From contig CAAFGG010000048.1 in NCBI GenBank assembly GCA_900762325.1, positions 19,528 to 83,527 of the forward strand: 64,000 bases of DNA. Reading direction: 5' to 3'. The notes beneath the pieces are model-generated. The model ran no database searches and was not told the DNA's origin. It saw only the letters and a program-made list of their open reading frames with translations. The translations under genes were made by a program, and so were the position numbers. The DNA comes from an uncultured Collinsella sp. (GTDB lineage Bacteria; Actinomycetota; Coriobacteriia; Coriobacteriales; Coriobacteriaceae). Within the stretch, counting starts at the first letter, position 1. Each line of letters begins with the position of its first letter. Positions 1-64,000 of the stretch are shown here, one piece after another.

Positions 1-1
1 C

Positions 2-817
2 GTGCTACTACGCACGTTTTTGGGCGCACTCTCGCTTGTCACCATCCTCGCCATCACCCAACGCCATAAGTTGCAGGCGCCATCTCGCCCCCGCGAAGCC
101 GCAGCCCTCCTCCTCTCGGGAGCCGCGCTGGGCGCCAGCTGGATTTTTCTGTTCCGCGCCTACCAGACGATCGGCGTCGGCGTATCCTCGCTGCTGTACT
201 ACTGCGGCCCCATCATTGTCATGGCGCTCTCCCCGCTCATCTTTGGCGAAAAGCTGACCGGCGGCAAAATCGCCGGCTTTGTCGCCGTCGCCTGCGGTGC
301 TTTTCTCATTGCAGCACAAGGTCTAGGCGGCAATATGCCCATTGCGGGCATCGTCTGTGGAATCGCCTCGGCCTTCTGCTATGCATTGATGGTCATCGCC
401 AGCAAGGGTGCGCCGCACATCGAGGGCCTCGAGAACTCCGCGCTCCAGGTGAGCGCCGCCTTTGTGACCGCACTGGTCCTCACGCTCATCACGCAGGGCG
501 CTCCCTCGTTCCTGTCCGCCGGCGTCGCCGCCAGTATTGATTGGCGCGCCGTCGTCATGCTCGGCGTCGTCAACACCGGCATCGGTTGCCTGCTCTACTT
601 TAGCGCCGTCGCCAAGCTGTCCGTCCAGACCGTCGCGGTCGTCGGCTATCTCGAGCCACTTTCGGCCGTCGTGTTCTCGGCCGTCCTTTTGGGCGAAGCC
701 ATAACACCGGTCCGCCTGATGGGTGCCGCGCTTATCATCGGCGGCGCGATTTTTTGCGAACTCGCCGGCAAACGCGCAAACGCCAAGGCTGGCATCGCCC
801 AGACAGCACGTGCTTAA
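2..817 (+). CDS. DMT/EamA family transporter (5' end likely outside window)
   Basis: Multiple TM helices, two EamA-like halves, 'YLEPLSAVVFS..LGE' motif. Confidence 0.85.
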   Translation: MLLRTFLGALSLVTILAITQRHKLQAPSRPREAAALLLSGAALGASWIFLFRAYQTIGVGVSSLLYYCGPIIVMALSPLIFGEKLTGGKIAGFVAVACGAFLIAAQGLGGNMPIAGIVCGIASAFCYALMVIASKGAPHIEGLENSALQVSAAFVTALVLTLITQGAPSFLSAGVAASIDWRAVVMLGVVNTGIGCLLYFSAVAKLSVQTVAVVGYLEPLSAVVFSAVLLGEAITPVRLMGAALIIGGAIFCELAGKRANAKAGIAQTARA

Positions 818-913
818 AAGCCCTGCTCTGAAATGCTACCTGCATAGATAAATAATCCCCAGCTGAGGATTATTGTCTAAAATAACCCGATGTGCCAAAC
901 TGCTCTTGTATGT

Positions 914-930
914 ATAAAGACGGCATAAAG
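914..930 (+). promoter_or_regulatory. ATAAAG direct repeat with 11-bp period upstream of kup; possible OmpR/KdpE-type site
   Basis: ATAAAG at 914-919 and 925-930; also an IR aataatcc..ggattatt at 851-874. Confidence 0.35.
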
Positions 931-972
931 TTTTTGTCCTAGACAGATAACCGGATGTCTAAGGGAGTCCTC

Positions 973-3201
973 GTGGCACACAACAAACTGGAGGCAAACC
1001 TCCAAGACCAGCGCGGGCAAGGCGGGCACGGAGCCATCCCCCTCTCCGCTGGCATGCTGCTTGTAACGCTCGGCGTCGTCTATGGCGACATCGGCACGAG
1101 CCCCATGTACACCATGAAATCAATCGTCGCCAACAACGGCGGCATCGGTACCGTCAGCGAGGACATGATCCTGGGCGCGCTTTCGCTCGTCATCTGGACC
1201 ATGACACTCGTGACCACGGTCAAGTACGTGGTAATCGCCATGAAGGCCGACAACCACAACGAAGGCGGCATCTTCGCCCTGTTTAGCCTGGTGCGAAAAG
1301 TGGCACCATGGCTGATCCTACCTGCCATGATCGGCGGCGCGGCGCTGCTCGCCGACGGCATCCTCACCCCCGCGGTCACGGTCACCACAGCCATCGAGGG
1401 CCTGCGTACCATCGAGTGGGGCCACGCGCTGCTGGGCGACGGCCAGACCAACGTCATCATCATCACCATCATCATTATCTGCGGCCTATTTGCCATGCAG
1501 CGCGCCGGTACCTCGTCGATCGGTAAGCTGTTCGGCCCGCTCATGACGTTGTGGTTCCTGTTCCTGGCAGGCGCCGGCCTGTTCAACATGCTCGGCAACC
1601 TGTCCATCCTGCGCGCGCTCAACCCCATCCGCGGCATCATGTTCCTGTTCTCGCCCATCAACCACTCGGGCATCATGGTGCTCGGCTTTGTCTTCCTGTC
1701 GACGACCGGCGCCGAGGCCCTCTACTCGGACATGGGCCACGTTGGCAAGGCCAACATCTATGCATCCTGGCCGTTTGTTAAGGCGGCCCTTATCCTCAAC
1801 TATCTGGGTCAGGGAGCTTGGCTGCTCGCCAATAACTCCAACCCCCAGATGCTCGCGATGGATATCGTCAACCCGTTTTATATGATGCTTCCCGAGCCCC
1901 TGCGCCCCTTTGCCATCGTGCTTTCGGCCGTAGCGGCCATCATCGCCTCACAGGCGCTCATTACCGGCTCGTTCTCGTTGGTTTCGGAGGCAACGCGCCT
2001 CAACCTTATGCCGCACCTGCGTATCCACTACCCCAGCGACACCAAGGGCCAGCTTTATATTCCACTCGTCAACAACATCATGTGGGTCGGCTGCATCTTC
2101 ATCGTGCTGCTGTTCCAGAACTCCGAGCGCATGGAGAGCGCCTATGGCCTCGCCATTACCGTGACCATGCTTATGACCACGACGCTTTTGACGAGCTATA
2201 TCGCCGGCATTCTCAAGCACAGACTGGGCGCCTGCGTCTTCGCCGTGCTTTTTGGCGCCATCGAGCTGTGCTTCTTTGCCTCGTGCCTCACTATGTTCTT
2301 TGACGGCGGCTATGTGATGATCTTCCTGGCCGCACTGCTGTTTGGCCTTATGTACGTGTGGCGTCGTGGCACCGCCATCGAGCGCACGCAAACGATCCTG
2401 CTGCCCGTCTCCAAGTACATCGATCAGCTCAACCGCCTGCGCAACGACGAGACCTACCCCGTGCTCGCCGACAATCTGGTGTTCCTCACCAACAGCCCCG
2501 ATCCGCTCACGCTCGACCGCGACGTGCTCTATTCCATCCTGGACAAACATCCCAAGCGCGCCAAGGCATACTGGTTCATTAACGTGCACGTTACCGACGA
2601 GCCCTATACGCACGAGTATTCCGTCGAGACCTTTGGCACGGACTTCCTCTTCCGCGTGCGCCTGGACCTGGGCTTTAAGGTCAACCAGCGCGTTAATGCC
2701 TACCTGCGCCAGATCGTTGGCGACCTGATGGCATCGGGCGAGCTGCCGCCGCAACATCACACCTACTCCATCTACGAGACGCGCGGCAACGTAGGTGACT
2801 TCCGCTTTTGCATGCTGCGCAAGATGCTTGCCCCCGAAACGGACATCAACCGCAATGACCACCGCGTGATGGCCATCAAGTACGCCGTCCGCCGCGCCTG
2901 CGGAAGCCCGGCACGCTGGTACGGTCTCGAGAACTCGGCCATCATCATTGAGTACGTACCGCTGTTTGCCCGCATGCGCCCGGCCGTTAAGCTCGTGCGC
3001 ACCCAGGTGCCGCTCGAGGTTCAGATCGAAGAGGCCGAGGAAATGGAAGTCGACATCTTCTCGGACGACTTGGTCAACGGCAACGAAGCCGGTAAGGACA
3101 TGAACGTCGATCCCACCGAGTTGCTCGAGAGCGTCGCCGATACGCCCGAACAGCAACTCGACGGACTCGAGAGCACCCAGTTCAACGACGCCAACTTCTA
3201 A
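973..3201 (+). CDS. kup: KUP/HAK/KT potassium uptake transporter
   Basis: GVVYGDIGTSPMY, ADNHNEGG, TGAEALYSDMGH motifs; GTG start after AAGGGAG. Confidence 0.95.
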   Translation: MAHNKLEANLQDQRGQGGHGAIPLSAGMLLVTLGVVYGDIGTSPMYTMKSIVANNGGIGTVSEDMILGALSLVIWTMTLVTTVKYVVIAMKADNHNEGGIFALFSLVRKVAPWLILPAMIGGAALLADGILTPAVTVTTAIEGLRTIEWGHALLGDGQTNVIIITIIIICGLFAMQRAGTSSIGKLFGPLMTLWFLFLAGAGLFNMLGNLSILRALNPIRGIMFLFSPINHSGIMVLGFVFLSTTGAEALYSDMGHVGKANIYASWPFVKAALILNYLGQGAWLLANNSNPQMLAMDIVNPFYMMLPEPLRPFAIVLSAVAAIIASQALITGSFSLVSEATRLNLMPHLRIHYPSDTKGQLYIPLVNNIMWVGCIFIVLLFQNSERMESAYGLAITVTMLMTTTLLTSYIAGILKHRLGACVFAVLFGAIELCFFASCLTMFFDGGYVMIFLAALLFGLMYVWRRGTAIERTQTILLPVSKYIDQLNRLRNDETYPVLADNLVFLTNSPDPLTLDRDVLYSILDKHPKRAKAYWFINVHVTDEPYTHEYSVETFGTDFLFRVRLDLGFKVNQRVNAYLRQIVGDLMASGELPPQHHTYSIYETRGNVGDFRFCMLRKMLAPETDINRNDHRVMAIKYAVRRACGSPARWYGLENSAIIIEYVPLFARMRPAVKLVRTQVPLEVQIEEAEEMEVDIFSDDLVNGNEAGKDMNVDPTELLESVADTPEQQLDGLESTQFNDANF

Positions 3202-3223
3202 CACGCCACCAGCCATTGACGAC

Positions 3224-3261
3224 AACGGCCTCGCATCTCATAAGAGGTGCGAGGCCGTTTT
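3224..3261. terminator. Intrinsic terminator between convergent kup and bsh
   Basis: aacggcctcgcatctc..gaggtgcgaggccgtt hairpin followed by T tract. Confidence 0.8.
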
Positions 3262-3282
3262 ATGTCGCAACGGACCAGTGAG

Positions 3283-4248
3283 CTACGAACGGCGCGGCTC
3301 GGGAACCACGAGCCTATCGGGGCTCGCGCCCTCGGCATCCATCAGGCTCACGTAGCGAATCGACGGATCCCCATACATCGCGTAGTAATAATTGCCCGTG
3401 CGCGCGCTAAAGCATCCGGTATAGATAGTCTTCTCGAACTTGCCATCGCCCATCCTGGACGCTCCCTCGATCATCACCACGCCCTCGAGTGAACGGAACA
3501 TGCGGACGACGTTTTCGGTCTCGCTCTCCTTTTGCGGGTAATTGGCATTGAGGTACGCCGCCTTTACAAAACGGCTCGGCGAATAGCAGTCACCCGGAAT
3601 ACCGCGCATGCCGGCACCCGCGCCATAGGGCTTGAGCTCGGCGCCACGCCATGTCGCCGTCTGCGGAAAATCGCTTGTGGCGGTGATATAGGTGCGGAGG
3701 TTTTCCATGTGCCACGGGAAGGTGGGCTGGTTGGCAAGGGTGTCGACCGGATCGTCGTATACATGCAGGCCGTCAGCCATCATCTCGACCACGATGCTGC
3801 GCTGGCTGTCGCCGATAATCCAATGGAGCAGTGACACGCCCAGTCCCTCTCCGGCAGATTTGGCGACAATCACCGTGTCGCGCAGCGCGGCCTCGACCTC
3901 ATCGACCGTCGAGAACGTCGCTGCCACCCACAGGGGAAACTCATAGGCCGCGATATTGGTCTTGCCGTCGACAGGGTCATCGGCATACTCGGCATAGCCG
4001 GGAAAGTTGAGCCCCGCCACAGCCAGACCCGCATCGTTACCGCAATCGAAAAACATGGGATAGTTCTTGTAATCGATGCACATACCGATCACCGCGTGTG
4101 CCGCTGTCGCGTCGTCGATAAACGAATACGGAATGTGAAACCCGCGCGGCATCACGCGAACCTGTTGGCCGTAGTCAAAGCTCCAGTCGAGGTTGCGGCC
4201 CAGATACATGTGGCCAGAATAATCGGTAAATCGAATGCTCGTGCACAT
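3283..4248 (-). CDS. bsh: Choloylglycine hydrolase / bile salt hydrolase (Ntn hydrolase)
   Basis: MCTSIRF (Cys2 nucleophile), GRNLDW, LNFPGYA, N-x-PTF-x-WH, PGD-x-x-SPSRFVKA; AGGAGG RBS. Confidence 0.85.
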   Translation of the reverse strand: MCTSIRFTDYSGHMYLGRNLDWSFDYGQQVRVMPRGFHIPYSFIDDATAAHAVIGMCIDYKNYPMFFDCGNDAGLAVAGLNFPGYAEYADDPVDGKTNIAAYEFPLWVAATFSTVDEVEAALRDTVIVAKSAGEGLGVSLLHWIIGDSQRSIVVEMMADGLHVYDDPVDTLANQPTFPWHMENLRTYITATSDFPQTATWRGAELKPYGAGAGMRGIPGDCYSPSRFVKAAYLNANYPQKESETENVVRMFRSLEGVVMIEGASRMGDGKFEKTIYTGCFSARTGNYYYAMYGDPSIRYVSLMDAEGASPDRLVVPEPRRS

Positions 4249-4379
4249 GGCGCCTCCTAGCTTTACGTTCTTGCTAAGTTCATTGTCTCCAAACAAAAAG
4301 GTGCTAAACACAAAGGCCCGGACATGACAACAATGTCACGTCCGGGCCAAAAGAGACGAAGTGCGGTGCTGTAGTCACC

Positions 4380-4799
4380 CTAGACAAGTTTGCCTTGGCA
4401 GTGATCGATCATATGCTGGATCATCTGCGCCTCAAAGCCCGCGTAGTCGCGGCGGCACTCCTTCATCTTGCCGTCGACGATCTGGTCAAAGGCAACCTTG
4501 CACTTGATGTAGCGCGTGGACTTGGTGACCTCCTCGTGCGTCAGGCAGCTCTCCTCCATCTTGCTGGCTCCCAGGCCAAACACCAGACGGGGGTTATAGA
4601 GCACGTGGGGCTCGCCGGCGTCGTCCAGATAGACGCAGACCTTCTTGGTAACGCCAATCTGGTTGGCGGCCAAGCAGCCGGCATCGTCGAGCGACTTGAT
4701 GGTATCGATCAGGTCCTGAGCAACCGACTCGTCCTCGACGGTCGCAACCTCGCAACGCTGGGACAGGATAGCCTCGTCGTGGCAAAGCTCTTTAATCAT
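4380..4799 (-). CDS. Peptide deformylase-like protein with degenerate motifs
   Basis: AGCLAANQIG / ESCLT / QHMIDH vs canonical GxGLAAxQ / EGCLS / QHExDH. Confidence 0.8.
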   Translation of the reverse strand: MIKELCHDEAILSQRCEVATVEDESVAQDLIDTIKSLDDAGCLAANQIGVTKKVCVYLDDAGEPHVLYNPRLVFGLGASKMEESCLTHEEVTKSTRYIKCKVAFDQIVDGKMKECRRDYAGFEAQMIQHMIDHCQGKLV

Positions 4800-4992
4800 A
4801 CGTTCCTCCATAGGGGTCGTTGTAACCGCTTAAGTATACGGTAAACACACATTTTCATGCGAAATATACCGCCGGACCGTAACAAACCGCCGAACATCAA
4901 CATGTAGGGAACAACCCCGTTGTAAAGAGGCTATAGTGGGTGCGTTCGTGTCAATCGGCCTAAACTCGGGGCCGAACAAGGAAAGGGTATGC

Positions 4993-6306
4993 ATGGACGA
5001 ACTATTTCACGTCAGTGAGCGCAAGTCCACAATCGGGACCGAACTTCGCGCTGGACTGACAACATTCCTGGCGATGGCCTACATCATCGCCGTCAACCCC
5101 GCGGTGCTCTCGGGCGCCGGTATCGATGCGGGAGCGCTCGCCTGCGCCACCTGCTTGGGCGCTGGCATCATGACCATCTGCATGGGCATCTTCGCCAACC
5201 GCCCGCTCGCCTGCGCGTCGGGCCTGGGCATCAACGCCATGATCGCGGGCATCACCACCACCATGTGCGGCGGTGACTGGCACGTGGCCATGAGCGTCAT
5301 CTTCCTCGAAGGTGTCGTCATCTTGCTGCTCGTCCTGTGCGGCCTGCGCGAGGCCATTATGGACGCCATCCCCGTGGTTCTGCGCCACGCCATCTCGGTG
5401 GGCCTGGGACTGTTCATCGCCATGATCGGCCTGTGCGATGCCGGCATTATCACCGCCGGCGCCGGTACACTCGTCGGTCTGGGCGACATCACCTCCCCCA
5501 CGTTTATCGTCGGCATCATCTCCATCGTCGTGACGGTTGCCCTGGCCTCTCGTAACGTGCCGGGCTCGCTGCTCATCGGCATCATCGTCGCCGTTATCGC
5601 CGGCATTCCCCTGGGCGTCACCCACGCCCCCGAGGGTCTTATCGCCCCGCTCGACTTCTCGACCTTTGGCGCTCCGTTTGCCAGCACCGCCGACGGCAAT
5701 ATGGCCATCGTGAAGGTCCTGACCGACCCGATGCTGCTCGTCGTGGCCTTCTCGCTGCTCATGAGCGACTTCTTCGACACCATGGGCACCGCCATGGCCG
5801 TCGCCAAGCAGGGCGAGTTTTTGACCGAGGACGGCAACGTCGAGGACATCCGCTCCATCCTGGTTGTTGACTCCGTGGCTGCCGCTGCCGGCGGTTTCAT
5901 GGGCGTCTCCTCCATCACCACCTTCGTCGAGTCCACCTCTGGCGCTGCCGACGGTGGCCGCACGGGCCTCACCTCCGTCACCACCGGCGTGCTGTTCATT
6001 CTCGCCGCGTTCTTCTCCCCCATCGTCACCATCGTTTCCAGCGCCGCCACCTGCGGTGCTCTGGTCTACGTTGGCTACCTCATGATGAGCGAGGCCTCCG
6101 AGATCGACTGGTCCGACGTGTCGCAGGGTTTCCCGGCGTTCATGATTGTCGCCGGCGTGCCCTTCACCTACTCCATCTCTGCCGGCATTGGCCTGGGCTT
6201 TATCGCCTACGTGATCGTCGCGCTCTTTAAGGGCGAGGCCTCCAAGATCAAGCCGCTCATGTGGATCGCAGCCCTTGCCTTCCTCGTCTACTTCTTCGTA
6301 GCATAA
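4993..6306 (+). CDS. NCS2/AzgA-type purine permease
   Basis: ELRAGLTTFLAMAYII, DFFDTMGT, ESTSGAADGGRTGLT motifs. Confidence 0.9.
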   Translation: MDELFHVSERKSTIGTELRAGLTTFLAMAYIIAVNPAVLSGAGIDAGALACATCLGAGIMTICMGIFANRPLACASGLGINAMIAGITTTMCGGDWHVAMSVIFLEGVVILLLVLCGLREAIMDAIPVVLRHAISVGLGLFIAMIGLCDAGIITAGAGTLVGLGDITSPTFIVGIISIVVTVALASRNVPGSLLIGIIVAVIAGIPLGVTHAPEGLIAPLDFSTFGAPFASTADGNMAIVKVLTDPMLLVVAFSLLMSDFFDTMGTAMAVAKQGEFLTEDGNVEDIRSILVVDSVAAAAGGFMGVSSITTFVESTSGAADGGRTGLTSVTTGVLFILAAFFSPIVTIVSSAATCGALVYVGYLMMSEASEIDWSDVSQGFPAFMIVAGVPFTYSISAGIGLGFIAYVIVALFKGEASKIKPLMWIAALAFLVYFFVA

Positions 6307-6333
6307 CGGCATAGTCTGCCGAAGCAAAACAAC

Positions 6334-6374
6334 AAGGCGCGGAGTCGCATCGAGCGGCTCCGCGCCTTTCTTTT
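6334..6374 (+). terminator. Intrinsic terminator
   Basis: aaggcgcggagtcgc..gcggctccgcgcctt + T-rich tail. Confidence 0.8.
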
Positions 6375-6395
6375 AGCGTCTGCCCCCGTGCCAGC

Positions 6396-7109
6396 GTGCG
6401 ACAATTGAGGCTGTCAATATCACAACACCGAGAGAAGCCTGCCTTGGAAGCGCATCAGAAGCAGATAACCGTTTATTCAGAGTGTGTGGAAGGCGCGCCC
6501 GTCATCTATCTCCCCGTGGTTATGGGCGACGGTAGTGAAGTCTACGAGCGCTGCCGAGAGCTCGACTGCCCGCCATTCACCCTTGTCGCCATCGGAGGAC
6601 TCGATTGGAATCGCGAGTTGAGCCCCTGGGAATGCGACGGAACTATACGAGATGCCGAGCCCTTTGACGGACAGGCTGCTGGTTTTCTTGACGAGTTGTT
6701 GAAGCAGATAATCCCAGAGGCCGAATCATCGCTCCCGCAACCGCCCACCTGGCGCGGCGTTGTCGGCTATTCGTTGGCGGGTCTTTTTGCACTGTGGGCA
6801 CTTTGGCAAACAGATGTCTTTGAGCGCGCGGCGAGTGCATCGGGGTCGCTGTGGTTCCCCGGCTTTATCGACTACGCGCGTGAGCGCACGATGACAGCCA
6901 CGCCCGACGCCGCTTATCTGTCGCTCGGTAAAAAGGAAACCAAGACGCCCAACCGCATGATGCGGCACGTACTCGACGACACGCGCGCGATGGAAGAGCT
7001 GTTTATAGAGCGTGACATTCCAACAACGCTGGAGCTCAACCCCGGCAATCACTTTGCCCAAACTGACTTGCGCATGGCGCGTGGCATCCACTGGATACTG
7101 ACGCATTAA
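6396..7109 (+). CDS. Alpha/beta hydrolase (putative esterase); start uncertain
   Basis: GYSLAG nucleophile elbow, SGSLW, NPGNHF. Confidence 0.8.
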   Translation: MRQLRLSISQHREKPALEAHQKQITVYSECVEGAPVIYLPVVMGDGSEVYERCRELDCPPFTLVAIGGLDWNRELSPWECDGTIRDAEPFDGQAAGFLDELLKQIIPEAESSLPQPPTWRGVVGYSLAGLFALWALWQTDVFERAASASGSLWFPGFIDYARERTMTATPDAAYLSLGKKETKTPNRMMRHVLDDTRAMEELFIERDIPTTLELNPGNHFAQTDLRMARGIHWILTH

Positions 7110-7149
7110 AAATGGCGTCCACGCGTACATACGCATGGACGCCATTTTT
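7108..7149. terminator. Bidirectional terminator
   Basis: aaaaatggcgtcca..tggacgccattttt between convergent genes. Confidence 0.85.
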
Positions 7150-7169
7150 AATTTGGCTGAACGCAGCTG

Positions 7170-8504
7170 CTATTCAGCAGTCTCCTCAAGCTCGGAAGTA
7201 TCGAACTCAAAGTCATTACCGGGCAGGATGGCGTTGAGCACAATGCCCACCAGCGAGCCCACGGCAAGGCCCGAAAGCGAAATCGTCACGCCGCCCAGCT
7301 CCAGCACGATGGCACCGGCGGTACTGTAGGCAATGCCGAGCGAAAGCACGAGCACCAGAGCCGCCACCAGTACGTTGCGGTTGTTCTGGAAATCAACCTG
7401 ATTCTCGATGAGGTTACGCACGCCAACGGCGCTGATCATGCCGTAGAGCACGAGTGACACACCGCCGATAACGCACGCCGGCATAGCAGCGATCACAGCA
7501 GCAAACTTGGGGCAGAACGAAAGCACGATGGCGCAGCAGGCGGCAATGCGAATCACGCGCGGGTCGAACACACGCGTAAGCGCAAGCACGCCGGTGTTCT
7601 CGCCATACGTGGTGTTGGCCGGAGCGCCAAAGAGCGACGCCAAGATGGTCGCCAGGCCATCGCCGAGCAGGGTACGGTGCAGACCGGGATCGGCAATGTA
7701 ATTGCGTTCGCAGGTAGAGCCAATGGCGGAGATATCGCCGATATGCTCGATCATAGTTGCAAAGGCCAGCGGCATGATGGTGATGATGGCCGTCGTGGCA
7801 AGACCGCTATCGAACTGCGGGCCAAAGAGCGCAAACACGGTGTTGTCCCACACGATGGGCAGACCGACCCACGGAGCGGCGGCAACGCCCGAAAAATCGA
7901 CCTCACCCAACGCAGCCGCAACGGCATAGCTCACCACAACGCCCAGCAAAATCGGCACGATCTTGACCATGCCGCGGCCCCAAATATTACAGATGACGAT
8001 AACGGCCACAGCGACAGCGGCGACAAGCCAGTTGGTCTGGCAGTTGACAATGGCAGAGCTCGCTAGGATCAGGCCGATGGAAATGACGATGGGGCCGGTC
8101 ACCACCGGCGGGAAGAAACGCATAACGCGCTTGGCGCCAAAGGCACGGAACAGGGCCGCCAGCACCGGATAGAGCAGGCCGGCACAAGCTACGCCCAGGC
8201 AGGCGTAGGGCAAAAGCTCGGTCTCGCCGTTGGGCGCGATTGCGGCATAACCGGCAATAAAGGCAAACGATGAGCCCAAAAATGCCGGCACCTTACCGCG
8301 CGACAGGAAGTGGAACAGCAGCGTGCCGATGCCGGCGAACAGAAGCGTCGCCGAAACGGAAAGGCCGGTGAGCACGGGCACGAGCACCGTGGCTCCGAAC
8401 ATCGCAAACATGTGTTGCAAACCCAACACGAACATGCGCGGGCGGCCGAGCGACGATGCATCGTAGATGGCATCGGTGACGGCGGGCGTCGAGGATTGGG
8501 ACAT
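7170..8504 (-). CDS. uraA: Uracil/xanthine permease (UraA/PyrP family)
   Basis: GLQHMFAMFGATVLVP, FLGSSFAFI, NTTYGENTGV. Confidence 0.85.
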   Translation of the reverse strand: MSQSSTPAVTDAIYDASSLGRPRMFVLGLQHMFAMFGATVLVPVLTGLSVSATLLFAGIGTLLFHFLSRGKVPAFLGSSFAFIAGYAAIAPNGETELLPYACLGVACAGLLYPVLAALFRAFGAKRVMRFFPPVVTGPIVISIGLILASSAIVNCQTNWLVAAVAVAVIVICNIWGRGMVKIVPILLGVVVSYAVAAALGEVDFSGVAAAPWVGLPIVWDNTVFALFGPQFDSGLATTAIITIMPLAFATMIEHIGDISAIGSTCERNYIADPGLHRTLLGDGLATILASLFGAPANTTYGENTGVLALTRVFDPRVIRIAACCAIVLSFCPKFAAVIAAMPACVIGGVSLVLYGMISAVGVRNLIENQVDFQNNRNVLVAALVLVLSLGIAYSTAGAIVLELGGVTISLSGLAVGSLVGIVLNAILPGNDFEFDTSELEETAE

Positions 8505-8627
8505 GGAAGTCCTTTCATGATGGAAGGGCGATCAGGCATATCGGATAACCTGCCCGAACGATACGATCCGAACCATTGTACGTGATACGCCATGTCTCGC
8601 ACGCGCCGTCACCTGCAAATGGTAGCG

Positions 8628-9761
8628 TTACTTCCAAACGCGCTCGGAAATGCGCTTGACCAGCGCGATCTTTGCCCACTGTTCGTCCTCGGTCAGTTTG
8701 TTGCCAATCTCACAGCTGGCAAAGCCGCACTGGGGCGACAGGTACAGGTTCTCGAGCGGCACATACTTTGCGGCCTCGTGGATACGTTCGACGATAACGT
8801 CCTCGTCCTCAAGCTCAGCGGCCTTGGTGGTCACCAGGCCCAGCACGACCTTCTTGCCGGGAGCAACATACTTGAGCGGCTCAAAGCCACCGGCGCGCGG
8901 CGTATCGAACTCAAGGTAGAACGCGTCGACATCCTCGTGCGCAAACAGGTACGGTGCAATGGGATCGTAACCACCCTCGAAGGCATACGTGGAGTGATAG
9001 TTGCCGCGGCACACGTGCGTGTTGATAACCAGATCGTCGGGCTTGCCCGCGATGGCAGCATTGTTGAGCGCCACGCCCAGCTCGCTCACCTTTTGCAGGT
9101 CAACCGGGCTCATGCCGGTCTTGGACACAAAGTCGGTATCGCAATAGATGCCCCAGGTGCAGTCATCAAATTGGATGTTGCGGCAGCCCGCGGCATACAG
9201 GTCGGCAATCACGGTGCGGTATGCTGCGGCAATGGCACCGGCGAGCTCTTCGTCGGTCTTGTAGACGGCGCGCAGACTCTCCTGCTGTCCATCGCAGCGG
9301 TCGAGCGTAACCTCCGAGAACGTCTGGATCGGCGCCGGAATGGTCTGGCGCGCGATCTGGCCCTCACCCTCGAGCAACTTGACAAATTTGAAGTGCTCGA
9401 CGAACGGATGGTTCTCGCCGCTAATGGGACCGGTTACCACGGCGGTGTCGGCGGTAGTCTCCTCATCGTGAAACATGTAGCCCGTGCGCGAGACGCGGCG
9501 CTCAATGCCGTTAAGGCCCCACATAAAATCGAGGTGCCAGTAGCTGCGGCGGAACTCGCCATCGGTAATCACCTGCAGGCCGGCAGCCTTCTGCTTGGCC
9601 ACTAAGTCGCGGATGGCCTCGTCCTCGACGGCCTTAAGGCCGGAAGCGTCGAGTTTACCCGCGACATAGGCGGCACGGGCATCCTTTACAGCCTGCGGAC
9701 GAAGAAAACTGCCAACGATATCGGCGCGAAACGGCGCGTTCGGTTGAATCGAAGTGCTCAT
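8628..9761 (-). CDS. Cobalamin-independent methionine synthase II family (YxjH-like, single barrel)
   Basis: ADIVGSFLRP, TDGEFRR, HVCRGN, LSPQCGFAS Zn ligands. Confidence 0.9.
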   Translation of the reverse strand: MSTSIQPNAPFRADIVGSFLRPQAVKDARAAYVAGKLDASGLKAVEDEAIRDLVAKQKAAGLQVITDGEFRRSYWHLDFMWGLNGIERRVSRTGYMFHDEETTADTAVVTGPISGENHPFVEHFKFVKLLEGEGQIARQTIPAPIQTFSEVTLDRCDGQQESLRAVYKTDEELAGAIAAAYRTVIADLYAAGCRNIQFDDCTWGIYCDTDFVSKTGMSPVDLQKVSELGVALNNAAIAGKPDDLVINTHVCRGNYHSTYAFEGGYDPIAPYLFAHEDVDAFYLEFDTPRAGGFEPLKYVAPGKKVVLGLVTTKAAELEDEDVIVERIHEAAKYVPLENLYLSPQCGFASCEIGNKLTEDEQWAKIALVKRISERVWK

Positions 9762-9850
9762 AGATATCTCCCTTTGCATTGGTTGCTTTACTGGGACAGA
9801 GTATGAGCGCTCATATGGTCATCGTAAAATATACGTTTATAACAGTTTGA

Positions 9851-9867
9851 TATAGATGCTTCCTATA
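9851..9867. promoter_or_regulatory. MET-box-like LysR operator TATAG-N7-CTATA
   Basis: TATAGATGCTTCCTATA upstream of methionine synthase; resembles the streptococcal MtaR/MetR box. Confidence 0.6.
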
Positions 9868-9916
9868 TCAGTCTGGACTGTCATAAAGAGACTTGAACCG
9901 TGCGGAGCACAGCAGC

Positions 9917-10813
9917 CTAGATGTGCTGACGAATCGCGTCGATATAGGCCCGACCGTAGCGCGTGAGCGTCGTGTTCTTGCGCGTGATGATGCCAATCTC
10001 CATGTACTCGTCCACGTCGAGCGGAATCGAGATAATGCCGGGGCCGTTGAGTTCGTGGCTGATCACGCCCGAGCATACCGTGTAGCCGTTGAGGCCCATG
10101 GCCAAATTGAACAACGTCGCACGGTCGCGCACGCGGATATTTTTGCGACGCTCGAACGTCGAGGTCAGCTCCTCGGAATAGTAAAACGAGTTGTAGCTGC
10201 CCTGCTCGTAGGACAGGAACGGGTAGCCTTCCAGATCCTCGAGCGTCACGCTGGAGCGGCCCGCCAGCGGATGGTCGGCGCAGACGAAGACATGCGGCGT
10301 GGCGCAAAAGAGCCCTTCGAACACGAGCTCGTTGGCGGCAAGCATGCGCTCGATGACCTCGCGATTGTGCTCCGACAGATACAGGATGCCGAGTTCGCTT
10401 TTCATATGCGCGACATCCTCGATAATTTCGTGGGTCTGCTCCTCGCGCAGGGTAAAGTCGTAGCGCGCGGCATCGAACTCGCGGATCACATCGACAAACG
10501 CATTAACGGCAAAGGAATAATGCTGGCAGCTCACACTAAAGTGCGGCACCTGCTCGGACGTGCCTTTGTACTTGCCCTCGAGCAGGTCGGCCTGGTCGAG
10601 CACCTGGCGCGCGTACCCCAAGAAGGTCTCGCCTTCCTCGGACACAATGACACCCTTGTTGGTGCGCTCAAAGATATGCACACCCATCTCGTTTTCGAGA
10701 TCGCGGATCGACGCGGTAATCGAAGGCTGCGACACAAAGAGCCGGCGCGAGGCCTCGGTGATGCTGCCGCATTCGGCAACCTTAACAACATATCTGAGCT
10801 GCTGGAGCTTCAT
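9917..10813 (-). CDS. LysR regulator, MtaR/MetR-like
   Basis: LysR HTH 'QQLRY..GSITEAS..LFVSQPS'; 'FSVSCQHYSFAVNAF' typical of the MtaR group. Confidence 0.85.
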   Translation of the reverse strand: MKLQQLRYVVKVAECGSITEASRRLFVSQPSITASIRDLENEMGVHIFERTNKGVIVSEEGETFLGYARQVLDQADLLEGKYKGTSEQVPHFSVSCQHYSFAVNAFVDVIREFDAARYDFTLREEQTHEIIEDVAHMKSELGILYLSEHNREVIERMLAANELVFEGLFCATPHVFVCADHPLAGRSSVTLEDLEGYPFLSYEQGSYNSFYYSEELTSTFERRKNIRVRDRATLFNLAMGLNGYTVCSGVISHELNGPGIISIPLDVDEYMEIGIITRKNTTLTRYGRAYIDAIRQHI

Positions 10814-10823
10814 AGCCTTCTCC

Positions 10824-11732
10824 CTAGACGTTCGTGACGCCAAAACCCGCCGTGTCCATTTGGCTCATAAACGACGGCATCTCCCCCGTCGCGGCGCAGG
10901 CGGCAATCTGATGCAGAGCCCCGGCAACCGCATCATCTGCCGCAGCGCCGATATGCCAGCGCGCGGCAGCCGTGACGGCCTCGTTGGCATTGGCGACTGC
11001 AACGGAATTGGGAACGGCATCGATCATGGGCAAATCGTTATCGGAATCGCCGAATACGGCCACCTCGTCGGGCGTCAGGCCCAAAGCGCGCGCCAGCTCC
11101 AGCGCAGCACAGCCCTTGTCCCAGCCGGTCGGAAGAACGTCGAACAGGCGCACGCGGTTGTTGGGAAACACGAGCGAGAGCTCCGGCACCTCGGCGGCAA
11201 CACGCTCGCGCAGCTCGGCGAGCTCCTCGCGCGAACGGGCACTCCAGATATTCGCCTTGTATACCGGGGCATCGTCAACGACAGGGCGACAGGGAGCCTC
11301 TTCGCCCTTGAGCCACGCGTTGCCGCCTGACTCCATGGCGTGACGCACACGCTCGGGATCGCTTGTCACGCAATAGGCGTCGTTGTCCCAAAAGTCATCA
11401 CCCAGACGGTAGACCTTCAAATAGGTATCGTCGGTCTCTTGCTCCAGGTAGTCGGCCAGGCGCATAAGGGCATCGTTATCAGTTGCGCGCGAGGCAACCG
11501 CCTCGCCATCGACAAACATCACCTGGCCGTTGCAAAACGCACCGGTCGAGAAGCACTCGGAGCGATTGCGGAACATCCAGCTCATCGCGGACGGCTGGCG
11601 ACCCGAAACCGGGCCAAAATGCAGGCCCGCCGCCTGCATGGCATGAATGCCCTCGATGGCGCAGTCGCTGGCGCCATCGTGTCCAGCAGGAATCAGCGTA
11701 TCGTCCATATCGGTCAGCACAAGTTTGATCAT
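10824..11732 (-). CDS. Cof-type HAD hydrolase
   Basis: LTDMDDTL, SGR, DKG, FGDSDNDLPM motifs. Confidence 0.9.
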   Translation of the reverse strand: MIKLVLTDMDDTLIPAGHDGASDCAIEGIHAMQAAGLHFGPVSGRQPSAMSWMFRNRSECFSTGAFCNGQVMFVDGEAVASRATDNDALMRLADYLEQETDDTYLKVYRLGDDFWDNDAYCVTSDPERVRHAMESGGNAWLKGEEAPCRPVVDDAPVYKANIWSARSREELAELRERVAAEVPELSLVFPNNRVRLFDVLPTGWDKGCAALELARALGLTPDEVAVFGDSDNDLPMIDAVPNSVAVANANEAVTAAARWHIGAAADDAVAGALHQIAACAATGEMPSFMSQMDTAGFGVTNV

Positions 11733-11772
11733 AAGGTCCCCTCGGTCATTCTTTATCCCGTCTATTGTAACG

Positions 11773-11874
11773 ACCTGCCAATAAGGGACAGGTTTATCTT
11801 GGCAGGTTTTATCTGGGAAAATGCAGCGCCCCTGTTGCCACCTGCCAAAATAAACCTGTCCCATATTGGCAGGT
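11773..11874. repeat. Inverted doublet of 35-bp REP-like unit (family C)
   Basis: acctgccaataagggacaggtttatcttggcaggt (11773-11807) and reverse copy at 11840-11874 with 2 mismatches. Confidence 0.85.
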
Positions 11875-11900
11875 GCGCTAGTATAGGGAACAACAGATTC

Positions 11901-11994
11901 GATGCGGGAGTGCCGGCGGTGCAAACCACAAGGCTGAGAGGGCATAGGGCCCAATCCTTTGAACCTGTCAGTTAATGCTGGCGTAGGGAGCATG
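11901..11994 (+). ncRNA. TPP riboswitch
   Basis: GGGAGTGC..GGCTGAGA..CCTTTGAACCTG..TAATGCTGGCGTAGGGAGC upstream of thiM. Confidence 0.95.
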
Positions 11995-12004
11995 CCGCCT
12001 TTAC

Positions 12005-12035
12005 AGGGGCGCTGTCTATGCACAGCGCCCCTTTT
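12005..12035 (+). terminator. Riboswitch expression-platform hairpin
   Basis: aggggcgctgt..acagcgcccct + tttt just upstream of the thiM RBS. Confidence 0.7.
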
Positions 12036-12057
12036 CTATGCCAAGGAGGCATGTGCA

Positions 12058-12897
12058 GTGATTGATTCGGAACAGCTTAAGCAACATATGGTCAAGGCCG
12101 TAGAGGAGATTCGAGCCACCAATCCGATGGCCGGCTCCATCACCAACACGGTGACGATCGACTTTGTCGCCAACGCGCAGCTCGCCGTGGGCGGTTCGGC
12201 CGCCATGGTCTATCTGCCCGACGAGGGCGAGGCGCTCGTTGCCGGCGGCGGCGCCATCTATCTCAACATGGGCACGCTCTTCCCCATCTACGAGCAGACG
12301 ATTCCCCGCGCGGCCAAGGCGGCACACGACGCCGGCAAGCCCTGGGTGCTCGATCCGGTGGGTCTGGGCATCGGTAGCCTGCGCACCCAGCTGGTAAACG
12401 AGCTCAAGCAGTACAAGCCCGCCATCGTACGCGGCAACGCCTCCGAGATCATCGCACTCTCCGGCCTGTGGGGTCTTGAGGGCGAGTCGGCCGATCTGAG
12501 CCGCGTACGTGGTGTCGATACCACCGACACGGTCGACGCCGCCCGCGATGCCGCCGTGGCGCTCGCTCGCTACACCGGCGGCGCCGTTGTGGTCTCGGGC
12601 GAAGTCGACCTGATTACCGACGGCACGACCGTGGCCAAATCCCACGGCGGCAGCCCGCTCATGTCCAAGATCACCGGCTGCGGTTGCTCGCAGGGCGGCG
12701 TGCTGGCCGTGTACGCCTGCGCTGCCGACCCGTTTACGGCAGCAGTCTGCGGCACCGCCGTCTACAACGTTGCCGGCACGCGTGCCGCCGCCGTCGCCGA
12801 TGCCCCGGCAAGCTTTAAGGTCGCCTTTATCGACGAGCTCTACCGCGCAACCGCCCAGGATATTGCCGACAACCGACTCGAGCTCGAGGAGGCATAA
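12058..12897 (+). CDS. thiM: Hydroxyethylthiazole kinase
   Basis: ITNTVT..FVANAQLA, WVLDPVG, RGNASEI, TGCGC; GTG after AAGGAGG. Confidence 0.92.
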   Translation: MIDSEQLKQHMVKAVEEIRATNPMAGSITNTVTIDFVANAQLAVGGSAAMVYLPDEGEALVAGGGAIYLNMGTLFPIYEQTIPRAAKAAHDAGKPWVLDPVGLGIGSLRTQLVNELKQYKPAIVRGNASEIIALSGLWGLEGESADLSRVRGVDTTDTVDAARDAAVALARYTGGAVVVSGEVDLITDGTTVAKSHGGSPLMSKITGCGCSQGGVLAVYACAADPFTAAVCGTAVYNVAGTRAAAVADAPASFKVAFIDELYRATAQDIADNRLELEEA

Positions 12898-12900
12898 GCC

Positions 12901-13242
12901 ATGTCCGAACCCGCAACCAATGCCGGCATGAACACGCTCGTCGCCGTGGCCATCGCCCCATGCGGCACCGGCGACGAGCTGTCCGCCGAGGTCGCCGAGG
13001 TCGTGCGCGTCATTCGCGAGAGCGGCCTTCCCAACCGCACCACCTCGATGTTCACCGAGATCGAGGGCGACTGGGACGAGGTCATGCAGGTCGTGCGCGA
13101 CGCGACCTTTGTGTTGGCGAGCAAGGGCATCCGCACCGAAGTCGTGCTCAAAGCCGATATTCGACCCGGATTTACCGACACCATGACCGGCAAACTCAAG
13201 CGCATGGAAGCACAGATCAAAAAGCAGGAGGAAGCACAATGA
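12901..13242 (+). CDS. Thiamine-binding protein (YkoF/MTH1187 family)
   Basis: 'ESGLP..TSMFTEIEGDWDEVM' signature; thi operon context. Confidence 0.85.
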   Translation: MSEPATNAGMNTLVAVAIAPCGTGDELSAEVAEVVRVIRESGLPNRTTSMFTEIEGDWDEVMQVVRDATFVLASKGIRTEVVLKADIRPGFTDTMTGKLKRMEAQIKKQEEAQ

Positions 13243-13934
13243 GCATCCGCGACAACCTTGATATCTCGGCCTATCTGGTACTCGGCCCCGAAAACACCCT
13301 CGGACGCCCCGTGGGCGATGTGGTGGCCCAGGCACTCGACGCCGGCTTTACCTGCATCCAGGTGCGCTCCAAGGTGGCAAGCGCCCGCGAGATCATTGCG
13401 CTGACCGACGACGCCGCGCAGGCAATCGCACAGGCCGGCAAGACCGGTCAGGTCGCCCTGTTAATCGATGACCGTCTGGACTGCGTGCTTGCCGCGCGCG
13501 AGCAGGGCATTGCCGTCGATGGCGTGCACGTAGGCCAGAGCGACATTCCCGTCGAGGTCTGCCGCAAGCTGCTGGGCCCCGATGCCATTGTGGGCCTTTC
13601 GGCCCGTTGCGAGGAGATGCTCGAGTACGTCAAGACCGCCGACATGAGCCTGGTCGACTACCTGGGCATCGGCCCGCTCCACGAGACCGAGACCAAGCGC
13701 GACTGCGGACGCGCGGCCGACGGCTCTATCATCACCAAGAGCTTTGAGGACCTTGCCGCACTCCACGCGGCAAGCCCCGTGCCCATCGTGGTGGGCGGCG
13801 GCGTTAAGACGGCCGACTTGCCGCAGCTTAAGGCCACCGGCGTCGACGGCTTCTTTGTGGTAAGCGCCGTCTGCAGCGCCGACGACCCCCATGCCGCAGC
13901 CAAGGAGCTTGTCGACACCTGGCAGCAGGCATAG
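13239..13934 (+). CDS. thiE: Thiamine-phosphate synthase
   Basis: IQVRSK, LIDDRLD, GVHVGQSD, GPLHETETK; overlaps upstream stop. Confidence 0.92.
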   Translation: MSIRDNLDISAYLVLGPENTLGRPVGDVVAQALDAGFTCIQVRSKVASAREIIALTDDAAQAIAQAGKTGQVALLIDDRLDCVLAAREQGIAVDGVHVGQSDIPVEVCRKLLGPDAIVGLSARCEEMLEYVKTADMSLVDYLGIGPLHETETKRDCGRAADGSIITKSFEDLAALHAASPVPIVVGGGVKTADLPQLKATGVDGFFVVSAVCSADDPHAAAKELVDTWQQA

Positions 13935-13978
13935 GCATAGGCCGAACAGCTGATTCGCAGCCTCATATCTTCAGCAAT

Positions 13979-14024
13979 GGAAAGCGCATCCCAGTTTGGG
14001 CCTCCATTCCGGGATGCGCTTTCC
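13979..14024. terminator. Hairpin terminator between thiE and patatin
   Basis: ggaaagcgcatccc..gggatgcgctttcc. Confidence 0.7.
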
Positions 14025-14035
14025 GTATGCGACCC

Positions 14036-14905
14036 TTACCCCGCCAGATACGCTTCCAACGCCGGCAAAGTCGCCTCTGCATCGTGGCGGCCGACCTGGT
14101 AGATGCGCTCGAGCTCATCCGGTTCGCGGCACAGCGACGGCACCTTCACCGATTCGCTCGGCCGCACCACAAAGATTTCGCCGGCAGCCTCTCGACGTGC
14201 CAGGTCATCGAGCGTGGCATTGTAGACCTCATGCCGATGCTCAAGCGCTGCAACAAACTCCGGATAGTGACGGAACACGCGCCGCAGCATGGGCATCACG
14301 CTGTTGGGCTGCTTCACAAAGCCCGCCGGCTGCGTGAGTACCACGATATTGCGGTCATACCCCTGCGCAAACAGCCATGCGCTGGGAATAGAATCAGCCA
14401 CGCCACCATCCAGATACTTATGCCCGTCAATAGCAACGGGACGCGTCGCCACAGGAATGGCAGACGACGCCCGGATCCACTCGATATCGCGCTCGTCGCC
14501 ATACGGTAGATCGTGGTAGACGGCCTTGCCCGTCTCGATATCGGTACACACGCACGTAAATCGCATGGGGCAGGCGCGATACGCCTCCAAGTCGATGGGA
14601 TCGCGCTCGATAGGCACCTCGTGATAGGCAAAATCGGCATTGAACATATCGCCGGTTCGCAGCCAGCTGGTCACGCTCGCATAGCGCTTGTCGGCGCAAT
14701 AAGCCTTGTTGTAACGAATGGCACGGCCGATCTGGCGCGATTTAAAGTTGTAGCCAAACGCCGCGCCCGCCGAGACACCCACCATATGGTCGCAGGTCAA
14801 ACCGCGCTCCATCCAAACGTCGAGCACGCCCGCCGTATACATACCGCGGTAGCCGCCTCCCTCGAGCGCAAGCCCCACCGTGCGCGTCGTATCCGGCTGT
14901 GCCAT
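14036..14905 (-). CDS. Patatin-like phospholipase
   Basis: LEGGGYRG, GVSAG, DGG motifs. Confidence 0.9.
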   Translation of the reverse strand: MAQPDTTRTVGLALEGGGYRGMYTAGVLDVWMERGLTCDHMVGVSAGAAFGYNFKSRQIGRAIRYNKAYCADKRYASVTSWLRTGDMFNADFAYHEVPIERDPIDLEAYRACPMRFTCVCTDIETGKAVYHDLPYGDERDIEWIRASSAIPVATRPVAIDGHKYLDGGVADSIPSAWLFAQGYDRNIVVLTQPAGFVKQPNSVMPMLRRVFRHYPEFVAALEHRHEVYNATLDDLARREAAGEIFVVRPSESVKVPSLCREPDELERIYQVGRHDAEATLPALEAYLAG

Positions 14906-15224
14906 GTGACCATCTCCGTTCCTGCGTTTTAAAACGGGACAAGTATACCCGTCAACATATATCGACTCAGTCGCATTTTTCATGCGCACCCAGGCGTTGC
15001 CGTTTGGCGAATAATAGCCGCCCACAGCATGTGCGCCCATATATAATTGTGCACTGTTGTCTATACTACTCAGCTGTTATCAACAGCGAACATTAGCCGG
15101 CAAAGTAACTCAACAACGCAGCAAGGCGGGGGCCTGGATACACGCAAGGCGCCGAGCAACGACGCGTGTACACTACGAGCTCGCCCGACGCCATCCGCCC
15201 CGACCTCAGAAAGCCGCTTACAAC

Positions 15225-17942
15225 ATGGACACCGCCAGCAATTACACCGAAACGCTCGAAAAGACCGTCCGTGACCTTCTCGAGCGTCAGGATGATCTGA
15301 TTAGGACGGCCTTTACCGACCAGCTCACCGGACTTGGCAACCGCGGCGGCTTTGCCCGTTCCCTAGAGGAAATCTGGGAGCAGGAACTGCCCGTGACCAT
15401 GGCGTTTATCGACATCGATAACCTTAAGCACTGCAACGACGTCTTTGGGCATGACGAGGGCAACCGCTATATCTTGCAGGTAAGTCTCTATCTCAAGCTG
15501 TATATGAAAGTGGACGAGGCGGCGTTTCGCATAGGCGGCGACGAGTTTGCCATCCTGTCTACGATTGCGACCGAGGACGACCTCGCCGAGCGCCTGGAAC
15601 ACTGCCGAACGGTCCTACTCAAAAACAACGATTCCGAGATGCCTCACTCGTTTAGCTACGGAGTGTCGCACGCCGACCCCGCCCTGGGTGAAGTCTCCAA
15701 TCGCATGACACTCGATGCCGACCATCGCATGTACGACTACAAGCTACGCCATGCCATGCATCTTGATCGACGCAATATCGCGCAAGTCCACACCGACGAC
15801 TTCGAAATAAGCGATCGCGTTTTTGACGCCTTTTCGATGCTCAACGAAGGCCGTTATTGCTTTATCGAGAACTTGGACAAACATCGCACCCTATGGTCAC
15901 AAGGCGCCCTGCGCGATCTCGGTCTTCCTTCTGAGCATGTAGACAACTGCCACGATTACTGGAAAACGCGCGTCCACCCCGATGACCTTGAGGCCTACAT
16001 CAACGACATCGACCAAATCTATAATGGCTCCAAACACCGCCGCGTCATGCAGTACCGCATGCGCAATGCCGCGGGCGACTACGTCCTCTGCCGCGCTCGC
16101 GGGTTTCGCATCGACGGCGACGGAAATACCCCCTCGCTCTATGTCGGCGAACTTGTTAACCACTCACTCGCCGAGACCGTCGACGCCGCCACGGGCCTCG
16201 GAACGCAGCGTATGCTGATCGACGCTATCGATGCCTGCCGTCGCGACCGTTGCGAGACGGGGCTTATAGCGGTCCGCATTTGTGGCACGGCAAAGTTCAA
16301 CGAGCTCTACGGGGCCGAGGCTGTCGACAACATGCTCGCCGAATACGCAGGCCGCATGCTATCGATCACCCGCGGCAGAAGTCGCGTCTTCCGCTCGCGA
16401 AACGCCCAGTTCGTCGTGCTCAGCAACGATCTGGACCACGAGGCATTCGAGCAACTGACCCATCATCTTAAAGAGGCCGTTTTCGCTCCTGTTCGAATCG
16501 CGAACGACACCATTACCCCCGTCTGTCTTGTCGTCCCGGCCTTTTACGAGCGCTTAATCAATCAAGCGACCGCTGTTTTAGGCGAACTCGACCGTCGTCT
16601 TCGCGCCGCCGGCGGGCTTGCACCCAACGACAGCCTCCCCATACCCGAGATTGAGCGTAAAAGCGCCGTCGCCGAACGCATCGATACGCTCACGGGCCTC
16701 TATCGACCCAGCGAGTTTATGCGGCGTGCCAACGCATTTCTTAAGACAAGGCGCGACGCCGCTTGGTGTATCGCCACCGTCGACATGGGTCATATGCGAC
16801 TGTTCAACGAATGGCACGGACAGGCCGAGGGCGACCGCGTGCTCGCCGATGTGGGCACGGTCCTCAAAGACATCGAGAATGCCGAGATGGGCGTCGCAGG
16901 ATACTGGGGCCAAGACGACTTTTGCATTCTCATCCCCTTTGAGCACAACACCGTCCATCAAATCTATAACCGCGTTCGTGCCGCCGTGGCCAAGCATGAT
17001 GACGGCGTGGGTTTCTGGCCGTCCATGGGCGTTTGCCCCATCGACCCCAACGAGGAAATCACCATCGACGCGCAGGCCAAGGCCATGTTTACCAATCGGC
17101 GCGCCAAAAACGATTTTAAGGATCGCATCGCCGTCTTTCGCCCCGAGGAATACAAGCGCGAGGTGGCGTTTCACCGCACCCTCACCGAGTTCCAGTATGC
17201 GCTCTCAAACGACCGCATCACCTACTACCTGCAGCCCCAGGTTGATATGGAAACCGGCGAGATCATTGGCGCCGAAGCACTCACCCGCTGGATTGACAAG
17301 GACGGCTCTCTCATTTCGCCCGCAACGTTTATCCCCGCACTCGAGGAAAGCGGCTTTGTGGTGACGCTCGACAAGTACATTTGGCAGGGTGTCGCCTCGT
17401 GGCTGCGCGGGCGCATCGATCGAGGACTTCGCGTGGTTCCGGTCTCGCTTAATGTGTCGCGCGTGGATATCCTTGCCTGCGACGTTGCCGAACATATGGG
17501 GGCGCTCGCCGCCCAATACAACCTACCGCCCGAGCTCATGCGTATCGAGATCACCGAGACGGCTTATACGGGGGAGTCCGAGGCCGTGGACAAACTGACA
17601 GCCGACCTGCACACCCGCGGCTTCTCGACCTATATGGACGATTTTGGCACCGGCCAGTCCACGCTCGCGATGCTCAAGAACGTCAACGTCGACGTCATCA
17701 AGCTCGACCGCACCTTTGTGCCCACCGACCGCGATCAAGGCCGCAGCGCGCAGATCGTGTCATCGATGCTCGAGATGGCGCAGTCGCTCCATCTGCCCGT
17801 CGTGGTCGAAGGCGTCGAGACAAATGAGCAGGCAAACATACTACGCCACATGGGCGCCCGCTACGCTCAGGGCTTCCTCTACTACCGCCCCATGCCGGCG
17901 AATGATTTTGAGGCATTGCTCGATGGTGGCAAAAACAACTGA
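15225..17942 (+). CDS. GGDEF-PAS-GGDEF(degenerate)-GGDEF(degenerate)-EAL c-di-GMP protein
   Basis: RIGGDEF; PAS 'VHPDD'; WGQDDF; EAL, EITET, DDFGTG, EGVET. Confidence 0.9.
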   Translation: MDTASNYTETLEKTVRDLLERQDDLIRTAFTDQLTGLGNRGGFARSLEEIWEQELPVTMAFIDIDNLKHCNDVFGHDEGNRYILQVSLYLKLYMKVDEAAFRIGGDEFAILSTIATEDDLAERLEHCRTVLLKNNDSEMPHSFSYGVSHADPALGEVSNRMTLDADHRMYDYKLRHAMHLDRRNIAQVHTDDFEISDRVFDAFSMLNEGRYCFIENLDKHRTLWSQGALRDLGLPSEHVDNCHDYWKTRVHPDDLEAYINDIDQIYNGSKHRRVMQYRMRNAAGDYVLCRARGFRIDGDGNTPSLYVGELVNHSLAETVDAATGLGTQRMLIDAIDACRRDRCETGLIAVRICGTAKFNELYGAEAVDNMLAEYAGRMLSITRGRSRVFRSRNAQFVVLSNDLDHEAFEQLTHHLKEAVFAPVRIANDTITPVCLVVPAFYERLINQATAVLGELDRRLRAAGGLAPNDSLPIPEIERKSAVAERIDTLTGLYRPSEFMRRANAFLKTRRDAAWCIATVDMGHMRLFNEWHGQAEGDRVLADVGTVLKDIENAEMGVAGYWGQDDFCILIPFEHNTVHQIYNRVRAAVAKHDDGVGFWPSMGVCPIDPNEEITIDAQAKAMFTNRRAKNDFKDRIAVFRPEEYKREVAFHRTLTEFQYALSNDRITYYLQPQVDMETGEIIGAEALTRWIDKDGSLISPATFIPALEESGFVVTLDKYIWQGVASWLRGRIDRGLRVVPVSLNVSRVDILACDVAEHMGALAAQYNLPPELMRIEITETAYTGESEAVDKLTADLHTRGFSTYMDDFGTGQSTLAMLKNVNVDVIKLDRTFVPTDRDQGRSAQIVSSMLEMAQSLHLPVVVEGVETNEQANILRHMGARYAQGFLYYRPMPANDFEALLDGGKNN

Positions 17943-18000
17943 TACGCTCGCGCGCAAAACACCACCGCCGAAGGGGACATTTGTCTCCATTAGCTAACTT

Positions 18001-18031
18001 ATATCCCCAATTCAAACCGAATTGGGGATAT
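18001..18031. other. Inverted repeat between the two GGDEF genes
   Basis: atatccccaattc-aaacc-gaattggggatat. Confidence 0.6.
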
Positions 18032-18069
18032 GATACAAACCGTTGTTCTGCCCAAGGAGGTTATTCATC

Positions 18070-19599
18070 ATGAACGAGTCATATCGCTTGGGCGAGCAAT
18101 CGATTATTGCCTATCTTCAGCGACTTGCGAATGGTGTCTCGACCGCCGAACTCGATGTTTCCGTGCTGCCTGCTGAGCTACGCGCCGTTGGTGAGCAACT
18201 GCAAAAGACGCATGCCATCCTGCAACAAGAGCGCCAGCTGCTTGAGTGCAACGCCTATATCGATCCGCTCACCAACTTGGACAACCGTGGCGGACTCGAC
18301 CGTCACGTCGAGCAGCTCTGGCGCAAAGGCGACCCCTTCACCTGCGCCTATATTGACATCGACCATCTCAAGCATTGCAATGATAGGTTTGGCCACGCCG
18401 AAGGCAATCGCTATATTCTGAGCATCTGTCGCACGCTCTCCGAAACCATGGAGCACGATGAGATGCTGTTCCGTATCGGTGGAGACGAGTTTGTGCTTAT
18501 CTCGCTCTCTGCAAACGAGACTGAACTCGAGCAGCGCTTGGAGCAGGTACGTGCCGGGCTGATCGAGGCGAGCTCAGGTGGCAAGGCGCCCATGATCGCT
18601 AGCTTTAGCTTTGGCTGCTCGCGCGTCAATCCACTTGCCGGCGACACGCGTCGCCAGATGACGATGGATGCCGATCGCAAGATGTATCGCTATAAGCTTA
18701 TGCATCGTGTGCAGCAACCGAAAGACAATGACGCGCCGCCACACCCAATTGCCGAGCAGCTTCCGTGCAACGACCGCGTATTCCAAGCAATCTCTATGAG
18801 CTCCGAGACGCGCTATCCGTTTATCCTCAATCTCGATACGGGCGAATCACAATGGTCGGTTAATGCCGTACGCGATTTTGACCTGCCCTCCCAGCATCCC
18901 TACAACTCACTCGACTTGTGGCTTGCCCGCGTTCACCCCGAGGACCGCGACAACGTACGCGCCGAGCTCGACATGGTGATAAACGGTACGTGGCACTTCC
19001 ACTACATGCAGTATCGCGTGATGGATGCCACCGAAGCATACGTGCTTTGCGACTGCACGGGCTACCGCTTGGACGGCACCGATACCGAGCCCAACATGTA
19101 CGTGGGCATGATTATCAACCGCAGCTTGGCAGATACGACCGATTCCGTGACCGGCCTGGGCGACATCCACGCCCTGGTCAACGCCATTGGCGAAATGCGT
19201 CGCGTCGCGCGCAAGGCGGGCTTGGTCGCCATTAAAATCGACGATATCGCTCAGGTCAATGCCCGCTTTGGCTTTGACGCAGGCGACCGCGTTTTGGCGG
19301 AGAGCGCCGCCTGCCTCATGGATTGTTCGCGCGGTAAGGGTCGTCTGTTCCGCTCGACCGGACCGATGTTCGTGGCGCTTTTCGACGAATTCGATCCCGA
19401 AGAGACCGACGCGATCGCAAAGGAAATCGAGCGGTTCCTGGGCTCTCCCGTGCTCTTTGGCTCGTTTGAATATCAGCCGCCCCTTCGCGTGGCCACGCTT
19501 CATCTGGATACCGTCGACCGACAGCCCGTTTCCATTTTGAACGAGCTCAAAGTGTTGCTCGGGAAAGCCGTGCAGGTGCCAGGTACCAAACTGGATTAG
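18070..19599 (+). CDS. Diguanylate cyclase, GGDEF-PAS-GGDEF(degenerate)
   Basis: DIDHLKHCNDRFGHAEGN, RIGGDEF, VHPEDR; AAGGAGG RBS. Confidence 0.9.
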   Translation: MNESYRLGEQSIIAYLQRLANGVSTAELDVSVLPAELRAVGEQLQKTHAILQQERQLLECNAYIDPLTNLDNRGGLDRHVEQLWRKGDPFTCAYIDIDHLKHCNDRFGHAEGNRYILSICRTLSETMEHDEMLFRIGGDEFVLISLSANETELEQRLEQVRAGLIEASSGGKAPMIASFSFGCSRVNPLAGDTRRQMTMDADRKMYRYKLMHRVQQPKDNDAPPHPIAEQLPCNDRVFQAISMSSETRYPFILNLDTGESQWSVNAVRDFDLPSQHPYNSLDLWLARVHPEDRDNVRAELDMVINGTWHFHYMQYRVMDATEAYVLCDCTGYRLDGTDTEPNMYVGMIINRSLADTTDSVTGLGDIHALVNAIGEMRRVARKAGLVAIKIDDIAQVNARFGFDAGDRVLAESAACLMDCSRGKGRLFRSTGPMFVALFDEFDPEETDAIAKEIERFLGSPVLFGSFEYQPPLRVATLHLDTVDRQPVSILNELKVLLGKAVQVPGTKLD

Positions 19600-19670
19600 C
19601 ACCACGCCCGCACCGCCTCCCCCATCGTGCGATAATCCTCTGCAGAAGTCACCAACAGCAGAGGGAGTTT

Positions 19671-20297
19671 GTGATGAAGGTTCTTTTGGTCAATGGCAGC
19701 CCCAAGGCAAACGGCAACACCGCTCGCGCGCTCGCCGAAGTCGCCGAGCAACTTAAAGCCGAGGGCATCGACAGCGAGGTATTCCAACTGGGCGCCAAGC
19801 CCATCCGCGACTGCATCGGCTGCGGTCAGTGCGGCAAGCTTGGCGGTCGCTGCACCTTTGACGACGACGTGGTGAACGAGCTCATCGCTGCCGCCGAGCA
19901 GGCAGATGGCTTTGTCTTTGGCTCCCCCGTCTACTATGCGCATCCCAGCGGACGCATCCTCTCGGCTCTCGACCGCGCATTCTATGCTGGCAGCAAGGCC
20001 TTTGTGCACAAGCCGGGTGCCGCGGTCGCCGTCGCCCGTCGCGGCGGCACCTCGACCACCTTCGATGTGCTCAACAAGTACTTCACCATTAAGCAAATGC
20101 CCGTGGTTGCTTCCACCTACTGGAACAACGTGTTTGGCCGTGTGCCCGGCGACGCCGATGGGGACGCCGAGGGCCTTGCCACCATGCGAAACATCGGCAA
20201 AAACATGGCCTGGCTCCTACGTTGCATCGAGGCCGGACAGGCCGCCGGCATCAACGCACCCGAGGCAGATCGCGCAACGACCAACTTCATTCGATAG
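19671..20297 (+). CDS. Flavodoxin family / iron-sulfur flavoprotein
   Basis: NGSP, CIGCGQC..C, GSPVYY, ARRGG. Confidence 0.9.
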   Translation: MMKVLLVNGSPKANGNTARALAEVAEQLKAEGIDSEVFQLGAKPIRDCIGCGQCGKLGGRCTFDDDVVNELIAAAEQADGFVFGSPVYYAHPSGRILSALDRAFYAGSKAFVHKPGAAVAVARRGGTSTTFDVLNKYFTIKQMPVVASTYWNNVFGRVPGDADGDAEGLATMRNIGKNMAWLLRCIEAGQAAGINAPEADRATTNFIR

Positions 20298-20309
20298 AGC
20301 GGCGGGAGC

Positions 20310-20651
20310 ATGAATATTCAAATCTTCGGCACCAAGAAGTCCTTCGATACCAAGAAGGCTCAGCGCTATTTTAAGGAACGCCGCATTAAGGTGCAGTTTA
20401 TCGACCTTAAGGAAAAGGAGATGAGCAAGGGCGAGCTTACGAGCGTAATGCAGGCGGTCGGCGGCATCGACAAGCTGCTCAACCCCAAGGCCAAGGACGA
20501 GGAGACGCTCGCGCTCATCCAGCACCTCACCCCCAGTCAGCGCTTCGATATACTGCTCGAGAATCAGCAGGTCTTGGCCGAGCCCATCGTGCGCAACGGC
20601 AAAAAGGCCACCGTCGGCTATTGCCCTGATGTATGGGGAGCCTGGGAGTAG
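20310..20651 (+). CDS. ArsC/Spx family protein
   Basis: IQIFGTKKSFDTKKAQRYFKER..PIVRNG; no N-terminal Cys. Confidence 0.8.
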   Translation: MNIQIFGTKKSFDTKKAQRYFKERRIKVQFIDLKEKEMSKGELTSVMQAVGGIDKLLNPKAKDEETLALIQHLTPSQRFDILLENQQVLAEPIVRNGKKATVGYCPDVWGAWE

Positions 20652-20737
20652 CCTGTGTTATTTGCCAGCGCGTGGGTATAAGAGCAGGCGTTTGGCATAA
20701 GATTTAACTGTAAGCCATGTCTAACAAAGGAGGGCAC

Positions 20738-21868
20738 ATGCCCAACAGACCCGTGAAGATCATCATGCTTACCGGATACCTCGGTGCCGGCAAGACCACG
20801 CTGCTCAACCACATCCTCGCTAACGACGGCGGCATCCGTGCCGCCGTGATCGTCAACGATATCGGCGAGATCAATGTGGACGCCAGCCTTATCGCCGACG
20901 GCGGCCTTTCCGAGACCGACGACCTCATCCCGCTCACCAACGGCTGCATCTGCTGTACGCTTTCGGACGACCTTGCTAACCAGCTGCAGGGCATCGCCGA
21001 TTCGGGCAACTTCGACTACATCATCATCGAGGCTTCGGGCATTTGCGAGCCTATCCCCATCGCCTACACCATCTCGAGCTTCTGCGACGAGGCCAAGGTG
21101 GGCGGCGAGCCCAAGCTCGCGCTCGACAACATCGTGGTTGTAGTCGACTGCGCCCGCATGTACGACGAGTTTAACGGCGGTCGCGACCTACTGGCCGAGG
21201 ATATCGACGAGGACGACATCGAGAGCCTGCTCATCCAGCAGATCGAGTTCTGCTCCACGTTGATCCTCAATAAGACCGATACCGTGACGCCCGAGCAGAT
21301 TGCCGAGCTCAAGGCCATCGTGCGCAGCCTGCAGAAGGACGCCGTGATTGTCGAGGCTCAAAACGGCGAGGTCCCCATGGAGGAGCTGCTCGATACCGAC
21401 CGCTTCGACTTTATGCGCGCCTACAACTCCGCCGCCTGGATCGAGGCCATGGAACATCCCGAGGAGCACGACGACCCCGAGGTGCTCGAGTACGACATCG
21501 AGACCTTTGTTTACTCGCGCCGCAAGCCGTTTGACCTGCAGAAGTTCACCGATTTTGTTGAGCAGGAGTGGCCCGACGAGGTTATTCGCGTCAAGGGTCC
21601 GCTGTGGCAGACCGGCGATCCGGACATGTGCTACATGTTTGAGCAGGCCGGCCACCAGATGCGTCTGATGGAGAACGGCCTGTTCGTTGACTCCGCGCCC
21701 GAGAGCGAGAAGCAGAAGATCATCGACGAGAACCCCGAGATCATGCAGATTTGGGACGACGAGACGGGCGACCGCATGACGAGCCTGTGCATTATCGGCC
21801 GTCACATGGACAAGGATGCGCTCATCGCCTCCCTCGATGCCTGCCTGACCGACTGGCACCGCGCCTAG
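20738..21868 (+). CDS. COG0523/CobW-family metallochaperone GTPase
   Basis: GYLGAGKTT, NGCICC, EASG, NKTD. Confidence 0.92.
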   Translation: MPNRPVKIIMLTGYLGAGKTTLLNHILANDGGIRAAVIVNDIGEINVDASLIADGGLSETDDLIPLTNGCICCTLSDDLANQLQGIADSGNFDYIIIEASGICEPIPIAYTISSFCDEAKVGGEPKLALDNIVVVVDCARMYDEFNGGRDLLAEDIDEDDIESLLIQQIEFCSTLILNKTDTVTPEQIAELKAIVRSLQKDAVIVEAQNGEVPMEELLDTDRFDFMRAYNSAAWIEAMEHPEEHDDPEVLEYDIETFVYSRRKPFDLQKFTDFVEQEWPDEVIRVKGPLWQTGDPDMCYMFEQAGHQMRLMENGLFVDSAPESEKQKIIDENPEIMQIWDDETGDRMTSLCIIGRHMDKDALIASLDACLTDWHRA

Positions 21869-21907
21869 GTTTATCGAAGCGGGCATTTTTCCGCCTACGT
21901 AACCGCC

Positions 21908-21942
21908 AAACCACCACGAAGGTACCCTTCGTGGTGGTTTTT
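21908..21942 (+). terminator. Intrinsic terminator
   Basis: aaaccaccacgaagg..ccttcgtggtggtttt. Confidence 0.8.
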
Positions 21943-21963
21943 CGTTCTGAGCCAAGGAGATTC

Positions 21964-22563
21964 ATGTTCAATATCGTGCTGTATGCGCCCGAGATTCCGG
22001 CCAATACAGGCAATATCGGCCGCACCTGCGTGGTCACCGGCGCCCGCCTGCATCTGGTGGAGCCGCTGGGGTTTTCGCTCGACGATAAGACGGTGCGTCG
22101 CGCCGGACTGGGCTACTGGCAAAACTTGGACGTGACGACCTATGCCGGCTGGAAGGATTTCCTTGCGCGCAACGGCCTCTCCCCTACCGACGAGCGTCTG
22201 CATCTGCTGACCAAAAAGGCGCGCAGAACCTATGCGCAAAGCACCTACCGCGACGGTGACTATTTGGTCTTTGGCAGCGAGAGCTCGGGTATTCCCGAGC
22301 CACTGCTTGCCACGGCGCCCGAGCGCTGCGAGCGCATCCCGATGCTGCGCGATTGCGATTCGCTTGACAACGCCGAGGCATGGGAAGCTCACGAGGAATC
22401 GCTGGGGCATACCGAGGACAGCCACGAGGTCATCCTTCAACAGGACATCTGCGGCAACTTCGTCAATCCCGACGACTACCGCATCAGCGCACTCAACCTC
22501 TCCAACAGCGCCGCCATCGTCCTCTACGAAGCCCTGCGCCAGGCAGGCTTTCCGAGCATGTGA
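21964..22563 (+). CDS. trmL: tRNA (cytidine(34)-2'-O)-methyltransferase
   Basis: PEIPANTGNIGRTC, RRAGL, FGSESSG, LNLSNS..YEALRQ. Confidence 0.9.
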   Translation: MFNIVLYAPEIPANTGNIGRTCVVTGARLHLVEPLGFSLDDKTVRRAGLGYWQNLDVTTYAGWKDFLARNGLSPTDERLHLLTKKARRTYAQSTYRDGDYLVFGSESSGIPEPLLATAPERCERIPMLRDCDSLDNAEAWEAHEESLGHTEDSHEVILQQDICGNFVNPDDYRISALNLSNSAAIVLYEALRQAGFPSM

Positions 22564-22588
22564 CAAAGGGACAGTCCCTTTGTCACAT
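22558..22588. repeat. REP-like palindrome family A
   Basis: atgtgacaaagggacagtccctttgtcacat. Confidence 0.9.
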
Positions 22589-22592
22589 TCGG

Positions 22593-25088
22593 TTATAGGT
22601 AGCGGCCGGTGATGCTTGCAGGGCAGGCCACGATGTCGCCCGGCGTGCCGGCGCAGACGATTTGCCCGCCCGCATCGCCACCGCCCGGGCCCATGTCGAT
22701 CACGTAATCGGCATTGCGGATAAGGTCGAGATCGTGTTCGATCACGATAACCGTGGCGCCCTTGGCAACAAGGCCGTCGAACACACTCAGCAACACCTGA
22801 ACATCGAGCGGATGCAGGCCAATCGTGGGCTCGTCAAATACGAATACGGCATCATCCTGCACGCGGCCCATCTCGCTCGCAAGCTTAAGACGCTGCGCCT
22901 CGCCGCCCGAGAGCGCCGGCGTGGGCTCACCGAGCGTGAGATAGCCCAAGCCCAGGTCGTGCAAGGTCTGCAAGCGCGCCTGGACTTTCTTGAGTCCCAC
23001 CGTGGCGTCGAGGGCCTCGTCCACACTCATGTCCATGAGCTGCGGCAACGTAAGCAAGCTCCCGTCCTTGCCCTCGCGATGGATATGCGAGGCGGCCTCG
23101 GCGTAGCGCGAACCACGGCATGCCGGGCAGATGATCTCGACGTCGGGCAAAAACTGCACGTCGAGCGATATCGAGCCCGTGCCGTCACACGTAGGGCAGC
23201 GCAAGGCGCCGGTGTTGTAGCTAAAGGCGCCCGCCTTGTAGCCGGCTGCCTTGGCCTCGGGCGTACGGGCGAAGGCGCGGCGCAGCTCATCATGGATGTC
23301 GGCATAAGTCGCTACCGTCGAGCGCACGTTGGCGCCGATGGGCGTAGCGTCAATCAGGTTTGCGCGGGCAATACCCTCGGCATCGACCCAACGCACGTGC
23401 CCCGGCAGGCGCTCGCCAGCTGCCTGCGCCTTGAGTGCCGGGATGAGCGTCTCGAGCACCAACGTCGTCTTGCCCGAACCCGAAACACCCGTAACCGCAA
23501 CCAAGCGACCGCGCGGGATATCGACTTCGAGCGGCTTGACGGTATGGATGGCATCGGTCGCCATGCGGATATGGCCCTGGTCGAACATTTCGTCGTCAGT
23601 CACCTGCGGACGCAAGCGCTTGGGCTCGGCGCGCAAAAACGGCGCGATGCGACTGCTCTGCGATTGCTCGACCTCGTCTACCGTACCAGCGGCGATCACA
23701 TTGCCGCCGCCTGCTCCGGCAACGGGGCCCATCTCGACCAGATAGTCGGCTTCCGCCAGCACACGTGTATCGTGGTCGACAACAACCACGGTGTTGCCGT
23801 CATCCACCAGATCGCGCATCACGCCCACCAAGCCGTCGACATTGGCGGGATGCAAGCCGATCGAAGGCTCGTCCAGCACATAAAGCACGCCCGTCGATCG
23901 GTTGCGCACCACGCGAGCAAGCTGCACGCGCTGGCGCTCACCCGTGGAGAGCGTGGCACCGGCGCGATCGAGCGAAAGGTAATCGAGGCCCAGGTCGACC
24001 AGACGACGGGCAGCGCCCAAAAATGAATCGCAGATATCCGCTGCCATGGGCTGCATCTCGGGCGGCAAGGATGCGGGCACTCCGCGCACCCACTCAATCG
24101 CCTCGCCCAGCGTCATGGCCGCGGCCTGCGCCAGATTGATACCGCGCACCTGGGGCTGGCGCGCGGCCTCGGAGAGACGCGTGCCGCCACAGTCACGGCA
24201 TGGCCCCTCGCGCAAAAAGCGTGCAACGCGTTTGAGGCCCTTATCGTCCTTAACCTTGGCGAGCGCATTCTCAACGGTATAGACGGCGTTGTAATAGGTA
24301 AAGTCGAGCGGCGTGGCGCCCTCGCCGTTTTTGGGAACGTAGAGAATGTGCTTCTTAACCGCCGGGCCGTGGAACACGATATCGCGCTCTTGAGGCGTAA
24401 GCTGGTTAAACGGCACATCGGTGCGCACGCCCATCTCGCCGGCTACCTGCTTCATCAGATCCCACATGAGCGTACCCCAGGGAAGCACTGCGCCCTCGTT
24501 GATGGTCTTTGACTCGTCGGGCACCAGGCTCGCCTCGTCCACCTCGCGCATGACACCGGTGCCGCCACAGGTGGGACACGCACCGCCGCTGTTAAAGGCA
24601 AGGTCCTCGGCACTCGGCGCGTAGAACTCGCGACCGCATGCAGGGCACGTGAGCGACAGGCCTGCGGCAACGTTAAGACTCGGCTCCACGCGCGCCCCAC
24701 AGTGCGGGCACACGTGATGGGCGCAACGGCTAAAGAGCAGGCGCAGGCTGTTGTTGAGCTCGGTCATGGTACCAAAGGTCGAGCGCACGCCCGGCACGCT
24801 GGGGCGCTGATGCAATGCGAGCGCCGCCGGCACGTGCAATACCTCATCCACCTGAGCGTGCTCGGCCTGCGTCAGGCGACGTCGAGTATAGGTGCTGAGC
24901 GCCTCCAGGTAACGACGCGAGCCCTCGGCATAAAGAACCCCCAGTGCCAGCGAACTCTTGCCCGAACCCGACACGCCGGCAATACCCACCAGCTTTCCCA
25001 GCGGAATATCGATATCGATGTCCTTGAGGTTATGGACGCGCGCGCCACGCACCTCGATAGCTTGCGGACTCATCTTCTGTTCCGTCAT
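22593..25088 (-). CDS. UvrA-like ABC ATPase (short, class II / DrrC-type)
   Basis: Two GVSGSGK Walker A, LSTGE/LSGGE signatures, CxxC Zn fingers; ~830 aa. Confidence 0.9.
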   Translation of the reverse strand: MTEQKMSPQAIEVRGARVHNLKDIDIDIPLGKLVGIAGVSGSGKSSLALGVLYAEGSRRYLEALSTYTRRRLTQAEHAQVDEVLHVPAALALHQRPSVPGVRSTFGTMTELNNSLRLLFSRCAHHVCPHCGARVEPSLNVAAGLSLTCPACGREFYAPSAEDLAFNSGGACPTCGGTGVMREVDEASLVPDESKTINEGAVLPWGTLMWDLMKQVAGEMGVRTDVPFNQLTPQERDIVFHGPAVKKHILYVPKNGEGATPLDFTYYNAVYTVENALAKVKDDKGLKRVARFLREGPCRDCGGTRLSEAARQPQVRGINLAQAAAMTLGEAIEWVRGVPASLPPEMQPMAADICDSFLGAARRLVDLGLDYLSLDRAGATLSTGERQRVQLARVVRNRSTGVLYVLDEPSIGLHPANVDGLVGVMRDLVDDGNTVVVVDHDTRVLAEADYLVEMGPVAGAGGGNVIAAGTVDEVEQSQSSRIAPFLRAEPKRLRPQVTDDEMFDQGHIRMATDAIHTVKPLEVDIPRGRLVAVTGVSGSGKTTLVLETLIPALKAQAAGERLPGHVRWVDAEGIARANLIDATPIGANVRSTVATYADIHDELRRAFARTPEAKAAGYKAGAFSYNTGALRCPTCDGTGSISLDVQFLPDVEIICPACRGSRYAEAASHIHREGKDGSLLTLPQLMDMSVDEALDATVGLKKVQARLQTLHDLGLGYLTLGEPTPALSGGEAQRLKLASEMGRVQDDAVFVFDEPTIGLHPLDVQVLLSVFDGLVAKGATVIVIEHDLDLIRNADYVIDMGPGGGDAGGQIVCAGTPGDIVACPASITGRYL

Positions 25089-25098
25089 CTTTATCACC

Positions 25099-26217
25099 CT
25101 ACTCATGCCATAAAACTCGATCGCGAATGTACTCGCCCAGCATGGGCACGGTAAACCGGACGAGACCGTATCCGGCAGCCTCGATGACGCGCTCGCGAAT
25201 CAGGCTTGCGCGATATTTGCTCGCCCAGCTTTGGGTGCGGTCGCAGCGGTCAATGATGTCCGCCATGCGCGTCGGCTTGTCCTCGTCAACCGCCATGGCC
25301 TCGATAAAGAGGCGCTGAGGGCTGCGCAGACCGTAATACAGAGGTGCGTCAACCGCTTCGTAGAACTCGGAGACGGCATCCGCATGGCCATTCTCGACAT
25401 CGCGCCTTTCGATGACCTGCGAGCCACGCCGGACAGCAGACCGCCACATGTAATAGCCCACCAGCTGAACCATATAGGGATGCCCCATGCTCTTGCGCGC
25501 CGCAAGGTCCGCCGTCTCCGCGTCAACGTAAAGACCAGCGTCTTTGATCGTCTGGATATACGAATCGCGCACTTTGGGCAAAGATATTGCCCCCAACGTA
25601 CGCTGCTGGGCACGCCGCAAAAACGTCACGCTCGGCTCTTCGAGCAGATCGTCAACCATACTGGGCAAGCCGGCGAACGCCAGCGCAAGACCGCGCTGGT
25701 CGCTATCGGGCAAGCCCGTGGCATCCTGGTCTCCGAGCACCTGCTGATAGAGGACGGCAAGAGCCGCCAGTTCCTCGATAGACACCGATTGTGCCTCGTC
25801 AATCGCAAACAAGACGCCCTTGCCCGGACCGAGCTTCTTGAGACGCTCGTTGACCAGCCCTCGCAATGTCTCGCCTTTTGCCCGCGCCGCCTCGACCGAC
25901 ATCCGGCCAAACGACGGCCCAAACTCCATTGACGTCACAACGGGTTTATTCGAGCGAAGCGCGTCGGCCAAGCGGTCGCACAAACCAAGCGAAGCGGAAT
26001 CGGAGACAACCGCCCATCCGCGCTCGCTGGCTAGACGTTGCAGCTCCCGCAGGAGAACCGTTTTGCCACAGCCGCGGTTTCCCGTAATGAGCATGAGCCT
26101 GCCCGGCGCTCCGGCGCCGTTGTCGAGCCCTTCCTCAAAATCTTCGATGACCGACTCGCGACCGATGAGTATCGGAGGCCGCTTACCAGCTGTGGGCTTA
26201 AAGGGATTTGGATTCAT
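25099..26217 (-). CDS. AAA+ (AAA_16-like) ATPase with probable C-terminal wHTH
   Basis: NPFKP..GRE, GNRGCGKT, IDEAQ, GHPY.VQLVGY. Confidence 0.8.
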   Translation of the reverse strand: MNPNPFKPTAGKRPPILIGRESVIEDFEEGLDNGAGAPGRLMLITGNRGCGKTVLLRELQRLASERGWAVVSDSASLGLCDRLADALRSNKPVVTSMEFGPSFGRMSVEAARAKGETLRGLVNERLKKLGPGKGVLFAIDEAQSVSIEELAALAVLYQQVLGDQDATGLPDSDQRGLALAFAGLPSMVDDLLEEPSVTFLRRAQQRTLGAISLPKVRDSYIQTIKDAGLYVDAETADLAARKSMGHPYMVQLVGYYMWRSAVRRGSQVIERRDVENGHADAVSEFYEAVDAPLYYGLRSPQRLFIEAMAVDEDKPTRMADIIDRCDRTQSWASKYRASLIRERVIEAAGYGLVRFTVPMLGEYIRDRVLWHE

Positions 26218-26250
26218 ATCGGCCTCCTCGGATTGGCAAACCCTGGTAAC

Positions 26251-26280
26251 AGTTATACCAACTTATACTGAGTTATACCA
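26251..26280. repeat. Three tandem 10-bp repeats upstream of the AAA ATPase
   Basis: agttatacca acttatactg agttatacca. Confidence 0.75.
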
Positions 26281-26285
26281 ATAGC

Positions 26286-26316
26286 ATGTGACAAAGGGGC
26301 TGTCCCTTTGTCACAT
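26286..26316. repeat. REP-like palindrome family A
   Basis: atgtgacaaaggggctgtccctttgtcacat. Confidence 0.9.
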
Positions 26317-28314
26317 GTGGCCGAAAAACTCGGCGTCTGCTGCTCGCCAGGGACGGAAGGTGGCGGGATCGATCTTTACGTGCGCTGCGGCGGGCACGTC
26401 ATACCATTTGACCGTGTAGCCGGCGCCATGAGAGCAAAAGACCGAGTCGGGTGTGTTGGGCAGATCGGCCTCGGGCTCATAGGCGGCCGTCTCGATTACG
26501 CGCTCGGCATCATGGCAAGCCGCATAACCGGCGAACTCCAGGTACAGATGACCGCGCCCGCTCGTGTAGGCAGCCACCTCCAGCGCGTAATCCTGCACCT
26601 CGGATGCCGGCACGCGACCCACAAGCTTCGCTCGGTCTCCCGCCATCGTCGGCGGCTCGTACTCGGCACCCATGCGTGTGGCATCTGACAACGCCCGGCC
26701 CACGCACTCCCCCGGCACCTCGAGCTCAAAGTGGTACCACGGCTCCAGCAACACGTCTGCGCCGACCTCGCGCGCCTGCATAAAACCCTGGCGAATCGCG
26801 CGATACGTGGCCTGGCGAAAATCGCCGCCCTCGGTGTGTTTGGCATGCGCGCGGCCGCCCGTGAGCGTAATGCGCACATCGGTGATGGGCGAGCCCGTCA
26901 GCACGCCCAGGTGGTCGCGCTCCATAGCGTTGGTGAGTGCCAAACGCTGCCAGTTAAGATCGAGCTCGTCGGTCGAGGTCACGGTGCCAAACTGCACACC
27001 CGAACCCGCCGGCAACGGCTCCAGGCGCAGATGCACCTCGGCATAGTGGCGCAGCGGCTCAAAGTGGCCCACGCCCTCGACCGGCCGCGAAATAGTCTCC
27101 TTATAGAGAATGCCGCCGGGCTCAAACGCAACCGAAAGGCCAAAGCGATCGGCCAACACCCGCTGCACGACCTCGAGTTGCACGGCGCCCATCAACTGCA
27201 AATGGATCTGCTCAAGATGCGTATTCCAGCTTACGCCGAGCATGGGATCTTCGTCCGCCAACTCACTCAGCGCTTTAAACACCGCATGAACGTCGTGTTC
27301 GCCCGGCAGCACCGTATAGGTGAGGACCGGAGCGATGACGGGCGCATCGCCCGCGGGCTCTGTGCCCAGGGCGTCCCCTGGGCGAACGTGCGCAAGACCC
27401 GTCACGGCGCAAATACCGCCAGCAGCAACTTCTTGGGCAAGCTCATACTTCTCGCCGTTATAGATGCGTACCTGATCGACCTTCTGTTCCCACGCCTCGG
27501 CACTGGAATGCCCGCTGATCATCTGTTTTGCGCGCAGCGTGCCGCCGGTCACTTTAACCCAAGCCAAGCGCTCGCCACGATCCCCGCGGCTGACACGATA
27601 GACGCGCGCGGCAAACTCCGGGAGCCACGCCTGCTCACGCATCAGCGCGCATATACCATCCAGTAGCTCGTCAACGCCTTGGTCCTTGAGCGCCGAGCCG
27701 GCAAAGCAGGGAAAGAGCTTGCGCTCGGCAACCATGCGCGACAGCGTTGCGACAGAAAGCTCACCCGCTTCAAGAAACTCCTCGAGCGCCGCTTCGTCCA
27801 ACGCAGCAGCGTCCTCCTGAACGGCGCCGCCCGCCAGCAGCTCGTTGGCATCCAGGCAGCCCTCGGAAAGACGCTGCCCGAGTTGTGCCAGCAAAACATC
27901 GCGGCCGGGATTCTCCAAATCGATCTTGTTGATGAAGATGAACGTCGGGATGTCATAGCGTGCAAGCAGGCGCCACAGGGTTTCGGTGTGCCCCTGCACG
28001 CCATCGTTGGCGCCCACCACCAGAATCGCGTAGTCCAGGGCACGCAGTGTGCGCTCCGCCTCGGCAGAAAAATCGACATGGCCGGGAGCATCCACGAGCA
28101 TGACGTGGGTATCGCCGTGGTCGAGCACGGCCTGCGACGAGAAAATCGTGATGCCGCGCTCGCGCTCGATCGTGTTAGTGTCCAGATGCGAATCGCCATC
28201 GTCCACGCGGCCACGCTTGCGAATGCGGCCCGCGTTGAACAGCATGGCCTCGGCCAACGTGGTCTTGCCGGCATCGACATGCGCCAAGATTCCAACGACC
28301 GCTTGCTTCGACAT
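26311..28314 (-). CDS. EF-G/TetM-like translation factor GTPase
   Basis: AHVDAGKTT, ERERGITI, DAPGHVDF, NKID, GHFEPLRHYAEV. Confidence 0.88.
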   Translation of the reverse strand: MSKQAVVGILAHVDAGKTTLAEAMLFNAGRIRKRGRVDDGDSHLDTNTIERERGITIFSSQAVLDHGDTHVMLVDAPGHVDFSAEAERTLRALDYAILVVGANDGVQGHTETLWRLLARYDIPTFIFINKIDLENPGRDVLLAQLGQRLSEGCLDANELLAGGAVQEDAAALDEAALEEFLEAGELSVATLSRMVAERKLFPCFAGSALKDQGVDELLDGICALMREQAWLPEFAARVYRVSRGDRGERLAWVKVTGGTLRAKQMISGHSSAEAWEQKVDQVRIYNGEKYELAQEVAAGGICAVTGLAHVRPGDALGTEPAGDAPVIAPVLTYTVLPGEHDVHAVFKALSELADEDPMLGVSWNTHLEQIHLQLMGAVQLEVVQRVLADRFGLSVAFEPGGILYKETISRPVEGVGHFEPLRHYAEVHLRLEPLPAGSGVQFGTVTSTDELDLNWQRLALTNAMERDHLGVLTGSPITDVRITLTGGRAHAKHTEGGDFRQATYRAIRQGFMQAREVGADVLLEPWYHFELEVPGECVGRALSDATRMGAEYEPPTMAGDRAKLVGRVPASEVQDYALEVAAYTSGRGHLYLEFAGYAACHDAERVIETAAYEPEADLPNTPDSVFCSHGAGYTVKWYDVPAAAHVKIDPATFRPWRAADAEFFGHM

Positions 28315-28500
28315 GGCTCTCCTCTTATTGCAAGCCCATCGCACGCGGCAACGGGCGTTCACGCTCCACACTGGATGATACAATTTACGGGCCGGTGGGC
28401 GAAGCGGGCCCTATCCCCCGACCGAGCTCATCGCCCTGCGTTGCCGCGCGGCGATTTTCGTAGGTTCGCGCCTTGCGAAAGCCGGCTTGCAAAACAGTCA

Positions 28501-28540
28501 GCGAACGAAAATGGCCCCACCCGGGGCCATTTTCGTTCGT
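28501..28540. terminator. Long hairpin / terminator
   Basis: gcgaacgaaaatggcccc-accc-ggggccattttcgttcgt. Confidence 0.75.
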
Positions 28541-28567
28541 GCAAATTGTTGACACGCGTCCCCGCTC

Positions 28568-29059
28568 TTATGCCTCACGCAGCCAGTCAAACGCCACGCG
28601 CGGGGTGCCGTCGGACACATACACGATGCCGGCGCGCTCAAACCCCGCCTTAATACTCGCACCCTGCATGGGCAGGTTATCCTGATGCGTGTCGATACGC
28701 AGGTGATCGGCACGCTCTTTGGCAAAGGCAAACATCGCGGCCGCGATACCGTGCGCGGTGCCGTCGGACGCCACACGGTGCAGCACGGCGTACGGAGTGT
28801 CGCTGCGCCATTGCCCGTCCTCAATTACGTCATAGCACTCGTCCGGGCCCGGTAAAAAGGCAAACGTCGCCACCACGCGGCCGTCGACTTCACACACATA
28901 GCTGCCACCGGCGGCGATATCGGCAGCCAGCTGCTCGGCAGAAGGCGTGCCCTCGGGCCACTGCGTGGCGTTGCCATGCGCGCGCATAAAGGCGCGGGCC
29001 GTGTCATAGATAGCCATGACGGCGGGAATGTCGGTATCGAGGGTTTTTCTGATCATCAC
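28568..29059 (-). CDS. GNAT family acetyltransferase
   Basis: GNATQW, LHRVAS, RIDTHQDNLPMQ, GF..G. Confidence 0.88.
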   Translation of the reverse strand: MMIRKTLDTDIPAVMAIYDTARAFMRAHGNATQWPEGTPSAEQLAADIAAGGSYVCEVDGRVVATFAFLPGPDECYDVIEDGQWRSDTPYAVLHRVASDGTAHGIAAAMFAFAKERADHLRIDTHQDNLPMQGASIKAGFERAGIVYVSDGTPRVAFDWLREA

Positions 29060-29133
29060 GCGGCGACCTCACGTTTATTGGTATCACTTTGATTGGGCAA
29101 TGATACCAGCGTTTGGAGAGGGGCACGAAGCAG

Positions 29134-29430
29134 ATGGGGAGCAAAAAGCGAGCCGCTTGGTCAAAAGCCAAAAGCGAGTTTTTGGGCGCTGCCACGGGCG
29201 GCGATATGAGCGACCTGTTTGCGCGCGAAGACGAGCGCCGCGACGCCCTGAACGCCGAGCGCGACGAGGCCTGGCGCTACAAATCGTGCGAACGCAAAAA
29301 CCGTTACGACACGCGCGCCGAGGCCGAGGCAGTTATGGCCGACTGCGAAAGCCGCGGGCGGCGCGGTTTGGCCTGCTACAAATGCGAATACTGCGGCGGC
29401 TGGCACCTGACATCGCACCCTTGGAAATAG
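29134..29430 (+). CDS. Small hypothetical protein with CxxC..H motif
   Basis: SCERKNRYDT..YKCEYCGGWHLTS. Confidence 0.75.
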   Translation: MGSKKRAAWSKAKSEFLGAATGGDMSDLFAREDERRDALNAERDEAWRYKSCERKNRYDTRAEAEAVMADCESRGRRGLACYKCEYCGGWHLTSHPWK

Positions 29431-29478
29431 GCACCGCATCGGCACGGCACCGACGGAGCGCCAACCATCGCACGCAAG

Positions 29479-30183
29479 CTACGGGCGCGGCGGCACCAAG
29501 ACATCGTAACGAACGGCCTTGCCCGCAAGTTGATAGCTCGGCTTAACACCGGCAAGCAGTGGCCCCTTCACCGGCCGCTTGATAACCAACTTGCGCGGGT
29601 GCACCGCAAGCGCAGCCTCAACCAGCGTCTCCTCATCGGCGCACGGCTGCTCCAGATGGTGCAAGAGTTGGAATTTCTTTTTAACCGCCGCGCTCTTGGT
29701 GCGTCCGGGAAACATGGGGTCCAGATACACCACGTCGGGAGCGGTGAGCTCGCCCCGCCCGATCAGCTCAGCTGTATGGTAAAGGCCGGCAATGCTGTCC
29801 TCGCCCGCATGTAAGCGCATGCGCGCCACGGCTGTCGCAAGCGCCGGATCATCTGCCGCGCGATCCAAAGCATCCTTGAGGAGCGCCGCGATCACGCAAT
29901 CCTGCTCATACAGATCGACGGTAAAGCCCGCGGCCGCCAGCAGCAGCGAATCCTCGCCAAAGCCTGCCGTGGCGTCAATCGCCCATGGGCTCTCGATGCC
30001 TTTTGCGCGCGCAGCCTTTACCAGCAGTTCTTGCTGCAGACGGCCCTGCTTGAGCCGTGGAAGCATGCGGCCAAAATCGGCACGCAGCTCCATCGTGCCG
30101 TCGGTGAGTGTGAGGCCCTCGGACTTCCCGATCAGCTCAAGCCCCGCGGACCGAGCAACAGAAAAGGGATCGACGACGCCCAT
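29479..30183 (-). CDS. rsmJ: RsmJ-like 16S rRNA SAM methyltransferase
   Basis: DATAGFGEDS, VYLDPMFP, VIKRP, RYDV. Confidence 0.8.
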   Translation of the reverse strand: MGVVDPFSVARSAGLELIGKSEGLTLTDGTMELRADFGRMLPRLKQGRLQQELLVKAARAKGIESPWAIDATAGFGEDSLLLAAAGFTVDLYEQDCVIAALLKDALDRAADDPALATAVARMRLHAGEDSIAGLYHTAELIGRGELTAPDVVYLDPMFPGRTKSAAVKKKFQLLHHLEQPCADEETLVEAALAVHPRKLVIKRPVKGPLLAGVKPSYQLAGKAVRYDVLVPPRP

Positions 30184-30246
30184 GGGTACTCCTTAGCAAG
30201 CAAAACGAATACGTGAGCACCGTTTGTGTCGGCACCCAACCGTCCG

Positions 30247-30390
30247 CTATTGTCCCACATGCGACATGGCCCACAGCATCGCAATACAAAGCACCGCCAT
30301 CAATCCCGTGCACACAGTAGCGATCACGGAATCACTCATGCGCCTTCCCAACGACCGCGCCTCACGTACCTGCTCTGCTCCGTACATCAT
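30247..30390 (-). CDS. 47-aa small membrane protein (not in ORF track)
   Basis: AGGAGGAACC-ATG; MMYGAEQVREARSLGRRMSDSVIATVCTGLMAVLCIAMLWAMSHVGQ*. Confidence 0.65.
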   Translation of the reverse strand: MMYGAEQVREARSLGRRMSDSVIATVCTGLMAVLCIAMLWAMSHVGQ

Positions 30391-30617
30391 GGTTCCTCCT
30401 TCGGTCTAGCTCTTACCATGGCCCCATCATCGCAGCGCCGCGCATACGCTGCCATCGATTTGGCTTACGCCCAGCTTTCCTTTTTGAAAGGTTGGACCGC
30501 ACAGGCAAGAGACGCTTTCAAACGCATGCATCGCCCCGTTGAACTACAATGTGCTTCACCATATGTGCAGTACATTGGGTGCGCCAAGTTGGCGTACTCG
30601 TATCGAAAGGACCAGCC

Positions 30618-31019
30618 ATGAGCTTCACTCGCAAGACTCTCAAAATCCTTGCTCTCATCTACTTTGTTTTGGGCATCGCCAGCCTCGTCACCGCCGGCAT
30701 CGGTATCGCCACGGGCGGTCTCGATTCCACGTACGGTTCGTACGCCACGCTCGCAGCGGTCGTGCTTATCGCCAAGGGTCTCGTCGACCTTGCCGCAGGC
30801 GTCGCCGGTATCAAGGGCGCCAACAAGCCTTCGCAGGTGGACGGCGCGTTTAAGCTCGGTATTGTTGCCGCGGTCGCCACGCTTGCCCAAGCGGTGCTCA
30901 CGCTTCCCGCGTTTGGCGGCGACGCCATCAACTTTGGCGCCTTTGTCATCGTGGTGTACGACCTGTTCTTTGTTCAGCAGGCACACGCCGTTAAGGCCGA
31001 GAACAAGGACCGCCTGTAA
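30618..31019 (+). CDS. 4-TM membrane protein
   Basis: AAGGA RBS, hydrophobic helices, host-like codon usage. Confidence 0.8.
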   Translation: MSFTRKTLKILALIYFVLGIASLVTAGIGIATGGLDSTYGSYATLAAVVLIAKGLVDLAAGVAGIKGANKPSQVDGAFKLGIVAAVATLAQAVLTLPAFGGDAINFGAFVIVVYDLFFVQQAHAVKAENKDRL

Positions 31020-31056
31020 GCGCTCGCTTCTCATAGCCTCTGCAGCCAAGCAACTA

Positions 31057-31093
31057 AAAAGGGCCGATCGCGCATCTCCGCGGTCGGCCCTTT
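31057..31093. terminator. Intrinsic terminator
   Basis: aaaagggccgatcgcg..cgcggtcggcccttt. Confidence 0.75.
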
Positions 31094-31100
31094 ACGTTTG

Positions 31101-31146
31101 CCCAGATAAAACCTACCAAGATAAACCTGTCCCTTTTTTGGCAGGT
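31101..31146. repeat. REP-like family C copy
   Basis: cccagataaaacctaccaagataaacctgtcccttttttggcaggt, near reverse complement of 11773-11817. Confidence 0.85.
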
Positions 31147-31148
31147 TG

Positions 31149-31964
31149 TTAGCTGTGGCGGTACTCGGCGATGATGAAGTCGATGTCGGTTTGAAGGGTA
31201 TCCAAATTTGCCAGGCGCTCTTTGTCGGCAGGGCGCGTGCGGTAGTAGTACGGCGTCATCTGGAACACCGCCTCGATGTCGGCCTGGGTCTGGAGCGTTA
31301 TGTTCGCAGACACCCGCTGCGTTCCTACTAACTCGAGCTCGGTAGTCTTCGGCAGCTTCTCGTCATTGAGATATGGCGTGTCGTAGAGCACCTCTTTGAG
31401 GCCAAACAGATGCCGAGCACCCGGCACCACGGTATAGAGCGAGCCCTCTGGCGCCAGCACGCGGGCAAATTCGCGCTCGTTAAAGGGGGCAAAGAGCTCG
31501 GTCACCATATCGAAGGCGCCATCGGCCACGGGGATAGCCTTCATGTTGGCCACGAAGTAGGTCGCATCGCCGCGCTTGGCGGCCAGGCGCACCATCTCTT
31601 TGCCCAGGTCGAAACCGTAAGCATCTACGCCCGGCACCGCACCCATGGCGCTGGTGTAGTAGCCCTCGCCACAGCAAATATCGAGCAACGTCATGGGGCA
31701 GTTCGTTGACGCGGCACGACCAGACACCCGCTCGCGCACCAGCTCGACCATCGCATCGCGCAACGGCGCATAGTAACCGCGGTTCAGAAAGTCGCGACGG
31801 CTGCGTGCCTGCGACTTGGGATCGCCCATGGAGTCACCGCTCTTGGACGAGCGCAGCAGATAGAGATAGCCCTCGCGCGCACGGTCAAATCGGTGTCCGC
31901 CCGCGCATGCAGCACCGCGCTCGTCGTCCACCAACGGTTCATGGCAAACGGGACACAACAACAT
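31149..31964 (-). CDS. rlmA: RlmA-type 23S rRNA m1G methyltransferase
   Basis: CPVC..C...HRFD.AREGY Zn finger, GEGYY, HL..LK..LY, MTPY. Confidence 0.85.
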   Translation of the reverse strand: MLLCPVCHEPLVDDERGAACAGGHRFDRAREGYLYLLRSSKSGDSMGDPKSQARSRRDFLNRGYYAPLRDAMVELVRERVSGRAASTNCPMTLLDICCGEGYYTSAMGAVPGVDAYGFDLGKEMVRLAAKRGDATYFVANMKAIPVADGAFDMVTELFAPFNEREFARVLAPEGSLYTVVPGARHLFGLKEVLYDTPYLNDEKLPKTTELELVGTQRVSANITLQTQADIEAVFQMTPYYYRTRPADKERLANLDTLQTDIDFIIAEYRHS

Positions 31965-32155
31965 GGCAACTCCTTAGCGCGAACAACACAACGCCCACCA
32001 TTGTCGCACGCCTTCCCCACCTAGTCATAGAAGAGACAAGGAGTGTCCCCAGCTGCCGGCAGAAAAGGAACGTCCCTAAGTGCCGGCTGGCTGCATTAGG
32101 AGTATCATCGTCTGCGCAAATAAGCACGAAAGAGCATATTAGAGATTGAGAGCGT

Positions 32156-33538
32156 ATGGCAGACACCGCATCTAAGCACATTGACATGACCACCGGCTCG
32201 CTATGGCGCAATATTCCCCTGTTCGCCTTCCCCGTGGCCGCCACGAGCATCTTGGAGCAGCTGTCGAACCTCATCGCCACGGTCATCATCGGTAACTTCT
32301 CGGGCGACCAGGGAACCCTCGCCATGGCGGCGGTCGGCTCCAATGTTCCGCTTACCAGTCTTATGCTCAACCTTTTTATTGGCATGTCGCTTGGCTCCAA
32401 CGTGGTCATCGCCAACGCTATCGGCCGCAACGATCAGAACATGGTCAAACGCGCCGTCCATACCTCGATTTTAATGGCGCTCGTGGGCTTTGTCGTCATC
32501 GCACTGGGCGAGATCTTTGCCGAGCCCATGCTCGCTGCGCTCAACGTGCCTGCCGAGACCATGCCGCTCGCTTCGCTCTACCTGCGCGTCTTTTTGCTCA
32601 GCATGCCCTCGATCTTGCTCTACAACTTTGAGGCCGCGATCTTCCGCTCCGTCGGCATCACCCGCATGCCGCTGCAGGCACTTGCCGTGTCCACCGTCCT
32701 CAACATTGGCCTGGACCTCATCTTTGTCCCCGTACTCCACTGGGGCGTCGCGGGCGTCGCCATCGCCACCGCCATCGCCTACACCGTCAGCGCCGCTACG
32801 CTCTTTATCCGCCTGCTCAAGACCGACTCCGTCGTCCGCGTCACCCCACGCGACTTAGGCTTAGACCCCGTCGCCCTCAAGCGCATCGTCAAGATCGGCC
32901 TGCCCGCCGGCATCCAAAGCGCTGTCTTTGCCGTCGCCAACATCATCATCCAGTCCGCCATCAACAGCTTGGGCACCGAGGTCATGGCGGCATCGAGCGC
33001 TGCCATGAGCCTGGAGTACGTGTGCTACAACCTGCTCAACAGCTTTAGCCAGGCCTGCACCACCTTTGTGGGACAAAACCACGGTGCCCGCCAAATCGAC
33101 CGCTGCACCAAGACGCTCAAGGTCTGCCTGGTCGAAGGCGGTATCGTCGCGCTCACCACCATCGTCATCATCGTAGGCTTGGGACGCGAAATCCTGGCGC
33201 TGTTCAACAGCGACCCCAACATCGTCTCGATCGGCTATATCCGCGTGTGCTCGATCTTCCCTGCCTACGCCTTTAGCATGTTCTACGAAAACATGTCAGG
33301 CTACCTGCGCGGCTTTGGCATCTCGCTCACGCCCGCCCTCATCACCATGATCTGCGTCTGCGGCATCCGCTTCTATTGGGTGTTCTGCGTGTTCCCGCAC
33401 TTCCGCACCTTTGCGAACATCATGATGGTCTACCCCATCAGCCTGGGCACCACGGCGTTCTTTATGGTCGTGGCGGTACTACTCTGCCACCCGGCACGCA
33501 CCTATCGCGCCACCCAAGCCAAAGCGACAGCCCGCTAA
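32156..33538 (+). CDS. MATE family efflux transporter
   Basis: DMTTGS, AAVGS, NIGLD, GVAGVAIAT, GQN.GA. Confidence 0.92.
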   Translation: MADTASKHIDMTTGSLWRNIPLFAFPVAATSILEQLSNLIATVIIGNFSGDQGTLAMAAVGSNVPLTSLMLNLFIGMSLGSNVVIANAIGRNDQNMVKRAVHTSILMALVGFVVIALGEIFAEPMLAALNVPAETMPLASLYLRVFLLSMPSILLYNFEAAIFRSVGITRMPLQALAVSTVLNIGLDLIFVPVLHWGVAGVAIATAIAYTVSAATLFIRLLKTDSVVRVTPRDLGLDPVALKRIVKIGLPAGIQSAVFAVANIIIQSAINSLGTEVMAASSAAMSLEYVCYNLLNSFSQACTTFVGQNHGARQIDRCTKTLKVCLVEGGIVALTTIVIIVGLGREILALFNSDPNIVSIGYIRVCSIFPAYAFSMFYENMSGYLRGFGISLTPALITMICVCGIRFYWVFCVFPHFRTFANIMMVYPISLGTTAFFMVVAVLLCHPARTYRATQAKATAR

Positions 33539-33565
33539 ATACTGCACTCAACGCCACGTCAGTCA

Positions 33566-34432
33566 TTAATTGACAATATGCGAGCTCATATAGTCGATAA
33601 AGCGCCTCGTGGCGATGGGCATGGTATCCCAGCTACGCCAGGCTGCCACTACGTCGCGCGAGGGGGCGTGCACGATGGGACGTACGCGAATATCGGCCCG
33701 CATGCCCTCAACGGTACGACGGTAGAGCATGCTCACGCCTAGGCCCTCCTCCACCATCGCCATAATGGTGTAGTCGTCGGTGACCTCGCTCGTCACGTGC
33801 GGCGACAGGCCATGCGCCGCGAATGCATCGAGCACCAGGCTCTGTTCGCCCTCATCCAGAAGCACAAACGGCTCGGAAGCCAGGTCGGCGAGCGTCACCT
33901 TTTCCTTTGCCGTCAGCGGATGCGTGGCCGGCAGCAATGCCACCAACTCGTCGTGATAGACCACGCGCTTCTCGAGCCCAGCGGTAAATCCGCGCGCCGT
34001 AAAGCAAAAGTCAACCACGCCATCGTGCACCCACTGGGCGTTGCGCGTGTAATCGCCCTGCTTGAGGGTAAAGTGCACGCCCGGGTGCAGAGCCCCAAAG
34101 TCGCGAATCACGCGCGGCAGCACGGTACGACTCACGTTGGTGAACGTCGCAATGCGAATATCAGTCGAAGAGAGCCCCAGCAGCTCCTGGCGCTTGCCCT
34201 CAAGCTCGGCCTCGGCAGTTACGATTTGGCGCAGATACGGCAGGTACTGTTTGCCGTCGCGCGTAAGCGACACACCCTGCTTGCCGCGCTCGATAAGCGT
34301 GGTACCCAGCTCGCGCTCGAGCGCCTTGACGGCCTGGCTCACCGCACTTTGCGTATAGCCTAGCTCGTCGGCCGCGCCCTTAAGACTGCCGCGATCGACC
34401 ACCATACACACAATCTGATACCGCGATGCCAT
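33566..34432 (-). CDS. LysR regulator divergent from DMT gene
   Basis: AADELGYTQSAVSQAVKALERELG. Confidence 0.92.
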   Translation of the reverse strand: MASRYQIVCMVVDRGSLKGAADELGYTQSAVSQAVKALERELGTTLIERGKQGVSLTRDGKQYLPYLRQIVTAEAELEGKRQELLGLSSTDIRIATFTNVSRTVLPRVIRDFGALHPGVHFTLKQGDYTRNAQWVHDGVVDFCFTARGFTAGLEKRVVYHDELVALLPATHPLTAKEKVTLADLASEPFVLLDEGEQSLVLDAFAAHGLSPHVTSEVTDDYTIMAMVEEGLGVSMLYRRTVEGMRADIRVRPIVHAPSRDVVAAWRSWDTMPIATRRFIDYMSSHIVN

Positions 34433-34591
34433 CGTGCCCCCCCCATCGATGTAACCGTAAAACGTTTTGCCGGGGCTTTTTCTTCCGACATTAGCATTTC
34501 TTAATCATACTGAAGATACATTCGCTTTACTACATCCAAATCTGGGAGCAGAATCCTTTTTACGAAACCGTTCTGTAACAAAAGGAGTCCC

Positions 34592-35494
34592 ATGGATCGC
34601 AAAAAAGCAATCGCGCTCTCATTTTCCGTTCCCGTCGCATGGGGCTTTTCGTACCCCCTCATGAAGATCGGCATGGACAGCATGAACGCCACGAGCATCG
34701 TTGCGCTGCGCTGCATCATCGCCTTTGTGGCCTGCCTGTTGCTCTTCCACAAGCACGCGTTGCGCATCAACCGCGACCTTATGGTCCGTGTCGCCATCAT
34801 CGGCGCCATTATGGCAACCGAGCTCACCTGCATGTGCCTGGGCTCCAGCCTCACCTCCGCCTCCACCGCCGGCTTTTTGCAGAGCCTGACGGTCGTGATT
34901 GTGCCGTTTGCCAACGCGGCCCTGCTGCGCCGCGTCCCCGAGCGCAAAGTGCTCATCGGCACGGCTATCGTCACCTGCGGCATGCTGCTGCTCTCGGGCG
35001 CCGACTTCACCAGCCTGAACCCGGGCGCGCTCATCATGCTGCTCTCCGCCTTTGTCTATGCCGGTCATATCATTGTGGCGAAGCGCTTTGTCGAAGAAGT
35101 CGATCCGCTGTCCCTGGGCGTTTGGCAGCTGGGCTTTGGCGGCCTGTTCTCGGGCATTGCCGCATGCGTCTTTGGCGGTTTCGCACTTCCCAGCACGCCC
35201 AGCGAGGTCGTGGTCGTCGTCGCACTCGCACTCATCTGCTCTGCTTATGGCTTTATCACCCAAACGCTCGTGCAGCCCCACGTGCCCGCCGAGACCACCG
35301 GCTTCGCTTTCTCGCTCGAGCCAGTCTGCTCCGCCGTCTTCTCGTTCTTCCTGGTCGGCGAGGTTCTGAGCCCCATCGCCTTCTTTGGCGCCGCCCTCAT
35401 CCTCACCGGCGTCATGGTGGCAACCGTCGAGCTTCCGCGGCTTCGCGCACATGGACAGGCTCGCATGGCAGGAGCGCCCGAGCGCGTCTCGTAG
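34592..35494 (+). CDS. DMT/EamA family transporter
   Basis: WGFSYP, SLEPV..GE; about 10 TM. Confidence 0.88.
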   Translation: MDRKKAIALSFSVPVAWGFSYPLMKIGMDSMNATSIVALRCIIAFVACLLLFHKHALRINRDLMVRVAIIGAIMATELTCMCLGSSLTSASTAGFLQSLTVVIVPFANAALLRRVPERKVLIGTAIVTCGMLLLSGADFTSLNPGALIMLLSAFVYAGHIIVAKRFVEEVDPLSLGVWQLGFGGLFSGIAACVFGGFALPSTPSEVVVVVALALICSAYGFITQTLVQPHVPAETTGFAFSLEPVCSAVFSFFLVGEVLSPIAFFGAALILTGVMVATVELPRLRAHGQARMAGAPERVS

Positions 35495-35582
35495 ACCCCA
35501 CTCTTTATGCAGCCGCGGCATAAAGGCAACCGGTGCGCCTTTACAATAGATGCCAACAGAGCATCTGCCATAAAGGAGCCCC

Positions 35583-36308
35583 ATGGACACCGCAACTCGC
35601 GACCGCAACATAGCAACTTGGCTGGGCGATGCGCCGCAGCCGGTACGTGACACTACGAACCAGCTGCTCGAGCGCATCGCCCTTTTGCGTGCCGAGCAGA
35701 CCATCTACCCGGCACAAGACGACATCCTCAATGCCCTCGCCTACACGCCGGCCGACCAGGTCAAGGTTGTCATCTTGGGTCAAGACCCCTATCACGGACC
35801 CAACCAGGCCATGGGGCTGTCGTTCTCGGTCCCCGCGACGCAAACCAAGTTGCCGCCGAGCCTGCGCAACATCTACAAGGAACTCAATGCCGATTTGGGC
35901 TACCCCATTCCCGCCACAGGAGATCTAACGCCATGGGCACAACAGGGCGTCCTGCTTCTCAACACTACGCTCACCGTGCGCGAGCATGCCGCGAACTCGC
36001 ACGCCAAGCTGGGCTGGAGCACGCTCACCGACTACGTTATCGAACGCTGCTGCCAGCTGCCCCAGCCGGTAGTCTTTTTGGCATGGGGCCGCTTTGCCCA
36101 GCAGATGGTCGAAGGTAAGCTCGTCGCAACTGGTGCGGGCAAGGCAACCGACAAGTTCTGCCTGGCCTCCACGCACCCCTCGCCGCTTTCGGCCAACCGT
36201 GCCACAGCAGAACTCCCCGCTTTTATGGGGTCGCGCCCCTTCTCCGCTGCCAATCGGCTACTCGAACAGCACGGCTCGACCCCCGTCAACTGGACTTGCC
36301 TCGACTAA
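35583..36308 (+). CDS. ung: Uracil-DNA glycosylase
   Basis: GQDPYH, PPSLRNI, LLLNTTLTV, HPSPLS. Confidence 0.95.
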   Translation: MDTATRDRNIATWLGDAPQPVRDTTNQLLERIALLRAEQTIYPAQDDILNALAYTPADQVKVVILGQDPYHGPNQAMGLSFSVPATQTKLPPSLRNIYKELNADLGYPIPATGDLTPWAQQGVLLLNTTLTVREHAANSHAKLGWSTLTDYVIERCCQLPQPVVFLAWGRFAQQMVEGKLVATGAGKATDKFCLASTHPSPLSANRATAELPAFMGSRPFSAANRLLEQHGSTPVNWTCLD

Positions 36309-36322
36309 CAATCGATATACCA

Positions 36323-36357
36323 AAAACGCGCCCGACGGCATTCCATCGGGCGCGTTT
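36323..36357. terminator. Terminator hairpin between ung and SDR
   Basis: aaacgcgcccga..tcgggcgcgttt. Confidence 0.75.
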
Positions 36358-36358
36358 C

Positions 36359-37039
36359 CTATTCGGGCCAAATAAATTGCGTGCGGCCGGCCTCGCCGCC
36401 ATCGATCAACAGGCTCTGCCCGGTCATAAACCGGTTGGTCACGCCCACAAAGTAGATCCACTCGGCGATCTCTTGGGCAGTGGCCCAGCGCTTAAGCGGC
36501 GTGAGCTCCATAATCTGGCTCCACAGGTGTTCGTCTTCCATCACGCAACGGTTGAGCGGCGTGATAACGCCACCCGGGTCCACACTGTTGGCGATGGCCT
36601 GCGGCGCCAGACGGTTTGCAAGGTTCTTGGTGTAGGCGATAACGCCGCCCTTGCTGGCGGCATAGGCGGGAAACTCCGATCCCGTATGTCCACTCGCCGA
36701 CCCCACATTGACCACGGATTTGATAGCCGGTGCCGGCTTGGCGACAAGCCCCTCCCCCACAAAAGCGTAGCGCTCGGTCACGTTAATGGTGCCATACAGG
36801 TTGGCGGCGATGTCGTCGGCGGAATCCTGCGTACCGGCAACGTTCACGATTACCTGGGGTTCAAGATCGTCTGGAAACGAGTCCGGCTCGCGGACATCAA
36901 CGATCAAATGGCGGTAGCGCTCGTGTTCGATCGCCGCCGGCAGCAGATCAAAGCCCACGACCTCGTGGCCCTCGTCCAAAAAGCGCTGTACGCACGCGGC
37001 TCCGATACCGCCCGAAGCGCCCGTGATCAAAACCCGCAT
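36359..37039 (-). CDS. Classical SDR oxidoreductase
   Basis: TGASGGIG, NVAG, S..YAASK, PG, TGQ.L.IDGG; starts 10 nt after the transporter stop with AAGGAG RBS. Confidence 0.92.
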   Translation of the reverse strand: MRVLITGASGGIGAACVQRFLDEGHEVVGFDLLPAAIEHERYRHLIVDVREPDSFPDDLEPQVIVNVAGTQDSADDIAANLYGTINVTERYAFVGEGLVAKPAPAIKSVVNVGSASGHTGSEFPAYAASKGGVIAYTKNLANRLAPQAIANSVDPGGVITPLNRCVMEDEHLWSQIMELTPLKRWATAQEIAEWIYFVGVTNRFMTGQSLLIDGGEAGRTQFIWPE

Positions 37040-37048
37040 ACTTGCTCC

Positions 37049-37771
37049 TTAGGCGGTTGCATGGCGCTCGAGGTACTCCGAGCCCACATTCTCGCGCTCC
37101 CAGCCGCGCACGACCTTGTAGCCCACGGGGCTCAGGAAGACCTCGCACAGCAGCTCGGCGACAGCGCCGGTCAGCGAGCACATAAGGACCTGCACCCAGG
37201 TCCAACCAAAGAACGTGTGACTCACCACAATGGCAAAGACCAGGTTGTCGATAAACTGGCCAACACCCGTAGACACATAGGAGCGGAAGGCGAAGCTCGC
37301 AAAGTTATTCTTTTTGAGCATACGGCCGAGCGACTGGTTGAGCGTGGAATTAACCACGGCAGAAACGAGCATTGCCAGCGAAGAGCCCAGCACCACGTAC
37401 CAGGTGCCGCCGATGGTGGCGTTAAGGGCGGTGTTGACCTCGATCATGCCGGTGTCGTAGTAGGCGCCCCACATACCGGGCGTGAGCGAGCATGCCCAAA
37501 AGCACAGGCTCACGGCCAGGTTGACCAGCAGCGCGAGGATAGAGATTTTGATGGATGCCTTGGCACCAAAGCGCTTGCAGATCATGTCCTGGCACAAAAA
37601 AGAAACCCAGCTCACCACAAAGCCGCAATCGAGTGCCAGATACGGCAAGCTGATAAGCTCTTTGTTGGCCAGCAGGTTCATCATGATGACGCTCACGAAA
37701 AACAGCGAAACCGTTGCCGCGGGAATGCTCCGCAACAGGACTTTATAGTCCTCCATGACCTTCTTGATCAT
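37049..37771 (-). CDS. VUT/YhhQ-family queuosine precursor transporter
   Basis: NLLANK, F..QD...FG, R..ST..GQF.DN.VF; upstream riboswitch. Confidence 0.85.
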   Translation of the reverse strand: MIKKVMEDYKVLLRSIPAATVSLFFVSVIMMNLLANKELISLPYLALDCGFVVSWVSFLCQDMICKRFGAKASIKISILALLVNLAVSLCFWACSLTPGMWGAYYDTGMIEVNTALNATIGGTWYVVLGSSLAMLVSAVVNSTLNQSLGRMLKKNNFASFAFRSYVSTGVGQFIDNLVFAIVVSHTFFGWTWVQVLMCSLTGAVAELLCEVFLSPVGYKVVRGWERENVGSEYLERHATA

Positions 37772-37777
37772 TATGTA

Positions 37778-37826
37778 CTCCTTTGGTTTTAGGTTTAACG
37801 AGCAGGATATCGGACCCGAACTGCTC
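37778..37826 (-). ncRNA. preQ1 class I riboswitch (type I-like)
   Basis: GAGCAG-UUCGGGUCCGAUAUC-CUGCUC then A-rich tail GUUAAACCUAAAACC abutting AAGGAG RBS. Confidence 0.75.
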
Positions 37827-37927
37827 GGACGCCCCGGTCTTGAGACGACGGTGGGTATGATAGCCGCTCACACGGCATCAGGCAAGCAAACGGCGCGGCA
37901 GCCCCGCAGGCCCACCGCGCCGATGCG

Positions 37928-39541
<1,614 letters not shown>

Positions 39542-39695
39542 GCGGATCCTTTCTTGCATTGAGTGCATTACGTCGTTGTAACCGCACTATTGTAGCCGCG
39601 AAATGCTGCAGCAGGGCACCTATCAGGACAAATTCATCAGTTGGGGCCTGGGTAGCCGGCCCAATCCGTATTTGCCTCTTGCATAACTGTGCATA

Positions 39696-39729
39696 GTGTA
39701 TATATACTGTGATTACCGGTTATATACAC
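39696..39729. promoter_or_regulatory. YtrA-type GntR operator candidate
   Basis: GTGTATATA-N16-TATATACAC perfect IR upstream of the GntR gene. Confidence 0.6.
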
Positions 39730-39756
39730 GTGTAGCCCAACAGCTAAGGAGCCGCT

Positions 39757-40137
39757 GTGGACATCATCCTATCCAATTCGAGCGACAAGCCCATCTACGA
39801 GCAGATAACCTCGCAAGTCAAAGTTCAGATCTTATCGGGCACGCTCGCTGCGGGAGCCAAACTCCCCAGCATCCGTGCACTCGCGAGCGATCTTGGCGTG
39901 AGCGTCATCACCACAAAGCGCGCCTACGCCGACCTGGAGCAGCTCGGGTTTATCTGCACCGTGCAGGGCAAGGGCTGTTTTGTCGCCGAGGGCAACCAGG
40001 AGCTCTTGCGCGAAAACCAGCTCTGCCATATCGAAGAGCTGCTTACGAAAGCGGCGAGCCAAGCCGAAACCCTGGGTGTCACGCGCGACAAGCTGCACGA
40101 GATGCTCGACCTGGTAGCCCCCGAAACCATGCAGTAG
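39757..40137 (+). CDS. GntR (YtrA subfamily) regulator
   Basis: PIYEQI, LPSIRALA..LGVS..T.KRAY. Confidence 0.92.
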   Translation: MDIILSNSSDKPIYEQITSQVKVQILSGTLAAGAKLPSIRALASDLGVSVITTKRAYADLEQLGFICTVQGKGCFVAEGNQELLRENQLCHIEELLTKAASQAETLGVTRDKLHEMLDLVAPETMQ

Positions 40138-40160
40138 CCATCTGCAAGAAAGGCTATACC

Positions 40161-41042
40161 ATGCAATATTTGCTAGAAATCAAAGGTGCATCGCGCCATG
40201 TGAGCGATCGCTTTTCGCTGCGCGACGTCACGCTTGCCGTGGAGCCTGGCCAGATCGTCGGCTTTGTAGGCGCAAACGGTGCCGGCAAAACAACGACGAT
40301 TCGCGCCGCGCTCGGGCTTATAAAGCTCGATGCCGGTGAGGTGCACCTGTTTGGGCAGCGCTGTGGCGCCGACGCGCCCGATGGGTCGCAACGCCATCTA
40401 CGCTCCCGCGTCGGTCTTGTCCTGGACACGTGCCCCTTCCCCTCCACGCTCAAGGTGGGCCAGGTCGAGTCGCTCGTAGGCCCGGCGTACCCCGCGTGGG
40501 AGCGCGAAACGTTCGCCGGATTCATCAACCGATTTGGCCTCGATCCCAAGACAAAGGTCAAGGACCTCTCCCGCGGCATGGGCATGAAACTGCAGCTTGC
40601 CTGTGCACTCAGCCACAATGCCAAGCTGCTCGTTTTGGACGAAGCCACCGCGGGCCTCGATCCCATGGCACGCGAGGAACTGCTTGATGAGCTGCTTGCC
40701 TTTGTCGCCGACGGCCAGCACAGCGTGCTGCTCTCGAGCCACATTACGTCCGACCTCGATCGCACCGCTGATCGCGTCATCTGCATCGATAATGGCGCGA
40801 TTATTTTTGACCTGCCGCGCGAGGACATTACCGACCGCGCCGGCATCGCCCACTGTACCCAAGCACAGGCTGCCGAGCTTATGACTTGCGTCGAAGGCGC
40901 CCGTGCCGTCCACCACGCCTATAGCGTGGACGTGCTCGTGCCCAACCGTCGCGAAACGCTCGAGGCCTTTCCCGAGATTCCCTGCGACCGGGCAACCATT
41001 GATGACTATCTTCGCCTCATGCTGAAAGGGGCTTCGAAATGA
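40161..41042 (+). CDS. ABC transporter ATP-binding protein
   Basis: GANGAGKTT, LSRGM, LDEATAGLDP, SSH. Confidence 0.92.
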   Translation: MQYLLEIKGASRHVSDRFSLRDVTLAVEPGQIVGFVGANGAGKTTTIRAALGLIKLDAGEVHLFGQRCGADAPDGSQRHLRSRVGLVLDTCPFPSTLKVGQVESLVGPAYPAWERETFAGFINRFGLDPKTKVKDLSRGMGMKLQLACALSHNAKLLVLDEATAGLDPMAREELLDELLAFVADGQHSVLLSSHITSDLDRTADRVICIDNGAIIFDLPREDITDRAGIAHCTQAQAAELMTCVEGARAVHHAYSVDVLVPNRRETLEAFPEIPCDRATIDDYLRLMLKGASK

Positions 41043-41737
41043 AACGCGCCTTTATGTCCGAGCTCGCCATCGTTCGCACGCTCATCCCGAGCATCGCGGG
41101 CGTCGGCCTGTTCATCTTCGTCGTGTTGACGCTCGCCAACGCGTCGGATGGCGATTCCGGTATGAGCGCCGGTGCCTGCGCCGTCAGTGCCATGTCGCCC
41201 ATCATAATCATGAACTCGCTGGCAGGCTTCGACAATCAAAATGGCTGGGAGCGTTATCGAGCAACGTTGCCCTTCTCGCGCAAAGACATTATTTGCGCAC
41301 GCTACCTGTGCATCGTTGTCTTCTCGGCCATCATGGCCTGCGCCGCCGTGCTTTTGAACATCATCGCCCTTCCGTTCTTCAACAGCGCGGGCGTGGCCTC
41401 GACAGGACAAACCATCTTTGAGATCGCAATCGCCTCGGCAGCATCGATGCTCATCTCCCTCATGATGGTGTTTTTGGCGCAGCCGCTGTTCTTTCGATTT
41501 GGACACATGGAGGCGCTGCGCCTATCCGTTGGCCTGTTTGCCCTACTCGGATGCCTTGCCATGGCAGCGCTGAGCTCCTCCAACCCCATTAGCAACTGGC
41601 TCATGTCGATTGCCGGAGCGAATCCCGATCCTGCCGTTCTGGGCTGTCTGTGCACAGGAATTGCCGTGCTGGCCCTCGCGCTATGTGCAATCAGCTGCAC
41701 CGTCAGCACCAAGGTTTATCGAGTACGCGACCTGTAG
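41039..41737 (+). CDS. ABC-2 type permease
   Basis: GWE....TLP.SRKDII.ARY; 6 TM; overlaps the ATPase stop. Confidence 0.85.
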   Translation: MKRAFMSELAIVRTLIPSIAGVGLFIFVVLTLANASDGDSGMSAGACAVSAMSPIIIMNSLAGFDNQNGWERYRATLPFSRKDIICARYLCIVVFSAIMACAAVLLNIIALPFFNSAGVASTGQTIFEIAIASAASMLISLMMVFLAQPLFFRFGHMEALRLSVGLFALLGCLAMAALSSSNPISNWLMSIAGANPDPAVLGCLCTGIAVLALALCAISCTVSTKVYRVRDL

Positions 41738-41826
41738 TCACGCGAGTCTCAATCCACGAAGGGCGCGATCGCCCCCCTCCCCGCAAATCCGTGGCAAACG
41801 GCATGTCCCTGGCGTGCGCCACCGTA

Positions 41827-43131
41827 CTACTTGCGCAGCGGCTTGGGCAGCGGAATGCCGGCGGCGATGACGGCCGCAATGATCATGCAGACGATACCCT
41901 TGAGTGAGAAGCACATGAGCAGCAGACCCACGACCATGACCGGCTGGCGCATGACGGCGCCCATCGTCGATGCCGTGCAGACGGCGACGCAAAAGACCGG
42001 ATTGGCGCCGGTGAGGATGGCAAGGCCGTAGCCCAGGCTCACACCCGAGAAGATAACCGGGAAGAAGTGGCCGCCACGCCAACCAAGGTTGATGAGGGCG
42101 GGCGTCAGCATGGCCTTAACAAGACCGGTCGCGATAAGCACGCCAGCGGGAATGGTCAGGTAGGTCTCCATGAGCACGTCGGCCTGGGTCTCGCCGGCAA
42201 ACATGGTGTAGGGCAGAACCGTGCCACAGATGGCGAGCGCCAGACCGGCTAGCATGGCCTTGACGACAGGACGCTCCCCTATTGCATGAGACAGCGCCTC
42301 GCTCGCATGCTCAGAGACAAAGTACAGCCATCCGCAAACGGTGCCGACCAACGCCAGCGGAATGAGCCAGACAAGTTCCAGGTTGCCCACCACGGCGGCC
42401 TCGAACCTCGGCATGCCCATGCCGCCGCCCATGAGCTGGCCGAGCAGCAGGTAGGTGCCCAGACCACCGGCAATCGCAATGCCGTAGACCACCGTCTTTT
42501 GCGCCTTGGGCAGCTTGATGGTGATCTCGCCGGACGCGGACTCATCGTCGGCGTCTTCGCCCTGGCCGTCAGTACTTCCGGCAAGCGGCGCCACAAAGCC
42601 AAAGACGGGCGCGGTAAAGAGTGCCGTCAGGGCAGCCTGGGTGCCCAGCAGCGTGAGCTCCCTAAACTCGGCGCCAAAGCGACGCATGCGATCGCCGACC
42701 CAGCTGCACAGACCCGCGATGACGCCGGTCAGGCCGGCCTCCGGTCCAATGCTGCCGCCAAACAGCAGCGGCAGCAATGCCGCGAGCGAAAGCTTGCCCA
42801 GATTGTCGTACGGGTAGCGTCCATCGCGCTTTACCTTGGCCATCACCTGGTTGAGGTCATCGGTCTTGGTGCCCGTCGTCTTTTCGTACAGACCGATCAG
42901 CAGGCCGCCCAGCAGGCAGACGAAAAACGGGTATGGCAGAAAGCCAAACGGGCCGCTGGCAAGCTCGGGCGAAGCGACGCCCAGCATATGCGGGACCTCG
43001 GTCCACAAATAATCAATGCCGTGCTCCATCGCAAAGAAGAACAGCCAGACTGCGGCACCTGCGAACGCACCGGTCACGGCAACGCTAACTAAAAACAGCG
43101 CGCGGTTTGTGGGTTTGGCAAGGTTATCCAT
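41827..43131 (-). CDS. ClC chloride channel family protein
   Basis: GGSIGPEA, GWRGGHFFP. Confidence 0.8.
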   Translation of the reverse strand: MDNLAKPTNRALFLVSVAVTGAFAGAAVWLFFFAMEHGIDYLWTEVPHMLGVASPELASGPFGFLPYPFFVCLLGGLLIGLYEKTTGTKTDDLNQVMAKVKRDGRYPYDNLGKLSLAALLPLLFGGSIGPEAGLTGVIAGLCSWVGDRMRRFGAEFRELTLLGTQAALTALFTAPVFGFVAPLAGSTDGQGEDADDESASGEITIKLPKAQKTVVYGIAIAGGLGTYLLLGQLMGGGMGMPRFEAAVVGNLELVWLIPLALVGTVCGWLYFVSEHASEALSHAIGERPVVKAMLAGLALAICGTVLPYTMFAGETQADVLMETYLTIPAGVLIATGLVKAMLTPALINLGWRGGHFFPVIFSGVSLGYGLAILTGANPVFCVAVCTASTMGAVMRQPVMVVGLLLMCFSLKGIVCMIIAAVIAAGIPLPKPLRK

Positions 43132-43256
43132 CGGGTCCTCCCGCGGTCAAAGTCGACATAGATACATTTTATTGTAGAGCGCGCGTTGCCCGAACGGGCC
43201 AACCACCTGCGCCGCAAACGGCACCATTGGGAGTCATAGTGGGGCAGGCTCAAGAC

Positions 43257-43790
43257 TTATCCGTTGATAATCGAGGCAATCTCACGCAAATCGTCGGCAA
43301 AGTAGATGCCGAGCTGGCGCCTCGAGCTCGAAAGCCCCTTATCAATCATGTGCCCGAGCAGCGCCTTAAGGTCATTGTAGTAACCGTCCAAGTTGTACAG
43401 AATGCACGGCGCGCTCAGGTGCCCCAACGACACCGCGGACATGACCTCGGCAATCTCCTCGAGCGTACCCGTCCCGCCGGGAAAGGCAATGAAGGCATCA
43501 CCAAGCTCGATCATCTTGGCTTTACGCTCGGCCATATCGCTCGTCACGATGAGATCGTCGATTCCGTCGTGCTGAAACTCGGCCTCGATAAAAAAGCTCG
43601 GCTCCACGCCCGTCACATGTCCGCCAGCATCGAGCACGCTATCGGCGAGCGCGCCCATCAGGCCCGATTTGGACCCGCCGTATACCAACGCGTGGCCGTT
43701 GGTGCCAATCCAGTTGCCCAGCTCCTGTACCGCAGGTAGAAACGCCGAGTCACTACCGACGCTGGCACCCAGATACACGGTGATATTCAT
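43257..43790 (-). CDS. LOG family nucleotide phosphoribohydrolase
   Basis: VYGG...GLMG, ERK..M, PGGTGTLEE. Confidence 0.9.
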   Translation of the reverse strand: MNITVYLGASVGSDSAFLPAVQELGNWIGTNGHALVYGGSKSGLMGALADSVLDAGGHVTGVEPSFFIEAEFQHDGIDDLIVTSDMAERKAKMIELGDAFIAFPGGTGTLEEIAEVMSAVSLGHLSAPCILYNLDGYYNDLKALLGHMIDKGLSSSRRQLGIYFADDLREIASIING

Positions 43791-43825
43791 TTCAGTCCCC
43801 CTCATCGTGACGCACGGCGCCCGTT

Positions 43826-44251
43826 CTAGCGTTGGCGGCGGCGATATTCGCGCACGCGGCGCGACAGATCGGCGAGCTCGTCACGATCGAGCTCTTCCAA
43901 ATGCTCAAGATCGTCCATAAAGCGCGCCATGGTGTCCTTTTGGCGCAGCTTGATGAGCGTATTGCAGTAGTTCACCGCCACGCCCGTAAGCATGGCGATA
44001 TAGAAGATACTGATGACGCTTAGGATGACGGTAATGCCGCGGGCAACCGGCGTTTCTGCCGGGATATCGCCAAAGCCGATCGTCGAGACCGTCTCAAAGC
44101 TAAACCAGAGACCATCACCAAAGGTGAGGGTCGTAGGCTCGGACAGCCAGACAGCCGTCGAGCACAGCAGGTAAAAGATAAGAAACAGGCCCGTAATGCG
44201 TGCAAAGCCAGCCTGTCGCAGCACATCGGCAAGCGTCCTCAACCTGTTCAT
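43826..44251 (-). CDS. 2-TM potassium channel protein
   Basis: TVSTIGFGD selectivity filter. Confidence 0.88.
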   Translation of the reverse strand: MNRLRTLADVLRQAGFARITGLFLIFYLLCSTAVWLSEPTTLTFGDGLWFSFETVSTIGFGDIPAETPVARGITVILSVISIFYIAMLTGVAVNYCNTLIKLRQKDTMARFMDDLEHLEELDRDELADLSRRVREYRRRQR

Positions 44252-44322
44252 CGCGACCCCTTTTCCCAGACGCCCAATCACATTCGCTCGGTATTGTCCC
44301 ACGCCTCCCCCGCAAACGGAAC

Positions 44323-44378
44323 TAGTCATTGGGGACGTTCTTAAACGACTAGTCAGTTAAGAACGTCCCCAATGACTA
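44323..44378. repeat. REP-like palindrome family B
   Basis: tagtcattggggacgttcttaa-N12-ttaagaacgtccccaatgacta. Confidence 0.9.
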
Positions 44379-44431
44379 CCTAACCGTTTAGCGGTGCGGC
44401 GGCTGAATGGGCAGGCTGAGCTGGTATCCTT

Positions 44432-47269
44432 ATGCGAAACTGTCTCAACTCGATAGGATTTCATGTGAAACCTTCCGCCGTCCTTCGCTTGGCTCTATAT
44501 CGCACCCTGGCCGTCGCGCTTGCCGCGCTCGCCATACTGAGCGCCGTCATGCCCGCCCCCGCCTTTGCCGCCGACTCCGACCAGCAGGTCAAGACGGTCC
44601 GCGTTGGCTGGCTCGTCAACAACAAAGGCTTCCAGGAAGGCATGCCGGGCGAGCGACTCTCGGGGTGGGGCTACGAGTACCTCCAGACCCTCTCGTATTA
44701 CACAAAGGGCTGGCAATACGAATACGTTAGCGGCACCTTCTCCGAGCTTATGGACATGCTCGAAGCAGGCGAAATCGACCTCATGCCCAACATCTCGTAT
44801 TCGGCAGAACGCGAGCAGAAGCTGCTCTTTTCCTCGAACCCCGAGGGCACCGAGCGCTACTACATCTACGCCAGGCCCGACCGCGACGATCTGGCCAAGG
44901 GTGACCCCCAGGCGCTCCAAGGCCTCACCATCGGCTGCAACTCTGGCGTTATGCAAACTATCGTCGGCCAGCAGTGGCTCGCCGACGAAGGCGTCACCTG
45001 CACCTATAAAGAAATCGACACCGGCAGCGCCCTCTTTGAGGCGCTTGCAGACGGCGAGGTCGACGCCGTCATCATGAACGATACCATTTCGTCGCCCGAT
45101 GCGTCACCCATGTTCTACATAGGCTCGAGCGACTACTATTTTGCCGTTCCCAAAAGCCGCCCCGATCTGATGAACGACATCAACGCCGCCATGACGACCA
45201 TCGCCCGCGATAACCCGCGCTATAACGAGGAAGTCAAATCGAGTTACTCGACCCAAAACAGTGGCTCGTCATCGCTCACCGGCCCCGAGACCACCTGGCT
45301 CAAAGCAAACGGCAATACCATCACGCTCGGCTATCTTAAAAACCAACTTCCCTACTGCACGCAAAATGACGACGGCGAGATGGAAGGATCGCTCGCCTCG
45401 CTTGCAACGACGTTGCACGACAAGTTTGGTATTACGGTCAAAACAATCGCACTCTCGAACAACAGGCAAATGATCAAAGCCCTTTCCAACGGAACCATCG
45501 ATGTCGCCCTGCCATTGTTTCGCGACTACTGGCTCGCCGAGCAGACAGGAGTCATCCAGTCAAACTCGATGGGAACGGTTTCGCTGACCGCCATTCACAG
45601 TGGCAAAAACCTGAACAGCGACCTTAAGAACATCGCTTGTACAAAGAGCACAATCGTTAACCGTTTTGAGCTCGAAAGTCTCTTCCCGAACGCAACAGTA
45701 ACCGAGTACTCGAATGACGGCGAGGTGCTCAAAGCCCTCAATGAGGGGAAGGCACGTTGCATCATTGTCCCCAGCACGCGCCTGGAAACTCTCCGCGACA
45801 CCTACGACATCGAGGATTTCGAAACACAGGAACTCACCAACACGGCGCAGCTATCGTGTTTAATTTCGCGCGGCAAGCCCGAGCTGCTGGGAATCATCAA
45901 TAAGGGCATCGTCAATGCAGGTGAATCGCTCTCTGCAAACAGCTATTTCCCCACATCGTACTCGGCGCAAGAATCGGACACGTTCCAGTTTTTCTATCGT
46001 AACCGCACCGCCATTGCGACTGTTATCATCTGCATCTTGCTCACCAGCATCGCTATCCTTGTCTGGTCGCTTTACCGCGCACAGGAGGAACGGCAGAAAG
46101 CTGATGCCGCCAACGCCGCCAAAACCGCTTTCCTCACGCGCATGAGCCACGACATCCGCACGCCGCTCAACGGCATCCTAGGCCTTATCGAAATTGAGGA
46201 ATTGAGAGAAGGCGACATGCAGGTCGCCCGCGAAAGCCGCGCCAAGGCGCGCGTTGCCGCCAATCACCTGCTGTCACTAATTAACGACATCCTCGAGATG
46301 GGCAGGATCGAGGAGTGCAAAGTGACGCTCGAGCACGAATCATTCAACCTTAAAGAGCTGTGCGACAATGCGCTCGTACTGTGCAAGCTCCGCGCATCGG
46401 ACCGCGGCATAACCATGCTCGACACCAGCGAGCCCTACGCTGTCGACCAATATATGATCGGCAGCCCCACCCATATTCGGCAGATCCTTGTCAACCTGCT
46501 CGACAACAGCATCAAGTACAACAAGCACGGAGGCACCGTCACGTTCTCATCGACCATCAAACCGGTCGACGACGAGCACGCCGTGTTTTGCTTTAGCGTC
46601 TCGGATACCGGCATTGGTATGACGCCCGAGTTTTTGACGCACATTTACGAGCCGTTTGCCCAGGAAGGCGACGATGCGCGCAGCAAGTTCCAAGGAACCG
46701 GCATTGGCATGTCTATCGTCAAATCGCTCATCGATATGATGGGCGGCACGATTGAGATTTCGAGTGAGGTTGGCGCGGGAAGCACGTTCAACGTCCAGAT
46801 ACCGCTCGATATCGACAAGAACCCTCAGGCAAAAGAACGTGCGTCCAAGCAGACATACAGTTGCTCGCTTGCCGGCATGAACGTCCTTTTGGCAGAAGAC
46901 AACGAGCTCAATGCCGAAATTGCCCAGGCTCTACTCGAAAGCGAAGGCATCGTCGTAACGCGCGCCGCCGACGGCAACAAAGCAGTCGACCTATACGTTA
47001 GTCGTCCCGCCGGCAGCTTCGATGCGATCCTGATGGACATCATGATGCCGGGCATGGATGGCTACGAGGCAACCCGCGCGATTCGTCTGAGCGAAAAGGC
47101 CGATGCAGCCGACATCCCCATCATCGCGCTCACTGCCAACGCCTTCAACGAGGACGCCAAGGCGGCACACGATGCCGGTATGAACGCCCATCTGCCCAAA
47201 CCGCTCGACTTTAACAAGCTCAAAAACATACTCGCCCGCATCAAGAAATACGGATCCGTTTCGCTATAG
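44432..47269 (+). CDS. Hybrid sensor kinase (extracellular SBP domains-HisKA-HATPase-REC); start uncertain
   Basis: MSHDIRTPLNGI, NLLDNSIKY, DTGIG, LLAEDN, MDIMMP. Confidence 0.92.
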   Translation: MRNCLNSIGFHVKPSAVLRLALYRTLAVALAALAILSAVMPAPAFAADSDQQVKTVRVGWLVNNKGFQEGMPGERLSGWGYEYLQTLSYYTKGWQYEYVSGTFSELMDMLEAGEIDLMPNISYSAEREQKLLFSSNPEGTERYYIYARPDRDDLAKGDPQALQGLTIGCNSGVMQTIVGQQWLADEGVTCTYKEIDTGSALFEALADGEVDAVIMNDTISSPDASPMFYIGSSDYYFAVPKSRPDLMNDINAAMTTIARDNPRYNEEVKSSYSTQNSGSSSLTGPETTWLKANGNTITLGYLKNQLPYCTQNDDGEMEGSLASLATTLHDKFGITVKTIALSNNRQMIKALSNGTIDVALPLFRDYWLAEQTGVIQSNSMGTVSLTAIHSGKNLNSDLKNIACTKSTIVNRFELESLFPNATVTEYSNDGEVLKALNEGKARCIIVPSTRLETLRDTYDIEDFETQELTNTAQLSCLISRGKPELLGIINKGIVNAGESLSANSYFPTSYSAQESDTFQFFYRNRTAIATVIICILLTSIAILVWSLYRAQEERQKADAANAAKTAFLTRMSHDIRTPLNGILGLIEIEELREGDMQVARESRAKARVAANHLLSLINDILEMGRIEECKVTLEHESFNLKELCDNALVLCKLRASDRGITMLDTSEPYAVDQYMIGSPTHIRQILVNLLDNSIKYNKHGGTVTFSSTIKPVDDEHAVFCFSVSDTGIGMTPEFLTHIYEPFAQEGDDARSKFQGTGIGMSIVKSLIDMMGGTIEISSEVGAGSTFNVQIPLDIDKNPQAKERASKQTYSCSLAGMNVLLAEDNELNAEIAQALLESEGIVVTRAADGNKAVDLYVSRPAGSFDAILMDIMMPGMDGYEATRAIRLSEKADAADIPIIALTANAFNEDAKAAHDAGMNAHLPKPLDFNKLKNILARIKKYGSVSL

Positions 47270-47311
47270 TTTGTGCTCAACCACCATGCACAGCCAGAAA
47301 GGAAGCCAACG

Positions 47312-47791
47312 ATGTTTAGGCCCTTACGTCGAAAGAAACGCGCCATCACTGACGAGGAAGCGCGCGAGTTGCTCGCCACCTGTAAGCGCGGCGTCTTTGC
47401 CGTCAACGGCGATGATGGCTACCCCTATGCCATTCCCGTCAACTACTTCTTTGACGCCGAGCACGACAAAATTTATTTCCATGGCGCCAAGGCCGGCCAC
47501 AAGGTCGATTCGCTCAGGCGTGACGATAAAGTCTGCTTTACCGTTTACGGCAACGAGTGGTACAAGGACGGCGACTGGGCTCCTTACGTCATGAGCACTG
47601 TGGTCTTTGGCCGTTGCCGCCTGGTAGATGAAGCGCCTGCGTTTATCGAGGACAAAGTCCGCCAGCTCGCGCTTAAGTACTACCCTTCTGCCGAAGAAGT
47701 CGAGGAAGAAATCGCCAAAGACATCAAGGGCGTCCAACTCTACGAGATTTCAATTGAGCATCTTTGCGGCAAGCAGATTCAGGAAAAGTAG
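47312..47791 (+). CDS. Pyridoxamine 5'-phosphate oxidase / NimA-like flavoprotein
   Basis: GYPYAIPVNY, IYFHGA..GHK, KVCFTV. Confidence 0.85.
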   Translation: MFRPLRRKKRAITDEEARELLATCKRGVFAVNGDDGYPYAIPVNYFFDAEHDKIYFHGAKAGHKVDSLRRDDKVCFTVYGNEWYKDGDWAPYVMSTVVFGRCRLVDEAPAFIEDKVRQLALKYYPSAEEVEEEIAKDIKGVQLYEISIEHLCGKQIQEK

Positions 47792-47887
47792 CGAATGCGA
47801 AAAACGCGCTCGCTACCCTCTGCGCCCCATGCGCCCACGCATTTTGACGGCGTGGGCGCATGGGGCAGCACTCGAATCGAGCGCCCC

Positions 47888-49099
47888 CTATACCCCAAAA
47901 ACGTAGCGGTCCAGGCGGTCGCACGCCTCCCTTACGCGCGAAAGCGGCAGCGCCAGATTCACGCGAATGTGGCAGGGCCCGTGGAACGGGCGGCCGTCCT
48001 GATACCCCACGCCCACGCGCGCCCCCTCGTCGAGCAGCCACTGAATATCGCGGCCATGCTCGCGGCACCACTCGGTGCAGTCCAGAAACACCATGTAGGT
48101 GCCCTGCGGACGCGAATAGGACACGCCCGCAAAATGCTTGTCCACGTAATTGCAGAAGTAGTCGACGTTGCCCTCGATGACCTCATTGAGCTCATCAACC
48201 CACTCGTAGCCTTGCGGCTGGTAGGCACCGATAAGCGCATGCATGGAGAGGACGTTCATCTCGTTGTAGTGGGTCTTGTCGGACACGGCGCACACGCGGT
48301 CGCGCAGCGTCTCGTTATAGATGATGTGGTAGCTGCCGACCAGGCCCGCCAGGTTAAACGTCTTGCTAGGCGCGTAGAGGGCAACCGTGCGCATGTGGGC
48401 GTCCTCGCTCACCGACTGCGTCGGGATATGCTTGTGGCCCGGCAGGATGATATCGGACCAAATCTCATCCGAGATCACCACGCAATCGTGCTGACGATAG
48501 ATGTCCATGGCACGTTCGATCTCGTCGCGCTCCCATACGCGGCCGCAGGGATTGTGCGGCGAGCAGAACACGGCGGCATGGATATGGTTTTGTGCGAGCT
48601 TGCGCTCCATGTCCTCAAAATCCATGCGCCACACGCCCTGATCGTCGAGCTTAAGCGGGCTGTGGACAATGCGATAGCCCGCGGCCTCGATGGACTTGGT
48701 AAAGCCGATGTAGGTGGGACTGTGGACCAGCACCGCATCGCCCGGCTGGACATATGCGCGCAACGTCGACACGACACCGCCCAGTACGCCGTTTTCGTAG
48801 CCGATATGCTCAGGGAGCAGGCCTTCGACGCCATTACGGCGGGTCTGCCATTCGATGATGCGGTCGAAGTACTCGTCGCGCGGATTGAAATAGCCAAACA
48901 TGGGATGCTGGGCGCGCTGAATGATGTACTCCTGGACCGTGGGCACCGTGGCAAAGTTCATGTCCGCTACCCACATGGGGATGCGGTCGAAGCCCTCGTC
49001 GGGTGCGTTCGGAGCCATGCCGGGAATTTCTCCCCAGGAGTCAACGGCGATGGCGTCCATGCCGTGGCGGTCGATAAGCGAGGTAAAGTCGTATTTCAT
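47888..49099 (-). CDS. MalY/PatB PLP-dependent C-S lyase
   Basis: PMWVADMNF, CSPHNPCGRVW, SDEIWSD, APSKTFNLAG. Confidence 0.92.
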   Translation of the reverse strand: MKYDFTSLIDRHGMDAIAVDSWGEIPGMAPNAPDEGFDRIPMWVADMNFATVPTVQEYIIQRAQHPMFGYFNPRDEYFDRIIEWQTRRNGVEGLLPEHIGYENGVLGGVVSTLRAYVQPGDAVLVHSPTYIGFTKSIEAAGYRIVHSPLKLDDQGVWRMDFEDMERKLAQNHIHAAVFCSPHNPCGRVWERDEIERAMDIYRQHDCVVISDEIWSDIILPGHKHIPTQSVSEDAHMRTVALYAPSKTFNLAGLVGSYHIIYNETLRDRVCAVSDKTHYNEMNVLSMHALIGAYQPQGYEWVDELNEVIEGNVDYFCNYVDKHFAGVSYSRPQGTYMVFLDCTEWCREHGRDIQWLLDEGARVGVGYQDGRPFHGPCHIRVNLALPLSRVREACDRLDRYVFGV

Positions 49100-49210
49100 G
49101 CTGAGCTCCCGTGCAAAGTGATTGTTTCGGTAGGCGTTATTGTCCACCAGCATGGACGGTTTTGGCATGGGGTTTGGCGTTGAATTTGGCGGGTGCGGAC
49201 GAGTAGCTGG

Positions 49211-49957
49211 TTAGTCTCGCGCGTCGTTGATGGCGGTTATCGTCAACCTGGTTCCGTCGACCGTAAACGATATGTCAAGCCCAGCGTAAGCCAAATGGTA
49301 AACGCGGTTTGGCTCGTGTTTGCTACCCGCACGGCGCGGATCTTGGCGAAGGACCTCGACCAAGCCGGGGAGCTTTGCAGGCGGGACCGTATCTTTCAGC
49401 GCTTGTGGGAACTCAACATCGAGCTCTTGCCACGGCGCGTCCTCAATCCAGCCGCCCGTCGCATCCGGGTGACAGTCGGCAAATGGAATGTAGGGCTTGA
49501 TGTCGTAGATGGGCGTGCCGTCGCGCAGGTCGGCCCCCAGTATATGGATGATCGGGCCATCATCGGTGAGCTCAACACGGCTGAGCTTGACGCAGGTGAG
49601 CCCGATGGGATTAGGGCGAAACGGACTGCGTGTGGCAAACACGCCCACACGCTCGGCTCCACCCAGACGCGGCGGGCGCACGGTTTTCGACCATTTTGCG
49701 TTGGTGCCGGACCTGTCCTGCGTTTTGGCATCGGCGGCTATGTCCTTAGCCGTGCCGCCGGGCGTTCCGTTTTCGAAGCACCACAGCAGCCATAGGTGAG
49801 AGAAGGAGTCCAGACCCTCAACTGCAGCGTTGGAGGCAAATTCCGGCTCAAAGACGATGCGTCCCTGCAGATGGGGCGCCAAAAAGCTGTTGCGTGGGAT
49901 GCCGAACTTCTGCGGCAGGTCGGTATGTATGTGTGCAATAGGTTCCATGCCGGTCAT
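49211..49957 (-). CDS. trmO: tRNA m6t6A37 methyltransferase TsaA/TrmO
   Basis: KFGIPR, VRPPRLGG, GVFATRSPFRPNPIG, DGTPIYDIKPY. Confidence 0.9.
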   Translation of the reverse strand: MTGMEPIAHIHTDLPQKFGIPRNSFLAPHLQGRIVFEPEFASNAAVEGLDSFSHLWLLWCFENGTPGGTAKDIAADAKTQDRSGTNAKWSKTVRPPRLGGAERVGVFATRSPFRPNPIGLTCVKLSRVELTDDGPIIHILGADLRDGTPIYDIKPYIPFADCHPDATGGWIEDAPWQELDVEFPQALKDTVPPAKLPGLVEVLRQDPRRAGSKHEPNRVYHLAYAGLDISFTVDGTRLTITAINDARD

Positions 49958-50088
49958 TGTACGGCATGGAGGCGTGGGGTGTTGCGCGCAATTCTTCGCC
50001 GCGGTCCCCGTCGCGCAACCAACGGTTGCTTGGAAGGGTGCCGGCCGCCGCGTATGCTTAAAGCAACAAACAGCAGAAAGGAGCCGTC

Positions 50089-50916
50089 ATGGCCTTTGCA
50101 GAAAAGCTCATCGCCATCCGCCGCGACAACAATCTCACCCAAGAGCAACTCGCCGCCAAGCTCTTCGTCACACGCCAAGCCGTCAGCCGTTGGGAACGCG
50201 GCGAAGTCACGCCGGGCATCGACATGATGAAGCTCATTGCCGCCATAACCGGAGAACCGCTGTCCCACCTGCTCGAAATGCCCGAGCACTATTGCCAGAG
50301 CTGCGGCATGATACTCACGCCCGACGACTGCGGTACCGATGCTCACGGCGCAACGACCGATCATTACTGCAAGTGGTGCTACGACCACGGCAAGTACACC
50401 TACGAGACCACGATGGAGGCCATGATTGAGGATTGCGCCCCGCGCCTGGCACAAAACACCGGTATGTCGCTCGACGAAGCCGTCTCGCTCATGGGCGCCG
50501 TGCTGCCGCAATTGGAGCGCTGGCGCACCGTGCAGGAAAACGAGGAGCGCTACGGTGCCGAGGCGCGGGCGCGCTATGGCGACGAGGCCGTCGATGCAGC
50601 AAACGAGGCACTGCTGGACATGGACCCCGAGACATGGAACGACATGAAGGAACTTGAACGCGCTATTCTGGGCCAGCTCTCGATCGCCATGGGCGACGGC
50701 GAACCGGATGGAAGTGAGGCGCGCAAGCTTGTCGCAATGCACCGTCGATGGATTGGCCTTAACTGGGGACACGAACCCCAAGACGAAGCATACCTGGGCC
50801 TCGCCCACGGCTATCTTGCCGATCAGCGCTTTATCGACTACTACGACAAGCCCTGCGGCGCCGGCGCCACGGCGTTTCTGGTTCAGGCGATCGAGTCGTC
50901 ATCGGCTCACGCATAG
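50089..50916 (+). CDS. XRE-HTH + zinc ribbon + TipAS-like domain protein
   Basis: LTQEQLA..RQAVSRWE; CQSCGM..YCKWC; 'GLAHGYLADQRFIDYYDK'. Confidence 0.8.
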   Translation: MAFAEKLIAIRRDNNLTQEQLAAKLFVTRQAVSRWERGEVTPGIDMMKLIAAITGEPLSHLLEMPEHYCQSCGMILTPDDCGTDAHGATTDHYCKWCYDHGKYTYETTMEAMIEDCAPRLAQNTGMSLDEAVSLMGAVLPQLERWRTVQENEERYGAEARARYGDEAVDAANEALLDMDPETWNDMKELERAILGQLSIAMGDGEPDGSEARKLVAMHRRWIGLNWGHEPQDEAYLGLAHGYLADQRFIDYYDKPCGAGATAFLVQAIESSSAHA

Positions 50917-50967
50917 ACCGCAGCGGCTTTGGGTATTTCAATCGAAACCTCAACCGATTGGAGACTT

Positions 50968-51213
50968 ATGGCTACTGATCATGAACTCGCGCTCTACGTT
51001 ATGACTGGCTGCCCGTATTGCATAAAGGTCAAGCGCTTCCTGGCCGATAACGGCGTGGCCATCCCCGAGCGCAATATCTCGACCGACCCCGATGCCGAGC
51101 AGACGCTCATCGCCGTCGGCGGAAAGCGCCAGGTTCCCTGCCTGTTCATTGACGGCGAGCCACTCTACGAATCGAGCGACATCATCACCTGGGTACAGAA
51201 GAACCTGCTCTAG
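50968..51213 (+). CDS. Glutaredoxin-like protein
   Basis: CPYC, QVPCLFIDG, YESSDI. Confidence 0.9.
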   Translation: MATDHELALYVMTGCPYCIKVKRFLADNGVAIPERNISTDPDAEQTLIAVGGKRQVPCLFIDGEPLYESSDIITWVQKNLL

Positions 51214-51302
51214 CACTCATTGGGGACGCACTTAAATGAGTAGTTCCACTCATTGGGGACGTACTTAAATGAGTAGTCGTTAAAGAACGTCCCCAATGAC
51301 TA
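51214..51302. repeat. REP-like family B with duplicated left arm
   Basis: cactcattggggacgYacttaaatgagtagt twice (33-bp period), then aagaacgtccccaatgacta. Confidence 0.85.
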
Positions 51303-51303
51303 A

Positions 51304-52263
51304 CTAGCCGTGGAAGCGGGCGGTAGGAGCAAGTGGCTGCTCGCGAAAGACGCGATTGACGGCGGCGCGGTATTCGTCGGCCTTTTTGGTCTTACGTACG
51401 AGCTTGTGAACGGTAGTGGGGTCGGCGAAAGCGCACTTGGCGTAGAACCACCACTCCTTCATGCGGAAGACCGCGTTGCCGCCAATCTCGTCCGCATAGG
51501 CTGCGAACAGCGTGTCGTGGAAGCGCTGCAGCTCAGCTGCCGTAGCAGCAGGGCCGCCGGCAACCATGCGAGCCAGCGCGGGGTTCGCAAGCAGGCCGCG
51601 TCCCAACATTACGTGGCGCGTTCCGGGATAGGCCTCTACCAGCTCATCCATGTCCTCAAGATCAAAGATGTCACCGTTGTAGGCCACGGGAAACGGCGCC
51701 CGCTCCAGTGTCTCGCCGTAAAACTCCTTGCGCGGCGAGCCCGTATAGCGGTCCTTTTGCACGCGCGGATGCGCGATTAGCTCTGCTAGCGGCATGCGGC
51801 AATATAGATCGAGCACACGCTCGTACTCCTCGTCACTCTCCAACCCCAGCCTGGTTTTTACCGACACCGGCAACGGCGAACGTTCGCACACGTCACCCAA
51901 GAACACCTCGAGCTCATCCAGGTTGCGCAGAAAGCCCGAACCCTTCCCCTTGGCAACAACCGTGCCCGAGGGGCAGCCAAGGTTGAGATTGACCTCGCGG
52001 TAACCCATGTCGGCGAGCACCTGCGCCGCCCACACAAACTCGTCCGCGTTCTTGGACATCAGCTGAGGCACCACGTTGAGCCCCTGGTTATTGGCGGGAT
52101 CGACCTCTTTAAACGCCTTACCGCCAAAGCGGTTGCCCACGCGCGGCGGCGGCAAAAACGGCGTGTAATAACAATCGAGTGCGCCGAAGCACTCCGCGTG
52201 CACGCGACGGAACACATGCCCGGTAATCCCCTCCATAGGGGCAAGCGATAGAATCATCAACAT
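51304..52263 (-). CDS. tRNA-dihydrouridine synthase family protein
   Basis: LAPMEGIT, NLNLGCP, SVKTRLG, H.R, NGDI, MLGRG. Confidence 0.9.
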   Translation of the reverse strand: MLMILSLAPMEGITGHVFRRVHAECFGALDCYYTPFLPPPRVGNRFGGKAFKEVDPANNQGLNVVPQLMSKNADEFVWAAQVLADMGYREVNLNLGCPSGTVVAKGKGSGFLRNLDELEVFLGDVCERSPLPVSVKTRLGLESDEEYERVLDLYCRMPLAELIAHPRVQKDRYTGSPRKEFYGETLERAPFPVAYNGDIFDLEDMDELVEAYPGTRHVMLGRGLLANPALARMVAGGPAATAAELQRFHDTLFAAYADEIGGNAVFRMKEWWFYAKCAFADPTTVHKLVRKTKKADEYRAAVNRVFREQPLAPTARFHG

Positions 52264-52277
52264 CTACTCTCAAATCA

Positions 52278-52308
52278 ATGTGGCAAAGGGACTGCCCCTT
52301 TGTCACAT
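52278..52308. repeat. REP-like palindrome family A (variant)
   Basis: atgtggcaaagggactgcccctttgtcacat. Confidence 0.85.
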
Positions 52309-52510
52309 GCATTATGCCTTGTCCTCGAGGCGGCCCACAAGGCGGAGGCGGTTACTTGACGCCAACCAGCCCTCCAACCATCCCTGTGCAACGAAGGTGA
52401 ACGGTGTCCACGAACAGCAAGTAGGGCCGCCCCGCAGCAGCTCCCCCACTCATCTATACTCAAGAGCGTGTGCGCATCGCCCCCGAAAAACGATGAGAGT
52501 CGAGGCCCCC

Positions 52511-53644
52511 ATGCATCAGCTCACCGAACGTGAAAAGAAACGCATTCAGCGGTACTGTGCGTACCCCAAGATCGCAGCGACCGCACTCGTCATGTCGTTC
52601 GTAGCATGTCTGCTCATGCTGCCGCTCCAAATGATCAACGATATCGCGTTCCACCAAAAGGAATTCCAACCCGCGGGCATATATACCGCCATCGCACTCA
52701 CCGTAATCGAACTCGTCGTCTTTTGCTATTGCGCTCTTGCGCCGCGCTTTGGAATGCAGGGCAAACAGTGGAAGGAGCTGCAGAGCAGGCTTGCGGTAGC
52801 CCAAACCAACAAAGACCGCTCCGCGGAGGTCGCCGGCGTGCTCGCCACGCAAGCTGCCGGCCGCCTGCTCAAGAACAGTGATAACGATCTCGCGCGCAAC
52901 CTGGGCGGCGCCGCGGAGGTCGCCGGCGCCGTAGGGGCAGTTGCCACCGCGGCAGACGTGCTAGCCGAGACCTCGAGCAATGCCGAGGCCATGGCAAACG
53001 CATACGGCGTGACGATTCCAAGCGTCAAGAAGCAGGCCATAGCTCTCGCAGTGGTGCCCGCCATTGTGCTGCTTGGCGTCTACATCCCGCAGTTTGTCCA
53101 GGGAAATAACGAGCTTCAGGCGAGAAAGGCTGCAGTTGCCGAGCAGCTCGCCATCGCGCAAGATGCCCTGGAGCCCGTGTGTGAACGCGTCGCGGCAGAC
53201 GACCCATACGAGTCGTATCACGACTACGGCTACCGCATTATCGGCTATCTGCGCGACAATGACCTTGGCGCTCAAGCAGCCTATGTCTACCTTTCTTTTG
53301 ATGCAGACGGCATGCTCACGGACGTCGATTACACCAGTCAGGTCAACCCCGAGGAAAGCCTTGCAGACAACCTCGCTCGCGCCGAGCAGGACATCGCGAC
53401 GCTCTGCGCCCCGCTCAACGGGTTGGACATTTCCGTTGCCACACCGGGCCTCCTCACGCCATGCAGCCTGTCGGATGATTTTAAACAGACATTTTTAGCC
53501 GGATCCCTATATAAAGAAATCAGCATCAAGACGGAGGACGAATCTATCAAGTCGTACTACACCTTTGACACCGAAGCCGCAGAAGATTTCGACGAATACA
53601 CCCATCCGGAAATTAGGCTCATGCTCTCTGCAAAAAAGAACTAA
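52511..53644 (+). CDS. Hypothetical membrane protein
   Basis: About 3 TM segments plus acidic soluble domain; no recognised motif. Confidence 0.7.
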   Translation: MHQLTEREKKRIQRYCAYPKIAATALVMSFVACLLMLPLQMINDIAFHQKEFQPAGIYTAIALTVIELVVFCYCALAPRFGMQGKQWKELQSRLAVAQTNKDRSAEVAGVLATQAAGRLLKNSDNDLARNLGGAAEVAGAVGAVATAADVLAETSSNAEAMANAYGVTIPSVKKQAIALAVVPAIVLLGVYIPQFVQGNNELQARKAAVAEQLAIAQDALEPVCERVAADDPYESYHDYGYRIIGYLRDNDLGAQAAYVYLSFDADGMLTDVDYTSQVNPEESLADNLARAEQDIATLCAPLNGLDISVATPGLLTPCSLSDDFKQTFLAGSLYKEISIKTEDESIKSYYTFDTEAAEDFDEYTHPEIRLMLSAKKN

Positions 53645-53686
53645 AGGCTTACGCTCTAATTGCCGCTCGCGAACATCGTCTATATC

Positions 53687-53871
53687 TCGAGGTCTAATAC
53701 TTTTCCCGAGAAGTGAACGACTGTTTTTGGACCCCCGAAGCATTGGCATTTTTAGGCATCAAAACCGCAGGATTCGACTGCAAAACCGCAGGAAATTGCT
53801 CGCTAAAAGTGTCGATGCTTCGGGGGTCCATTTTGACTCGTTCACTTCTCGGGAAAAGCATTAGACCTCGA
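53687..53871. mobile_element. 185-bp foldback / MITE-like element with 69-bp imperfect terminal inverted repeats
   Basis: Arms 53687-53755 and 53803-53871; spacer contains caaaaccgcagga twice. Confidence 0.6.
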
Positions 53872-53886
53872 TTTACAAGCCACTCA

Positions 53887-53917
53887 ATGTGACAAAGGGG
53901 CTGTCCCTTTGTCACAT
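53887..53917. repeat. REP-like palindrome family A
   Basis: atgtgacaaaggggctgtccctttgtcacat. Confidence 0.9.
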
Positions 53918-54002
53918 TCGATGAAAAAGGGCACCGACGTTTGTCGATGCCCCAAAGCGGCTGCAGGTTAAGCCCTACAGCGTATGTCTAAGACGAATCG
54001 GA

Positions 54003-55268
54003 CTATTCGTCCCAGGAGAGGTTCTTACCAGTCTTTTTTGCCAGCAGCAAGAACAGGCCGATAATAACGTTGCATGCGATGCAGAAGATGAAGACGCCCT
54101 GGAAGGAGCCGACAAGCTCATAGACCTTCATCATAACGGGCATGCCAAAGGCGCCGACGATATAGCCCACGGAGCAGATCAGCGCGAAGATGCGACCGAA
54201 ATCGCGGGAGCCAAAGACATCCATAACCAAAACGGTCAGGGCAGTGCCAGCGATGACGTACATTACGTCGTTCACGCCTGCTGCGAAGATGCTGAGCGTC
54301 GAGTTGCCGCTGCTCATCATGAGCATGACAAAGGAGAGGATGGAGACAGCGAGCCAGCCCAGAATGGCCTTCGTGCTGCCGAACTTATCGCAAGTGGTGC
54401 CGACGATCGGATTGAGGAACAGATCGAAGAGCGATGCAGCGGATACCATGAAGCCGCCCACCATGGGGCTAAAACCAACCTCGGAAGCATACGTCGGGAA
54501 GAGCTGGTTCATGCAGCAAGTGAGCTGAACGAGGCAGAGGAAGCCGATGCAGAAGAAGAAGGCAGGCGACTTAATGGCGCGCGCATAGCTAACGCCACGC
54601 GTGCTATCCTCGGTCGTCTCCTCGGTCTCGGCGACCGTCTCGCCCTCGACGTAGCCATAGGGCAGCATGCCCTTGTCCTGAGGCTTATAGCGGATAATCA
54701 GGACGGAAGCGGGGAGAATGAGCACGGCGGAGACGCCAGCGAGCACCAGATAACCAGTCCTCCAGCCAGCGGCCTCGATGACAGAGGTGATGACGGGGCT
54801 CATGATGAGCATGTAAATCGAGTTCACTGCCCAAGCAAGACCAATTGCCAGGCCACCAGATTTTTTGAACCACTGGTCAATAACGTCGGACATGGCGACG
54901 CCGGTGGTGAAGGCGAAGCAAATGCCAATCAGGGCGCCAGCGGCGATGAACATCCAAACTTCGGTGTAGAAAGCCATGCCTGCGCCGGCGGCGAGCAGAA
55001 TAAGCTCGACGACGGGGAGCCAAACCTTGCCAACAACCTTGGGGATGAGTTTTCCGACAAACGGAAGCGCCGCCGCAAGACCGATGAGCGTCGCGGTGAA
55101 GTAATACGAGAAGATTGAATAGTCAAACCCGAACTCCTCGCACACGGGCGCGACGAAGGAGCCGGCGATTACGCTATAGGATCCGGTCGTACCAGCAGAC
55201 ATGAGGCCAAGCGCGATTACGAGAACCCATGCGTAGACCTTGCTGCTCTTTAACTTTGCATTTTCCAT
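54003..55268 (-). CDS. MFS transporter
   Basis: About 12 TM; DQWF..GLAIG; G..CDKFG; FGSRDFGRI. Confidence 0.9.
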   Translation of the reverse strand: MENAKLKSSKVYAWVLVIALGLMSAGTTGSYSVIAGSFVAPVCEEFGFDYSIFSYYFTATLIGLAAALPFVGKLIPKVVGKVWLPVVELILLAAGAGMAFYTEVWMFIAAGALIGICFAFTTGVAMSDVIDQWFKKSGGLAIGLAWAVNSIYMLIMSPVITSVIEAAGWRTGYLVLAGVSAVLILPASVLIIRYKPQDKGMLPYGYVEGETVAETEETTEDSTRGVSYARAIKSPAFFFCIGFLCLVQLTCCMNQLFPTYASEVGFSPMVGGFMVSAASLFDLFLNPIVGTTCDKFGSTKAILGWLAVSILSFVMLMMSSGNSTLSIFAAGVNDVMYVIAGTALTVLVMDVFGSRDFGRIFALICSVGYIVGAFGMPVMMKVYELVGSFQGVFIFCIACNVIIGLFLLLAKKTGKNLSWDE

Positions 55269-55279
55269 TGATACAACTC

Positions 55280-56344
55280 CTAGAGACCTAGAAGGGCACA
55301 CATAACGGCCTTGATGGTGTGCTGACGGTTCTCTGCCTCACGGAAGATGACCGAAGCGTTGGCCTCAAAGCACTCGTCGGCAATCTCGAAACCCTCGGTG
55401 ATGATCTCGCGATGGAGGTCGTTCTTGCACTGGTCGAGGAGCATCTTGCCAACACGGTGATCTGCGTTGTGGACAGAAGGAAGCTCATGCATGCAGAAGA
55501 TGTCGGGATTGTTGGTGCGCTTGCACAGCTCGCTGGTGACGCGATAGGGGTACAGAGACTCGGCATCGCCCAGCCAGGAGTTGTAGTCGTCGGGATCCAG
55601 AACCTCTTCGCCGCACTCGGGGTTGATGTAGCGCCACTCCTCGGTAACGATAACGTCAACGCCATCCAAGGCATCGAGGTCAGAGGTGATGGTAAAGGTC
55701 CTATTGGGAGCGTACTTGGCGTAGCAGGCCTCCACCTCTTCGACCATTTCCTTGCACATCTGATGACGGAGGTCGTCGGGACCGATGGCGAGGAAGTCCA
55801 TGTCGAGCATCGCGCACAGACGGCCATACCACACCGGGGCGCCGGCGCAGTTGCCAACGAAAGCCATCTTCTTGCCGCGGCTCGTACGCAGACCGCCCCA
55901 TTGCTCTTCCATCGTAAGAGCGTCAGCGAGCATCTGAGTCGGGTGATCGCCGAGAGTAAGGGCATTGATGACCGGGATGTCAACCAGGTCGGCGACGTCA
56001 TAGAGGAACTGCTCGTCCTTCTGTGCGCGGTAGACGATGAGATCATACATGCCGTTGAAGACGCGCATGGCATCCTTGACGGTCTCGCAGTCACCCATGT
56101 GGGAGTTGGTCAGATAAGTGAAGCCCATGCCCAAATCGTTGCAGGAGGTCTCGAATGCGCAACGAGTACGGGTCGAGCCCCACTCAAAGTTGGCGAGGAC
56201 GTTTTTGCCGGGGAAGTAGCGCTGGTCGACACCAGACTTCTTCTGAGCCTTAAGGTTCCAGGCAAGATCGATGAGATAGCGGAAATCCTCGGAGGAGAGA
56301 TCATGGATGTTGATGTAGTCGCGACCGCGGAGGCTGTTGTTCAT
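55280..56344 (-). CDS. Ornithine/putrescine carbamoyltransferase-family protein with altered acceptor site
   Basis: STRTRCAFE, HPTQMLAD and AENRQHTIKAV retained; HELP and TEEWRYIN replace HCLP and TDVWVSMG. Confidence 0.88.
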   Translation of the reverse strand: MNNSLRGRDYINIHDLSSEDFRYLIDLAWNLKAQKKSGVDQRYFPGKNVLANFEWGSTRTRCAFETSCNDLGMGFTYLTNSHMGDCETVKDAMRVFNGMYDLIVYRAQKDEQFLYDVADLVDIPVINALTLGDHPTQMLADALTMEEQWGGLRTSRGKKMAFVGNCAGAPVWYGRLCAMLDMDFLAIGPDDLRHQMCKEMVEEVEACYAKYAPNRTFTITSDLDALDGVDVIVTEEWRYINPECGEEVLDPDDYNSWLGDAESLYPYRVTSELCKRTNNPDIFCMHELPSVHNADHRVGKMLLDQCKNDLHREIITEGFEIADECFEANASVIFREAENRQHTIKAVMCALLGL

Positions 56345-56468
56345 GTCTATTTTCCTTTCGAATTATTATCAAAATTATTGCTAAATGTGTCCCCGAAGGA
56401 AACACGGATATCCCTCGGGGAGCGGTACATGTGGCGCCTAAGCCAAAGAGCGCAGGCTCTAAGGCTCA

Positions 56469-57707
56469 CTAACGACTGGCCGCCACGTCCTTAGTCCAGC
56501 AGTGCACGCCGCCGCCGGACAGGTTAAGCGCGAGGGAATCAATCATGATGACCTTGCGATCGGGGAAGCAGCTCTCAAGAACCGCCTTGGCCTGCTCGTC
56601 CTTCTCTTTCACGACCTCGCTCATGCCCTCGTGGTAATAACGCTGGCCAAGAACGACGCCGTTGCAGATCAGGAAGTTGCAGTAGCTCGCTGCAGCGTAG
56701 AAGTGGACGGGGCCCTCGGGCCAGGGGGTGCCATCCATAAACTTGCCGCCCATTTCGTCGATGAAGCCTTTATAGAGCTCGTAATCCTCATCGCCAGGGG
56801 CGATAACGACTTCAATCGGCTCGGCGGTGGGCATACGAACGATCTCGAAGGGCTTGCCCTCCCAGTCCGTTTCGTTGCTCAGGATCTCGTAGGCCGCCTC
56901 AATGCGGCGACGAGACTCTGCGCCAGCCTTGCTCGAGGCTGCCTCTTCATCGGACACCTCGGCAAGAAGAATCTTGTTCGGAGTGATAAAGCGACACATC
57001 TCATCGATGTGAGCGGCAAAGCTCATGCCAAAGACGGGGGTTCCGTCTTCCTTCTCGTCGAGGATGCCCAGTCGATAATCGTCGTCCTCAAGCATGGGCT
57101 GAGGAAGCCAGATAACCTTGTTGAGGTTGTAGATGCGCTTATACTCGGCCTCTACCTCATCTTTCGTGAACTCGGGATTGCGCTTACGGCATTCCGTGTC
57201 CTCGATGGCGATCAGGGTGCCGTGACCGTCAAACTCACGATCGCCGCCCTCCGAAACCATTTCGGAATTGACGATATCGAAGCAACCGAGCGCAACCGCC
57301 ATGTGAACGGCTGCCTTACGTGCGGACTGGCACTCCGGGGAGTTCTTGTCCCACACGCCGTAATAGGTCCAAGCAGGGTTGACCATATAAGAATGGCCTT
57401 TGTCGTCGACCATGATGCTGGGGCCGTTGTCGCGGACATAGAAGTTGGAGTCTTCGAACTGCGTGATCTCGATACGATCGAGATCAACCCCCTCCTCCTT
57501 CAGGCGTGAGCAAGCCTCCTCATAGGAGCCGGGGGTGCCGCAATTGAGGTTGACCGTAACGTCGCCATACTCGAGCAGAGCCTTGATCACGTCAACGCAG
57601 GGCTGGCGGTTATCGTAGCCCTCTGCACGGATGTAATCGGGAAGCCATGTCACATAGACGTTGGAGCGCTTCTCGAACTCGCCCGGCATACGATAGTTCT
57701 CGTACAT
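56469..57707 (-). CDS. Agmatine/peptidyl-arginine deiminase family protein
   Basis: RMPGEFE, RDNGP, EGG..FDG.GT, RNP, HID, ASYCNFL, GGGVHCWT. Confidence 0.9.
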   Translation of the reverse strand: MYENYRMPGEFEKRSNVYVTWLPDYIRAEGYDNRQPCVDVIKALLEYGDVTVNLNCGTPGSYEEACSRLKEEGVDLDRIEITQFEDSNFYVRDNGPSIMVDDKGHSYMVNPAWTYYGVWDKNSPECQSARKAAVHMAVALGCFDIVNSEMVSEGGDREFDGHGTLIAIEDTECRKRNPEFTKDEVEAEYKRIYNLNKVIWLPQPMLEDDDYRLGILDEKEDGTPVFGMSFAAHIDEMCRFITPNKILLAEVSDEEAASSKAGAESRRRIEAAYEILSNETDWEGKPFEIVRMPTAEPIEVVIAPGDEDYELYKGFIDEMGGKFMDGTPWPEGPVHFYAAASYCNFLICNGVVLGQRYYHEGMSEVVKEKDEQAKAVLESCFPDRKVIMIDSLALNLSGGGVHCWTKDVAASR

Positions 57708-57789
57708 GGTTGGTCCTTCCGTCGGGTTTCCCGCGATGCTGTCCGGCCGCGACAATAGCGGGGTTTCACCTGCTATAGTACTACTATAC

Positions 57790-57803
57790 CTACCGTTCGG
57801 TAG
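57790..57803. promoter_or_regulatory. TetR operator candidate
   Basis: CTACCG-TT-CGGTAG palindrome in the divergent promoter region. Confidence 0.65.
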
Positions 57804-57931
57804 ATAGTTTTGAATAATTGCCACTCGCCTACTGATACGTACCGTTCACCGTATATAGTGGTCATGTTTGGACACGAATTGATGTTCCGTTGCCATCCTT
57901 AATAATGTTGGTAGTGCGGAAGTGATTTGCA

Positions 57932-58510
57932 ATGGAGAAATGCAGCGTGAGCACAAGAAAAAAAATATTGGACGCAATGTACGATCTTGTGGCAGAAGTC
58001 GGTTATGACAAAGCGTCTATCGGAAAGATTTGCGACTTTGTCGGTATATCCAAGCCGTCGGTGTACTACTACTTTCCCTCTAAAGAGGAGATTTTCACTA
58101 CGCTCTTGGACAGCATGTTTCCGACCATTGACTATCAGCGCGACTACTCGCTAATAGTCGATAGGGACGGGTTCAAGGCCGCGCTTATCGAGCTCGGCAA
58201 TTCAGTTATAGGTGGCTATCGAAGCGATGAAAAACGCCGGCGCGTGCTGGCCGAGGTTAGCGTTCAAGCAAATCGAATTCCTGCAGTTCAGGAACGTCAA
58301 GCGACGGCGACCAAACGAACCATGGATGCGCTTAAAGACATCCTTCTTCATGGTGTAGAGATTGGCGCGTTTTCCGATAGTGCCGACGTGATGCTCTACG
58401 TACAAATTCTTTATACCGTTCTGGAGGGAGCGAGCAATACGGTCGCTCAAGGTGAGGATATTGATGAAAAAGCGGTTTGGGCGGGAATAGTCGAGCTTAT
58501 GTTCAAATAG
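57932..58510 (+). CDS. TetR family regulator
   Basis: KKILDA..GYDKASIGKIC..VGISKPSVYYYFPSKEEIF. Confidence 0.92.
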   Translation: MEKCSVSTRKKILDAMYDLVAEVGYDKASIGKICDFVGISKPSVYYYFPSKEEIFTTLLDSMFPTIDYQRDYSLIVDRDGFKAALIELGNSVIGGYRSDEKRRRVLAEVSVQANRIPAVQERQATATKRTMDALKDILLHGVEIGAFSDSADVMLYVQILYTVLEGASNTVAQGEDIDEKAVWAGIVELMFK

Positions 58511-58570
58511 ACCAGCCAAGCTGAAACGCATGTTGGCACACATGGTGCCTGCGGGCAACCTTTAAACGAA

Positions 58571-58612
58571 AACAGGGGCCGACTCCAGTCTGGCTTGGAG
58601 TCGACCCCTGTT
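58571..58612. terminator. Hairpin terminator between tetR and second MFS
   Basis: aacaggggccgactcca..tggagtcgacccctgtt. Confidence 0.75.
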
Positions 58613-58646
58613 GCGTGGCAATCTATGCCGATGCAATCGGCGCTTA

Positions 58647-59927
58647 TTACTTTTCAGCAGCCTTACTGAGAAAGCCGGAAACGATAGCAAACGCGGCAAT
58701 CATAAGGTTGCAGGCAATGCAGAAGATAAATACTCCCTGGAATGACCCTGCCATGCCGTAAACCTTCATCATGACCGGCATTCCAAAAGCACCGACGACA
58801 TAGCCCGCTGAGCAAACGATCGAATAGATCCTTCCAAAATCGCGTGATCCAAAGAGCGAGAGGAGAAGCATCGGCATTGCGGTTCCAACAATGGCGAACA
58901 TGGCATCGTTTACGCCAGCTGCAATGATTGAAACAGTCTCATTGCTTCCGCCAATGATGAGAAGCAGGAACGAAAAAATGCTGACACCTGTCCACGCGAC
59001 CGTTGCTTTAATAGAGCCGAGCTTGTCACATGTTTTGCCTACGAAGGGATTTAGGAAGATGTCGGAGAACGAAGCTGCCGAGACCATTAAGCTTCCTACG
59101 ATGGGATTGAAACCGACCTCGCTTGCATAGGTTGGAAACAACTGGTTCATGCAGCAGGTGAGCTGCGCCACGCAAAGCAGGAGGACACAGAGAATAAAAG
59201 ACGGCGTTTTCGTGGCATCACGTAGTGCCATGCCCGAAAGGGTATCTTCCCGCTCATCGACGCTGTGTCTCTCATGGGTTTCAGAGGCGGTCTCTCCGTA
59301 CGGAAGCATGTTGCGATCAGAGGGTTTAAGGCGAATGATAAATGCACTCGCAGGTAAAATCATAGCTGCAGAAACGGTCGCAAGTACGATGTATCCCGTA
59401 CGCCAGCCTTGTTGCTCGATAACCAGCGTAATGACAGGGCTCAACAACAGCGTACAGAGAGAATTAACGCCCCAAGCAAGGCCGATGGCAAGACCGGACG
59501 ATTTACTGAACCATTGGTCAATAACATCGGACATGCAGACGCCCGTTGTGAATGAAAAGCAGATGCCGATCACCGCAGCGGAGACGATGAACATCCAGAC
59601 TTCGGTGTAGAACGCCATTGCGGCGCCGGCGGCAATAAGGACGAGTTCAACGCAAATATGCACCGGTTTGCCTATTACTTTTGGAATGAAACGGCTCAAA
59701 AGTGGAAGTCCAAGTGCAAGGCCAAGAAGAATCGCAGTGAAATAGAAAGAGAAAGAGGTGTACTCAAAGCCCAGGTCTTCACATACTGGAGCAACGAATG
59801 AGCCGGCAATAATGCTATATGTGCCAGTCGTCCCGGCGGACATTAAGCCGAGCGCAATAACGACAATCCAAGCAAATGCGCCGCTCTCGCGAGGACGGTC
59901 TTTTTCGTCTGGTACGGTGAGAGCCAT
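58647..59927 (-). CDS. MFS transporter, paralog of 54003-55268
   Basis: Shared blocks LGLMSAGTTG, AFYTEVWMFI, QLTCCMNQLFPTYASEVGF, FGSRDFGRI. Confidence 0.9.
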   Translation of the reverse strand: MALTVPDEKDRPRESGAFAWIVVIALGLMSAGTTGTYSIIAGSFVAPVCEDLGFEYTSFSFYFTAILLGLALGLPLLSRFIPKVIGKPVHICVELVLIAAGAAMAFYTEVWMFIVSAAVIGICFSFTTGVCMSDVIDQWFSKSSGLAIGLAWGVNSLCTLLLSPVITLVIEQQGWRTGYIVLATVSAAMILPASAFIIRLKPSDRNMLPYGETASETHERHSVDEREDTLSGMALRDATKTPSFILCVLLLCVAQLTCCMNQLFPTYASEVGFNPIVGSLMVSAASFSDIFLNPFVGKTCDKLGSIKATVAWTGVSIFSFLLLIIGGSNETVSIIAAGVNDAMFAIVGTAMPMLLLSLFGSRDFGRIYSIVCSAGYVVGAFGMPVMMKVYGMAGSFQGVFIFCIACNLMIAAFAIVSGFLSKAAEK

Positions 59928-59964
59928 GGTCACTCCATTTCTATCGGCATTACATCCTATATGC

Positions 59965-59978
59965 CTACCGATAGGTAT
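59965..59978. promoter_or_regulatory. Second TetR operator candidate
   Basis: CTACCGATAGGTAT, 11/14 identical to the 57790 site; a third variant CTGCCGAACGGTAA at 60032-60045. Confidence 0.55.
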
Positions 59979-60072
59979 ATAAACCAGGGGACTCTTCGTC
60001 AAGCATTAAGCGGGGAGAGGGAGTTCTTAACCTGCCGAACGGTAATTAGACCCCGTTTTCGCAAGGGTCTCA

Positions 60073-60103
60073 ATGTGACAAAGGGACTGTCCCTTTGTCA
60101 CAT
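60073..60103. repeat. REP-like palindrome family A
   Basis: atgtgacaaagggactgtccctttgtcacat. Confidence 0.9.
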
Positions 60104-63100
60104 TATTCGGAGCGCAAGGCTTCCACGGGGTCTTTTTTGGATGCGCTGCGGGCCGGCAGCAGGCCAGCGACAACCGTCAGCAGCACCGAAATTGCAATGA
60201 GCACCAGCGCATCCTGCACGGGCAGGCTCATCAGGTTGGGGACCTGTTTGGCCGTAAGCGCCCAAGCATTGACCGGGAAGCTCACGGCCACCACGACGAC
60301 AACAGCAAAGACGCCGGCAATGAGGCCCTCGATAAAGGTCTCGGCGTTGAACACGTTTGCCACGTTACGCTTCGACGCGCCAATCGCACGCAGAATGCCA
60401 ATCTCCTTTTTGCGCTCCAGCACGCTGATGTACGTGATGATGCCGATCATGATGGAGCTCACCACCAGGCTGATGCTCACGAATGCGATGAGCACCAAGC
60501 TGATGGTGTTCACGATGTCGGTCACCGAACCCATGATGATACCCATGTAGTCGGTGTACGAGATTGCCTGTTCATCGTGGCCGGCAGCTTTGACCTGCTT
60601 GTTGTACGCATCGATGTGATCGAGCACGCGCTCCTTGGCCTCAAAGTCGCGCGGGAAAATCTTAACCGAGATGGGGTCTGCCTCATCCGCATAGCCCAGC
60701 GTGGTCAGATTGTTATCGTAGGTGAGCTTCGACGCCTTGGCATAGCTCATCATGAGCGAACTCAGGTCCTCGGCGTCCATGTTGAAGTGGATAGCATGAG
60801 CAAAGGCACTCGCATCCACGTGCATGGCGCTCGCCAGGTTGGCAAAACTCGAAGACATCTGCGTCGCCATCTGGTCCATGAGCCCTGCCGCGCCCGCCTT
60901 GAGCTGGGACGATACCGTCGACGCTATCTGCTCGCTGATTGCCTTCATCACCTGATCCATAGCCTGCTGCAGATACGGAGCCAGTTGCTTTTGCACATAG
61001 TCGGTCATCGCCTGCCGCAGGCGCTCGGCCAGGGCATCGCCGCCGAGCGCTTTGAGCTGGGCCAGGATTTGCTGAGCTGCCGTATCGTTCTCAAGATACG
61101 TCGAGAACGCGGCGGCAAGCTTTGACGCGTCCTTAAGATCATCGGGTGTCAGCTCCTTAAACTGATCAGACCGCAAAAAGCCCTCAAACAGCTGGTTGGC
61201 TAGTGTTCCCACCTGCTTCATTTGCTCGGGCGCAAGTTCCAGACCGTCAAAGATACCCGAGAAATCGGGGGCCGGCGCTTTGGCCATGATGTCACTAAAG
61301 TCGATGTCCTTACCAACGCCCGAAAGGTCAATGTTCAGCCCGGACAAATCGATACCAGAAAGGTCGACACCGCCCGCCGCGCCCGAGAGCGCAGATGCAT
61401 CGAACGAGAACGCGCTCTTCAGCGCCGCCTCGTCCACACTGAACATACTGCCCAGATCCACGCCTTGCTTGGCCTCACCTTGCAACTCGTCAAAGGTTTT
61501 GCCCGTAAAGACATCCGTCTCGGGGTGGGCAAGCTGCTCCTGCACGATCTGCGAATCGGCGGCGCGCTTCATAAGCTGGCATGTCAGCGCATGCGTATAG
61601 GCAATGCCCGGGGATAATGCGCTCGCGTTGGCCGTCTCGTTGGGTCGCACCACGCCCACAATGCGCACGTCAATGCCGTCGGCAACCTTGGCCGCCATAA
61701 AGTCGGCATCGCCAGACATGTCAGTCCACATGCCGGTCTCTTCATTTTTGCGATAGGCATCTGCCGGCGACAGCACCTTAAACGTCGTGGACAGCGCATC
61801 GTCGTAGGTAAAGTCGGTGCCGCTCTTGGGCGTCTCGACCCTGCCGTCAGCCGTCATGGCGCTGTTAACCAGGCCGTTGAGCTCATCGATATCCAGCGCG
61901 CCGATGCTGTAGAGCGTGTAGTCGCCCACTGTGCCGCGGCTCGAAAGCACCATCACAGCCTCGTTGGCGGACGTAGGCCAATGGCCGGCAACGACATCGT
62001 ACTGGCTATCGAGCAGACTCTGGTCGTCAATCATTTCGTTAAAGACCGAGGTCCCCATGGACTCCATGCTCACCGTTGCCGCCGAGCTCGCGCCTCCGCT
62101 CATGGCCTCGGTCATAGCGTTGGGGACAAGCCGGACGGGCTTCTCGTCGCCCTCGTTCAAACGATAGACAACCGGCGTCACACCGTAACCATACTGGATA
62201 GCGTTGACCTCTTTGTCGATACCGTTGCCGCCGTCGTCAAGCCATGTCTTAAAGCTCGTCATATCGTTAGATTTAACGCTTGCGAACATATCCTTTACGG
62301 CCGTGACCACGGGAATCGTATCGGTTCCCTTAGCCTTGCCGCCGGTGGCGCCGTCAGACGAGCCCTCGCCCTTGGACGCCTCCTCATCCGCAGTCCCATT
62401 CCCGCCCATCATGGATGACAGGTCATAATCTTGTTTGGAAATCGTAAGCGGGTAGCTCGAGAGCGTGTCCTCCTCGACCTTTTTGATGTAGCCGTTTACG
62501 CCGTTGGACAGCGCCAGAATCGCTGCGATGCCAATAATGCCAATCGAACCCGCAAAGGCAGTCATGGCCGTACGGCCCTTCTTGGTCATGAGGTTTCGGG
62601 CAGAAAGCCCCAGCGCCGTCACAAAGCTCATCGAGGTTTTGCGCGTGGGCTTGGCCTCGCGACGCGCGGCCTCGGTAGCATCAAAGGGATCTGAATCGTC
62701 GGTGATCTTGCCGTCCGCCAGGGTGACGATGCGTGTGGCGTACCTGTATGCCAACTCGGGATTGTGCGTGACCATGATGACCAAACGATCGCGCGCAACA
62801 TCCTTGAGCAAATCCATGACCTGTACGGATGTCGTTGAGTCCAAGGCGCCGGTCGGCTCGTCAGCCAGCACAATCTCGGGATCGTTGATTAAGGCGCGGG
62901 CGATGGCGACGCGCTGCATCTGCCCGCCCGAAAGCTGGCTCGGGCGCTTGTCAACGTGCTCGCCCAGGCCAACTGCCTCGAGCGCCTTGCGCGCACGCTG
63001 GCGGCGCTCGGCACGCCCCACGCCCGTGAGCGTAAGCGCCAGCTCCACGTTTTCCAAAATGGTCTGATGCGGAATGAGGTTATAGCTCTGGAACACAAAG

Positions 63101-63357
63101 CCGATGCGATTGTTACGATAGGCGTCCCAATCGCGGTCGCTGAAGTCCTTGGTCGAGATGCCATCGATCAGCAGGTCGCCGGAATCGAAATGGTCGAGTC
63201 CACCAATGACGTTGAGCATCGTAGTTTTACCCGAACCCGAGGGACCCAGGATGGCTACAAACTCGTTATCGCGAAAAGACAGGCTTACGCTGTCGAGCGC
63301 TACCTGCGTAAACGACTGCGTAACGTACCTTTTGCAAATATCTCTGAGATCCAGCAT
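60103..63357 (-). CDS. MacB/FtsX-type ABC transporter, fused ATPase-permease
   Basis: GPSGSGKTT, LSGGQMQR, LADEPTGALD, ERKKEIGILRAIGA. Confidence 0.92.
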   Translation of the reverse strand: MLDLRDICKRYVTQSFTQVALDSVSLSFRDNEFVAILGPSGSGKTTMLNVIGGLDHFDSGDLLIDGISTKDFSDRDWDAYRNNRIGFVFQSYNLIPHQTILENVELALTLTGVGRAERRQRARKALEAVGLGEHVDKRPSQLSGGQMQRVAIARALINDPEIVLADEPTGALDSTTSVQVMDLLKDVARDRLVIMVTHNPELAYRYATRIVTLADGKITDDSDPFDATEAARREAKPTRKTSMSFVTALGLSARNLMTKKGRTAMTAFAGSIGIIGIAAILALSNGVNGYIKKVEEDTLSSYPLTISKQDYDLSSMMGGNGTADEEASKGEGSSDGATGGKAKGTDTIPVVTAVKDMFASVKSNDMTSFKTWLDDGGNGIDKEVNAIQYGYGVTPVVYRLNEGDEKPVRLVPNAMTEAMSGGASSAATVSMESMGTSVFNEMIDDQSLLDSQYDVVAGHWPTSANEAVMVLSSRGTVGDYTLYSIGALDIDELNGLVNSAMTADGRVETPKSGTDFTYDDALSTTFKVLSPADAYRKNEETGMWTDMSGDADFMAAKVADGIDVRIVGVVRPNETANASALSPGIAYTHALTCQLMKRAADSQIVQEQLAHPETDVFTGKTFDELQGEAKQGVDLGSMFSVDEAALKSAFSFDASALSGAAGGVDLSGIDLSGLNIDLSGVGKDIDFSDIMAKAPAPDFSGIFDGLELAPEQMKQVGTLANQLFEGFLRSDQFKELTPDDLKDASKLAAAFSTYLENDTAAQQILAQLKALGGDALAERLRQAMTDYVQKQLAPYLQQAMDQVMKAISEQIASTVSSQLKAGAAGLMDQMATQMSSSFANLASAMHVDASAFAHAIHFNMDAEDLSSLMMSYAKASKLTYDNNLTTLGYADEADPISVKIFPRDFEAKERVLDHIDAYNKQVKAAGHDEQAISYTDYMGIIMGSVTDIVNTISLVLIAFVSISLVVSSIMIGIITYISVLERKKEIGILRAIGASKRNVANVFNAETFIEGLIAGVFAVVVVVAVSFPVNAWALTAKQVPNLMSLPVQDALVLIAISVLLTVVAGLLPARSASKKDPVEALRSE

Positions 63358-63501
63358 GGACGGCAACCTCTCCCCCGCCGTTCGCATCCAACGCGTTTGA
63401 CCTACTCTATCAGCTTTTTTGTCGGTACCAGCAAGGAATGTAACGAACAGAAAACGGGACGGCGCGCCGCATGGCGCACCATCCCGCACATAGCATCGAA
63501 G

Positions 63502-63543
63502 GTGTGACAAAGGGACAGCCCCTTTGTCACACCTTTGTCACAT
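63502..63543. repeat. REP-like palindrome family A with partial duplicated arm
   Basis: gtgtgacaaagggacagcccctttgtcacac-ctttgtcacat. Confidence 0.85.
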
Positions 63544-63549
63544 TCGGAC

Positions 63550-64000
63550 TTACTGTTCGCTCTTCGCGAGTGCCTGATCGATCAGTTTGTTGAGCGCCTC
63601 GCGCTGCTCAGCGGAGTTGATGCCGCCCATGATCGGCTCTCCCACAATGTTACCGTTCTGGTCGATCACGTAGGTGGTCGGGAACGAGTACAGGTTGGAG
63701 GTGAACTTTCCGGCCTCGCTGTCCGACTTAAACCAGATGTTCTTATACGTCACGCCCTTCTTGGAAAGCACGTCCTTGGCATCGGCCACCTCGTCTTTGT
63801 TGCCATCGAGCGTAAAGGAATTAACGCCCACGACCTGGCCGCCCTTCTCGGCAAGCTCCTTGTTGAGCTTCTCCAGATCGCCCAGCTCTCCCACGCACGG
63901 CTTGCAGGTGGTAAACCAGAAGTTCATGACGGTGACCTTGTTCTTGGAGAACAGCTCGTCGCTGTTTACATCGTTGCCGTCCAAGTCCTTGCCCTTAAAG
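63550..64000 (-). CDS. TlpA/ResA-like thioredoxin-fold protein (5' end outside window)
   Basis: NFWFTTCKPC, FPTTYVID. Confidence 0.88.
   Translation of the reverse strand, partial: FKGKDLDGNDVNSDELFSKNKVTVMNFWFTTCKPCVGELGDLEKLNKELAEKGGQVVGVNSFTLDGNKDEVADAKDVLSKKGVTYKNIWFKSDSEAGKFTSNLYSFPTTYVIDQNGNIVGEPIMGGINSAEQREALNKLIDQALAKSEQ

Follow-up and report, generated by a model that had tools for sequence, protein, structure and literature searches.

A predicted preQ1 riboswitch, a divergent YhhQ/VUT transporter and a short dehydrogenase form a candidate 7-deazaguanine salvage operon in Collinsella and gut phages

The operon lies on the minus strand of a 64,000-nucleotide stretch of an uncultured Collinsella sp. 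genome (the window), and consists of a structured leader, a transporter gene and an SDR gene, flanked by prfC and a convergent ung. The transporter (37049..37771, minus strand, 240 aa) belongs to a divergent subfamily of the YhhQ/VUT Q-precursor transporters (COG1738, PF02592), and the identity given to it by the original prediction was borne out by Pfam Vut_1, which it matches with 79.8 bits against a cut-off of 27.2. It resembles YhhQ/QPTR (PMC5372724, PMC10723273) in this match to PF02592 and in its place behind a preQ1-type leader, but it diverges from them, with a Pfam E-value of ~1e-22 compared with 1e-36 to 1e-45 in nine other Coriobacteriia VUT proteins, and it falls under the TIGR00697 equivalog cut-off (37.2 versus 50.95 bits). 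As had been claimed, an intact classical SDR with all its motifs present (36359..37039, minus strand, 226 aa) follows after a gap of exactly 9 nt (37040-37048, minus strand), and its SD (TAAGGAG, 37045..37051, minus strand), read from the sequence, overlaps the VUT stop codon. An intrinsic terminator-like hairpin with a U run stands 3′ of the SDR stop (36322..36359, minus strand; -30.6 kcal/mol, z -5.5, with 0 of 200 shuffles as stable) and closes the operon against ung.

Ahead of the VUT gene is a preQ1-I (type I-like) riboswitch candidate (37778..37827, minus strand), with a 7-bp P1, a 15-nt loop and an A-rich tail into the SD. Both arms of P1 were read from the sequence, CGAGCAG (37827-37821) on the 5′ side and CUGCUCG (37805-37799) on the 3′ side, so the predicted stem GAGCAG/CUGCUC is present but has 7 bp and not 6. 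The hairpin loop UUCG-GGUCCGAU-AUC (37820-37806) and the leader tail UUAAACCUAAAAC-CAAAGGAG (37798-37778), which ends AAAAC-CAAAGGAG ahead of the VUT ATG at 37771, were read on the minus strand (37820-37778) as the predicted UUCG...AUC loop and A-rich tail running into the RBS. The hallmarks described for type I preQ1-I riboswitches are a UU at the top of the P1 5′ strand, a UC that directly precedes the 3′ strand, and an A-rich tail containing a C (PMC11625349), and all three are found here: the loop starts with UU, as do all 44 loop-UC hairpins, it ends AUC, with the UC invariant in an alignment (A3) that was itself selected for the pattern, and the tail is interrupted by a C at the beta site (AAAAC), as in 20 of 23 A3 rows. 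A pattern search also gave a sigma70-like promoter candidate (TTGCCT, 17 nt, TATCAT; 37857..37885, minus strand), weak alone at one site against 0.7 expected by chance, and a -10-like GCTAYCAT stands 5′ of P1 in all four Atopobiaceae-type leaders among those listed.

Rfam did not return the predicted preQ1 match, either at the gathering score in the window or at E<=10 for the leader, and RF00522 likewise gave no match at its gathering score in 20 loci related to the cassette. One sister leader, L209, which likewise precedes this pair of genes, does match the full RF00522 model, at 22.9 bits (E=0.005) where the gathering score is 39. Elsewhere in the window, a TPP riboswitch was detected at 11896-12006 on the plus strand (RF00059, 56.4 bits). 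While the leader hairpin alone folded only modestly better than shuffles (z -1.66), a pattern made up of a stem of at least 5 bp, a top G-C, a U...[AU]C loop and an A-rich tail was present in 84 of 122 VUT leaders compared with a mean of 3.5 (maximum 7) in 20 shuffles, and this recurrence places the hairpin beyond chance. In a second set, the Atopobiaceae-type family f3, the pattern was found in 26 of 27 complete leaders. Many of the 38 VUT leaders that it missed are from phages and by eye have similar hairpins with slightly different loop ends; preQ1-I-like hairpins with ~20-nt loops were seen among them 5′ of phage VUT genes (L136, L137, L161-L178). The distinct hairpins numbered 72, with 44 of the UU...UC form and 28, from sister cassettes of the window's operon, ending AC (type II-like).

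P1 also covaries, with two-sided changes in six of its seven pairs and an invariant top G-C across the 23 type I-like rows of A3; these rows were hand-picked for their stem, which partly builds in the pairing rate, and the evidence is therefore the diversity of pairs. Furthermore, UCC in the window loop can pair with GGA of the SD, and a loop-SD helix of at least 3 Watson-Crick bp is possible in 63 of 68 hairpins compared with 39 (maximum 47) when loops are shuffled. In the alignment 79.7% of cells were paired at this helix, with two-sided changes, in a register that depends on the alignment. Compared with preQ1-I type I as represented by RF00522 and the Carnobacterium antarcticum model (PMC11625349), the leader has in common the UU, the UC, the invariant top G-C, the C-interrupted A-rich tail and the adjacent SD, but differs in its 15-nt loop (12 nt in the RF00522 consensus), 7-bp P1, longer tail, predicted 3-4-bp loop-SD helix and position below Rfam detection. 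With its hallmarks, a recurring hairpin and a covarying stem, the proposed type I-like architecture held, and the leader is very probably a preQ1-I-type translational off-switch. The leaders thus offer candidate preQ1-I riboswitch variants that escape Rfam, some of them in phage genomes.

The SDR contains TGxxxGxG, Asp31 after beta2, N80, S114 and Y126xxxK130, and its predicted fold is that of a classical SDR/Rossmann protein (pLDDT 96.8), with generic SDRs as the best PDB fold matches (22-31% identity, TM about 0.8). Fold and PDB searches gave no sequence or structure match pointing to a purine-like substrate, the protein falls below every NCBIfam cut-off among 25 families listed, and the automatic names of its relatives are FabG/SDR. 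It has the Rossmann fold, TGxxxGxG and N-S-Y-K tetrad in common with classical SDRs (FabG, aldohexose and 4-hydroxyisoleucine dehydrogenases), however it is shorter, with ~10 residues missing before helix alpha4, and has its own motifs, EFPxYxASKGG and a C-terminal DxGE...FxW. The subfamily is compact (2294 proteins at E<=1e-40 from 7999 candidates scored), and D31, N80, S114, Y126, W185 and E216 do not vary across 138 distinct members, of which 132 retain K130 and all have an acidic residue at position 122; E/D122, W185, E216 and F222 are specific to the subfamily. The invariance of D31 is consistent with the NAD preference predicted from an acidic residue after beta2. None of the 138 members' alignment columns is an invariant Cys, and the sole Cys-rich column is Ala in the window SDR, which also has no QueF family match; nor is the protein a radical-SAM enzyme with CxxxCxxC like QueL.

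In a contig search with the SDR the best 80 of 525 loci were all Collinsella-type, and its closest relatives among them are from Collinsella records including C. aerofaciens (97-99% identity). In a phylum-wide sample the SDR was present in 1 of 201 genomes, its own. The subfamily has named members in Olsenella/Atopobiaceae, Eggerthellaceae, Mollicutes/Enteromonas and Treponema. One ESM Atlas cluster consists of viral proteins throughout; annotated phage and plasmid collections gave no close relative. In a quick tree phage and bacterial rows interleave, with 11 changes of which at least three are forced and with many open nodes; the phage or bacterial labels of metagenomic rows were our own assignments, and we claim no direction of transfer.

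The predicted co-occurrence with yhhQ was found in all three sets of loci: VUT adjoins the SDR in 30/30 f3 loci (from 63 positive genomes), in 67/80 metagenomic loci (80 kept of 436, several misses being contig ends) and in 60/79 viral loci (from 146 stretches), with VUT farther off in 11 more of the latter. In the reciprocal direction, a search with the VUT-subfamily alignment placed the SDR within 4 kb in 64 of 80 viral loci. As the other neighbours vary among the bacterial loci listed, the unit is riboswitch-VUT-SDR. The link to Q and 7-deazaguanine genes that the original prediction depended on also extends beyond VUT, with phage copies lying beside queF-queC-queD-queE-folE or DpdA-type genes, and the SDR is associated with VUT, que and dpdA genes in phages as well as in Coriobacteriia, Treponema and Mollicutes-type hosts, although the genomes and phages are kin, many SDR phages are closely related and the counts overstate independent events. 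The operon is real and conserved, and is a probable riboswitch-led salvage unit with an uncharacterised enzyme.

VUT also occurs without the SDR: one genome (G197) has the riboswitch and VUT with no SDR and no QueT, and 16 of the 80 viral VUT loci have no SDR nearby. About nine of these 16 have an amidase-like gene 3′ of VUT, confirmed as PF01425 in three. Of the 16 records concerned, 15 were searched (four complete) and one contained the SDR; one complete phage has both modules. The VUT clade thus pairs with other converting enzymes, and probably with other substrates too, and the amidase is a candidate second salvage enzyme. Large phages in which a PF01425 amidase-signature enzyme and not an SDR follows VUT are seen at L371:4001-6202, L376:3271-5503 and L365:3808-6089. 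At four other loci (L134:7001-9006, L154:7001-8921, L208 and L211) the phage SDR is directly upstream of an S-adenosylhomocysteine hydrolase gene, with no VUT within 7 kb.

In 22 of the 79 viral loci queF, queC, queE and folE are in the same cluster as the SDR. The DpdA-type profile phrog_887 was present in 35 of 49 viral records and 16 of the 21 complete ones, and four of the five complete records without it have another TGT/DpdA-like protein beside a PurN-like formyltransferase that resembles the DpdN described in bioRxiv 10.1101/2023.04.13.536721. The label of this second TGT/DpdA-like protein comes from ESM Atlas neighbours only (predicted fold pLDDT 38.9), and BLAST of it against the DpdA-like family was negative. 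QueF and QueC were found together in the same 14 of 32 viral records and never apart, and both were missing in 11 of the 21 complete records. As QueC is always accompanied by QueF, de novo synthesis in SDR phages stops at preQ1, and phages with neither gene must salvage. A PDB search with the phage QueE did not have QueL among the matches listed. The phage copies resemble described phage 7-deazaguanine DNA-modification clusters (Dp-1-type dPreQ1; DpdN/DpdM; PMC6884629, bioRxiv 10.1101/2023.04.13.536721) in the queFCDE-folE, DpdA-type, YhhQ and formyltransferase genes beside them, whereas in Collinsella the copy is on the chromosome, and a search of that genome gave no phrog_887 DpdA. A divergent phage clade (L183-L188) combines a DpdA-type gene with the SDR, a glycosyltransferase-like gene and VUT, and some of its members also carry a ParB-like gene. 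A glycosylated deazaguanine DNA modification is possible there; six SDR rows with K130Q, E122D and N163E are probably of this clade. A GNAT acetyltransferase-like gene between VUT-SDR and the DpdA-type gene (L191:9714-10262, also L149, L155, L156, L180 and L190) makes N-acetyl-preQ1 a candidate DNA base.

The window's own genome (G000, 90.6% complete), a relative of C. aerofaciens, encodes TGT, QueA and QueH, with TGT above the TIGR00430 cut-off. QueF, QueT and phrog_887 DpdA were not found in this 90.6% complete assembly, and QueC gave a 22.3-bit partial match only. The motif GGYSVGE of the host TGT keeps the Val of GGLAVG, which is the preQ1-type form, queuine-inserting TGTs being described with GG[LS][AS]G (PMC10723273). 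With a preQ1-type TGT, QueA and QueH present and QueF, QueC and QueT not found, preQ1 is the only base that the host pathway can use. The genome also has another, longer SDR, immediately 5′ of tgt and close to queH-queA (L115:208-1023, contig C52). A nucleoside hydrolase of the host was considered as QueK and rejected, as it is below all four NCBIfam cut-offs listed and on another contig. Searching the same genome with TIGR01210, which we take as a proxy for QueL, gave no match. In dataset S1 of PMC11130926, C. aerofaciens has TGT, QueA, QueH and a QueK homologue, scores 0 for QPTR and has no QueL, QueT or QrtT (19/19 rows of 66 occurrences), and that paper states that more salvage components are still to be found. 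As this published reconstruction is without a QPTR/QueT/QrtT-type importer and without a lyase, the operon fills the transporter gap. QueL is present in 1 of 28 other Coriobacteriales rows of the same dataset, and being this rare in the whole order its absence from cassette genomes is not diagnostic, so that the predicted anti-correlation with queL is uninformative in these bacteria.

The cassette largely excludes QueT, the preQ1 importer. In the class sample QueT was present in 0 of 37 cassette genomes compared with 144 of 164 others, including all 12 Collinsella without the cassette, while in family f3 it was present in 7 of 63 cassette genomes compared with 75 of 88 others. Of the seven f3 genomes with both, QueT is fragmented in two, and in one the SDR is interrupted by a stop. 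Exclusive cassette/QueT splits are seen inside several genera, in class and f3 samples that overlap and whose genomes are kin and not independent. Because VUT stands without the SDR, VUT suffices to explain this exclusion, which is therefore no test of the SDR. QueA occurs almost everywhere in the class (198/201) and so does not discriminate.

We propose that when preQ1 is low the SD would be free and both genes translated, and that preQ1 binding, as the architecture suggests, would form a pseudoknot over the SD and repress them. VUT would import a 7-deazaguanine base, the known function of its family, and an NAD+-dependent SDR would turn an imported base that is unusable by the host TGT into preQ1. 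Of the bases that an NAD-type alcohol dehydrogenase could convert to preQ1, the likeliest substrate would be queuine, which is described as the salvageable form in the gut (PMC11130926) and carries a cis-diol. On chemical grounds, a ketone formed by oxidising one cyclopentenediol hydroxyl (at C4 or C5) would make the C1-N bond labile; preQ1 could then leave by elimination, or by tautomerisation and hydrolysis. In Collinsella the preQ1 would pass through TGT, QueA and QueH to Q-tRNA, while in phages the riboswitch-VUT-SDR module would supply a DpdA-type enzyme, through which preQ1 or one of its derivatives would enter the DNA. We infer that the SDR product is most likely preQ1, as preQ1 is all that the host can use, the switch belongs to the preQ1 type and QueF is the last step of the phage de novo clusters.

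A role for the operon in 7-deazaguanine salvage ending in preQ1 is well supported and we consider it quite probable. Judging from sequence, riboswitch, importer and dehydrogenase most likely turn a scavenged queuine form into preQ1, and NAD+-dependent release of preQ1 from queuine by the SDR, the chemistry of the original prediction, is our best guess, with the balance about even. More tentatively, and on balance a little less probable, the subfamily may be an iron-sulfur-free NAD+-dependent queuine-to-preQ1 enzyme and a third bacterial queuine salvage route, serving Collinsella aerofaciens and further gut bacteria. It would also have been exchanged with gut phages, where, under a preQ1 riboswitch, queuine that is scavenged or comes from host tRNA would be made into a base that protects their DNA.

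Other substrates have to be weighed against queuine. The SDR could make preQ1 from a different derivative of preQ1, N-substituted or oxidised, that is set free when phage DNA or tRNA is turned over, such as N-glycosylated preQ1, epoxyqueuine or, by reductive amination, a 7-formyl base. Such derivatives are probably present in the gut, since SDR phages encode formyltransferase-, GNAT- and glycosyltransferase-like proteins beside DpdA-type genes, and the replacement of the SDR by an amidase in one VUT clade, with one complete phage carrying both modules, speaks for the same possibility. We nonetheless regard it as unlikely, if a serious candidate, queuine being the gut salvage form described in PMC11130926 and these alternatives hypothetical. 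A different division of labour, in which VUT simply imports preQ1 and the SDR, as an accessory of the same regulon, clears or recycles a by-product or inhibitory analogue and is dispensable for preQ1, would fit the VUT-only cassettes in G197 and the 16 viral loci, and the QueT exclusion needs VUT only. However, no by-product-generating lyase was found in the host, and the SDR is intact across bacteria and phages, even in phages with the full de novo route, which makes an accessory role distinctly unlikely.

The SDR might also be a non-homologous preQ0 (nitrile) reductase that replaces QueF, with VUT importing preQ0, and in keeping with this QueF was not found in the host and in family f3 is present in 0 of 63 cassette genomes compared with 6 of 88 others. 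QueF is a catalytic Cys enzyme, whereas the SDR subfamily has no invariant Cys; we know of no SDR that reduces a nitrile, and in the 22 viral loci where queF clusters with the SDR such an enzyme would be redundant. Even though E. coli YhhQ is described as a preQ0 transporter (PMC5372724), we hold this replacement to be improbable. Finally, the lack of an Rfam match in the window leader and the FabG/SDR names of the relatives would suit an unrelated FabG-like passenger, or a leader that is not a preQ1 switch, but the SDR is under every NCBIfam cut-off listed, its link to VUT, que and dpdA genes spans phages, Coriobacteriia, Treponema and Mollicutes-type hosts, and the sister leader matches RF00522 at E=0.005, so that we consider this very improbable.

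Of known systems, queK-qrtT-queL of Clostridioides difficile, as described in PMC11477304, is alike in having a preQ1-I riboswitch over a transporter and an enzyme, a host unable to make preQ1 and a proposed conversion of q to preQ1. It differs in that the Collinsella operon has YhhQ/VUT in place of the ECF S-component and an NAD-type SDR where the radical-SAM lyase stands, with no hydrolase in the operon and with the module also found in phages. We found no description in the literature of an SDR in Q salvage, or of this cassette, in a search that lay outside the tables of Yuan et al. 2019 and McCown et al. 2014, which may list the gene. Neither 'dehydrogenase' nor 'salvage' occurs in the main text of PMC6884629 and bioRxiv 10.1101/2023.04.13.536721, 'dehydrogenase' is absent from PMC5372724, and no SDR appears where PMC3766115, PMC6593275 and PMC7694415 treat preQ1. 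The operon thus offers a candidate new salvage enzyme, and if our reading is true the SDR would add to a known salvage pathway an enzymatic step that had not been described. Were queuine the substrate, an abundant gut commensal and many gut phages would consume a micronutrient on which the human host depends, without a radical-SAM enzyme.

Related arrangements were also seen in phages and in a prophage-like region. In small (~43 kb) gut phages (L151:12357-13187 and 14 related loci) a formyltransferase and PolA adjoin a TGT/DpdA-like protein that falls outside phrog_887 (phrog_19058), and searches of four complete records of this type gave neither QueF nor QueC. A large phage (L193:5973-8825) has a canonical-type VUT, the SDR and an IMPDH/GMP reductase-family gene, with no phrog_887 match. 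In a prophage-like region of a Coriobacteriaceae genome (G069; L292:2444-3984), a DpdA-type gene is in an operon with a canonical VUT.
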